NCBI GenBank assembly: GCA_951406725.2
Contig: OX597824.1
Coordinates: 79,918,001 to 79,982,000 of the forward strand
DNA: 64,000 nt
Direction: 5' to 3'
Origin: Octopus vulgaris
Taxonomy: Eukaryota
A model generated the notes under the pieces. It saw only the letters and a program-made list of their open reading frames with translations. It was not told where the DNA came from and searched no databases. Position numbers and translations under genes: made by a program. Below, piece after piece: positions 1 to 64,000 of the stretch (positions are counted from its first letter, which is position 1; the number at the start of each line of letters is the position of its first letter).

Positions 1-39
1 AGCCCTCAGGGTCATTGAGGTACACGGCCCAACATAGCG

Positions 40-245
40 CACCACGAGGCTCGGGCAGGGGGTGGGTGGCGACCCCAGTTGTACTCTTTCGCTCCAACTT
101 TCTCTCACTCTTTCTTCCTGTTTCTTGAATAACGCTGCGATGGACTGGCGTCTCGTCCAGCTGGGGGGAACACATACGCCATAGAAATCGGGAAACGGGG
201 TCCATGAGCCTGGCTAGGCTTGAAAAGGGCGCATAAATAATAAAA
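40..245 (+). mobile_element. 3' part of a SINE: family-A-like central domain, then a V-domain-like segment and an AATAA tail
   Basis: ccacgaggctcgggcagggg...ctttctctcactctttcttcctgtttct matches the SINE-A body (2395-2478). It is followed by gcgatggactggcgtctcgtccag, which resembles the V-SINE domain as I recall it and is also seen at 19986-20012. Confidence 0.65.
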
Positions 246-802
246 TGTGTGTGGTGAGTATACGTGAAGTTTTATATAAGCGCAGGAATGAAAAATCTCT
301 TTATTGTCATTATGACGTCATAATAACGGTAACGTTTGTCAAGAGATTTGGTTTGAAGAAAATTTCACCTTCATTCAAACTTACGCCGTGACTAGATGCT
401 AGGGAATGTGTGTCCAGGAGACTAACCAAAACACCTAAAGACTAATGCGCAGTCAATGCCAAGTCCACTTGGTTTTTAGTGTCTGTAGGAAAGATTTACG
501 CATTTTTGAGTTCCTAAACACCCTCTGCAACATATCTGTTGGTGCCATGATATTGTTACAAGGTGTACGGTAGGTTTCTTGCTGGGCCGCGTAAGCTTTC
601 ACGTTCTGTATTGGAGCCCTGGGTCTTCCAATCAGCAACATATATATATCATACTTGATACATTCACACAAAATATTTTACTTTTCACAATTGCGTGAAT
701 GTAATGAGAATGTAGCATTAAATAACAACAAAAAAGGATGAATATACGAAACAATGGTTGCTCAACACAGCGATACGTATGTCAACTGAATATGACTATA
801 AA

Positions 803-1124
803 AGGAAACCCGTCGGTCCTGAATGACCATGGGATTGCACCTAGAAAGTTACTCTCCGAGGCATAAGTTCGAACAAGGTTGTTTATGGAAGACCAGCAAT
901 CGCTCCGCCTTTCCATCCCACCGATGTTATCCAAGGGAAAGGCGAAGGGGCCGATACAGCTTGGCACCAGTGACGTCACAACTCATTTCTACAGCTGAGT
1001 GAACTGGAGCAACGTGAAATAAAATGTCTTGCTCAAGAACACAACACATAGCCCGGTCCGGAATTCGAACTCACAACCTCATGATTGTGAGCCCGACGCT
1101 CTAACCACTGAGCTATGCACCTTC
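803..1124 (-). mobile_element. tRNA-derived SINE, family D
   Basis: Minus-strand head tagctcagtggttagagcg...gagttcgaattcc (A and B boxes). 13-bp TSD atatgactataaa at 790-802 and 1125-1137. Homologous to 12695-13015. Confidence 0.9.
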
Positions 1125-1150
1125 ATATGACTATAAACATGGTGAATATT

Positions 1151-1364
1151 AAGGCGTTGAGCTGGCAGAATCGTTAGCACGTCGGGCAAAATACTTAGCA
1201 GTATTTCGTCAGTCATTACATTTTAAGTTCGAATTCCGCCGAGGTCGACTTTGCCTTTCATCCTTTCGGGGTTGATAAATTAAGTACCAGTTGCGTACTG
1301 GGGTCGATCTAATCGACTGGCTCCCTCCCCCAAAATTTAGGGCCTTGTGCCTAGTGTAGAAAAT
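1151..1364 (+). mobile_element. tRNA-derived SINE, family B (MetaSINE-like central motif)
   Basis: ggcgttgagctggcagaatcgttagc...gttcgaattcc...gcctttcatcctttcggggttgataaattaagtaccag. 19-bp near-perfect TSD at 1132-1150 and 1365-1383. Confidence 0.9.
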
Positions 1365-1672
1365 TATAAACACGGTGAGTATTTTGATAACACAGTTTTG
1401 TTATTTCTGTAATACAATTAAATAGTTTCTTCATTATTTGTTTAGTCAACTTCTTATATTACCATAATTGCACACCTAAGACCACAGAAGACTTTCGTTA
1501 CGAGTTTTTATGTGTCTCGCCCCATGTCAATGAAAGTGTATGTTTTGTGTGTAGCTGTCGATGTCCTCTCTGTTTGATCTCTTACCCAGTCAATGTTTTT
1601 CTGAAATTCCCCTCTCTCTCTCTATCTCTATCTCCCTCTCTCTCCCCCTCTCCCTCTTCATATATATATATA

Positions 1673-1738
1673 TAATCACACTGAGGAGAATAATAGATAC
1701 ATATAATTTACTTTAAATTCGAAACGCGTCTGTGATTA
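1673..1738 (+). ncRNA. Type I minimal hammerhead ribozyme (HHR-1)
   Basis: Stem I taatcaca/tgtgatta (8 bp). Core CTGAGGA at 1681-1687. Stem II gaat/attc. GAA, then palindrome ACGCGT, then C; predicted cleavage after GUC (1730). Sits in a ~220-bp island between (TA)n tracts. Confidence 0.88.
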
Positions 1739-1893
1739 ACCGAAGTCGTGTGAATTCATCATCTTTTATTACCTACATAAAAGAGTGTGTTGTCTCGAAA
1801 AGACATTAGCGTCTATTTCTAATTCAGTATATGTCGAGGCACTTAGCTGACCCCTGATTATAACAATGTATATAAGTATATAGTTATAGAATG

Positions 1894-1932
<39 letters not shown>

Positions 1933-1954
1933 TCATTTGTCGAGGCGAAAGAAT

Positions 1955-2836
1955 AAAAAATTTGCCTTACTGTCATTATGACATTATGACGTCATAATGT
2001 CGGAGACGTTTTTCGATAACTTTGGTTTGAAAAAATTCTTCAGTCTCTTTGAATAATTTGCAGTGGTAAGAGGCTAAGGAATACATGGGTCAGCGGGGAA
2101 CATGCAAACATCTGCCGACTAGTGTGAAGTCAACCCCATCTTTATCTAGCCGTTAATGTGTTGAAGTTTGTGAGCTCCTTTTAAGCATCATCTGTAGAAC
2201 GGTGCGGTTACGTAACCGTATAAACTCTCAGCCATGTTCTACCAGTACCGGAGAACTGGGGATTCTAATTACAAGTGTATTCTTCAGGCGCAATGGCCCA
2301 GTGGTTAGGGCAGCGGACTCGCGGTCATAGGATCGCGGTTTCGATTCCCAGACCGGGCGTTGTGAGTGTTTATTGAGCGAAAACACCTAAAGCTCCACGA
2401 GGCTCCGGCAGGGGATGGTGGTGATCCCTGCTGTACTCTTTCACCACAACTTTCTCTCACTCTTACTTCCTGTTTCTGTTGTACCTGTATTTCAAGGGGC
2501 CGGCCTTGTCACTCTCTGTGTCATGCTGAATATCCCCGAGAACTACGTTAAGGGTACACGTGTCTGTGGAGTGCTCAGCCACTTACACGTTAATTTCACG
2601 AGCAGGCTGTTCCGTTGATTCGGATCAACCGGAACCCTCGTCGTCGTAACCGACGGAGTGCTTCTAACCAAACCTTCACTCACGATACAGTTGTATAAAT
2701 TAATTTACTGTACACAATTGTTTCACAGTAAAGAGAAGTTAACGTTAAATAACAATAGGAAATGACGAATACGAAAATATGGTTACGAAACAGTTATACA
2801 ATATGTAAAATAGAATATGACTACGAACATGGTGAG
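1955..2836 (+). pseudogene. Decayed exon-like unit, copy 2, interrupted by a SINE-A
   Basis: Paralogous to 286-1383. Translation fragments LQW*EAKEYMGQRGTCKHLPT and ICKIEYDYEH, then G|GTGAGT donor at about 2831. Confidence 0.35.
2286..2672 (+). mobile_element. tRNA-derived SINE, family A (~385 bp, young)
   Basis: A box tggcccagtgg and B box gtttcgattcc. Nearly identical to five other copies in the window. Confidence 0.95.
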
Positions 2837-2973
2837 TATTTTAATAACACAGAAGCTTGTTACTATTTCTTGAGAATATTATATAGTTAACAACAATTGC
2901 AGCGTGGGAGGTGTTTATAAGCCATTTAAGAAATACACAAAGCCGTTAGATTCACTTCAACATTTAAATTTAA

Positions 2974-3024
2974 TTTGTCAAAATATTTTCGTCGCTTTGA
3001 CACCGCGACCTGTTCACTGACAAA
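2974..3024 (-). ncRNA. Hammerhead ribozyme variant with G3:C8 core (HHR-2)
   Basis: Minus strand: tttgtca GTGAACA g gtcgc-ggtgtcaaa-gcgac GAA AATATT T tgacaaa. 7-bp stem I, 5-bp stem II, palindromic stem III, core GUGAACA in place of CUGANGA. Confidence 0.75.
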
Positions 3025-3047
3025 AATTCGTGCTGCATGCAAGTACA

Positions 3048-3452
3048 TACTCTTTTACTCTTTTACTCTTTTACTTGTTTCAGTCATTTGACTGCGGCCA
3101 TGCTGGAGCACCACCTTTAATCGAGTAACTCGACCCCGGGACTTATTCTTTGTAAGCCCAGTACTTATTCTATCGGTCTCTTTTGCCGAACCGCTAAGTG
3201 ACGGGGACGTAAACACACAAGCATGGGTTGTCAAGCAATGCTAGGGGGACAAATACAGACACACAAACACACACATATATACATATATATATATACGACG
3301 GGTTTCTTTCAGTTTCCGTCTACCAAAGCAACTCACAAGGCTTTGGTCGGCCCGAGACTATAGTAGAAGACACTTGCCCAAGGTGCCACGCAGTGGGACT
3401 GAACCCGGAACCATGTGGTTAGTAAACAAGCTACTTACCACACAGCCACTCC
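3048..3452 (-). mobile_element. tRNA-derived SINE, family C (internal TA/TG microsatellite, (TAAAAGAG)n tail)
   Basis: Minus head ggagtggctgtgtggtaag...gggttcagtcccactgcgtggcaccttgggcaagtgtc. Matches the full copy at 51765-52175. Confidence 0.9.
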
Positions 3453-3821
3453 GTAAATTTATAGTTACTTCTGTAATAAAGTAAAACAGTTTTTGTTTTT
3501 ATTATTTGTATGATAAACTTTTTATAACACCCTAGCCTGTAACTCGTTCACTTATGTTGTTGGTTAGAAGTGTGTATGTGTTTGGGCCTGTGTGAATATG
3601 TGTATGTTTGTCTATGTGAGTGTATCTGCCAGTCTCTTTCGTTTTCTCTCTCTTTCTCTTGCACATCCACGTAGACTCACACAAAACGTCTCTTCCTTTC
3701 ATTCTTCTCCACACACATAGTCACGCACACAAATACACACGCACGCACACGCACTCACACTTATAGACACATATACACGTGCATCTATATCCATATATAT
3801 ACATCCGTTCATCCATTCATA

Positions 3822-3853
3822 TATATATATAATACATATATATATATATAATA

Positions 3854-3886
<33 letters not shown>

Positions 3887-3979
3887 TGTATGTATGTATG
3901 TATGTATGTATGTATGTATGTATGTATGTATGTATGTATGCATGCATGCATGCATGCATGTATATATGTAAGTATGTAT

Positions 3980-4025
<46 letters not shown>

Positions 4026-4100
4026 GTCTATCTATCAATATATATATTTATTTATTTATGCATACATATATATATATATATACGTACATACATGTATATA
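3822..4100. repeat. Compound microsatellite (TA)n/(TATG)n/(TATC)n
   Basis: Direct inspection. Confidence 0.95.
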
Positions 4101-4760
4101 CACGTTACGCACAAACGCACCAATCTACCTGACCTATAACTGAAATTTCCCCCTCTTTGGTTTTCTGTCATAGTATAGCTAAGACTACATGATCGAATGT
4201 GTCCATTATTTTGCCTTTAAAAGGCACATGTGTGTTTTTTTACAGACAATTAAGGGAGATTTTTTTATAGATGTTGCGGATATAATTTAGTGATATTCTT
4301 GGCAGGTCAAAAGCCTTGCTGTTCAGAAGTTAGACGAGAGAAGTCCGACAAAGGGATTCTTTTCGTGTTTTTGGCGCTTCCGAGACTTGAGGGAGCTAAA
4401 ATTGAAGTTATACTTAAACCGGATTTCCAGCTACAATGCTTTCAACAGACCGGACTCTTGATAAAGGAAGCCAAAGGCTGCAGCTGACCGGTTTAGCGTC
4501 CATACGAAAAAATATATACGCCACAGAATGAACCTGTTGCTCGGAAAGAACTTTTGATCTTTATATTTATATATATATATATATAATAATAAATATTAGG
4601 GAATGAATCCAAAATTACAGGGAAAAATCAGATTTAGGGTTAAATCCAATTTTATAGTAAAATATTATATAATATAATTCGAGACAAAACCACTATTTTA
4701 AAACCAAACAAGGAAAGACTTAATCAATACATAAAATTTTAATATAAATTAAATAAACCG

Positions 4761-4804
4761 CCACTACAAATGTTTCATGTCTGCTACCGACAATCTTCAG
4801 GTGG
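4761..4804 (-). ncRNA. Type I minimal hammerhead ribozyme (HHR-3)
   Basis: Minus: ccac CTGAAGA t tgtc-ggtagca-gaca t GAA ACATTTGT A gtgg. Near-palindromic stem III, GUA site. Lies in a ~320-bp AT-rich island (4585-4902) between (TA)n tracts. Confidence 0.75.
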
Positions 4805-4898
4805 ATTTTCGATCTAAAAATAGCAATATTTTAAAATATAATTTAAAATAATTTAAAATAATAAAACAATAAAATTATCAATGAAAGAATGTAAAAAA

Positions 4899-4952
<54 letters not shown>

Positions 4953-4996
4953 TGATAGATAAAGAAATGGACGGTGGTTGGTGAGATAAATAGATA

Positions 4997-5043
<47 letters not shown>

Positions 5044-5195
5044 TTTAGAGGGATGAAATAATTGATGGATGGATGTGTATGTGCGGATGTACGCACATCA
5101 TAAGTATTAATCTTCTGTAAATATTTTGAAGGGAAATTGTACAACGAAAGAAATGATGTGAATCGAACCACGGATGTACGCTTCTTTGATTTGAG

Positions 5196-5240
<45 letters not shown>

Positions 5241-5360
5241 CCCCCTTAATCTGAAACTCTCAGGCCTTAAGTCACACGCTAATTTCTCCAGATTATTAAA
5301 GAAAACAAAACTATTTATACTCAAGTCTTGGTGTTCTGTTTTACAGTTTGCATCACCAAA

Positions 5361-5427
<67 letters not shown>

Positions 5428-5444
5428 ATACGCACATATAAATG

Positions 5445-5475
<31 letters not shown>

Positions 5476-5558
5476 GCATACACATACATATATACATATA
5501 TATGCATGTATGTATATGTATATATATATATATATACATGTATCTATCTATTTATGTA

Positions 5559-5614
<56 letters not shown>

Positions 5615-5770
5615 CATACATACATACATACATACTTGCATATGTACATTTGTTCTTGTATTATCCACAGGGAAGTGGAAACAACAAAATGAACGAAATT
5701 AATAGATTGGTAAGTTGATAGGTATATATATATATATATATATATGTATCTATATAATATATATCTCTTT

Positions 5771-5818
<48 letters not shown>

Positions 5819-6265
5819 CATTAGTATATCTTACCATAAATATGTGGTTGGATATATATATCTGTATCTCGTATGTGTGGGGGTGTGGGTGGGTGTATTT
5901 GCAACAATAAGAAGAGCAGTATTATCTGAATTCATTAAAATCTCCAAAAGCCCTACTTGAAATACGTTCGTGTGATATTACCATAAACCGTATAATTATG
6001 GAATAATTTAAAAAAGAATTCATTATAAAATACAAATTGTTATTTTTAAAGCGTTGTTTATTATTCTTCCTTTTCGTTTTTTTTCTTATTTATTTTTTAT
6101 TTATTTATTTATTTATTTATTAATTATTTTTTTTTTACAAATAACTTTCTATGAAAAAATAAATTCTCATTTAGCCGCAATCTAAGTTAAACTCATTTGC
6201 ATGCATTGTTGAGGAAATATTAGAAAATATTGGAAAAAATCGTCCATCTTCAAATTTGAAAGATA

Positions 6266-6374
<109 letters not shown>

Positions 6375-8588
6375 CAAAAAAAAAAGTAGATACAAAGGAC
6401 AAGAAATTCCAAAATAATTATATTTCAAATTATTTATTTCATCAAAACCTCTTTTCTTGGTTCTCCTGTGTAAAATTTCCGGAAGAAAAATTAAAATTTT
6501 AGGCAGAGAAACAAGAAGAGTATAACAATAAAAATATGTAAAAAATATATTAAAAAAATATATCTGAAGAGGTTTATTTCCATTTTGTATATTCTGACTT
6601 CTTGTATGAGACAAGTAGCATTTCAAACGTTCATCGCCATCTAGCTGTTGATTAACAGGAAATATACGAGTCTTGCAGCTGAGTGATTTGACTGGATTTG
6701 GACTGGGTAAAGATTGGGTGTGGTTGATAATTAAAGAGGAGGTGTCGAAGGGATCTAGATACCAGCCCTACCAAACCAGCAATGTAACTTTTCTTCTGTC
6801 TGTCTGTCTGTTTTTCTTTCTGCCTGTCTGTCTGTATATTTCTCTCTCTCTTTGTCTCTCTCTTTCTCTGCCTTTCTTCTTATTTTCCTACCGTATGAAG
6901 CAATGTTGTTACTTTCGTTATGGCCACATAACGAAATCACGCGTTTCTGGGTTCGATGCCTCTGCTTCGTACTTTGATCAAGCATTCTTTACTATATCTT
7001 CGGGTCTAGGAAAACGGAAGTAACGAAGATGAACTGAAATAGTAAAATGAGATGCAAGCCCTAGTTCCCGGGCAACCATCAGCAAAAAAAAAAACAAAAA
7101 CATAAAAACTTTAAGGATAGCCAGAGAAATCCCTATATGCTTACAGTTAGAAGTAGATAAGCAAAACGTCTTGTCCCCAAATGATAACACCAATTGTCTG
7201 TCCGTCTGTCTGTCTGTCCGTCCGTCTCTCGTTTTCCCTCTCTCCCCGTCTTGGCCCAACAGATAGATTTTGTGCCTGAATACCTTTGGGCAAGGCAGCC
7301 TTCGTTTCAGTGGCCAAAAAAAAAAAAATGGTCGAGTGTCTCTCTTTAACTCTTTTATCTATCAACTTACCTTCGCTATCTAAAACTACCTAGTGCTACT
7401 TTTTCTCTCTATTTTACTTTCAACTATAATTATATTTTTCAGGTTCATCAGCCTTTACAGTTTATAACTGCTCGCGTTGATTCCTTCTTAATTAGTTCGC
7501 TAATCCTTTCGTTCTTGGTTGTCCGACCCTTAAACGACACGGTCAGTTTTCAGCATCCGAATCCATGCCTAAAACTTTTATTATCTAGGTTAATAGTATT
7601 GAACTAACCTCAGAATTAAGGTTTGTGTAGTCAACTATTGAATCATGTGATCAATTTACACTACACTATATCATACCTGTCAAACATCATAACAATTATC
7701 CTAAATACACCTGAACGATTCGCTATGATTTGCTACGTTTATGCAATTAAGCGAATCGAGACGAGCTGTTTGATTCAGTAACAAATTCCACAACCTTTGC
7801 AAATAATATCTTTATTCATTGATTGATTCTGTCGCTACCTTCACTAATAGTTTGTCTTTCTGAGATTTATGGTGTACTCCACTCACCAGAAAAGTGTTTT
7901 TCCCTGTTTTCTGTTTTGAAGTCGTTCTGTTCTGTCGATTTCATATTGTCCTTCTGAACTCTTGTGAAAGCGAGCAAATTGGAGCAGACAACGGTGTTTT
8001 CGTCGAAGGATTCAACCTTTCTTGGTCTTTAGATTGGCCATCATCTTATAAATCCATTCTTTCTCTTATTACTTGGTTGCCACAGTAAGTTCACCGTATA
8101 TAAAATCATGAGTAACCCATCATCGGAAAGCGTTGCTCGCGGTTTCTGATTTTCTCTATGCGAGAAGACATTTCTGGGTTCAGTGGTCGCTTACGTTGTT
8201 CGTAATTAGGAAAAAGATAGACGGGGACTTTTCAGTCAGCATAAATCTCTGCTCTAGATATACGTACTAAAGCTTATTTATTAAAAGCTGATGATTCTCC
8301 TCCGTTGTTCATTTGTTCAAGTGATAAGATAATCGAATGAAATAGTGAATCGTCGACTTTAATTAAATGCATATATATTCTTTTCGTGCTTTCAATTATG
8401 CTGAAGATTGCAACCGTACTGTAGCATTTCTTTTTAGTCGTTTAAATCGACTCCTCAGCAGAGATTAACGGTGATATAAATGTAGAAGCCTTGTTTCCTT
8501 TCCTTCTGAATACAAACAATAGAAGCCATCAGCTGCTATTGGTCTTGTTTTTTCGTTTCTCTTTAATTTCTCTCTGTTTTCTTTTAAT

Positions 8589-8996
8589 GGATGGATGGAA
8601 GCACTCCGTCGGTTACGACGACGAGGGTTTCGGTTGATCCGAATCAACGGAACAGCCTGCTCGTGAAATTAACGTGTAAGTGGCTGAGCACTCCACAGAC
8701 ACGTGTACCCTTAACGTAGTTCTCGGGGATGTTCAGCGTGACATAGAGAGTGACAAGGCCGGCCCTTTGAAATACTGGTACAAGAGAAACAGGAAGTAAG
8801 ACTGGTACAGAGAAACAGGAAGTTAGTGGTGTGATGAAAGAGTACAGCAGGGATCACCACCATCCCCTGCCGGAGCCTCGTGGAGCTTTAGGTGTTTTCG
8901 CTCAATAAACACTCACAACGCCCGGTCTGGGAATCGAAACCGCGATCCTATGACCGCGAGTCCGCTGCCCTAAGCACTGGGCGATTGCGCCTCCAC
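8589..8996 (-). mobile_element. SINE family A, full length
   Basis: Reverse complement of the family A consensus. 12-bp TSD ttttcttttaat at 8577-8588 and 8997-9008. (TCCA)n tail and a small internal duplication near 8774-8825. Confidence 0.95.
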
Positions 8997-9104
8997 TTTT
9001 CTTTTAATAGACATACATGCAGTACTTCAAATTTCTTCCCTCAACAAAAGCAGAACAAAATTAAATAAATGACAAGCGAATAAGAAATTGTCATGAACTT
9101 CATT

Positions 9105-9185
9105 AGCTTACAGCTGTTTCAGTCATAACATAAAATGTACTCATAGCTGAGTGCTTGTATACCGCCCTATAGCTTCATCAGAGCT
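9105..9185 (-). ncRNA. Type I hammerhead ribozyme with long stem II insert (HHR-4)
   Basis: Minus: agct CTGATGA ag...(~50 nt)...ct GAA ACAGCTGT A agct. Palindromic stem III ACAGCTGT, GUA site. Stem II base partly mismatched. Confidence 0.75.
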
Positions 9186-9831
9186 TCAAAAGTGAAGTGC
9201 GATTATATTAGGGAGAACCTCTACTTTATATATATATATTTGCGCGAGGACCTAGAAATACCTGGTATAGTGCCCAGGCGCGCAGAAAGCCTACCAGGGT
9301 GGATCAGACCCTTTAGTGTTGACTCTCACAACTGATCTAGGAGACGGAACACTCTTACAAGAAAATCCTGCGATCGTTTTATCATCTGACGTGTGGCACA
9401 CTGTGCACCTGTACAGGCCATGTTAATTCGATGGAGAGAGAGTGCTTTGTTCAGCACAAGCAATGACCACTTTAAACAAGTCAAAGTGCCGGTTGTTCAG
9501 TAAACCATTTTCACTAAATAACACCTGAGGTTTGGCGCATCGATGTGTGCTTTTTTTTTATTAAATCCTAGGGTGATAATGGGATTATGACAGGAACAGG
9601 TGAAGGATGTCACTGGTAGTTCCTAACATGAACATTGCACATAGGTGGTGGAAGGTAGATGGCCGTTTTGCACAACACCTGCAAGTAATTGTGTGACTCG
9701 TGTCCTCCTTTCATAACAAGCAGCCCTTTTTAGGATGGCACTGCTTTCCTCTTTATGGAGAGGGGCCTATAAAAAATGACCTAAACATTGCTTACTTGCT
9801 CGAAGGTACACACATGCGGTGTCACAAGGCT

Positions 9832-10194
<363 letters not shown>

Positions 10195-10196
<2 letters not shown>

Positions 10197-11760
10197 TTTT
10201 CTCTTCTCTTTCCTCTGATTCTTTGGTCTAGTCTTCCACTACCCTCCTATTTCTTTGTCTCGCTCTGCACTCACAGGTCATTCTTCGACACCCATCCCTT
10301 CTCCTCTCTGATTCCTTCTTTCTCTCTCTTCTCTCTCTTTGTTGCGTTTGTCCTTCCTCTCTCTCTCTCCTCTCTCTCTCTCTTCCTTTGCTTCTCTTTC
10401 TTTTCTTTTCCCTCTTCTCTGTCACGTGACTGTTGGCCGAAATCTGCCTTTCAGCTTCTGACCCTCGTCTTGTTAACATCGCTGTTTTCGTCCGCCACTA
10501 TAAAGGCTTTTTCCATTGCGCCAGAGAAAAAATTTGTTTGCTTGTTATCAGTCGTAAGACACTGTTGTTTTCACCGTTAATGCTTCTGTATTTCTTGTTC
10601 TGTATTCCATTATTGTTTTTTGTTTTTTTATATCTGTCCCTTTTGCTGTCCTGGTGTTCGTATGCATTCGATCCTTCTTCCAGGAAATCTACGCTTCCAG
10701 CTTAGTTTTTCTAATGCTCGTTGCTTGGTTTTTCTTGGAGGGCTGGCCGTGATCTAGTAATCTCAAGATTAATCAGCCGAAATTACTACGATGATCCGGT
10801 TCTTGACTGAAGACTGAGGGTTTCGAATGTCCTGTCCGTGTTTATTGTGTCGTCTTCTAAGAGTTATACGTTCTTGTCCATGTTGTATTTTTCTACATAC
10901 CTTAACATATATTCCAGGCGCCCCGTACCCCCCTTAACATTTATGTGAGCACATATTCTTAATAATTGGTACGACTCTCTGTTTGTCTCTCTCTCTCTCT
11001 CATTTTTACTTGATCTGTCCCCCTCTCTCTCTTTTCTCTCTACTCATCCTCTTTTTCTCTTCTCTTTCCTCTGATTCTTTGGTCTAGTCTTCCACTACCC
11101 TCCTATTTCTTTGTCTCGCTCTGCACTCACAGGTCATTCTTCGACACCCATCCCTTCTCCTCTCTGATTCCTTCTTTCTCTCTCTTCTCTCTCTTTGTTG
11201 CGTTTGTCCTTCCTCTCTCTCTCTCCTCTCTCTCTCTCTTCCTTTGCTTCTCTTTCTTTTCTTTTCCTCTTCTCTGTCACGTGACTGTTGGCCGAAATCT
11301 GCCTTTCAGCTTCTGACCCTCGTCTTGTTAACATCGCTGTTTTCGTCCGCCACTATAAAGGCTTTTTCCATTGCGCCAGAGAAAAAATTTGTTTGCTTGT
11401 TATCAGTCGTAAGACACTGTTGTTTTCACCGTTAATGCTTCTGTATTTCTTGTTCTGTATTCCATTATTGTTTTTTGTTTTTTTATATCTGTCCCTTTTG
11501 CTGTCCTGGTGTTCGTATGCATTCGATCCTTCTTCCAGGAAATCTACGCTTCCAGCTTAGTTTTTCTAATGCTCGTTGCTTGGTTTTTCTTGGAGGGCTG
11601 GCCGTGATCTAGTAATCTCAAGATTAATCAGCCGAAATTACTACGATGATCCGGTTCTTGACTGAAGACTGAGGGTTTCGAATGTCCTGTCCGTGTTTAT
11701 TGTGTCGTCTTCTAAGAGTTATACGTTCTTGTCCATGTTGTATTTTTCTACATACCTTAA
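10195..11760 (+). repeat. Tandem ~710-bp direct duplication (10195-10905 and 11051-11760) with a 145-bp spacer, bounded by (TA)n
   Basis: Identical 90-aa ORFs at 10433 and 11288 (offset 855). Only a 1-bp indel seen by eye. Confidence 0.95.
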
Positions 11761-11807
11761 TATATATATATATATATATATATAAATATACATATACATA
11801 TACATAT

Positions 11808-11844
<37 letters not shown>

Positions 11845-11849
11845 AATAT

Positions 11850-12061
11850 ATATGTGTGTGTGTTTGTGTGTCTGTGTTTGTCCTCCCAAAATCGCTTGAC
11901 ATCCGATGGTGGTGTATTTACGTCCCCGTAACTTAGCGGTTCGGCAACAGAGATCGATAGAATAAGTACTAGGTTTACAAAGAATAAGTGCTGGGGGGTC
12001 GATGTGTTCGACGAAACGTAGTGCTTCAGCATGGCTGCAGCCAAATGACTGAAACAAGTAA

Positions 12062-12063
<2 letters not shown>
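11850..12063 (+). mobile_element. SINE family C, 3' half
   Basis: cgcttgac...ccccgtaacttagcggttcggc...cagcatggctgcagccaaatgactgaaacaagtaaaag. Confidence 0.85.
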
Positions 12064-12120
<57 letters not shown>

Positions 12121-12694
12121 CATGGAAATAATCAACACCGAAAAATGCATGAAAATATAAAAAATATACAGGAAATGAAGCAAGGAGTTTCAGGGGCAGA
12201 AGTCCCCACCACCACTTTCTCTGGGAGAATCTTATTTCTATACTTATTTCTTCATTTCTTCTTTTGTCCTTCAACTTGCCTTAGTTCTAGTTAAATGTCG
12301 AGGAGTTTTATACTTCCTGTCTCCATCCATAAGATTCCGCTATAGTGGAAGCAGAAGGGGTGGGGGTTATATGCTGAAGAGACACTGGAAACTCAAGAGG
12401 TTTGTAGCCTTGGCAGTCTTATGCGCAGCTAACCAGCCTTACCGCTTGTCTGTCTGTCTGTCTATTTGATTTTTCACGTACGGATTGTATCAGTCAGTGA
12501 TATGAGTATGTGTATGTGACTGTAAGGGTGTGAGTGAGCGAAAATGAGTATGTGTGAATCTGTATATGTATAACGATAATGGGTTAGGATATTATGTTTA
12601 TTTTGATTTTCGACATATGGTTATAATGATAAATCTAGTAATCATTAATTTTATTGACAGATACGTGTACAACAAATAAATTAAACACAATTAG

Positions 12695-13015
12695 CACAGT
12701 CAGTGGTTAGAACGTGGTTAGAAGTAGTGAGTTCGATTTTCGGAGCGGGCAGAATATGTTGTGCTCTTGAGCAAGCCACTTTATTTCACGTTGCTCCAGT
12801 TCACTCAGCTGTAGAAATGAGTTGTGACGTCACTGGTGCCAAGCTGTATCGGCCATTGCTTCTCCCTTGGGTAACATGGTTGGCGTGGAGAGGGGAGGCT
12901 GGTATGCATGGGCGACTGCTGGTCTTGCATAAACAACATTACCCGGACTTGCGCCTCGGAAGGGTAACTTCCTTGGAGCAATCCCCTGGTCATTCATGAC
13001 CGAAGGGAGTCTTTA
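12695..13015 (+). mobile_element. SINE family D
   Basis: cagtggttagaacg...gagttcgatt...ttgagcaagccactttatttcacgttgctccagttcactcagctg; homologous to 803-1124. Confidence 0.85.
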
Positions 13016-13027
13016 CTCCGTTAACTC

Positions 13028-13417
13028 ATCTTTTACTATTTTACTTTTTTCAGTTATTGGACAACGGCCATGCTGGGACTCGGCGTTGAAAAATGTTAGT
13101 CGAACTAATTAACCCCAGTACTTATTTTTTAAAACCTGGTGCTTATTCGATCAGTCTAACTTACAGGAACGTAAACACACCGACACAGGTTGTCAAGTGG
13201 TGATGTTGGTGGGTAAGCCAGACGCACACACACACACATACAAATATATGTATACGACGGGCTTATTTCAGTTCCCATCTACGAAATCAACTCAGAAGGC
13301 TTTAGTCGGCTCGAAGCTAAAGTAGAAGACACATGTCCAGAGTCCCACGCAGTGGAACTGAACTCAGAAGCATGTGGCTGGGAAACGAATTTCTTACCAC
13401 ACAGCCACACCCGCACC
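13028..13417 (-). mobile_element. SINE family C, diverged full-length copy
   Basis: Reverse-complement match to the family C head and tail. Confidence 0.85.
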
Positions 13418-13452
<35 letters not shown>

Positions 13453-13533
13453 CAAAAGAAAAAACAAAAGACGAAGACAGGTGGTATAGACAACAAACAG
13501 ATGTATTAGTTTAGCGCTCGGGAAGTGAAAAAG

Positions 13534-13571
13534 TCTTTAACATTTCGAGCCTACGCTCTTCTACAGAAAGA
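13534..13571 (-). ncRNA. Hammerhead-like motif with atypical core CUGUAGA (HHR-5)
   Basis: Minus: tcttt CTGTAGA a gagc-gtag-gctc GAA ATGT T aaaga. Stems I and II are perfect, A6 is replaced by U, and the ACGT palindrome appears as ATGT. In a TA-flanked island at 13452-13630. Confidence 0.55.
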
Positions 13572-13767
13572 AAAACTGAAAGAAACAAGGAGAGAAAACA
13601 AAGAATGTGTAGCGATCTATCATGGTAAACATATATATATATATTCAACAATATTAAGGAATAGCCTTCATAGGCCATTCGACCCACTAGAAAGAGCAGC
13701 TAAACTCAAACCGCTAAATAGTTGTAATTCAGAAACCAAGGGAAAATAAAAACATTTACCCTTATCA

Positions 13768-13865
13768 TCTTTGGACTATGCATAGTTTCGACATACATAT
13801 TGGCAAAGCGATTTAATTAAATTAAATTAAATCTATTTGCCACTGGCCTGTCTCGTCAGCAAAGA
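13768..13865 (-). ncRNA. Type I hammerhead ribozyme, canonical core, extended stem II (HHR-6)
   Basis: Minus: tctttg CTGACGA gaca..tggcaaa..gatttaat/attaaatc..tttgcca..tgtc GAA ACTATGCATAGT C caaaga. 12-nt palindromic stem III; GUC site with cleavage between 13774 and 13773. Confidence 0.92.
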
Positions 13866-13940
13866 AGCCAGGGAAATATATATCCACGAGGCGACAGCAT
13901 CGACGCCTCGAGAATATATATTCTAAATTTTCAAAATCTA

Positions 13941-14010
<70 letters not shown>

Positions 14011-14011
<1 letters not shown>

Positions 14012-14301
14012 TACACTTTATTAATTAATCTGCTATGACATAAAAAAAGACTGTTACACAGTTTCACGTTCCTATATATATATATATATCTGTTTGTGTA
14101 GGAGTGTGCGTGTGTTTGTATGTGAATGAAGACATGTAGTCTATTGGTTAAGGTTCTGCACTCACAATCGCAGGATCGTGGTTGATTACTATTAACAAAT
14201 CTTACGTGCAGGTTGTTCAGCAAGAACCTTAGTTGTTTAGGAACGTGAAACTGTGTAACAGTCTTTATTTATGTCATAGCAGCTTAGTTAATAAAGTGTA
14301 G
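14011..14301. repeat. ~64-bp inverted repeat (14011-14074 and 14238-14301), TA-flanked
   Basis: ctacactttattaa...cacagtttcacgttccta versus taggaacgtgaaactgtg...taataaagtgtag. Confidence 0.9.
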
Positions 14302-14377
14302 ACATATATATATATATATATATATGTTCGTCATGATAGATCGCTAGCCACTACACATTCTTTGTTTTCTCACCACA

Positions 14378-14567
<190 letters not shown>

Positions 14568-14909
14568 CATATGTACAGATATATAAAAATGTACGCATAT
14601 ATCGATAATCTATGTACTTGTTAGCTGTGGCCTGTAGAGTAACTGACCTAGATTCAGTGACACTAGAATTCTTCTTTAATCATATTAAATATTACATTAC
14701 GAATCCACCATTTGTAATGCATACCAAGAATAAACGTACCAGGGGACTAATGTATACGAAAGGGCCATTTATTAATGTAGTTAGTATAATGTTATTCATA
14801 ATCTTTCCTGTTCACACAGAGTACCCGCTGTACTCCTGTGTTTTCTGTGTTAAGGTAAAACAGTTACTCACGCAACAAGACCTTATTTTTCCCTGGGACT
14901 AAATACGAT

Positions 14910-15970
<1,061 letters not shown>

Positions 15971-16319
15971 TTAAAGAACGGATGCTGCAGCCAAAAGAGT
16001 TATTAATGAGATGGTCAGGGGCGGGGGTTTGGAGGCGCAGTAGAACCGTTCGTTAAGTGTTTATTACCGGTTTATAAATCTGCCTTATGTGTTCTATATA
16101 TTATTCCGACAGGTTGCCTTTGGCAGGACGTTGTGGCTGTTGTTGTTGTTGTTGTTGCTGTTTTGTTGCTGTTAATGTTGGTGTTGTTGTTGAATTTGGT
16201 GTCGGTGCTGGAGTTTTTAATTATTTAAGCGAATTGGAAGAAGCGCAAAGAATGTGTGTGTGTTTTGCGCGACTTGTGTATTTCTTTCTGTTTTTCTGTA
16301 CGTAAAAATGAGGTGTACA

Positions 16320-16405
16320 TATGCATGTGTGTGTGTGTGTGTGTGTGTGTGTGAGTATGTGTATATGTATGTGTGCGTGTGTGTGTATATATATATACAT
16401 ACACA

Positions 16406-16454
<49 letters not shown>

Positions 16455-16551
16455 GCATATATATATATTTATATATATATATGCATATATATATATGCAT
16501 ATATGTATATATATATATGCATATATATATATATATATGCATATATATATA

Positions 16552-16617
<66 letters not shown>

Positions 16618-16728
16618 ATACATGTATGTATATATATGCATATATATATGTATGCATATATATACATATGCATATATATTTATATATATATGCACATATA
16701 TATATATATATGCATATATATATATATG

Positions 16729-16801
<73 letters not shown>

Positions 16802-16958
16802 CTATAAACGGCAAGAGAAGGACAGAGCAGAAGTGAGCGTGAAATGATTGTAAGAATAAGAAGTCAGAAGACAAAAACGATAGCAGGTTTGTTTGTGTCT
16901 TTGTGTGTGTGTGCGCGTCTGTATGTGTGTGTGCATACATACATATATATTTGCATGT

Positions 16959-16989
<31 letters not shown>

Positions 16990-16994
16990 ACACA

Positions 16995-17052
<58 letters not shown>

Positions 17053-17070
17053 CATGTACTCACACGTACA
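16320..17070. repeat. Compound (TG)n/(TA)n/(CA)n microsatellite field
   Basis: Direct inspection. Confidence 0.95.
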
Positions 17071-17471
17071 TACACAGTGATAAAAAATGAGAGAGAGATA
17101 GAGAGAAGGAAAGAGAGAGAGAGAGAGAATGAAAGAAAAAGAGAGCGAATGCGAATGAAAGTAAACTCTAAAATTCTCTTTCTCATTTGTCTTGTTTAAA
17201 TACAAAAATCAACAACAACAACAACAACAACAATGTTATCAATATTTAAATATAACATTTTTCACATTAATCACCATAGAAGTTGTGTTTCCGCTATGAA
17301 GCCTACTTAATTTTACTCATTAATAGTACTAATCATATTGAACAAATATCGATTTATCAACTCCCGCCCCTCCCCTACCACACACTCATTTTAGCTCCAC
17401 CGCCTATCCTTTATATATTCATTATTATTTTTTTACAATCTTATATTTCATCATTATTAATTTAGTTAGCC

Positions 17472-17905
17472 TTTGAGCTGGCAGAAGCGTTAGGATACTG
17501 GACAAATGGCTTAGCGGCATTTCGTCCGTCTTTATGTTCTGAGTTCAAATTTCGCCGAGGTTGACTTTACCTTTTATTCTTTCGGGGTCGTTGAACTCGG
17601 CAGCGATCTAATCGACTTACCCCCGCCACCTAGTCTTGCTGGTCTTGTACCAAATTTTGAAGCAATTATTATTAATTTAGTTAGGCTGAGAGCTGGCAGA
17701 ATCGATAAGATTCCGGTCAAAATGCTTAGCAGCTTTTCGTTCGCCTTTGCATTCTGATCTCAAATTCCTCCAACGATCGACTTTACCTGTTCATATTTTT
17801 AGGATCGATGAAGTAAATACCAGTTCCAGGATTGGTGTCGATGTAGTCGACTAGCCCCTACCTCTTCCAAACTTCCAGGCCTTGTGCCCTATTGCAGAAA
17901 GGATC
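17472..17905 (+). mobile_element. Two adjacent diverged SINE-B copies
   Basis: Two gagctggcagaa heads (about 17475 and 17690), each followed by a B-box-like and central-motif match. Confidence 0.8.
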
Positions 17906-17989
17906 ATTATTAAATTAATAGTGTGTGTGCATTTTTAGAACTGATGGGATGTCGGACAAAATGATTTGCAGTATTTAGTTACGAACGCT

Positions 17990-19220
17990 TTTAACTATAA
18001 TAACGTGTCAATGCAATTATCTGGAGTCCCTGTTGCCAACTATACAACGCAAACTCCTCTAATATTTATATCCAGGTGTTGAAGCATTAATTCAATCGGC
18101 TCATCGATAGACATTACACGTCAGAATATTGAAAAATAAATAGATAAATAAATAAATAAATAAATAAATAAATGGATGCGCAATGGTGTGAATGGCGATA
18201 AATTGCGTGGGCGTTGGAGTCAAATGTCATTTATTGTGTGAAAGAATTCCATTATGCGTCGGGTGATTGACATTAGTTCTCTATTTTTGTTGCAAACATA
18301 CTTTGTATGTCTGTTGCATTTATGTGAATAACTTTTGACGGACCGCTTTTTACGCCTTGTCTAGCGCGTTAACTTACTGTAGGTGATGTCATCAGAGCGC
18401 TATACAATGCTGTTTTCTTAGCATTTGCCCTTTTTGTGTCAAAGTTCTATTCTTTGCCATATATCGCCTAGTGTTTGTTTGTAATATTTTTGCATTGTGG
18501 ATCTTAATGGCAGTTGATATGTTTTTCTTGCAGCTGTGACTTACCTTTATGTTATTCTTGTTGAACAGCTGACGGAATCTATGACAATACAGGAAATACT
18601 TTCTGATTAGAGAAAGGAAACGTTTTGTGACTTTGATTTTTACATCAAGAATATAAGGCGGGTTACAACAAATAACTCTTCTGTTCTTAACAATTATAGA
18701 AGGGTCATTTGCTGTTTGCTTGATTTCCTCTCGGTGTCGGCTACATATTATATTTCTTTATTGCCCACAAGGGGCTAAACATTGAGGGGACAAACAAGGA
18801 CATACAAACGGATTAAGTCGCTTACATCGACCCCAGTGCGTAACTGGTACTTAATTTATCGACCCCGAAAGGATGAAAGGCAAAGTCGACCTCATTGGAA
18901 TTTGAACTCAGAACGTAACGGCAGACGAAATACGACTACGCATTTCGCCCGGCGTGCTAACGTTTCTGCCAGCACGCCGCCTTCATATTATAGTGTCGGC
19001 TACATATTAGTACCTCGCTGTAGTATTATGCAGTCCTGTAAAATGTAGTTTTATCGAAGGAGAGTGCACCAATCCTTGTGTGGATCCTTATCGATACGTA
19101 TTTAATTGTTACTGTTGTGGATTCTTATAGCATTAGATACATTTTTTCGTTGAGGCACATACTTACGGCTACATAGACTGCACCGTTGAAATAATTACAA
19201 CATACAGTGCTGGTTATAGG
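17990..19220 (-). mobile_element. Decayed Penelope-like element: RT C-terminus, linker and GIY-YIG region (pseudogene)
   Basis: Minus translation RRVICCNPPYILDVKIKVTKRFLSLIRKYF..CHRFRQLFNKNNIKVSHSCKKNISTAIKIHNAKIL matches the PLE WFNPP...FNxNxxKVSYSC..N...I..HN.KIL linker. Upstream TRIGALSFDKTTFYRTA*YYSEVL; downstream GKC*ENSIV* (GIY-like). Interrupted by a SINE-B. Confidence 0.85.
18751..18981 (-). mobile_element. SINE family B inserted into the PLE relic
   Basis: 17-bp direct repeat gtgtcggctacatatta at 18734-18750 and 18993-19009. Confidence 0.9.
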
Positions 19221-19880
19221 AGAACCTATCTCTTCGCATGTTGTGTGCGTGCGTGTATATGTGTGAGGTCGTGTGTGTGTGTGTGCATCAAACTCATGAA
19301 GTAGCTTGTAAGTTAATGGGGACCTGGCTGCTGCTTCAAGCAATCAAGTGGTCCTATGGAGTGCCCGTTCCCTCGGCAACTCTTATTTGTTGTTGTTTAA
19401 CCCTAGGCAAGCTTCTATGCAATAAACATAACTTTGATCAAAGGTGCTCCAACTGTGATCACTTCACAATACGTATTAGGTATACATTCTCTTAAGTGTC
19501 CTTCGTACTGTTTAAGATGCCAGACTGTGACTGAAGAAGACTTGGCTGATATTTCCAACCGGTCCATAGATTAGATAGTAAGCGCCAGTTTTGCTTGAAG
19601 GTCAAAGGTCAAACTATTATGAGGCCAATAGTTGTTGTTTAGTTCAAGGTCAATCCTGATCCAGCAGCGATATATTCAAGGCTGTTTGGATATAGCGATC
19701 CAGGGTACCAAAACACGGTGGTGGCGTCGGTAGTAGTGGAAGGGCGGAGACGATGTTGGTGGTGGTAGAGTCGGTGGTGTAAATGGGGGGAAGCGGCAAT
19801 GATGGTGGTGGAGGTGATGACAGCTGCGCTTTGTTATCTGGGACTATTATAACCAAAAAGAATTTACATGGATACTGATT

Positions 19881-20460
19881 AGGCGCATGGCTTAGTCGTT
19901 AGGATGTTGGACTCATGATCGTAAGATTGTGGTTTCGATTCCTGGACTGGGTAAAAAAACCTTGCTCCAGTCCAAAATTAGCAATCCTGCGACGGATTGA
20001 CATCCCGTCCAGGAGGGAATATTTACGACAGAGTGGAGGCGCAATGGCCCAGTGGTTAGGGCAGCGGACTCGCGGTCGTAGGATCGCGGTTTCGATTCCC
20101 AGACCGGGCGTTGTGAGTGTTTATTGAGCGAAAACACCTAAAAAGCTCCACGAGGCTCCGGCAGGGATGGTGGTGCTCCCTGCTGTACTCTTTCACCACA
20201 ACTTTCTCTCACTATTACTTTCTGTTTCTGTTGTACCTGTATTTCAAAGGGCCGGCCTTGTCACTCTCTGTGTCACGCTGAATATCCCCGAGAACTACGT
20301 TAAGGGTACACGTGTCTGTGGAGTGCTCAGCCACTTACACGTTAATAACACGAGCAGGCTGTTCCGTTGATCGGGTCAACTGGAACCCTCGTCATCGGAA
20401 CCGACGGAGTGCTTCCATTCCATTTACGTCAGAGAAACCAGGAAACCGGCGCTATACTCC
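19881..20460 (+). mobile_element. Older tRNA-headed V-domain-like SINE, interrupted by SINE-A
   Basis: Head ggcgcatggcttagtcgttagg...ggtttcgattcc, then cctgcgacggattgacatcccgtccagg. Resumes after the nested SINE-A. Confidence 0.7.
20033..20421 (+). mobile_element. SINE family A, full length
   Basis: TSD atttacgacaga / atttacgtcaga at 20021-20032 and 20422-20433. Confidence 0.95.
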
Positions 20461-20729
20461 ATAAAGAGTAATGTGGCCTACATCACCGTCACACACCTCA
20501 ACTGATTAGGCAACTAGTCTCTCAGTCGTAGAGTCATGGCCTCAATTCCTCTTTTGAGAGGGGTGTTATATCTTTGAGGAAAGTAATTAGCGTCGCATTG
20601 CTCCAGTCAAAAATAAATATAAAGACTGACGAAGCGCCTGTTAGTGGCTCAAGAATTACAGCCCTTCAAATCCTTCAAGCATAAAGACGGATATGTCCAG
20701 CAGTGAACTTAACATATTCGACTGTTACC

Positions 20730-21033
20730 CTTTTCTACTCTAGGCTCAAGGCCCGAAACTCGGCGGAATTTGAACTCAGAACGTAAAGGCAGACGGAATA
20801 CCTATTTCTTTACTACCCACAAGGGGCTAAACACAGACAGGACAAACAATGACAGACAGACGGATTAAGTCGATTACATCGACCCTAGTGCGTAACTGGT
20901 ACTTAATTTATCGACCCCAAAAGGATGAAAGGCAAAGTCGACCTCGGTGGAATTTGAACTCAGAACGTAGCGGCAGACGAAATACGGCTACGCATTTCGC
21001 CCGGCGTGCTAACGTTTCTGCCAGCTCGCCGCC
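20730..21033 (-). mobile_element. SINE family B, composite/dimeric
   Basis: Full head-body unit followed (minus strand) by the junction aaagaaataggtatt, a second partial unit and an alternative 3' end. Confidence 0.85.
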
Positions 21034-21692
21034 TTCCAACTGTTAACCTTTACCATGTTGTTTCCATCATACAGAAAAATGTCCTTCTATTCTATCAATT
21101 ATTATTGAGGGGGTTGAAGTGGCATGGGTGAGAAGTTGACTGCTGTTTCTAGCGGGGTTACTCCTCATCTAAGAAACTCCATTTCTTCAATGACTCCTCG
21201 CATTTTATTGTATTCTTTATATAAAATTCTAAGCAATAATAACCCGCCATTTTGATATGATTTGCCTTTCTTCTGATTCTACCCACCCCTAATCTCTTCC
21301 AACGCTGCATGCCTCTATACACCACCTCCACTGGTGTATCCTCCGCCGTTATCCACTTTATTGTCTTCTGCGAACCATCTTCAAGAGTTTTTTTTCTTTC
21401 TATTTTCCTCTGGTTCTTAACAACAGAAACTAGGAAATGTTCTTGAGTGAAACCATAGCTCAAATTATGGTGCATGATGGTCGTGCGTGTCTACGTGTGT
21501 GTGAACCTGTGTATGAACGCTTGTGTAAGTTTGTATGTGTGTGTGTGTGGGTATTGTATACATGTAGGAAGCGTATGTGTCAATATCTTTACGTCTATAT
21601 TTATTTATACGCAACGTGTATTATGTACAGCGTGATAGTGTATTTGGGGGCGCATGCGCAGTCCCATACATGCACACATACACACATTATAT

Positions 21693-21746
<54 letters not shown>

Positions 21747-21910
21747 AATATAGGATAGAATTTTTCGAAAAAAAAAATTTATCAATGGCCAGTATATTAA
21801 AAAATACCTTTAAAGGTTAAATTTATAAACAATTTATAAGTAAGGGCAAAAGAAAAAAATTTCTAATGCCAAAATATGCCGAAAATAGACACAATGTCAA
21901 TAACCATGTA

Positions 21911-22034
21911 ATTTATCACTACAAGCACGCGTTTCGAAGAAAGCCGACAGAACTTTTTAAAAATCCCGTTATTACCATATTGGACCCGATTTCAGAGTTA
22001 GTTCATAAGAACCTTCCCTTCATCAGTGATAAAT
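21911..22034 (-). ncRNA. Hammerhead-like motif with ~85-nt stem II region (HHR-7)
   Basis: Minus: atttatca CTGATGA agggaag...ctttctt c GAA ACGCGT gctt GTA g tgataaat. 8-bp stem I; junction geometry slightly off. In a TA-flanked island at 21745-22270. Confidence 0.65.
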
Positions 22035-22298
22035 GGGGCATAGAAATAAGTGAAATACTTATACCCAACAAAAATGTTGTTGACAGAAACTTCGAAGTTT
22101 AGGCCAGTTACGCCATCGTCGATGACGGCTTAATTAGCTGAAACATCGGAGTCACTATTAACACTAGTCTTGCTTATGAATAATATATTTGTACAATATA
22201 AAAGTATAGAGTGACCTAGATTAATGTAAAACATGTTTTATTATAATAGAACTTGAAAAAACATTAACATATATATCATAGTTCAGTTTTATTACAAG

Positions 22299-22757
22299 AC
22301 TAGCAGCATAGCCCGGCGTTGCCCGGGTATGTAAGAGCCCCTAGTAGGCAACGACTAATCCCAATCTAGTCCTTTCCCTCTAGGGAACGAAGGCGCATGT
22401 GTAGGTTGCAATGTCTTCTCTTCACTCGAATACTTCTGTGTATACGATGTTCCTAGCTGTCCCTTTGGGCGAAAACATGAAAAAATCATTGCGCCTCCCA
22501 ACGCGTGAACAGCCCATGTACAGCCCAGAAAATGTGTTGCATATAAAAAGCTTAGATTCTCGACCCCATGTCGGATTTATCGAGTTTTTCAGAACTGGAG
22601 GAACTTTTCAAAATTTTCGCTGCGTTAGTTTTGAATTATGACATTGGGCTATGGGTGTGTCAAGTTTCATCAGAATCGGTTGAAAGCCGTGGTCAGGGTG
22701 AGGGTACAACCTGACAGACACACAGACAGACAAACTGCCGTTTATATAGAGAGAGAT
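22299..22757 (+). mobile_element. Non-autonomous Helitron/Helentron-associated (HINE/DINE-like) element
   Basis: Starts ACTAG with 5' hairpin cccggcgttgcccggg; ends aagtttcatcagaatcgg...(CAGA)n...tttatatagagagagat. Confidence 0.7.
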
Positions 22758-23029
22758 TTCTTGCCAAAAGAAAAGAGCTGGTTTCTAACATAGATCCAAG
22801 GTTCCTTCATTGGTATTTCAACAGCAACAACAGAATATTTTTGTATGCATGTATGTATGTATGTATGTATGTATGTATTAATGTATGTATGTATGTATGT
22901 GTGTATGTATGTATGTATATGTGCAGATTTGTATGTTTTGCTTTATGTATGTATAGACATGCATATAGTTGCATATCTAGACATGTTCATATATATTCAA
23001 ATGCTAAACTTCTGGAAAGTTTTACGGAT

Positions 23030-23325
23030 TTGTTCAGTTCCAGTGATGGATTGGAAACCGCTCGGTCGTCTTTTCCGATGTTAGCGCTGGTCCAGATCCT
23101 TTTGCTCTGAACAGACAGCCTTCCTCTTTGAATTTTTTGTGCCATGTCCAAATCTGCATTGCCGTTGTTCGACTGTGCTCGAGCAAACTCCAACACACAA
23201 AACATCCTTTCTCTTCCAGTGAATGCCATTTCTATACCTGAAAAGAAAAACATATCACACATATTTCTATACATGCTGTTAAGCTTAGATTGTGAAATGA
23301 TATCAAATTTTTTAAAACTCCCTGT
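23030..23325 (-). mobile_element. 5' fragment of a Tc1/mariner-type transposon (DUF4817-like HTH)
   Basis: Minus begins TACAGGG (TIR-like, in a TA context). [20 protein letters not shown], then frameshifted [24 protein letters not shown]. Confidence 0.7.
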
Positions 23326-23416
23326 ATGTATGTATGTATGTATGTATGTATGTATGTATGTATGTATGTATGTATGTATGTATGTATGTATGTATTTTTG
23401 TATGTATGTATGTATG

Positions 23417-23467
<51 letters not shown>

Positions 23468-23543
23468 TTTATATATATATTTATACATATATATATGTAT
23501 ATATGTGTCTATATATATATATGTATATATACTTGTATGTATG

Positions 23544-23590
<47 letters not shown>

Positions 23591-23694
23591 TCATATATAT
23601 ACAATGTTTATATATATATTTATACATATATATATGTATATATGTGTTTATATATATATATGTATATGTACTTGTATGTATGTATGTATGTATG

Positions 23695-23748
<54 letters not shown>

Positions 23749-24068
23749 GTGTGTGTGTGTGTGTCGATGTATTTGCGAAATTTCGTGTATATATGTTTGT
23801 ATGAATATATATCTATGTGTACATTTGTGTGACTATATAAATACAATTTGTGTGAATACGTGTTTACATGCGTATGCCTCAATGCATATATTTGTATGCT
23901 TATAATATGTCCGTGGGAGTAAATATGCGTGAAGGCTCATTGGCTCGTGTTGCTAGTGTAATAGTTTGAAGACAATTAAGGAAACATAAGAAGGTGGAAA
24001 AGGATGGAGGCAATTTTATGAAAGCAGACATCTTCAAAGATGGCGCATATTTTGAATAATCACTTTCA

Positions 24069-24143
<75 letters not shown>

Positions 24144-24197
24144 TTATCTATCTATCTATCCATCTATCCATGTATGTATGCATGTATGTATGTATGC

Positions 24198-24278
<81 letters not shown>

Positions 24279-24291
24279 CCTACCTACCTAC

Positions 24292-24362
<71 letters not shown>

Positions 24363-24375
24363 CTACCTACCTACC

Positions 24376-24502
<127 letters not shown>

Positions 24503-24872
24503 CTATATTTATGTATCTATCTCTCTATCGGTCTCTATGTCTGTCTGTATGTCCCTCCTTCCCTCTGTCTATCCATCTTTTCCTCTCTGGCTATATCTAT
24601 GCCTCACATCACTCTTCATTGTGTCTCTTCTCCCACCTTCTCTTGGCGTGTGTATGAAATATTTTTGAGATCATTTTTGTCCTGTGTATACATACATACA
24701 TACATACATACAGACATATCCACACACATACACATGTTATATGTATGTATCTATGCTTATATGTACATACCTGTGTATGTATCTCTCTGAAAGTGTGTAT
24801 AGTGGATTTGTATTTGCACATGTGTATGCTTAGCTGTGCGTGTGTGTGTTTGAGTATGTGTGTGTATGTGTG

Positions 24873-25458
24873 TCTATGTTTCTGTATGTGTGTGTATGTG
24901 TCTATGTTTCTGTATGTGTGTGTATGTGTGTCTATGTTTCTGTATGTGTGTGTATGTGTGTCTATGTTTCTGTATGTGCGTGTATGTGTGTCTATGTTTC
25001 TGTATGTGTGTGTATGTGTGTCTATGTTTCTGTATGTGTGTGTATGTGTGTCTATGTTTCTGTATGTGTGTGTATGTGTGTCTATGTTTCTGTATGTGTG
25101 TGTGTGTGTGTCTATGTTTCTGTATGTGTGTGTATGTGTGTCTATGTTTCTGTATGTGTGTGTATGTGTGTCTATGTTTCTGTATGTGTGTGTATGTGTG
25201 TCTATGTTTCTGTATGTGTGTGTATGTGTGTCTATGTTTCTGTATGTGTGTGTATGTGTGTCTATGTTTCTGTATGTGTGTGTATGTGTGTCTATGTTTC
25301 TGTATGTGTGTGTATGTGTGTCTATGTTTATGTATGTGTGTGTATGTGTGTCTATGTTTCTGTATGTGTGTGTATGTGTGTCTATGTTTCTGTATGTGTG
25401 TGTATGTGTGTCTATGTTTCTGTATGTGTGTGTATGTGTGTCTATGTTTCTGTATGTG
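24873..25458 (+). repeat. 30-bp minisatellite (TCTATGTTTCTGTATGTGTGTGTATGTGTG) x ~19.5
   Basis: In-register repetition over lines 24901-25440 with only about 3 substitutions. Confidence 0.95.
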
Positions 25459-25940
25459 CATTTCTATGTCAACGTGAGACAAAAATGCTTGAGATGGGGG
25501 GTCACCAGATCTGGTCGCGTATCTCAAAGCCTGTCTGTGGCTCTTCTAAGTAGATTTACTCACACGAACGAAGGGAAAATGATCGAAGGAACACCTCTTC
25601 GTTTTCACTTCTTCCTCCACCTGAACCACCACCTCCATCTTCTTTTCCTTTTCATTCATCTTCTTCCTTCCATTTTTCTTCCTTTCCTTCCTTCCGCCCT
25701 TCCTTTCTTTCTTTCTTCAAGAGTTTGCAACTAACTCTTTACAACGGAGAAACAACGGAAAACCCTTCCGTTCTAGCCGAAGTTTTTCAAGAGACAGCGG
25801 AGTATTATCCAAGAGATTTGTCAATATTTGTTCAATACAAGCGAAACCTTACAAGAAGAAAATGTCGTCGCCGTATTCTTTATACTTTCAAATAATTACA
25901 TGAGCGTTTGCAAATGTGGTGTACTTGAGTGTACAGCGTG

Positions 25941-25997
<57 letters not shown>

Positions 25998-26558
25998 CAT
26001 ACACATATATATATACACATATATATATATGTGTGTATATGTACACACACATATATATATATACATATACATATACAAATATATATGTATATGTATATAT
26101 ACACACATACATGCATACATACACATGTATGTGTGTGCATACACGTGTGTGTGCGTATATATATATGTGTATGTGTATGCATGTATGTATGCTTACACAC
26201 ATACACGCACACACAAACGCGCACATACACACGCACACACGCATACACACACACAAGCACACACCCTCACACACACACGTACACAGTCTCACACATACAC
26301 ACACTCACCCTCACACATACACACACACCCTCACACACACACGTAACATTTACAAAGGAAAATCTGACAGAGACTTCGCAGTTTCAGCTCATTTGATTTC
26401 TTCAGAGGAAGACAAGAAAACGCAAAATTCGAAGTCACTGCCAGATATAAAATAATTTATTCTACTGAATATTAGTCAACGTCCGGTCTTGTATGTATAG
26501 TCCTGCCTAAAATTAAATATCAACAGATTCATAGACATAAACATGATGTAGTTAATAT

Positions 26559-26723
26559 AGGCGCAGGAGTGGCTGTGTGGTAAATTAGCTTGCTTACCAA
26601 CCACATAGTTCCGGGTTTAGTCCCACTGTGTGGCGCCTTTGGCAACTGTCTTCTACTATAGCCTTGGGCAGACCAAAGCCTTGTGAGTGGATTTTGGTAG
26701 ACGGAAACTGAAAGAAGCCCGTC

Positions 26724-26779
<56 letters not shown>

Positions 26780-26970
26780 GAAAGAATGGAGTTGAACGAC
26801 GAATTAACAAAATTCCTTTATTCTCGACATATGTTTCGAAGGCTGCATATTCCTAATTTCGAAGGAATAAGGGGTGCATTATGTCGCCTTCTCATCAGGA
26901 AAAACAAGGAACTTATGTCATATATATATGTTTGTGTGTCGGCGTTTGTCCCCCCACCATCGCTTGACAA
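26559..26970 (+). mobile_element. SINE family C, split by an HHR-bearing insertion in its internal (TA)n
   Basis: Head at 26559-26725, (TA)n, foreign 26772-26920, then the SINE resumes tgtgtcggcgtttgtccccccaccatcgcttgacaa. Confidence 0.85.
26821..26903 (-). ncRNA. Type I hammerhead ribozyme (HHR-8)
   Basis: Minus: ttttc CTGATGA gaaggc...tattcct/aggaata...gccttc GAA ACATATGT C gagaa. Stem I extends by ttcctt/aaggaa; GUC site. Confidence 0.92.
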
Positions 26971-27067
26971 TATATGGATATATTCACAAACAGACGCACA
27001 TATAGATCGTATGAAACCGTTGGTAGCTTTGTTAACTCACAAATAATGCTTATCCACTATAAGGTGG

Positions 27068-27449
27068 ATAAAACAAACAAGGACAGACAAAGGGATTAAG
27101 TCGGTGACATCGGCCCCAGTGCGTAACTGGTACTTATTTAATCGACCCCGAAATAATGAAAGGCAAAGTCGACCTCGGTGGAATTTGAACTCAGAACGTA
27201 ACGGCAAACGAAATACCTATTTCTTTACTACTCACAAGGGGCTAAACACAGAGAGAACAAACAAGGACAGACAAACGGATTAAGTCGATTATATCGACCC
27301 CAGTGCGCAACTGGTACTTATTTAATAGACCGCGAAAGGATGAAAGGCAAAGTCGACCTCGGCGGAATTTGAACTCACAACGTAGCGGTAGACGAAATAC
27401 CGCTAAGCATTTCGCCTGGCGTACTAATGTTTCTGCCAGCTCGTCGCCC
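27068..27449 (-). mobile_element. SINE family B head-to-tail dimer
   Basis: Two body units joined at gtagtaaagaaataggtatttcg (minus strand). Confidence 0.9.
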
Positions 27450-27971
27450 TTACACATATTATCATCCACTCGGGGACATGCTCAACTGATAAAAGAAAAA
27501 AAAAAAAAGAGAAAAAATTTGTTACACAGTGTAATTTGTATAAAAGTGTGTAGTATAGATATGTTTAGGCAGAAAACAGGAAAATCGGGAAAGTAAGAGT
27601 TAATAATATTTCTTCATCGATAGAGAGATATTCTGGAAATTCATACTCTAATATCAAAGATTAAAAAGAGGATCCAAGCAGTCTTTCGTGATGATAGCTC
27701 GGATATATCTATGAAGAACTACTTCGTTGCAATTCTTTTATAGGTGGGAAGATATCCGGAGAGATATACATACACGTGTGTGATCATGCACAAACGAAAA
27801 CTATCATTGATAGAAGATCCCTTATAACTTGACCAAGGTCAATTTTATCGCACCGTGACATCAAATTTAGATCGAAAGGAAAGAGAACTCAGCATATTTA
27901 GTAAACTTCTATATTTCGATTCTGTCGTATAATGACTATGACAATTTACATACATAGCTGCAAAACACACA

Positions 27972-28013
<42 letters not shown>

Positions 28014-28655
28014 CACACATACACACACGCACACATGCACACACAAGGAAATAGAAGTGCATACATATACAAACACACGCCCACACACACATATACATAC
28101 AGATGCACACACATACATATATATATATGCATATACATACATATATACATACACACATACATACATACATACATACATACATACATACATACATACATAC
28201 ACACATACATACATACATACACACATACATGCGTACATGCATGCATGCATAGGTACCCCCCCCACACACACACTGACCCACACACATGCGCACAAACAAA
28301 CAAAGAGGAATGCAGTGTAAATAATGGACAGAGTCAAAACTATTGAAAAGGTTGCAAAAAGCAACGAAAATTTTAGGAAAATAAAAATAAGGAATAAGAG
28401 GAAATTTTACCGGTGAGTGTGTCAAATCATAAAGCACAAAAAGAAAATGACTCTCCTCAGACACAACGGAATTTACATTCAGCCATCTTAAAAGTCTCTC
28501 GTAAGAATTAGATCCTACTGCTTTGTGATTCTGATACTTGGCCTGGCGCAAATGTTAAAGCGCAGTGAATTAAAAACGATTGCCATTGACCTACGTCGGT
28601 TGTCATTTTGCTATGAATTTTGCCTCTCTGTCACAAGCAAACAGTTCTAGCAACT

Positions 28656-29049
28656 TTTTTTTGGAAGCACTCCGTCGGTTACGACGACGAGGGTTCCGGT
28701 TGATCCGAATCAACGGAACAGCCTGCTCGTGAAATTAACGTGTAAGTGACTGAGCACTCCACAGACACGTGTACCCTTAACGTAGTTCTCGGTGATATTC
28801 AGCGTGACACAGAGAGTGACAAGGCCGGCCCTTTGAAATACAGGTACAACAGAAACAGGAAGTAAGAGTGAGAGAGAAAGTTGTGGTGAAAGAGTACAGC
28901 AGGGATCATCACCATCCCCTGCCGGAGCCGCGTGGAGCTTTTAGGTGTTTTCGCTCAATAAACACTCACAACGCCCGGTCTGGGAATCGAAACCGCGATC
29001 CTATGACCGCGAGTCCGCTGCCCTAACCACTGGGCTATTGCGCCTCCAC
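28656..29049 (-). mobile_element. SINE family A, full length
   Basis: 11-bp TSD ttctagcaact at 28645-28655 and 29050-29060; poly(A)-type tail. Confidence 0.95.
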
Positions 29050-29271
29050 TTCTAGCAACTAAATAACGATGAAATAACTTGGATGTATCCTAACTCAAAG
29101 GACTAGCATTTAATTAACTGCATAGTCTGGGAATCGAAACCGCGATCCTATGACCGCGAGTCCGCTGCCCTAACCACTGGGCCATTGCGCCTCCACTTCT
29201 AGCAACTAAATAACGATGAAATAACTTGGATGTATCCTAACTCAAAGGACTAGCATTTAATTAACTGCATA
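28978..29271. repeat. 147-bp tandem duplication spanning the SINE-A 5' junction and flank
   Basis: 28978-29124 is repeated at 29125-29271. Confidence 0.9.
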
Positions 29272-30198
29272 ATCACCAGAACGATTATGTGATCGGATTT
29301 ATACAATCTGTTGATTGCATAATCTTGTAAATGTACAAACTGGTGATTATAAATAATGGTTATGCAACACGTTGATTATACAAACATCAATAAATTAAAC
29401 AAAATTACGTTCTTTCTGTTCCTTAATCTCATACCGCTTGTTGACAGTCGAAGCGCTCTGTGTTATGAGGTAAAGTATCTATCTGAATTTAACAAAACAA
29501 CGATATTAGGATATCAAAGCTTCTAGATGTATAAATGTCAAGTCTCTCAAGGCTGAAGTTAACGATTCCAGAGCTCTAAGATAAATTAGTTGTAAGTCTG
29601 AATTGTGAATATTTATAATAAATGTTGAAGAATTTGAGAGGTACCTCAAATAAGCAACATACTTTTGCTTCCTTTGAAATGCTTAGATTTCTCCATCTTA
29701 AGCATTGGCATTCATTTGAGAAGAGAAACCTTGAAATTAATTTTCTCTCAGAAAGTTTGTAGACAGCACACGAGAAGTGGATATCTGAGAAAAATTCGAA
29801 GCCAGAGAAAAGACTTACCTTGAGCTAAGGAGATCGATACACAAGTCTTTAAAGATACGAGAGATATTTGATGGAAGCAGAAAAGAAATAGGATCCAACA
29901 TATATAGATAGGAAGGAATTAAAACATTCTATGAAAAGCGTTTATGGATCATGAATCTGTGGTTCGCGCCCCGTTTCCAATACAAATTTTATAAAACTGC
30001 TGGGTGAAAAAATGAGATTTTCCAAAGATGGAAGAAATACTTTGAGACTGCTTTGGATACCGACTCTTTAATTACCAGATATATACTTGCAACAGTTCCA
30101 CAAAGATAATTTAACCTGAAGCGGTCCAATTTGCATATGAATATAAATTTCATGTTAGTTCAAGCTACAATTAAATAAATAGTATTTGGCAGTTTGGT

Positions 30199-30298
30199 AA
30201 CTCTACAGGTAAAAATGGCATTCCTCGTGAAACATGTAGGAGTATGAAAACTCTATAGGTAAAAATGGCATTCCTCGTGAAACCTGTAGGTGTATGAA
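30199..30298. repeat. 50-bp tandem repeat x2
   Basis: ctcta(c/t)aggtaaaaatggcattcctcgtgaaac at 30201 and 30251. Confidence 0.9.
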
Positions 30299-30304
30299 AC
30301 TGAG

Positions 30305-30908
30305 TCCCAAACTGTGCCCCACACATAATAATCAAGGAGGTTGCAGTCTGGGAAGTTAGGTGGCCAGATGTTAGGGGTGATGTGGTCGCAGAAATTGTCT
30401 GAAAGCCATGACTGGGTTCTCCTGCTTGTGTGGCATGGTGTAGAGTCCTGTTGCCAGACATAGTCTTCCAGCAGCCACCCTGTTGACCCAGGGCATCATT
30501 ACATCCTCCAGGCACTTGATGTAGGCCTCTGTGTTGAGTGTGAGGCCATGTGGGAAGATAAATGGAGGCATCACGTCGCCGTCACTAGTGATCACTCCAA
30601 AACACCATGATGTTGACTGGATGTTTGATTTTACCACTCTCGGTACATGTTTTGGGGACACGGCAAGCCAAAAATTGTTCTGAGTGTTCGGTATCTGTTC
30701 GCATTGAAACTTCCGGTGCGAATCAGTACAGCATATCGTTTCCAAATTCCAAGCTGAGCGAATTGCGTCATGGTGCTGTTCTTCTCATAGACGGTGCCAA
30801 ACTGACCCTACCATACTGTATGATCGACAAAATCAAAACCAAACAATGAATGCGCATGCGTGAAATTAAAAATACAAAATGGTGAAAATTTACCCAACGC
30901 ACTCTTTA
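30305..30908 (-). mobile_element. Tc1/mariner transposase remnant (DD37D/maT-like), internally deleted
   Basis: Minus: FGVITSDGDVMPPFIFPHGLTLNTEAYIKCLEDV..PWV.RVAAGR..VWQQDS.PCHTSRRTQSWLSDNFCDHITPNIWPPN.PDCN.LDYYVWG, with frameshifts. Confidence 0.9.
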
Positions 30909-31001
30909 TATATTTGTGTATTTTTAATTTTGTGATTCTTCCGTGACTTAGAAGTATTCTGACTTCTATTTTTAGTGATGCATGTGCTTATGTAGTACCC
31001 T

Positions 31002-31082
<81 letters not shown>

Positions 31083-31674
31083 TATATATATTCTATTAAT
31101 TTGTACAACGGCTTATGCTCGCAGCCATCAACGATGATATTTTAAAAAAATATTATCGTTCTCATATGTGTGCGTGAGTGTGTATGTGTGTGCTTGCGCG
31201 CGCGCGTGGCGTTATGTGTGTGTGTGTGTGTGTGTGCGTGCGTGCGTGTATGTGCGTGTGTATAGTAATTTATAGAAGGGAAAAAACAATATACTGAATA
31301 AAAATATAGAAGAAAAACAAGTCGTAAAAAATAGTGATGATAGTTAAAACAAGTGTTTTCTCTTTCCTACCAGAAAACGAGAGAAAGGAAGAGAGGTGGG
31401 CGGAGAGAAACAGAGAGAGAAATAGATGTAGAGAAGGAGAAAGAAGGAAAGAGAGGGCGAGAGAGAAAGGGAGGTCACATTCAGAGGAAATGATTTTCAA
31501 AATAAAGCTTAGGAAGTTTGCTTTGAATGTATTTAATGAATCTCGTTTATAAAGAATCTTCACCAACCGCCATTGATAGGTCAAGATCAAAGGACGTCAC
31601 AATTTGATTTATTTACAATCTTCCCTCCCTTTCCTCTCTCTGTTTGCTAACATTCCTCTTTTTCATTACGTCAA

Positions 31675-31950
31675 AGGCGGCCTGCTGGCAGAACCGATAC
31701 CGCACCGGACTAAATGCTTAGCGGCATTCCTTCCGGATCTTTACATTCTCAGTTCAAATACCACCGAGGTAGACTTTCCCTTTCATCATTTCGAGGTCGA
31801 TAAAATAAGTACCACCTGACCACAATTTTTTTAATATAAATTAAGTACCAGTTACGCACTGGGGCTGACGTAATCGACTTAATCCCTTTGCTGTTCTTGT
31901 TTGTCTCCTCTATGTTTAGTTCCTTGTGGGCAATAAAGAAATAAGAAATA
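31675..31950 (+). mobile_element. SINE family B (diverged 5' part plus younger 3' part)
   Basis: Head ggcggcctgctggcagaacc and central motif tcatcatttcgaggtcgataaaataagtacc. Confidence 0.8.
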
Positions 31951-32113
31951 TAGTCACAAAGAGGTCAATATCCGCAGAAACAAAAATCACAAATTAAAGG
32001 GGCTTCACAAAATTACTGACTCTCTGCCAAAGTTTGAAGCCATTGTGTCAGAGCATTATTGAAGCCATTATGTCAGAGCATTTGAGGGGCGGGAATATCA
32101 ACGTGGCGAACTA

Positions 32114-32658
32114 AACAGTTTGATATATTTTAGGGGTAATTCTACCGTATTTTAACGTGTTTAAAGAACCCCCATATTTTTGGGGCTTAAAATTTGGAAA
32201 AAAGGTTTTGCAAGGGATTATAACAGTTTGATATATTTTAGGGGTAAATCTACCGTATTTTAACGTGTTTAAAGAACCCCCTAATTTTTGGGGCTTAAAA
32301 TTTGGAAAAAAGGTTTTGCAAGGGATTATAACAGTTTGATATATTTTAGGGGTAAATCTACCGTATTTTAACGTGTTTAAAGAATCCCCTAGTTTTTTGG
32401 GCTTAAAATTTGGAAAAAAGGTTTTGCAAGGGATTATAACAGTTTGATATATTTTAGGAGTAAATCTACCGTATTTTAACGTGTTTAAAGAACCCCCTAA
32501 TTTTTGGGGCTTAAAATTTGGAAAAAAGGTTTTGCAAGGGATTATAACAGTTTGATATATTTTAGGGGTAAATCTACCGTATTTTAACTTGTTTAAGGAA
32601 CCCCCTAATTTTGGGGGGCTTAAAATTTGGAAAAAAAGGTTTTGCAAGGGATTATAAC
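32114..32658. repeat. 108-bp tandem array x ~5 built from a MITE left end plus flank
   Basis: The minus-strand ORF repeats every 36 aa. Each unit contains taccgtattttaacgtgtttaaag. Confidence 0.95.
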
Positions 32659-32741
32659 GCGATCTATGTATAAGAAACTCTCATATTTTTTAAACCTAAT
32701 TTTTGACAAAATGGTTTCCTTATACACGTTAAATTACGGTA
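32575..32741. mobile_element. Tc2/pogo-like MITE with TIRs
   Basis: Left end TACCGTATTTTAAC(T/G)TGTTTAAGG and right end CCTTATACACGTTAAATTACGGTA, with TA at both termini. Confidence 0.75.
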
Positions 32742-33352
32742 ATTAAGTATTTGTATTCTCATTTCAACCCCCAACCGACGACATTGAAATGAATACCAGT
32801 TACTTTTTGGATTTTAAATTAGTCGATTTTCTCTATTCAATCCATCACATTTATACCCTTGTGTGCCCATGTTGGAAATCAGTATAAACTCGTTGTTAAC
32901 TTTGTTACCCTTTTTCAGCTCCAGGTTTGCTCTTATCGAACAGCGTGACCATGCTGCTTCTATTCATATTCATATCTAGGATTGGCTTGTCCAACGAGTA
33001 ACGGAGTGTGCTTGTATGTGTATGTGTGTATGTGTAAGTGCGTGCGTAATGCGCGTGTGCGTTCGTGTGTGTGCTCGCCCGCGTGTGTGTGTATAAATGC
33101 GTGCATGTTTGAGAGAGGATTAACTTTTATTTCCAGTAAAGCAAGTTGAATGTATTAAAGAAACGATACAGAGCCACATTGAATAAATAATGTCCCTTTA
33201 ATTTGTGATTTTTGCTTCTGCGGATATTGACCTCTTTGTGACTATATTTCTTATTTCTTTATTGTCCACAAGGGCCTAAACATAGAGGCGACAAACAAGG
33301 ACAGCAAAGGGATTAAGTCGATTACGTCAGCCCCAGCGCATAACTGGTACTA

Positions 33353-33590
33353 GGCGGCGAGCTGGCAGAAACGTTAGCACGCCGGGCGAAATGCGTAGCC
33401 GTATTTCGTCTGTCGTTACGTTGTGAGTTCAAATTCCGCCGAGGTCGACTTTGCCTTTCATCCTTTCGGAGTCGATAACTTAAGTACCAGTTACGCACTG
33501 GGGTCGATGTAATCGACTTAATACCTATGTCTGTCCTTGTTTGTCCCCCTCTGTGTTCAGCCCCTTGTGGGTAATAAAGAAATAGGTACT
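33353..33590 (+). mobile_element. SINE family B, full length
   Basis: ggcggcgagctggcagaaacgttagcacgccgggcg head through gccccttgtgggtaataaagaaata. Confidence 0.9.
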
Positions 33591-33614
33591 TAATTTATAT
33601 ATAAAAAAAACAGT

Positions 33615-33985
33615 ACGTAGCTTGCTTACGAACCACATGGTTCCGGGTTCAATCCCACTGCGTGGTACCTTGGGGTTTTCTACTATAGACTCGGGCAGAA
33701 CAAAAGCCTTGTGAGTGGATTTGGTAGACAGAAACTGAAAGAAGCCCGTCGTATATATGTATATATGTATGTGTGTGTATATGTGCGTGTGTCTGTGTTT
33801 GTCCCCCAACAACGCTTGACAACCGATGCTGGTGTGTTTACATCCCCGTACCTTAGCGGTTCGGCAAATGACACTGATAGAATAAGTACTAGGCTTACAA
33901 AGAATAAGTCCTGGGGTCGATTTCTTCGACTAAAGACGGTGCTCCAGCATGGCCGCAATCAAATGACTAAAACAAGTAAAAGAGT
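33615..33985 (+). mobile_element. SINE family C
   Basis: Matches 51765-52175. Confidence 0.9.
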
Positions 33986-33997
33986 GCTTTGCTGTTT

Positions 33998-34070
33998 CTA
34001 TCTCGCGGATTTTTACCTATCGCGGACCGTTTTCGAACGTAACACCCGCGATAGTCTAGTGATTACTGTA
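33998..34070. mobile_element. Terminal fragment of a Tigger/pogo-like MITE
   Basis: tcgcggatttttacctatcgcgg...cccgcgata...gattactgTA, the reverse complement of a TACAGTAATC-type terminus. Confidence 0.5.
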
Positions 34071-34264
34071 TACATTTATATATATCCATTTGACAGAAAT
34101 TTCATTGGCGTATGTAACCCGTGTTTACACGTACAAAGCTCATCCGCGGATACCTTAAATCGAAATAGTAAAATAATTTATTCACTATTCTTCTTACGAA
34201 TCTACCTACTACCTACCTACCTACCTACCTACCTACCTACCTACCTACCTACCTACCTACCTAC

Positions 34265-34295
<31 letters not shown>

Positions 34296-34296
34296 C

Positions 34297-34433
<137 letters not shown>

Positions 34434-34703
34434 CATCTAGCTAGCCAGCTACAAGCTAGAGTTTTCTCTCGCTTTCTTCCCCATCTCCTCTTGTTATTGT
34501 GCTTACTGTTGTTGTTTTTATTGTTGTTGTTGTTGTTGTTCTTCTTCTTCTTCTTCTTCCTCTCTGTCTGTCTGTGCTTGTCTCTCTGTCTACCTCCCTC
34601 TCTCTTTTCTCCCCCCTGATTGTATATATATATGTTTATAGATAGATAGATTGATACATAGATAGACAGATCGATAGACAGATAGATAGACAGACAGACA
34701 GAC

Positions 34704-34742
<39 letters not shown>

Positions 34743-34869
34743 ATATGTATACGCTATTTTATCTAGAGTGTAGGAAAATTCTCAGAGACCAAATGATGTG
34801 GAAGATTGAGGGGATAGAGTAAAATAGATAGTGACATGCAGAGAGCTAGAGAGAGAGAGAGAGATACAC

Positions 34870-34932
<63 letters not shown>

Positions 34933-35021
34933 AAGATAGGTAGAAGAGGGAGAGAAAGAGATAAATGTAAGTGAGAGTTTGTAAATAAATCCAATTGTGA
35001 TGACTTTGATCTTGAACTATG

Positions 35022-35238
35022 AATGGCGGTTGGTGTAGTTTCTTTGTAAAGTAGATTCATTAAATGGATTCATTGCAAAACTTTCTTATCTTTATTTTGA
35101 AGAGCTTCACCAGTGGACTTTTAGATGTTGGCTGTGTCGCTATTACCATGCCTAACATCGAACAAAAGCATTAACAGATACATCGACAACTCATATGTGT
35201 AAGTGAGTGCGTGCATGTGTGTGTATGTGTATACATGC

Positions 35239-35281
<43 letters not shown>

Positions 35282-35362
35282 CAACACACACATGTATATT
35301 ATACATATATACATGTGTAATATAATGTATATGTTTGTGTATATGTAAACATGTATATGTTT
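35022..35362 (+). repeat. Source of the segment duplicated at 44544-44942
   Basis: Near-identical aatggcggttggtgtagtttc...tatatgtaaacatgt in both places. Confidence 0.95.
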
Positions 35363-35414
35363 GTATGCACATATATGATTGTGTATATATAACATATACT
35401 ATATATGTTATATA

Positions 35415-35475
<61 letters not shown>

Positions 35476-36311
35476 CATATACACACACACACACACATAT
35501 ATATACAGCAAATAAGATATGTGTGTATGTACATACATACGTATATATATATATAAATATATATAACGTGTATATATATATATATACATACACACATACG
35601 CACATATATGTGTGTGTGTGTGTGTGTGTATGTGTGTTTGTATGTGTGTGTGTGTGTCCATACATCCATACATACAATACACACACAAGTATATATACAT
35701 GAAAACAGATGCACACAAACACATACGCTCAAAATAAGCACATGAACACTCACACATAAACAAACACATACACACACACGCACACGCGCACGTACAGACA
35801 CAGACACATATATGTACACAAATACATCAACATGTATTGTGTGTACGTTTGTTTGACATTCCGTATATAGATCTGTGATGTTATTTTTTGTCTATTAATG
35901 CGTTAACGTATTCGTATAATGCGGTACGTGTGTGTAATTACGTTTATAGCGAGACAGTTTCGCCTTTTCCTTCTTTATTCTCTGAACAATAAAATCTCGC
36001 TGAAAAACAACTAATCAAGAGATTTCTTTTCCCTTTGGCCATGTTTACACACGAAGAATATCACAGTGCAAAGCTTTACTTTTCTTGAGTGGTCAGGGAC
36101 ATCTCACATCTCGCACCTCAAACGCACACTTATAACATACAGAATCTTATATACACTCGTACATCGAGCACATGCAGTTATACAGGCGGATAGGATAGAG
36201 GGAGAGATAGATACATACACGAACAATGGTGACATACAAGCCACGTGACTCAGGCACAGAAATGACCTTTTATTTCATGCACGTGTGTCAATATTCCTAT
36301 ATATATATGTG

Positions 36312-36540
36312 TGTGGGTAGTAAAGAAATAGGTATTTCGTCCGTCTTTACGTTCTGAGTTCAAACTCCGGCGAGGTCGACTTTGCCTTTCATCGTTTCGG
36401 GGTCAATAAATTAAGTACCAGTTACGCACTGGAGTCGATGTAATGGACTTAATCCGTTTGTCTGTCCTTGTTTGTTCCCTCTATGTTTTTAGCCCCTTGT
36501 GGGCAATAAAGAAATAAGAAACGTTAGCACGCCAGGCGAA
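36312..36540 (+). mobile_element. SINE family B, second-monomer type followed by a re-started head
   Basis: Begins gtgggtagtaaagaaataggtatttcg and ends aataaagaaataagaaacgttagcacgcc. Confidence 0.85.
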
Positions 36541-36674
36541 ACTCTGTTTCCCCGCAAACCATCAGGCAGCATTCCATCAGGGTAGCATACACAATCGATT
36601 GTGTACGCTCGCTTCTTTAAAATGCTTGCTCTCTTTCTCTCTCACACATACAACACCTGTGTATATACAGCACA

Positions 36675-37056
36675 GTGGAGGCGCAATGGCCCAGTGGTTA
36701 GGGCAGCGGACTCGCGGTCGTAGGATCGCGGTTTCGATTCCCAGACCGGGCGTTGTGAGTGTTTATTGAGCGAAAACACCTAAAGCTCCACGAGTCTCCG
36801 GCAGGGATGGTGGTGATCCCTGCTGTACTCTTTCACCACAACTTTCTCTCACTCTTACTTCCTGTTTCTGTTGTACCTGTATTTCAAAGGGCCGGCCTTG
36901 TCACTCTCTGTGTCACGCTGAATATCCCCGAGAACTGCGTTAAGGGTACACGTGTCTGTGGAGTGCTCAGTCACTTACACGTTAATTTCACGAGCAGGCT
37001 GTTCCGTTGATCGGATCAACCGGAACCCTCGTCGTCGTAACCGACGGAGTGCTTCC
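36675..37056 (+). mobile_element. SINE family A, full length
   Basis: 12-bp TSD atatacagcaca at 36663-36674 and 37057-37068. Confidence 0.95.
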
Positions 37057-37809
37057 ATATACAGCACAAGAAATATCTTTAGGCCCGCAATCAGAAATGA
37101 ATTAGCAAATATTTCGTTCTCAAGCGGCGCTAATCTTAGGACCACAGCTTCATTGTGTGATGACGAAGAAATAATTACAAATGGAAACAGGAAAATATGA
37201 AGGGCAAAAAACAAGGAAAAACTTCACTAAGATGCAACGTAAAATAATGAAAAACAGATGGGCTGAGAGATAATTTCTGCCAAACGACAATGAAAGCCCT
37301 CCTCAGGAAAATAATGGAGAAAAATACCTTCGAAGAATCCAACAAATACTTGATAAAATTACCCAAATTTGGTGCCACGAACTTTCGGAAGAATTTGGAA
37401 TGACTGAAAACTGTTGGATTCAGAAAATAACCAACATGCCAAAGATAGACTTTGGCATATTTTGGCGTTTGCTGAATTTTCTTGAGAACAGTCTTTTCTT
37501 AGTGGTCAGACCATATGGGGTCTACCTCTTGCATAATGGATGTCCAATTATGGATGTCATCCCTCTTATATGTATGTAATATATTTTTTCTGAATCTTCA
37601 GATTTTTCAATATGCTAGGCCACTGGTTTTAAATTGATATTAACCAAATTAATATTTAATTTTTCACCCTTATTATTTAAATTTATATATAAGTTAGGTG
37701 AATGACGTTCGTAGTAAGGTTTTGATGTAATGCTTACATTGATCCATAAAATGGAGCCGCTTGAAACGGCCGTAGTGCACTGATACCTGGATGTCCTTTT
37801 TCTTATTTG

Positions 37810-37866
<57 letters not shown>

Positions 37867-38213
37867 GTATGTATATATTTGTGTTTGTGTGTGCGTGCTG
37901 GCGTTTATGTATATACACGGGTGTTTTTGTGTGTGTGTGAGAGAAAGTGAGCGAGCATAAGTGATCGCGCGTGCGTGTGCACCTTTAAGATACTTGATAC
38001 GTCCTTCCATATATTGTATATTTTAAATCTTATCTACACTCTTCGTAATTTGTAAAAGTGCTTTTTTGAAACTTGTCACACACCTTTCTTTCTTTACAAC
38101 CCTTAACGAGGGTCTCGTGTTTTCTGTATCACTTCCAGACCTTGTGGCTAATGACAAGATTACTATTATTATTACTATTATTATTATTATTATTATTATT
38201 ATGATCATCATCA

Positions 38214-38284
<71 letters not shown>

Positions 38285-38354
38285 GTTTATGATTGCAGAG
38301 AACAGAAGTTAGCTATTTTATGCAAGATGTGACTCATACAGTTGTTTATCTTAC

Positions 38355-38413
<59 letters not shown>

Positions 38414-38488
38414 GTGTGCTATCGCATCACAGGAAAACTATTACATTATAATCCTTGCCCACGAGCCGAAAAGTAACTTTAGAAGATG

Positions 38489-38566
<78 letters not shown>

Positions 38567-38646
38567 ATATATATATATATGTGTGTGTATATACATATAT
38601 ACGTATGAATGTATGCAAGCATAGTCGCATGAATAAAGTACGTGTG

Positions 38647-38710
<64 letters not shown>

Positions 38711-38970
38711 AATGCGAGTATATACAAGCGTCCACTTTTTCATGTATATCTGAACTTCTATTAAGATAATAGTATTTGAAAGGAAACCGCTGTGAAATAA
38801 AGAAGAAAAAAGAAAAAGAAAACATGAAAAAAACCGCCCCCCCCCTGCTAAAAACAAGTAAAAAATTGTATAAACACACAGGAATGAATATGAAGAAAGT
38901 TAAAAATAAAAATGACTTGGAGATAGAAAAGATAGTGACGAAATAAAATCCGAAACATACATACATACAA

Positions 38971-39096
<126 letters not shown>

Positions 39097-39661
39097 GTAT
39101 ATAGGTAAGACTCCATGTGTAAAATATGGAGAATACATCTGCTGGGTATATGATATTACGACTAAGTAGTGACACAATAGAGGTAGGAAAAAAAAAAGCC
39201 TTGTATATCTAGAGAAAGTTTGTAAGATGAGATATCGCCATTTGCAAATAGACGTTATATATCACACTTCAGAAACTTCTAATCTAACACTTCCGGAATT
39301 CGCAGATATGGACAGAGATGTATATATGTATGTATGTATATATGAGTGTATATATGTATGTACGCATATATGAATGTATGGAGCTACATATATATATATA
39401 TGTAAGTGTGAGGGCATGTATGTATATACGCACCTCTATCAATATGTACTCATGTACAGGTGTATACGGGTATGTATGAATATGTCCTTATTTATGAGTA
39501 TATACTATATAAGTTTATATAAATTCACATAGACGTACATACATACACACACACACACATATATATATATGTATACCTGTCATCACACAAACATTATCTT
39601 TATACTTATACATGTATATATTTACGCATATACATATATACACATCCACATATATAAGTAT

Positions 39662-39695
<34 letters not shown>

Positions 39696-39760
39696 GCATA
39701 TGTACATGTATATATATATATATATATATATACATGTACATATACATATATATATATATG

Positions 39761-39848
<88 letters not shown>

Positions 39849-40025
39849 CACTATATACTATATATATATATATATGTGATTCACTAATATATGTATGGCT
39901 ATGTATGTGAGAATGTTTATAAGAATACCTGTACTAATAAAAAAAACCAAACATGCGAAAACCTTTTAATTTTGTGGGAAGAAAGGAAGACAAAATAAGA
40001 TTAGCATAGAAAGATAGAAAGATTC

Positions 40026-40069
<44 letters not shown>

Positions 40070-40634
40070 GGAAAGACAGAGATAGTTATAAAGAATGGTT
40101 ACATATTTAATAATATTTATTCTTATCTTTCTGTATACCTACACATTCATATATCATAAGCACAGATATGCGTATCAGTGTGTGTTTCTGTGTATATATA
40201 TATATATATATGTAGGCGTTTGTAATGTGTGTGTGAACATGTATGGCTGTACAGAGCTGTGTCTGTGTGATTGTATATCTGTATACGTGATGGTTTATTG
40301 AGCCTGAATCCCAAGTTTCTTTGCAGGAAAATCCTTTAGAATATTTTCTGTTTAAAAGGAAGACATGTTTTATTAAGTTACCTGTGAGAGTACTTAGTTT
40401 ACGCGCGCATGCATACAGACACACAAGCACAGACATGCAAGCGTACATACATATATGCAGGCACGCATTTACCAGTACGTACAACTGAGTGTGCATGTAT
40501 ATGTGTGCTCGTATGTGTGTGTATGTATGCATGTATGTTAGTATTTGTATATACATGTCTACGTACATACATACTCACACATACACACACATATACATAT
40601 CTATGTATCTATCTATCTCTCTAGTTAGCTAGCT

Positions 40635-40677
<43 letters not shown>

Positions 40678-40790
40678 CACGTACATATGTATGTTTGTGT
40701 ATATATACATCCATGCATAGATGAATACTTAGATTCATGGTAAAATATACGTCTTTTTACAGCATTCATACATACGTACATACATACACG

Positions 40791-40843
<53 letters not shown>

Positions 40844-40844
40844 A

Positions 40845-41042
40845 TAAGTTTGTGTGTCTGTATTTGTCTCCCCACCATCACTTGACAACCGATGCTGGTG
40901 TGTTTACCACCCCGTAACTTAGCGGTTCGGCTAAATAGACCGATAGAATAAGTACTAGGTTTACAAAGAATAAGTCCTGGGGCCGATTTGCTCGACTAAA
41001 TTGGTGTTCCAGCATGGAAGTTAGAAGTAAAAGAGTTAAGAG

Positions 41043-41073
<31 letters not shown>

Positions 41074-41258
41074 GCGCGAACACATGCACACACACACACA
41101 TACGATAAGCTAGCACACAGTTTGCGTCCGTCAAATTCCCTCACGGAGCATTGAATGGTCCGAGTTTATAGTAGAAGACACTGGTCCACGATGCTGCACA
41201 GTGAGACCGAAGCCAAATCCGCGTGATAATAAAGCGAGCTTCCTAACTGCACAGCCCT
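40845..41258. mobile_element. Rearranged SINE-C pieces (3' half on +, diverged 5' half on -)
   Basis: 40845-41043 matches the 3' half; 41100-41258 matches the reverse complement of the head. Confidence 0.7.
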
Positions 41259-41270
41259 ATCTGTTGATGA

Positions 41271-41662
41271 GTGGAGGCGCAATGGCCCAGTGGTTAGGGC
41301 AGCGGACTCGAGGTCATACGATCGCGGTTTCGATTCCCAGACTGGGCGTTGTGAGTGTTTATTGAGCGAAAACACGTAAAAGAGCTCCACGAGGCTCCGA
41401 CAGGGGATGGTAGTGATCCCTGCTGTACTCTTTCACCACAACTTTCTCTCACTCTTACTTCCTGTTTCTGTTGTACCTGTATTTCAAGGGGCCGGCCTTG
41501 TCACTCTCTGTGTCACGCTGAATATCCCCGAGAACTGCGTTAAGGGTGCACGTGTCTGTGGAGTGCTCAGCCACTTACACTGTTAATTTCACGAGCAGGC
41601 TGTTCCGTTGATTCGGATCAACCGGAACCCTCATCGTCGTAACCGACGGAGTGCTTCCATCC
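41271..41662 (+). mobile_element. SINE family A, full length
   Basis: 12-bp TSD atctgttgatga at 41259-41270 and 41663-41674. Confidence 0.95.
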
Positions 41663-42106
41663 ATCTGTTGATGAATAAAAGATTCTTCTTTTAACTTAAT
41701 TATTACATTTAATTATTACGTATGCTTCGCTGTTATGTTTATTACTCACGGAAATGGAAGATTTTTCGTCAACGAACTTTGTTGCCTTTGTTCTGCTGAC
41801 TCTTTCATTTAATCGAAACTCATATCAAAAGCTTAGCTTCTGGTTGAAAATAAAAATGCAAATATAAATGGAAACAACTTTGCAAGCGGGATCAAAATGG
41901 ACGACGGACGTGGTTGGTAAATACGATGTCGCTTTTAGGACATTTTATTCATACATACGTACATACATTCATACACACATGACGAGAACGTGCCATGATT
42001 ATTCTGTTATTAAATTATATTTAAATGATTTGTAATATTCAAATTTAACATGCATGATAAATAATGTAAAATTAAAAATGATGCTTGTAATACTATTTTA
42101 TTTTCA

Positions 42107-42126
42107 TTAATTATTATTATCATCAC

Positions 42127-42205
<79 letters not shown>

Positions 42206-42230
42206 GTTGTTGTTGTTGTTGTTGTTATTA

Positions 42231-42283
<53 letters not shown>

Positions 42284-42347
42284 CATCAACATCATCATCA
42301 TCATTATTATTATTATTATTATTGTTGTTGTTGTTGTTATTTATTAC

Positions 42348-42393
<46 letters not shown>

Positions 42394-42496
42394 GTTATTA
42401 TTATTTATTACTACTACTACTACTACTACATTATTATTATTACTATCATCATCATCATCATTATCATTATTATTATTATCATTATTATTATTATTA

Positions 42497-42539
<43 letters not shown>

Positions 42540-42600
42540 CATCATCATCATCACCATTATTGTTATTGTTATTATTGTTATTAATAGTATTGTTATTATT
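42107..42600. repeat. (ATT)n-dominated trinucleotide tract
   Basis: Direct inspection. Confidence 0.95.
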
Positions 42601-43439
42601 GATTTTTTTGCTGTTATGTTACAGATGTGGCCAATAAATAAATAGCAAATCTCTGGAGTATCTTGAATAGAATTTTCCCGTCCGAACTCTGTTGATTTAG
42701 TGTGTTGATTTAAAAAAAAGCAAACGTGAATCTTTAATATGATTTAGAAATTTGTATATATTTAAAAACCCTTTAAAACTGTTTAATAAGATGTATTTTT
42801 CCCAAATGAAACGGAAAAATGTTTTGAAAATTCTTCTCTACGGCAAGTATAAACCAAATTCAAAATGGCTTCCTTTGTTTCCCTCTCCAGCGGCCATCAT
42901 TGTTGCATGCGTTTGTTTGTATGTATGTGTCCACGTATGGTTGCGTGTGTAATTGTCTAAATGTGTTTGTATGCGTTTCGTTTGCGTTTATATGTATAAA
43001 TTATTTTGTGGGTATATATGTATCTACGTCTATATGTATGTGTTCATGTGTGTGTTTGTGGAGGCAAGGGAATTTCTGTATCTGACTTCTTCGCCTCTTC
43101 ATATATAACACTCTCTCTCTCTCTCGCTGTACTATTCCTTTCTCTCGTCTCTCTCTTCTGCTTTCCCGTTCTGTCTCTTTGTCGTTCTCTATCTTTAGCT
43201 CTCTTTCTAGTCTTTCTCTTTCTCATCTCTTTTTGTCTCTAAAACAACGAGGTTCTTTGAAACACTTGACATCTCTCACTTGCAGTCTTTTCTTCATATT
43301 TTGTCATAAGAAAGAAACCCTTCTCAGTTTAGCCTGTCCTCCACCACCATGATGACGAAGTGGCTTTAAGAATGGCCTCGTAGCGATGAATGAGAACTAA
43401 TACAGGTTATTTACACAAAACTAAACATCCAAATAAGCG

Positions 43440-43765
43440 ATAGTGGCCTTTTGGTAAGAAGCTCGCTTCCCAACCACATGGCTACGTGTTCAGTTCCACT
43501 GCGTGGTACACTGGGCAAGCTTCGAATCGACCAAAGCTTCGTGAGAAGACTTTGTAGAAGGAAACTGAAAGAAACAGGTCGTATATGTATGTGTATATAT
43601 TGTATGTATGTGTGTGTATGTGTCTTTGTTTGACCCCCCCCCCACCACTTGACAACCGGTGTTGGTGTGCTTACGTTCCCGTAACTTAGTGGTTCAGCAA
43701 AAAGAAATATAGAATAAATACCAGGCTAAAACATTTAATTAAAAATATTGGGCTCGATTCATTTG
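43440..43765 (+). mobile_element. SINE family C, diverged
   Basis: ccaaccacatgg...cagttccactgcgtgg...cttgacaaccggtgttgg...cccgtaacttag. Confidence 0.8.
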
Positions 43766-44100
43766 CTAGTTAAATGATTTTAACGACAACCTCGTTACAC
43801 GCAGAGACTGTACGAGGCTATTCGATAAAAAAGGGGCACAAATGTCTGGCAAACCTGCTCAGGTGTTTCCAATTGTCTGACAAGTATAGAGTAGATTTCC
43901 TGAATGTGCCATTGTGAACATGGAATAACCGCATTGGGACATATACATCGTACCTAGATTGAATATTCTGTAGAGCAGGCCATAAAGATAGCACAGGTTG
44001 TCTATATTTTAAAATGGTCGGTTACATAGACAATAAATTTGTGATCTGTATGGTCGACGCAGATAGGTTTCATAGGCAGTAGTAGTAGTAGTAGTAATAC

Positions 44101-44203
<103 letters not shown>

Positions 44204-44215
44204 AATAATAATAGT

Positions 44216-44760
44216 ATTCATGGGCGGCCTGAAGCTATTCACAAAACCGGAGGCAAAACTGGACAGCCAAGTCCAGTCAATGCAGATTTTCTCCTATGAT
44301 ATTAAGATGGAGTTTGGACTCTCAGAATGTGATACGATGTTGATGAGATGAAGAAAGCTTGCCTGCATAGAAGGCATATGGTTACCAAGTGGTGAAATGA
44401 TGAAGGCAATTCAACCTCAATCCAGCTCTTGCATACCTGCGAATATTTGAGGCAGATGGAATCAAACACAATGACATGAAAAAAAGAAAACGACAAAAAT
44501 AGAGTACCTGCGGCGAGTGAGAAAAATATTGGCTTCAAAGCTAAATGGCGGTTGGTGTAGTTTCTTTGTAAAGTAGATTCATTAAATGGATTCATTGCAA
44601 AACTTTCTTATCTTTATTTTGAAGAGCTTCACCAGTGGACTTTTAGATGTTGGCTGTGTCGCTATTACCATGCCTAACATCGAACAAAAGTATTAACAGA
44701 TACATCGACAACTCATATGTGTGAGTGAGTGCGTGCATGTGTGTGTATGTGTATACATGC

Positions 44761-44806
<46 letters not shown>

Positions 44807-44821
44807 ATGTGTATGTATTTA

Positions 44822-44861
<40 letters not shown>

Positions 44862-45448
44862 CAACACACACATGTATTTTATACATATATACATGTGTAA
44901 TATAATGTATATGTTTGTGTATATGTAAACATGTCTATGTTTCGGCCATGTCTATGTTTCGGCCATAAACTCGTGCGCAGTCGCAGTAGTTCGGTATGGG
45001 GATGGAATCCTGAATTGGTAGAGGAGGAACTAAAAATGGACAGGAAGTCAAGAAAGCTTCTAACGATGCATGGAGCCCATCATCCACGTGTAGACACCGA
45101 TCGCCTATAAATGAAGAAAGCAAATGGAGGGAGAGGACTGATAAGTGTGGAAGACTGCGTGCGTATCGAACTCGAGAGCTTAATGAGATATATAGCCCAA
45201 AGTAAGGAAACCGTGTTAGTGACAGTTATGAACGAGAGAGTATAATATAAAAGCAGGGAAGAAAAGAAAAAGTACTAAAAGGGCATGAAGAAGAATTACG
45301 TAAAAAGGAAATACATAATCAGTTCCATGCAGCCACTACAGAAGTTGGTGGAAAAAGTAGATGGGATTGGCTGATGAAAGGAACATTAAAAGAAGAGACC
45401 AAGAGCACTATACTGGCAGCGCAAGACCAAACTTTGGCCACTAACTGA
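44216..45448 (+). mobile_element. R4/Dong-clade non-LTR retrotransposon relic (RT motif through post-RT region), interrupted
   Basis: FMGGLKLF (YMDDLKLY-like)...FSYDIKMEFGLSEC...EYLRRVRKILASKLNGG, then an insertion, then SAINSCAVAVVRYG.GILNW...MDRKSRKLLTMHGAHHPRVDTDRL*MKKANGGRGLISVE...WDWLMKGTLKEETKSTILAAQDQTLATN. Adjacent to (TAA)n. Confidence 0.9.
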
Positions 45449-45789
45449 TGGGTCAACCTTAGGAATGAGCAAGTGTCTCCGCCTGGCATTTTCGGGGAGG
45501 GGATTAGTCGATTACATCGTCCACAGTGTTTCACTAGTACTTAATTTATCGAGTTCAAATCCCGCCGAGGTCGACTTTGCTTTTCATTCTTTCGGGGCAT
45601 CGACAAATTAAGTACCAGTTAAGCGCTTTGGTCGACGTAATCGACTCAACCTTCCTCCGCCCCCCGAACTTGCTGGCCTTGTGCCAAAATTTGAAACCAT
45701 TTTCGTTGTATGCCGTATATATATTTCCTTTCTCTTGTTATTTATTTATTAATTTCTTTTATCATTTCATTCAATGCTATAAAGAACCA

Positions 45790-46313
45790 AATTGATCTCA
45801 ACAATAGCGAGAAAAACCCGTTGAAAGTACCAACTAGAGATTTCATTACCTTCGTGCGCTTAGGTCAGCAGATCCGTTTCAAGAAGAAGAACAAGAAACT
45901 TCCTGTGAGATATAAAAAGTGGAACGGCTATTGGGAGGTGACTGCAGATTTACCAGGGTGCCAGGGACTCTTTCCCATTCCAGTTATGTAAAAACCGGAC
46001 ATTTTAATGTTGTGTGAAGGAATGAAAGTTGTAACTCGAGTTGAGTTAACGGTTCCCCATGAAGATAACATGGACGCCGCTCGGGCTTGAAAGATTAACC
46101 GTTATGTAATCCCCCTTAAGGAATGTGAAGACGCAGGGTGGAAAGCAGAGCGTTTTCCATTCGAAATCGGATGTAGAGGGTTTGTTGGACACAGTGTGAA
46201 ACGACTGTTGTTATCGTTAGGCCTAACTCATCGTAAGGTAAATACCACCATGGCCGATATCCAAACTACAGTGGAGAAGGCTAACCACTGGATTTGGTTA
46301 AAAAGAGACGATG
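45790..46313 (+). mobile_element. Hero (R2-superfamily) non-LTR relic: C-terminal restriction-like endonuclease
   Basis: WEVTADL...KPDILML...VELTVPHEDNMDAARA*KINRY...CEDAGW...FEIGCRGFVGHS...LG...EKANHWIWLKR, with in-frame stops. Confidence 0.88.
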
Positions 46314-46574
46314 GAGCTTTATTTAAAAAAACGATAAAAAATATTAAAATGTGTTCAAAATATATTTAAAATTCCTGCTCAGATAATTCGTCTCTTCGAT
46401 GACCACTATAAATGGATATAGAATAATTCCACCGAATAAAGTAGTTATGCATCAGTGTCTCAAATATAGATGCAGCCAAGCTTTTAAAATATCCTGCGAA
46501 AGAAACTAAAATCTGAATAATCAACTGCTAAGACAATATTAAACTTTCTTTTTCAATATTAAACTGGAGCTTTA

Positions 46575-46840
46575 TTTAATAAGCAGTTGATCTAGCAAGC
46601 GGGGCCTCATATCAGTGAGTGGGGCTGGTGCGCATTGATGCCGTCGAGAGGTAGGCCCCGAAACGGCGCGCATTCTCTCCCGATGACCCCATATACTTGC
46701 TGGCTTCCGGTATGCAGAGTTCTCGACTGGTAGCACTTGCATGTCCAAATTGCTTGCAAGACATCTAAACGCCCGCATTTTGTGCTGTCTTTGTATTGTT
46801 CCCCTCGTCCTTCGCCCTGGTGGCAAATAAAGAAAATCAA
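46575..46840 (+). mobile_element. Probable LINE (Tx1-like) 3' end running into (TTC)n
   Basis: Terminus tggtggcaaataaagaaaatc resembles the minus-strand terminus of the Tx1 relic at about 58455 (tagtggctaataaagaaaac). Confidence 0.45.
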
Positions 46841-46938
46841 TTCTTCTTCTTCTTCTTCTTCTTCTTCTTCTTCTTCTTCTTCTTCTTCTTCTTCTTCTTC
46901 TTCTTCTTCTTCTTCTTCTTCTTCTTCTTCTTCTTCTT

Positions 46939-46971
<33 letters not shown>

Positions 46972-46982
46972 ATTATTATTAT

Positions 46983-47192
46983 GGCGGCGAGCTGGCAGAA
47001 ACGTTAGCACGCCGGGCGAAATGCTTAGCGGTATTTCGTCTGCCGCTGCGTTCTGAGTTCAAATTCCGCCGAGGTCAACTTTGTCTTTCATCCTTTCGGG
47101 GTCGATAATTTAAGTACCAGTTGCGTACTGGGGTCGATCTAATCGACTGGCCCCCTCCCCCAAAATTTCGGGCCTTGTGCCTAGAGCAGAAA
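46983..47192 (+). mobile_element. SINE family B, full length, followed by a ~430-bp (ATT)n tract
   Basis: Consensus-like head, central motif and ccccaaaatttcgggccttgtgcctag 3' end. Confidence 0.92.
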
Positions 47193-47198
47193 ATATTA

Positions 47199-47271
<73 letters not shown>

Positions 47272-47283
47272 CATTATTATTAC

Positions 47284-47340
<57 letters not shown>

Positions 47341-47357
47341 CATCATCATTATTATTA

Positions 47358-47445
<88 letters not shown>

Positions 47446-47462
47446 CATCATCATTATTATTA

Positions 47463-47544
<82 letters not shown>

Positions 47545-47564
47545 CATTATTATTATTATTATTA

Positions 47565-47626
<62 letters not shown>

Positions 47627-48069
47627 TCTTTAACCAACTAAGTAGGCTATAGTTTAATGTTAGAAAGACCGATAAGTCTAATCATAAATGTTGTTTGTTA
47701 CAGACGCTCAATTTGTTTCTTGGGATTTTAGTCACGTCGGTCGGGTTACGAAACTGACCGCTAGGTGTCGTTATCGCGCTCTGATGACAATAACTGTCTT
47801 TGTTGTCGTTGACTTCGTCAGCGATTGTATAGCAGCGCTGGTGGTAAGATTGGTAATTTGTGCTTGCAAATGGCGACTATGGTAATGACGATGTTGCTGA
47901 TGATTATGATTGGTGTGGGTGGGGAGTGGGCGTGGTCAATAAAAAACATCTATGACAATTGTGTTGGTAATAATAGTCCTATTGACGATTATGATTATGG
48001 TGATGATTATCATCACGTGGTGTACAATGATAACGATAAAGATAATGATGATAATGATGTTGACTGTGG

Positions 48070-48102
<33 letters not shown>

Positions 48103-48154
48103 CGATGACGATGATGATGATGATGATGATGTTGATGATAACGATGACGATGAC

Positions 48155-48185
<31 letters not shown>

Positions 48186-49448
48186 GGTGGTGATGATGCT
48201 GTTGATGATACTGATGATGATTGTGAAGGTGGTGGTGATGATGATGATGTTGGCGATGATGATGTGGGTGATGCTGAGGATAATGATGATGATCGGACGC
48301 AAGCGACTCTCCTGCCATGCCGAAGGGTCAGGGTGTATCGATCAGTCACAGATGTTTATGACAAGTGTGAAATAACTTTTGACAAATGTAGTCCATTCGC
48401 TCCAAACATGATAATTGGTAGCCATGGTTACGTGCCAGCACCACAACTAACCTCCTCTTCTTTCTCTTCCTCATCCCCCCCAACATTCTTCGTTTTCTCC
48501 TCGTCATCACTACCACAACAGAAAAAAATAAATAACATGAAAAAGATCACCGGTACTATCACCTTCACAACCTCTGTCACAACAATAACAACCACAATAA
48601 CAAAATACTACACAGCAACAGCCAGCACCATTAGCGCCGTAAAATACACTACAAAACTTATTCCGCTACTACAATAATGAACGAGCAAGTCTGTCCGTCC
48701 GTCTGACCGGGACACCTGTGCCTCAGTCTATATTTGCTCCACATAGACATATTATAACAATTTGGAAAAAGGATGATCCCGGGATTGAAAATCTGCCCTT
48801 CATTTGGTTCTCGAATATCCAGGATTGAGATCAGGTTTGGATGAGGATTTTGTTATATGCTAACGGTTGAAAATTCAAATTTTTAAAGAACTCCAAAAAT
48901 TTGTGAACTCACAAGTTTTTCATTTAAACTGAATTTAAAAGAATACCATATTGGTAAGGTACCAATAAAAGCTTTATTACTATTGCTCTCTCCAGTTTTG
49001 GGCTGCAGGCTCAATTAGCCACCCCCTCTCCACGGAGGAGCTAGCTTAAATGATCGCATGGAATGCGGATTTTAAGCTAATATAAATACTTATTCACATA
49101 CAAACACACACACATATTTACATGTATACTTTTATTCATATTTTATAACAAAGAAACAAAGTGTTTTATGCTGAAGTTTAGAAAAGTCTTGCCTATTCTT
49201 AGTGTTCTGCTTACATGTTGCATATATGAATTATTTGTTAGCCAATCTCTTCCTTTGCTGGAAAATCTCAACTTTTCCAGAATATTTCTTAGTAACATCT
49301 TATAACATTCAGTAATAAAACCAAGTACTCCAGTTATTATTGATACAATTGTAATCAGAGTTTGTTATCTGGGTTGTTATCTATGCGCTCCGTGTGAGCA
49401 GTCATCTAAAAGTTTTTGTGAATCTTGATGTTGACATAAATTCCTTGT

Positions 49449-49531
49449 TTTTCCTGATGAGAAAGTGGCATAATGTACTCCTTATTCCTTCACAATTAGG
49501 AATATGCAGCCTTCGAAACATATGTCGAAAA
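49449..49531 (+). ncRNA. Type I hammerhead ribozyme (HHR-9), same family as HHR-8
   Basis: ttttc CTGATGA (49454-49460) gaaagt...gccttc GAA ACATATGT C gaaaa, with extended stem I ttcctt/aaggaa. Predicted cleavage after 49526. 49433-49579 is the reverse-complement homologue of 26772-26920. Confidence 0.88.
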
Positions 49532-49734
49532 TAAAGGAAATTTGTTAATTTGTCGTTCAACTCCATTCTTTCATTTATTCATAAATTTTATGAAAATACA
49601 CACAAATTTCCACACGAAAACACGTAGTCTCTGCCCTAGGCACGTAACTTCAACCGTGTTATTTCTGATGTGAATTTGCTACCCAGGTATCGGTTAAACG
49701 AATTATCCCTAAAAAGATATTTCATTTTTCTACT

Positions 49735-49806
<72 letters not shown>

Positions 49807-50084
49807 TACATAGTATTGGATTCGATTAGTTCTTTTAGAATTTTTCAAGGCGGTTCTCCAGCATGGTCGTAGCCTAATGACTGAAACAACTGAAATGTTG
49901 TTTCTGGATGAGTCATTACGTTCCGAGTTCAAATCCTGCTGAGGACATCATTGGCTTATTAAACAAAGTACAAGTCAGCTACCAGGATTGATGTAATCGT
50001 CTAACCCCTGCTCTGAAATTTCATGCCTCGTGCCTATATCATAGAGATAATATTAAGGGCGTTGAACTAGCAGTATGGTTAGAG

Positions 50085-50428
50085 CAAGGGTTCTCAACCA
50101 TTTTTTATCCATGGACCCCTTTGATTACGATTTTATTCTGGTGGACCCCAATTCAATGTTTAAAAACTAGTTTTATAGAAACTTCTTTCAAAATTCCTAT
50201 TTTGTTTTTCACACATTCACTTGTGTAGGTTGAACTATGTAAAATCTAAGAAAAAGAAACCCATCTGTTTCTTGCAATACATAACCAATACATACAACTA
50301 AAGCAAATTTTTTTCAGGGTCTCTTAAAATATCATTGTGGATCTCCAATTTACTATATCATTGCAGGGACCCCACAAAATCTTATACGGACCCTCAGGGG
50401 CCATATGGACCCCAGTTGATAACCAGTG
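50085..50428. mobile_element. hAT (Charlie-like) MITE inserted in a SINE-B head
   Basis: TIRs caagggttctcaac / gttgataaccagtg. 8-bp TSD ggttagag / cgttagag at 50077-50084 and 50429-50436. Confidence 0.85.
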
Positions 50429-50607
50429 CGTTAGAGTATTGGACAAAACACTCTGCAGAAAATCTTCTGGTTCTATACACACTAGGTTCAAATCCAGTGA
50501 GAGTTATCTGTGCTTATAAAGTATCAGGCAAGTGCCGGGGTCTGTAAAATCAACTGATTCTTTCAACTAAAAATTTCAGAGCTTTGTGGCTAGGCTAACC
50601 GTTTAGG

Positions 50608-51146
50608 ATGGTGGTTTGGCAACATCTTTAGAATGTTGGAGAAAATTACTTCTGTATTTTTGCTCGGGTCTTTACGTTCTGAGTTCAAATCTTGCTAAGG
50701 ACAACTTTGATTTCCATCATTCCGGAGTCAATAAAATAGAGTAACAATCGAGAACTAGAGTCTATAGCAGACACGGGAGATCATTTTCCAGAAGCAGGTC
50801 GCATGAAATATGGCTCATCATTTGGTGGGGCGCAGTACTAAAAAAATCAAAGTAATATTTCGTTAGGCGTGCAATCCAGAAGGTACCCCACGCTTTAGAA
50901 TTGCTGGCCTGGTGCCCAATTTGAAAGCAAGGATGGTAGATTGGCGACATCGTAAAGGGGTTGGTCAAAATACCTTGCACTATTTAAACTACAGCCCTTT
51001 ACGTTCTGGATTCAAATTCCACTGATGTCAACTTTGCCTTTCATCATTTTCGGGGTTGATAAACTAAATACCAGTTGACTACAGGGACCCTTGTAATCGA
51101 TTTCCCCCCATCCTTAAAATGGCACTCCTTGTACCTAAAGCAGAAA
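50608..51146 (+). mobile_element. Cluster of old SINE-B copies
   Basis: Repeated ttacgttctg(a/g)(g/a)ttcaaat...ctttcatcatt..gg motifs. Confidence 0.75.
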
Positions 51147-51764
51147 AGTTTATTATTACTGTCATTATTCGTGTGATACAGACACACAAACACACATACA
51201 AACACAAGCGCGCACACACACACGTACACACACCCACATTCATTTTCACTTCCCTACAATTATCTTTGTAACGTTTTTATTAGTTAACCAATATTGTTTT
51301 AGCGATCATGTTTTTTTTGTTTTTTTTTTTCACTTATTTTTATTAATTTTCCTTCTCCAATCCACATCAAACAATGAATTCGAAAAGGCCAACAACCCGT
51401 TTTGATATTCATGAACCGCACTTAATTTACTCCAGCTTAATTAACAGTAATCTTCCACCATTTGAAAGAATTTTTAATTGAACCACTTAATTCGTATTAA
51501 TTACCAGCCACACCAACCAATCATTAAATGATTAATTGTTGAAGGAAATCTCCCCTCGCCATATTTGTAAATATTTCCATAAACCGAACCTACATTAACA
51601 CCATAATAAAAAGAACAAGACGAGGTAATCTTAGCATAAAGACTCACTGTCCTTATAATGCTTTGCCACCTTAATTCCCGAATATCTCACCTACCAACCT
51701 AATTAAAGTACACCAGACTACTACACACTATTAAGTGTCCCAAATTCTTAGTCATCATTAATAA

Positions 51765-52175
51765 TGCGTGGGAGTGGCTGTGTGGTAAGTAGCTTGCTTA
51801 TGAACCACATGGTTCCGGGTTCAGTCCCACTACGTGGCACCTTGGGCAAGTGTCTTCTACTATAGCCTCGGGTCGACCAAAGCCTTATGAGTGGATTTGG
51901 CAGACGGACACTGAAAGAAGCCTGTCGTATATATATATTTGTATATGTGTGTGTATATGTTTGTGTGTCTGTGTTTGTTCACCCAACATCGCTTGACAAC
52001 CAATGCTGGTTTGTTTACGTCCCCATAACTTAGCGGTTCGGCAAAAGAGCCCGATAGAACAAGTGCTAGGCTTACAAAGAATAAGTCCTGGGATCGATTT
52101 CCTCGACTAAAGGCGGTGCTCCAGCATGGCCACAGTCAAATGACTGAAACAAGTAAAAGAGAGAGTAAAAGAGTA
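51765..52175 (+). mobile_element. SINE family C, full length
   Basis: Head, internal TA/TG tract and aagtaaaagagagagtaaaagagta tail. Confidence 0.92.
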
Positions 52176-52697
52176 TTAATATCTCAGATTTCAAATATTT
52201 TTTTTTATTATCAATGTCATGTACTTAATATATGTGTGTTATGAAACGACGTAGAGCTGCGGGACTTCGTTTAAAGAAGATCCCTTTAAAGACGTGTTGT
52301 GTTTAAAAACACGGTTTTTCTCGAAGCGAAGTAAAACGAGATCGATCCGGAAGTGAAAGAGCGTGACAGCTGTCGATATTTTACGGTCATTTCTGCTCTT
52401 CAGTGTCACGCACTCATCCACCATCCAAAAGATCCGCTTCGTCCAGCTCGAGGTGTGTATACAAATATAGTAAAAGCTGTTTTCTGATTTCAAAATGCGT
52501 CGCACAAGGAAAATAAGAATTAGAATTTTTGTTTGAAGTTACTTAGATAATCTAAACATTATTCATATAATGCTTGGAGATACATGGCATGTCATATAAA
52601 TCTGCCATTTTAATGTACCTTAAAGCATGAAACTGTTAGCTCTTTTGTAATTGTGTATATTAAATGATATCTATCTGTCTATCTGTCTATCTATCTA

Positions 52698-52780
<83 letters not shown>

Positions 52781-52801
52781 GTCTGTCTGTCTGTCTGTCT
52801 A

Positions 52802-52846
<45 letters not shown>

Positions 52847-52917
52847 ATATCTTTCTGTCTGTCTGTCTGTCCATCTATCTATTTGTCTGTCTGTCTGTCT
52901 ATCTATCTATTTGTCTG

Positions 52918-52972
<55 letters not shown>

Positions 52973-53253
52973 GTCTGTCTGTCTGTCTGTCTATCTACCT
53001 ATCTATCTGTCTATTTGTCTGTCTGTGTATCTATCTACCTATCTATATATCTTATCTTTCTATTTTTCTGTATGTCTATCTATCTATTACTTACACATAC
53101 AAATACATACAAAAATATTATTGACGAATCTTGTGTTTAAATAAAGTGTAAATACGTTTACACATGTAAGCTTAATAAAAAAAACCCCTATAGTCTCTCA
53201 CCAGCAGATGCCGGAAGACAACTCGACGTGTTATTTGGCCTTTGCCGACTCAC

Positions 53254-53341
53254 CAGATATGTCTAATTCATTTGTTTCACAGATAGATAGGCGCTTGCAA
53301 ATGATTATGAAAAGCGATACGAGTTCATGTATAATGAGCAT
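53254..53341 (-). CDS. Candidate first coding exon (signal-peptide-like MLIIHELVSLFIIICKRLSICETNELDIS, phase-1 donor)
   Basis: ATG preceded by an in-frame TGA, 88 nt ending at the strong donor CTG|GTGAGT, in a non-repetitive block. No downstream exon was identified. Confidence 0.3.
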
Positions 53342-53945
53342 TCATACAGTATCTCTCTGCAAAATTACACAATCCAGCTATTGGTTAACCCGAGAAAATT
53401 GTAGAACACACTTGCGCTTGATATTACACGGTGTCATAAAAATGAAAACCGCGTATTTGTGAAGCCATGCTGATAAACTTCACACAACCATACATGCGCT
53501 TACGATCTAATCCAAAAAAATACATACAGAAAAACCATATTAGCTGGTAGTAACAAGAATGGAAATCTATACAGTTTGTATGTTGTTTACCCTCCACACA
53601 AAACCTTCGTAGTAGCATCTTACTGTAAATTTGGACAATGGCACAATATTTAGATATGAATGGCAGCGTTATGTAAACAATGGCTGAACAGCATTAATCA
53701 GTGGCTATTGTACTATCGTGTGTGTACTGAGACAGTCTATATAGCATGGTCACAATTAGAGGAGGGTGAAACCAATACCGGAACATTAGATACTGCATGT
53801 ATGTACGTAGCTTGTATATATGTTTATACACACACATATATATATATATGCATGACATGTATGTATGTATGTATGTATGTATGTATGTATGTATGTATGT
53901 ATATATATACATATATATATATTATATATATATATATGTATATGT

Positions 53946-53979
<34 letters not shown>

Positions 53980-54020
53980 ATACGTACGTATTATTTACAT
54001 ACACGTATTACATACAAAAC

Positions 54021-54053
<33 letters not shown>

Positions 54054-54978
54054 ATTTTATACACGCACACGTACACTATATGTACACATATATTACATAC
54101 ATATTCACATATTATATATTATGTCTAAATGAGTCTGAGTATATCTAGAGAGAGATATATATATATATAGAACTATATACATGTATTTTATAAGCATATA
54201 TGCCTATATGTATATATATATTATATGATATATATCACATCTTATGTATTATGTCTATATGTGTCTGTGTATATATATATAGACATACATATATATATAC
54301 ATACATAAAATATATATGTATATATATATAACTATATATGCATATGTATGCATGTGTGCGATTTACACACACACACACACGCACATCAGAAGTATATGTA
54401 TATGTTCACACACACATACATATACATATAGCAAAAGAGAGAGATAGAAATTGAGAGAGAAAGAGAGAGAGGGACAGAGAGTGTGTGTATGAAAGAACAA
54501 AAACAAAGAAAAAGGCAGGAAAACTAGCAAATATTAAAAAACATAAATTAAATACATAAAACCACCAGGAAAGCCAGTTATAGGAAAATGGCGGGTCGTG
54601 GGGCTGGCGGAGAGACTGGTGGTGGATGAAATGTGGTGGGGGATGCTGGTGATGGTGACTAGGGTGGTGGTAGTGATGGTGGTGGTGTTGGTTGTGTTGC
54701 GTTCTTTCTTTGTGGTTGTCGATCCTTTCAGATTCTGTGTCTTGTTTAATTAATAATAAAAAATGTATGGCAGCATTAGAAACAACTAGAGGCCTTTGTA
54801 TAGGATGTGTGTGTGTATGTGAGGGGAGAAGGGGAAGAGGAGAGGAGGAGCAAGTTTTCGAGTAAAATGAAAGTGAAAGTAAAGAGAAGGATGTTGGAGT
54901 TGGTAGGTGAGTTCGCTGGGCGTTAGACGGTGGTTGGGTAGAGAGAGAATGAAAGACAAGACGAGAGGGAAACAGAGA

Positions 54979-55019
<41 letters not shown>

Positions 55020-55035
55020 AGAGAGAGGGAGAGAG

Positions 55036-55074
<39 letters not shown>

Positions 55075-55556
55075 GAGCGGTAGTGATGTTGGGAATTTTT
55101 GAATATTTTTCAATTCGGAAGTAAAGTTAAAGGAAGATGAGACTTGAAGATAACAAAGAGAGGAAGAAGAAGAACAACAGAAAACAAAAAAAAAAAACTA
55201 AAACAAAAGAAATAGGGGACTGAGAAAAGATGAGAAAAAAAACAATTTGAAATAAATAATAAAGTACAAGAAGGCAAGCACACAAATAAAATGTCTTCTT
55301 GTCTTCTTTTTGATAGGGATGAAATTATACATAAAAGTTGCAGTCGCACACTCACACACGCACGCACACACACATATTCACACACAAGCACACACACATA
55401 TGCATGTATATATATATATATATGATATATTATATATATGCATCTTGCCTATCGATTTATATCTTAATAAAGATACATATGTATATGCATAATATATATA
55501 TACATACATATTTATATATCTATATATATATACGTATGCACATACGTATGTATGCT

Positions 55557-55685
<129 letters not shown>

Positions 55686-55687
55686 AC

Positions 55688-55778
<91 letters not shown>

Positions 55779-56494
55779 ACAATTTTATAAGCATATAAGC
55801 CTATATGTATAATATATTAATGATGTATTCACATCTTATGTATTATATCTATATGCGTCTGTGTATATATATATATATAGACACACACACGCACACACAC
55901 ACACACACACATATATATAATGTGCAGTGGTGGAGTAAAAGAGGGAAGGAGTGTTGTTGGAGACAAACCCACTTCCGTTTTGCCGTTTCGTTCACAATAT
56001 GGCATCATCGCAGAGCACTAAAATAACAACAACAACAACAACAACGACAACAGCAACAACAACAACAACAACAACAGCAACAACAATAATAACGAAGCAG
56101 CTGAAGGATTTAAGAAGGAACACCATGGGTTTTTGAAACGTATCAACAAAACAAAGAACATGAAACGACAACAAGAACAGCAACAACAGTTGAAATTGTA
56201 AACCAAACATAAATATAAGAAAAAGACCCGCAGTTTTTCAATGTCTAAAAGCAGAGTTTTCTTTAATATATTTCCCTCTTGTTTCTAGGTAGGGTTTTTT
56301 TCCCTTTTTTTTTTGTTTTTTGTTTTTGTTTGGTATTTCTTTTGTTTGTTTTTTATTTTCATCGACCTTCTGGTTCTCCCTCATTCTCTTTCTCTTCCTT
56401 TTATGTACCTTCGATTTTGCTTTCATCTATGTTTTTACTTTTCTTTTTAAAGTCCGTTCCGCTGCTTTCTCTCTTTCATTTCTTTCTTCCACTA

Positions 56495-56503
56495 ATAATA
56501 GTA

Positions 56504-56574
<71 letters not shown>

Positions 56575-56679
56575 AATAACAACAACAACAACAACAACAA
56601 CAATAATAATGATAATAATAATAATAATAATAACAATAATAACAATAATAATAATAATGATGATAATAATAATAATAAT

Positions 56680-56715
<36 letters not shown>

Positions 56716-56901
56716 CAAATACTACAACTAATAATGATGATGATGATGATTATGATGATAATAATGGCAATAACAGCAATAACAATATTATTAATAATGT
56801 AATAGTAATAATAACGTGATGATGATGATGATGATAGTGGTGGTAGTGGTGGTGGTGGTAGTGGTATGGTGGTGGTGGTGGTGATAGAAGTATGGTGGTG
56901 G

Positions 56902-56932
<31 letters not shown>

Positions 56933-57082
56933 GATGATAGTAGTGACGATGATGACGATGTTGACGATGATGATGTCGATGATGATTCGGACCATGATGA
57001 TGATGATGATGATGATGGTGGTGGTGGATGTGGTGGTGGTGGTGATGATGACGACGATGATGATGACGATGATGATGATGAC

Positions 57083-57113
<31 letters not shown>

Positions 57114-57240
57114 ATGATGGTAATCATGACGGTGATGATGATGATGGTAATGATGATGGTGGTGATGATGATGGTGATGATGATGGTAATGATGATGATG
57201 GTGATAATGATGATGATGGTGATGATGATGATGATAACAA
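56495..57240. repeat. (GAT)n/(AAT)n/(GGT)n trinucleotide field
   Basis: Direct inspection. Confidence 0.95.
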
Positions 57241-57479
57241 TATGAATTGTTTGAAGGCAAGCAATATTAGGTTGAGAGCTTAGTCGACCACAGAGACTCC
57301 AGTATTTGACAGGTACCTTATTTTATCGACCCCGGCGGGATTTGAGTTCAGAACAAACATAAAGAGCCAGAAGAAATGCCGCTGAGCGCGTTGTTCGACG
57401 CGCTAACGAATTTTGCCCGTTCGCTACATTAACAACAATAACAGCAACAACAGCCATGGGAAAATCCCCCTTCCCTCAC

Positions 57480-58376
57480 TGCCGTCTACACTCCCACCAC
57501 GAAGCAGATGCCCGTCGATGTACAACTGCTGGTAGTTCAACAAACACATGCTAGCCTACCCAATTCCTCTGACATACTCCTTTACACTGATAGATCGACT
57601 AGTGAAGGCACAACCAATGGCGGCGGGGTGTGCTGGTGTTGATACACGATGCGGTGCTCCACGACGGCACGCCTTGTCTAGTGCTCACAGCAGCTCATTC
57701 TACTCTGAGAAAGCAGCATTTAACGAAGCCCTCCGGTCGCTACAGGTCAATGACAACTGGGCCTCCGCAGCTATAGTTTGTGATTGTAAATCATTGGTTT
57801 TGAGGCGGTAGACAACCCGTTACCCCCAGACCAGACAATTAGAGAATTGCAACAAACAGCAGCGCTAGTAGCAGCTGGCAAGATTTTGACGGTGATCTGG
57901 GTGCCGGGCCATTGCAACCTCCGCGGCAATGTACTCGCAATATGCAGGCGAAATGTGGCTGGGCGCTGCCACAACCAGATACCGCCATCGATACAGCTAT
58001 TCGTCAGGCGGTTATTCGTCGAACGTTCCAGCCAACGCCAATTGAACACCCCCGTCTGAAGGAAGTGTTACCGAAGAAGCTGGATGAAAGAACTGAAGCA
58101 GCCCTCTCGAAGGCAGACTTCACAGACATGATACGCTTCCGTAGTGGTCATCATCCGGCACTCAGGCGGTGGCAAAAGATGGCAGGACGCAGCGACACAG
58201 ATCAATGCAGACTCTGTAACGAGGAGGTGGAATATGCAGAACGCCTCTGGCTGAGATGTCCGGCCCTGATGGTGGAACGCTATATCAGCCAACTAGGGGC
58301 TACAATGGATGAGATGATTCGTCTCCCTTCCGCGGCTCTAGCGCTTCTGGGAGTTATCCTCAGGCGCTTGAGTTGA
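57480..58376 (+). mobile_element. I/Ingi-like non-LTR relic: RNase H and C-terminal Cys knuckle
   Basis: SSFYSEKAAFNEAL...IVCDCKSL...VIWVPGHCNLRGNVLA (RNase H), then FRSGHHPAL...CRLCNEEVEYAERLWLRCPAL. Frameshifted; ends in a (CAC)n/(CAA)n tail. Confidence 0.88.
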
Positions 58377-58454
58377 CCACCACCACCACCACCACCACCA
58401 CCACCACTACCACTAATAACAACAACAGCAAAAACAATAACGACTATATGAACA

Positions 58455-59960
58455 ATGTTTTCTTTATTAGCCACTAAATGGTTCGCGAAAAATGTTGGAA
58501 ACAGCACAGGACAATAAAAGAAGCGTGAGAAAATGAACAAAGCAAAATAAATTCTAATAATGAATAATTCTTCAAAAGGAGGAACTTTCCTAGGAATTCC
58601 AACAAAACCATGGTCACTCTAAGCACAAGGGCAAGTACCCCCTCTCGTCTTCCTTCAATCTACTGATGCAGACTAAGAATGGTTCATTCGGACCATTTTT
58701 GCCACATTTACCCACGTTCCACAAAATTGTTGGAAGTCTGCATTTACCTCTACACCCCCACTTTTCTTCCCAAATGAAACTTGAAGGGTTGATGAAATCT
58801 TGGTCGCTAGAAGTTTGGTTCACCACACAACTTCTTTTGCTAAGGCAGTTAGACAGATAAAAACTGCCCGTCCTTCCCGGCCAATGAAAGGCGGTGGGAC
58901 GATCTCCACAATTGACTCAGCTGAGAGTTAGATTCGTCCTACATGCAACAGAAGGTGTTCGACATAAACGCACAAGTCAGCAATGCTCGGGCACTGGGCG
59001 TGACCTGGCAGAAAAGTTTCGTCGCTCTGTGATCATCTCAGGCAGAGCTGACTGACTAGGGTATAACTCGAAACGGCAATGTCCTTCGGGAGGACTGCCA
59101 GGCCAAAGATTTTCTCAATAGAGGCTCTAGAGTCAGAACATATAGAAGACACAAGAGGGGACAACCTTGATGGATCGAGCGCGTAATATTATATGGTTTC
59201 CAAGGCGGCGAGCTGGCACAAATGCTTAGCGGTATTTCGTCTGTCGTTACGTTCTGAGTTCAAATTCCACCGAGGTTGACTTTACCTTTCATCCTTTCGG
59301 AGTCGATTAAATAAGTACCAGTTACGCACTGGGGTCGATATAATCGACTTAATCCGTTTGTCTGTCCTTGTTCGTCCCTTCTGTGTTTAGCCCCTTGTGA
59401 GTAGTAAAGAAATAGGTATTTTGTTGAAATGCATAGCGGTATTTTGTCTATCTTTACGTTCTGAGTTCAAATTCCGCCGAGGTCGACTTTGCCTTTCATA
59501 TTTTCGTGGTCGATGAATTAAGTACCAATTGCATATTGGGGTCGATCTAATCGACTGGCCCCCTCCCCCAAAATTTTGAACCTTGTGCCTAGAGAAGAAA
59601 AGAATATTAAATGGTTTCCGTAGGCAACTATTTACCAGAACAACCGAGCAGATATCGCTGTACATTGCGGCAAAACACACGCAGAAGACGTGATCGAAAC
59701 TAGCCGCTATGAGAACCTATCGACGCATGAGAACCTATCGAACCTATCGATGCATTTTGATTTATCCAAATTGATAAGGGCCCCAATCATGTCACGCTCT
59801 TTAACTTACCTTTCTTTGACGTATCACATGAGACGGTAGTTGTCGGGTTTAGCTATGTCCGGAATGTTGCTACGTTATGCCTCCTCCATTCGGTCCCACC
59901 GAGCAGCTTTCGCTCCCTCGTGTCTTAGAGAATGCGCTTTAACTCTAACAATTTAACCTT
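58455..59960 (-). mobile_element. L1/Tx1-type LINE relic (RT motifs and zf-RVT C-terminus, internal deletion)
   Basis: Minus: GALINLDKSKCIDR...AAMYSDICSVVLVN..LRKPFNI, then a SINE, then TRSIHQGCPLLCLLYVLTLEPLLRK, a deletion, and AWQ...CLR*SQSDET...QCPSIADL.VYVE...AKEVVW. Confidence 0.85.
59203..59602 (+). mobile_element. SINE family B dimer inserted in the Tx1 relic
   Basis: 17-bp TSD aatatta(t/a)atggtttcc at 59185-59201 and 59603-59619 encloses both monomers. Confidence 0.92.
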
Positions 59961-59994
59961 CGCGCTTAGCACTGAAGAACTGAAGGATGTTAGT

Positions 59995-60335
59995 CGATGA
60001 ATTTTAGTCGAACGAATCGACCGTTGACCTTATTCCTTTGAAGCCTGGTACTTATTCAGCCGGTCTCTTTTGCCGAACCATTATGTTCCGTGGACGTAAA
60101 CAAACCAACACTGTTTGTCAAGTGGTTTTGGGAGACAAACAAAAACAGAAAGAAACAAATACACACATACGTCCATACATATATACATACACAAAGACAT
60201 GCGCACGCACACACACACACACACACAACATGATTTAAGTTTCCGTCTATGATATTCATTCACTATGCTTCGGTTGGTTCGAGGCTATAGTGGCAGACAC
60301 TTGACCAGGGTGCCACGCAGCAGGTCTGAATCGAC
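59995..60335 (-). mobile_element. SINE family C, diverged
   Basis: Reverse-complement match. Confidence 0.8.
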
Positions 60336-60372
60336 CGCATGACTCATAGGACAAGCAACAACCTGCCTTTTA

Positions 60373-60414
<42 letters not shown>

Positions 60415-60421
60415 TGTTGTG

Positions 60422-60921
60422 ACACCCATCGGTCATGAGTGACCATGGGTTTGCACCTAGAAAATTACCCTCCGAGGAACAAGTCTGGGCAAGGTTGTTT
60501 ATGGAAGACCAGCAGTCGCCCATGCATACCAGCCTCCTCTCTCCACGCCAGCGATGTTATCCAAGGGAAAGGCAACAGCAGATACAGCTTGGCACCAATG
60601 ACGTCGCAGCTCATTTATTAACGTGCAAGTGGCCGAGCACTCCACAGACACGTGTGCCCTTAACGTAGTTCTCGGGGAGATTCAGCGTGAAATAGAATAT
60701 GACAAGTCTGGCTCTTTAAAATACAGATACAACAGAAACAGGAAGAGAGAGCGAGAGAAAGTTGTGGTAAAAGAGTACAGCAGGGTTCACCACCACTCCT
60801 GCCGGAGCCTCGAGGAGTTTTTAGGTGTTTCCGCTCAATAAACACTCACAACGCCCGGTCTGGGAATTGAAACCGCGATCCTACGACCGCGAGTCCACTG
60901 CCGTAACCACTGGGCCATTGT
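60422..60921 (-). mobile_element. Chimeric SINE: family A 5' and body joined to family D 3' half
   Basis: 60617-60921 is family A up to cacttgcacgttaat; 60422-60616 is family D from aaatgagctgcgacgtca to its 3' end. Confidence 0.8.
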
Positions 60922-60924
60922 AAA

Positions 60925-61434
60925 TTAGCGGTTCGACTAAAGAGACCGATAGAATAAGTACTAGGCTTACAAAGAGTAAGTCCTGGCGCCGATTTGTTCG
61001 CTTAAAGCACGTGCTCCAGCATGGCCGCAGTCAAATGACTGAAACGAATAAAAGAATAAAAGAATATATACATACGTAGACATATAACTGTATCTATTTA
61101 TCTATACACACATATACACACATACAGAGACAGAGAGAGAAAGACAGGAAGAAATACATTGAGCAATAGATAGACAGATAGCTATGCGTATATAAACTCT
61201 TTCACTCTTTTACTTGTTTCAGTCATTTGACTGTGGCCATGCTAGAACACCGCCTTTAGTCGAGCAAATCGTCCTCTGGACTTATTCTTTGTAAGCCTAG
61301 TATTTATTCTATCGGTCTCTTTTGCCTAAACGCTAAGTTACGGGGATGTAAATACACCAGTATCGGTTGTCAAGTAATGCTAGGGAGACAAACGCAGACA
61401 CAAAAACATGCACTCACATATTATAAATTATATA

Positions 61435-61469
<35 letters not shown>

Positions 61470-61503
61470 ACCATCACACACATACACACACATATCATAT
61501 ATT

Positions 61504-61546
<43 letters not shown>

Positions 61547-61957
61547 GGGCTCCTAAATAAGGATAAATTTACCCCTTTTTTTGTGTCCCTACCACTTGGC
61601 ATCCTTATTTAGGAGCCCTTAATTGTATTTCTACATAATATTTTTCTATATGAATAATATTTTGTCTAATGACTAATTCGTCCTTTGTGCTGGGCCACTG
61701 GTAGTAATCTATATTATTACCCTTTTGATTATATATATATATATATATATATCAACCGCATGGTTCTAGGTTCAGTCCCACTGCATGGCACCTTGGGCTT
61801 CTTACAGTTTCCGTCTACTAAATCCACTCACAAGGTTCTGGTCGGCCCAAGGCTTATAGTAGAAGACACTAGCCGAAGGTGCCACGCAGTGGAACTGAAC
61901 CCGGAACCATGTGGTTCGTAAACATGACACTTACCACACAGCCACTCCTACGCCTAA
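60925..61957. mobile_element. Cluster of SINE-C fragments in both orientations
   Basis: 60925-61045 (+, 3' end), 61196-61415 (-, 3' half) and 61752-61957 (head pieces in both orientations). Confidence 0.8.
61541..61624. repeat. Perfect 24-bp inverted repeat with 36-nt spacer
   Basis: aattaagggctcctaaataaggat (61541-61564) and atccttatttaggagcccttaatt (61601-61624). Confidence 0.9.
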
Positions 61958-62483
61958 CCTATGTTTATACTGCATATATATTTTTGCTTGTGTGTGTTGG
62001 GAAAGAACGAGGAGGCCTGAGAGGGAGTCAGACAGAGGAATGGAATCAGATTAGAAAGTCAATTACAAGATGCCATTTCATTGGCTTCGAGACCCTTACA
62101 AGACTGATCCCTCTTTCTGTCTCTCCTCATTCTCTCTCCCTTACACTCTGCAAATCACCGCAGTCTTAGCCTGTGGCTTGAAAAATCCTGCCAACGTTTC
62201 TTCTCTCCGAATTATATAAACTCCATTAAGGAGTTTATATAACTCAGTAGAAAGAGGATGATGGTCAAAGACAGCAATGGATGCGCTACATTTATTCATT
62301 TATTTGTTTGTTTGTCCATTTGTTTTTCTTATTTATTTATTTTGTTATTTAATCATTTATTTTCAATTTCGTGTTGCCGTCGCTCACGTCCTAGATAAAG
62401 CCGAGTCTCCTCATTGACCAACTTATTTCATCCATACATTCACTTGACAATTAGCACACAAACGCACACACACACACACACAT

Positions 62484-62517
<34 letters not shown>

Positions 62518-62880
62518 GCGGACAAACTCTCTCTCTCTCTCTCACTCACTCTCACATGTTTTTCCTCTCTATTTCTCCATTAAATCAAACGCTTCGAGAA
62601 ATGTTATACTCGTGATCAACTTCTGGGAAACGTACGCACGCATATATACGCACCGATATGCATACATACATACATACATACATACATACATACATACATG
62701 CATGCATACATGCATACATACATATATATACAGAAACACACACACACACACACGTACACACGTACACACACACAGGTACATATATTCATGTATACATACA
62801 CTTATATAAAATATGGCAACTAAACTGCTATATATATTACGCTTCTTATGCAACCTTATCGAACTCTCCTCTTAATCAAC

Positions 62881-63170
62881 ACCGCCGAAGCCACCATCAA
62901 TATCACCGCCGCCGCCACCATCACCATTACCGCCATCGCCGCAGCCGCCGCCGCCGCCGCCGTCGCCACCGACGCCGCCGCCACCGACGTCGCCGCCGCC
63001 ACTGACGTCGCCGCCGCCGCCGCCGCCACTGACGTCGCCGCCGCCGCCGCCGCCACTGACGTCGCCGCCACCACTGACGTCGCCGCCGCCACTGACGCCG
63101 CCGCCGCGGCCACCGACGCCACCGCCGCCACCGCTGCCGCCCCCACCGCTGCCGTCGCCACCACCACCTT
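62881..63170. repeat. GC-rich (GCC)n-derived minisatellite with recurrent gccactgacgtc
   Basis: Direct inspection. Confidence 0.9.
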
Positions 63171-63644
63171 ACTTCGCCATTTTTCTCGTTGTCGTCGTTG
63201 TCGTCATCGTTGTGCATGGCGTTCTCATCATCATCGTCATCATAATCATTATCATCCTCACCACCACCACCATCTAGGGTAACTTGCTTGGTGCAATTCC
63301 ATGGTCAGTGATGACCAAAGGAGGGAGGGTCTCCGCTCTCCATCCTTGTCACTTTAAAATATACTGATTTCTGTTTTTACCTTTACCGCATGAAAACCAT
63401 AATTAATCTATGTGACATATTAAATCTAATCATTCTATTACATCATCGAGCACAAAATATAAGCTGGTCAGTTTGCAGAATCATAAGAAATTTGGACAAA
63501 TGCATAACGGTAACAGTTCCATATCTTTGCTTTTTGATTTCCAATCCCTTCGTGGTCAACTTTGCTTTTAACTCTTCAGGAGACGGCAAATAATTTACTG
63601 TGATCTATTCTACTCTCTGTCTGTGTCTGTCTCTGTCTCTCCAT

Positions 63645-64000
63645 TGCTCTTCTTCTTCTTCTTCTTCTTCTTCTTCTTCTTCTTCTTCTTCTTCTTCTTC
63701 TTCTTCTTCTTCTTCTTCTTCTTCTTCTTCTTCTTCTTCTTCCTCCTCCTCCTCTCTTCTTCTTCTTCTTCTTCTTCTTCTTCTTCTTCTTCCATGTTTC
63801 TCTCTTTCTTCCTCTCTCTCTCTTCCTCTCTCTATCTTGCTCTCTCTCTCTCTTCCTCTCTTTCTTTTCCTTCTTCTTCTTCTTCTTCTTCTTCTTCTTC
63901 CACTTCTTTCTCTATATCTTCCTCTCTCTTCTTCTCTCTCTTCCTCTCTCTCTTCTTCTCTCACTTCTCCTCTCTCTTCCTCTCTCTCTTCCTCTCTCTC
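63645..64000. repeat. (TTC)n/(TC)n polypyrimidine tract
   Basis: Direct inspection. Confidence 0.95.

What the first reader, a model, noticed from the sequence alone, without database searches (positions are those of the whole stretch)
2974..3024. Natural G3:C8 compensatory-core hammerhead (GUGAACA)
Seen: complete HHR topology (7-bp stem I, 5-bp stem II, GAAA, palindromic AAUAUU, UUU site), but the core reads G3-U-G-A-A-C8-A. Established: positions 3 and 8 form a Watson-Crick tertiary pair in the active fold, so a double swap can preserve it. Inference: the paired change suggests selection for catalysis in the source element, and standard CUGANGA searches would miss the whole family.
Basis: partly seen in the sequence, partly recalled or inferred. 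Interest (0 to 1): 0.82.

Follow-up and report, generated by a model that had tools for sequence, protein, structure and literature searches.

The report
Swapped-core hammerhead in octopus retrotransposon
Thousands of copies of a young jumping-gene family in this octopus-like genome carry a small hammerhead RNA whose two paired core letters are swapped (G-C where its sister families have C-G), so it likely still cuts itself, slowly, although pattern searches for the usual core would miss it.

Summary
Real, on the minus strand (3024-2974): a type I minimal hammerhead with a G3:C8 core. It lies in a solo pseudo-LTR copy (2892-3038) of a young PLE family with open RT plus GIY-YIG frames. G3:C8 is the family state: 6,459 of 7,054 genome-wide matches to one 19-base context, and 66 of 75 copies picked without regard to the core. 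Sister families in this genome carry C3:G8 in homologous stems; metagenomic relatives carry C3:G8 or U3:A8. G3:C8 is therefore a derived compensatory swap. Published mutagenesis shows this swap partly rescues cleavage. Cleavage itself is not shown: 82 of 100 copies run across the cut site, as do 18 of 18 copies of a canonical-core control family. A young sister family carries an uncompensated A9C, so the core is not rigid. I found no natural G3:C8 in the papers I could read (key ones were not held). The scan noted one before in a foraminiferan PLE (e1-7352648, unchecked). Verdict: new variant of a known kind.

The parts
2892..3038 (-). Solo, tail-less pseudo-LTR copy (about 147 nt) of a Penelope-like element family (my 'family A'); 5' end at the family's common start site, 3' end at the shorter of the two common 3' ends
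   Evidence: 96.6% to L002 and 91.2% to the ORF-linked copy in L081; 1,427 candidates in the DNA search; ends as in other copies
3018..3024 (-). Hammerhead stem I, 5' strand (UUUGUCA)
3011..3017 (-). Core positions 3-9, G3-U-G-A-A-C8-A9 (G3=3017, C8=3012)
   Evidence: family state
3010..3010 (-). Extra G between A9 and G10.1, shared with sister families and most relatives
   Evidence: an extra base here is typical of PLE hammerheads (PMC4209133)
2991..3009 (-). Stem II (GUCGC/GCGAC, G10.1-C11.1) with 9-nt loop II, the part that differs between subfamilies
2981..2990 (-). G12-A13-A14, palindromic stem III AAUAUU (2987-2982) and U17 (2981); predicted cut between 2981 and 2980
   Evidence: the cut site is inferred from hammerhead numbering
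2974..2980 (-). Stem I, 3' strand (UGACAAA)
3037..3048 (+). 12-nt inverted piece of the element's 3' tail joined head-to-head at the copy's 5' end, like the inverted truncated copies typical of PLE insertions
   Evidence: exact match to position 186 of the tailed copy in L028

Best explanation
This is a minimal type I hammerhead in the pseudo-LTR of a young Penelope-like retrotransposon, in which the ancestral C3:G8 core pair became G3:C8, and it likely still cuts the element's RNA after U17, probably slowly and only when two hammerheads pair through AAUAUU or the element's protein helps. Shown: the motif, its family-wide state, its place between one ORF and the next, and compensatory variation among relatives. 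Inferred: the common 5' end about 58 nt upstream of the cut site is likely the transcription start; reverse transcription likely starts at two sites downstream (copies with and without a 55-60-nt tail) and copies uncut RNA. A fast cutter would destroy its own template, so a slow, conditional cutter fits. Taken from published work, not tested here: partial activity of the swapped core, dimer cleavage and protein help.
For: Parent element: 27 of 30 loci picked on the endonuclease region carry the unit about 0.9 kb downstream; the 26 my pattern read have identical core and stems. ORFs are open with YVDD, a CX3CX2C linker and GIY-YIG. L084 is a tandem pLTR-ORF-pLTR whose tail runs into the ORF. 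All three frames stop in or just after the hammerhead, so coding does not constrain it. Family state: G3:C8 6,459, G3 with another base 386, other base at 3 209; 66 of 75 core-blind copies; no other letter at 5% or more at positions 3 or 8 in 4 public runs with 4 organism labels. Swap: family D reads GUCA CUGAAGA G GUC...UU UGACAAA and differs in the core only at 3 and 8; families B and C also have C3:G8. A scan with no demand on the 3:8 pair found full motifs in 7 of 19 metagenomic loci, all Watson-Crick (4 C:G, 3 U:A). In the RT-EN tree G:C is sister to family B and sits among C:G elements (quick method, midpoint root). Of 12 shared non-CpG variants between subfamilies, 1 falls in the 42 hammerhead positions and it keeps pairing (U-A to U·G); P=0.018. 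Literature: C3G/G8C partly restores cleavage in a PLE hammerhead (PMC11167929, passages); it is the only rescuing double mutant of that motif in a full pairwise scan (PMC9901934, passages). G3-C8 is reported more active with G17 than with C17 (PMC3884650, passage, 'data not shown'); that U17 here avoids a G3-C17 trap is my inference.
Against: No cleavage is shown. Only 2 of 100 copies start at the cut site (1.7 expected; both ambiguous junctions), and 82 of 100 run across it; the canonical control family behaves the same (18 of 18), so this does not discriminate. The young copies of family B, with 99% identical intact ORFs, carry A9C with no visible compensation. About 150 copies are G3·G8, roughly ten times the reciprocal C3·C8, and in 3 of 11 inverted pairs both arms carry G8, so RNA with a broken pair seems to have been copied. 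AAUAUU is a weak duplex (-0.2 kcal/mol against -7.5 for the canonical neighbour's ACGCGU). Hammerhead-dead mutants still insert in vitro (PMC11167929), and Naiad PLEs spread without canonical hammerheads (PMC8557442). G at the inserted position is outside the published CUGANGAH consensus.
Confidence: 0.6

Rival explanations
1. The fold is kept for a job other than cutting, such as binding the element's protein, pairing two RNAs through stems I and III, or shaping the 5' leader; the swapped core no longer cuts under cell conditions.
For: Templates are mostly uncut. In 5 of 54 head-to-head pairs the arms have loop II sequences of clearly different subfamilies (8 of 54 counting one-base differences), which suggests two RNAs per insertion. 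A9C occurs in family B and in L213.
Against: The 3:8 pair belongs to the active fold (PMC3884650, passage), and keeping it Watson-Crick over three pair types is what catalysis would demand. G5, A6, G12, A13 and A14 are unchanged in all 14 aligned representatives.
Confidence: 0.2
2. The motif is a decayed ribozyme: C3G killed it in a source copy, C8 arose later by drift, and the family spread because hammerhead activity is dispensable.
For: G3·G8 excess, A9C in an active sister family, short time for stems to decay in a young family (copies about 1.5-8% from the commonest letters).
Against: The only two core changes from family D fall on the two partners of one pair and restore it. Loop II and flanks changed repeatedly while core and stems did not. 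G3:C8 already dominates an older subfamily: my pattern read 15 G:C and 1 G:G among 29 neighbours picked on the 3' part, 13 unread. G8 copies form no clade (33 changes for 36 copies).
Confidence: 0.15
3. The sequence is constrained at the DNA level, as part of an internal promoter just downstream of the start site, and only looks like a hammerhead.
For: It lies 16-65 nt after the common 5' end; an internal promoter in Penelope is mentioned in PMC8557442 (passage).
Against: Relatives change both sides of the stems (52 cells with double changes against 15.6 shuffled; representatives were partly chosen for having stems), which a DNA motif would not need.
Confidence: 0.04
4. Chance resemblance.
For: The fold signal is weak with flanks; Rfam gives no match.
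Against: 0.01 hits per shuffled window; thousands of copies at the expected place in a PLE; homologous canonical hammerheads in sister families.
Confidence: 0.01

Closest known systems
Minimal type I hammerheads of metazoan PLE pseudo-LTRs (Cervera and de la Peña 2014, PMC4209133; read parts 1-2 of 4 and supplement file 2 part 2)
   Same: Type I layout, short palindromic stem III, extra base between 9 and 10.1, G10.1-C11.1, place in the pLTR, mostly dispersed single copies, some close opposite-strand pairs.
   Different: Core pair G3:C8 (their Fig. S3 rows that I saw begin CUGA or UUGA, none GUGA); the extra base is G (consensus H; G in one row); stem I is longer (7 bp).
Natural U3:A8 hammerheads (Perreault 2011, PMC3088659, section 8; Schistosoma Cercyon PLE variant in PMC4209133)
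   Same: Natural double change at the 3:8 tertiary pair.
   Different: U:A is two transitions via a U·G wobble; G:C needs two transversions through a mismatch (my reasoning).
Engineered C3G/G8C hammerheads (PMC11167929 and PMC9901934, passages; Martick and Scott 2006 only as cited there)
   Same: The same swapped pair, partly active.
   Different: Those are laboratory mutants; this one is the wild-type state of a family with over 6,400 copies.
Neptune/Nematis-type endonuclease-bearing PLEs (PMC8557442, passages)
   Same: RT followed by a CX2-5CxxC linker and C-terminal GIY-YIG, tandem pLTRs, inverted truncated copy, optional tail, (TA)n flanks (59 of 100 copies).
   Different: DKS in place of DKG; clade not placed against reference elements.
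Non-LTR retrozymes (10.64898/2026.07.22.740005, part 1 of 5)
   Same: Short non-coding PLE-derived units with a type I hammerhead.
   Different: The copies seen here are dispersed solo or head-to-head units of an autonomous PLE, not head-to-tail arrays.

Membership tests
Type I hammerhead ribozyme | Three helices around the core in type I order | tested here: met
   Stems I and II in the MFE fold; stem III only as a palindrome
Type I hammerhead ribozyme | Literal core C3-U-G-A-N-G8-A | tested here: not met
   G3 and C8 in 6,459 of 7,054 context matches
Type I hammerhead ribozyme | Watson-Crick pair possible between 3 and 8 | tested here: met
   G:C here; C:G or U:A in relatives
Type I hammerhead ribozyme | U4, G5, A6, A9, G12, A13, A14, A15.1-U16.1, G10.1-C11.1 and an NUH site | tested here: met
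   the site is UUU
Type I hammerhead ribozyme | Match to an Rfam hammerhead model | tested here: not met
   None at gathering score or E<=10; the canonical minimal hammerheads in the window are missed too
Type I hammerhead ribozyme | Site-specific self-cleavage | not testable with these tools
   No raw RNA reads were listed; copy ends do not discriminate
Type I hammerhead ribozyme | Loop I to loop II tertiary contact | not tested
   Not searched; loop II varies freely between subfamilies
PLE minimal hammerhead (Cervera 2014) | Lies in the pLTR of a PLE | tested here: met
PLE minimal hammerhead (Cervera 2014) | Extra base between 9 and 10.1; palindromic stem III | tested here: met
   G at 3010 (published consensus is H) and AAUAUU
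PLE minimal hammerhead (Cervera 2014) | Cleaves as a dimer | not testable with these tools
   Only duplex energies were computed, and the palindrome is weak
Endonuclease-bearing PLE (Neptune/Nematis type) | RT plus C-terminal GIY-YIG with CX2-5CxxC linker | tested here: met
Endonuclease-bearing PLE (Neptune/Nematis type) | Tandem pLTRs, inverted truncated copy, optional tail, microsatellite targets | tested here: met
   L084; tail in 55 of 100, (TA)n beside 59 of 100; inverted partners
Endonuclease-bearing PLE (Neptune/Nematis type) | Clade placement against reference Neptune and Nematis proteins | not tested
   No reference proteins were in the tree
Non-LTR retrozyme | Head-to-tail tandem units, each with a hammerhead | tested here: not met
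   No such array at the site; fetched copies are solo, head-to-head or ORF-linked

The most novel reading that the evidence does not exclude
A whole clade of Penelope-like elements tunes its hammerhead by toggling the 3:8 pair among C:G, U:A and G:C beside a fixed inserted G. This family is the first high-copy natural G3:C8 ribozyme. Its slow, dimer-dependent core couples two element RNAs in one particle, which would explain insertions whose two inverted arms come from different subfamilies and let dead G3·G8 copies ride along with active partners.
Probability: 0.15. Interest if true: 0.72.

Novelty: new variant of a known kind. Interest (0 to 1): 0.47.

Why it matters
The C3G/G8C swap is a textbook rescue experiment, but the papers I could read report only U3:A8 as its natural counterpart. 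Here the G3:C8 form is the wild type of a young family of more than 6,400 copies, with canonical sister families in the same genome that differ in the core only at those two positions. That gives a ready natural series (C:G, G:C, U:A, A9C, G·G) for testing whether and how fast PLE hammerheads must cut, which is still open. It also means hammerhead censuses and 'hammerhead-less PLE' claims built on CUGANGA patterns can miss whole families.

Tried and rejected
Rfam found nothing, also for canonical neighbours. Looking for a pile of copy ends at the cut site gave nothing, and the canonical control gave nothing either, so the test does not discriminate; the family B and D counts come from loci chosen on the whole motif and were not used. 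The sharp 5' end follows a branch-point-like and acceptor-like sequence; I considered a spliced leader, but copies share no upstream exon, so a start site fits better; no splice joint was listed, and contigs cannot settle this. An ancestral G3·G8 subfamily was not supported: G8 copies form no clade, show the same age spread as other mutants, and are rare in the older subfamily; the excess stays unexplained. No RNA holder was listed on record; run X7 is only guessed to be RNA, so expression is untested. The first metagenome scan and the viral scan found no relatives. The monomer energy failed (bad structure string) and was not used. My parse of L216's stems was wrong; only its core, read by eye, was kept. 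The 16 of 16 and 14 of 14 pair counts include rows chosen by eye or by a scan that required pairing, so the unbiased figure is 7 of 7 from 19 loci (two further weak hits there were rejected as wrong registers). Literature searches for a natural G3:C8 found none; the Octopus vulgaris repeat paper (PMC13282606, passages and its supplement) does not mention ribozymes, and the family's motif is not in the PMC8557442 supplement. Not held, so not read: Lünse 2017 (PMC5785218) and Przybilski and Hammann 2007 (PMC1986816); Cervera's supplement file 1 was not searchable. Lünse 2017 in particular could already list this variant.

Full report
Observation. On the minus strand, 3024-2974 reads as a type I hammerhead: 7-bp stem I, core G3-U-G-A-A-C8-A9, an extra G, 5-bp stem II closed by G10.1-C11.1, GAAA, the palindrome AAUAUU and U17. 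Rfam sees none of the three.

What it belongs to. The window lies in a 2.8-Gb genome in which a protein that NCBI labels Octopus vulgaris matches at 99-100%. The motif sits in a 147-nt repeat copy (2892-3038) with a 12-nt inverted piece of the family's tail at its 5' junction. One locus, L032, held two inverted copies around the end of a GIY-YIG frame. Searching with that region gave 389 candidates; 27 of 30 fetched loci have the unit about 0.9 kb downstream, and the 26 my pattern read are identical in core and stems. Longer copies show open RT-endonuclease frames with YVDD and a CX3CX2C linker, and L084 is a tandem pLTR-ORF-pLTR whose tail runs into the ORF. Of 100 copies picked by a 3' pattern, 55 have the tail and 59 abut (TA)n. 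This is the anatomy of an endonuclease-bearing Penelope-like element of Neptune or Nematis type as described in PMC8557442 (passages); I did not place it against reference clades. All three frames stop in or just after the hammerhead.

Is G3:C8 the family state? Yes. In one 19-base context the genome holds 6,459 G3:C8, 386 G3 with another base at 8, and 209 with another base at 3; none of the first 100 listed of the last group is C3:G8. Among copies picked without regard to the core, 66 of 75 are G3:C8. Four public runs under four organism labels show no other letter at 5% or more at either position.

Is it a compensatory swap? Sister families in the same genome have homologous pLTRs with C3:G8, the same inserted G and the same start of stem II; their pattern gives 5,459 matches against 80 for the control. 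Family D shares the inner four pairs of stem I, A7 and U17, and differs in the core only at 3 and 8. Among 19 metagenomic relatives scanned with no demand on the pair, 7 gave a full motif: 4 C:G and 3 U:A, 6 of the 7 with the inserted G. An alignment of 14 representatives, partly hand-picked, has 3:8 paired in all and many double changes in the stems. In a quick RT-endonuclease tree the G:C element is sister to family B and lies among C:G elements, so G:C is likely derived. Within the family, loop II and flanks changed between subfamilies while core and stems held: 1 of 12 shared non-CpG variants lies in the hammerhead and it keeps pairing (P=0.018).

Does it cut? Not shown. Published mutants say the swap partly rescues activity, including in a PLE hammerhead that needs its protein (PMC11167929, passages), and it was the only rescuing double change of that motif in a full scan (PMC9901934, passages). 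PLE minimal hammerheads cut weakly and as multimers (PMC4209133, parts 1-2). In the genome, 42 of 100 copies start within -3 to +7 of one site, 12 run further upstream, 82 cross the cut site and 2 start at it, against 1.7 expected. A canonical-core family gives the same picture (18 of 18 cross). Most copied RNA was therefore uncut, whatever the core. Because the likely RT start sites lie downstream of the cut site, fast cutting would separate them from the rest of the RNA; a slow, conditional cutter is what I infer.

Results against a strict catalytic reading. The young copies of family B carry A9C. About 150 copies are G3·G8; C-to-G at position 8 is 3 of 75 against 11 of 2,708 at other C or G sites (P=0.006), and 3 of 11 inverted pairs have it in both arms. 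These copies form no clade and are rare in an older subfamily, so neither an ancestral stage nor a hotspot is established. The palindrome is weak. Hammerhead-dead mutants still insert in vitro (PMC11167929).

Comparison with what is known. It works like, and sits where, PLE minimal hammerheads do; it fails the literal CUGANGA core but keeps the pair that the core encodes. Natural U3:A8 is published (PMC3088659 section 8; PMC4209133). I found no natural G3:C8 in searches or in the Fig. S3 rows I saw, but Lünse 2017 and Przybilski and Hammann 2007 were not held. An unchecked note of this scan (e1-7352648) describes a G3:C8 core with an extra base in a foraminiferan PLE; I could not test it and count it as a lead only.

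Verdict. A real, derived, family-wide G3:C8 hammerhead in a young PLE: a new variant of a known kind. Slow conditional cleavage 0.6, fold kept without cutting 0.2, decayed relic 0.15. Biochemistry predicted that the swap is viable, so the surprise is moderate; the value lies in the natural series it offers for testing. Interest 0.47.

Noticed in passing
window 1673-1738 (+): Canonical type I minimal hammerhead (CUGAGGA, palindrome ACGCGU, C17) of another dispersed repeat; 18 related places found, all crossing the cut site; missed by Rfam.
   Followed up: partly
window 26821-26903 (-): Second canonical type I hammerhead (CUGAUGA) with a long insert in stem-loop II and palindrome ACAUAUGU.
   Followed up: no
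L181-L210 (for example L185, G000:C5:115840523-115845895): Very young sister PLE family (54% protein identity; many copies 99% identical, open frames up to 1,312 aa) whose hammerhead has A9 changed to C; other copies keep A9. A9C with the inserted G also occurs in metagenomic L213.
   Followed up: partly
genome-wide, (for example L378, L388-L427): G3·G8 single-mismatch copies (40 of the first 100 listed of 386, about 150) outnumber C3·C8 (7 of the first 100 listed of 209, about 15); 4 family copies are U3·G8; no C3:G8 among the 100 listed. Relic of the first step or a mutation hotspot: unresolved.
   Followed up: partly
L043, L105, L118, L176, L425: The two arms of head-to-head inverted insertions carry loop II sequences of different subfamilies, which suggests two different RNAs were copied in one insertion.
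   Followed up: partly
L032:1650-2630 (-), L081:6939-7920: The element's roughly 1-kb region between ORF and hammerhead contains long (CATA)n-type microsatellite runs that travel with it.
   Followed up: no
L287 (JAAELB010000961.1): A contig filed in a Desulfobulbaceae MAG encodes a PLE-like RT-endonuclease (31% identity); likely eukaryotic DNA in the bin.
   Followed up: no
window 3050-3450 and 2281-2660: Other abundant dispersed repeats, SINE-like by recall, flank the copy; the first is shared with several fetched loci.
   Followed up: no
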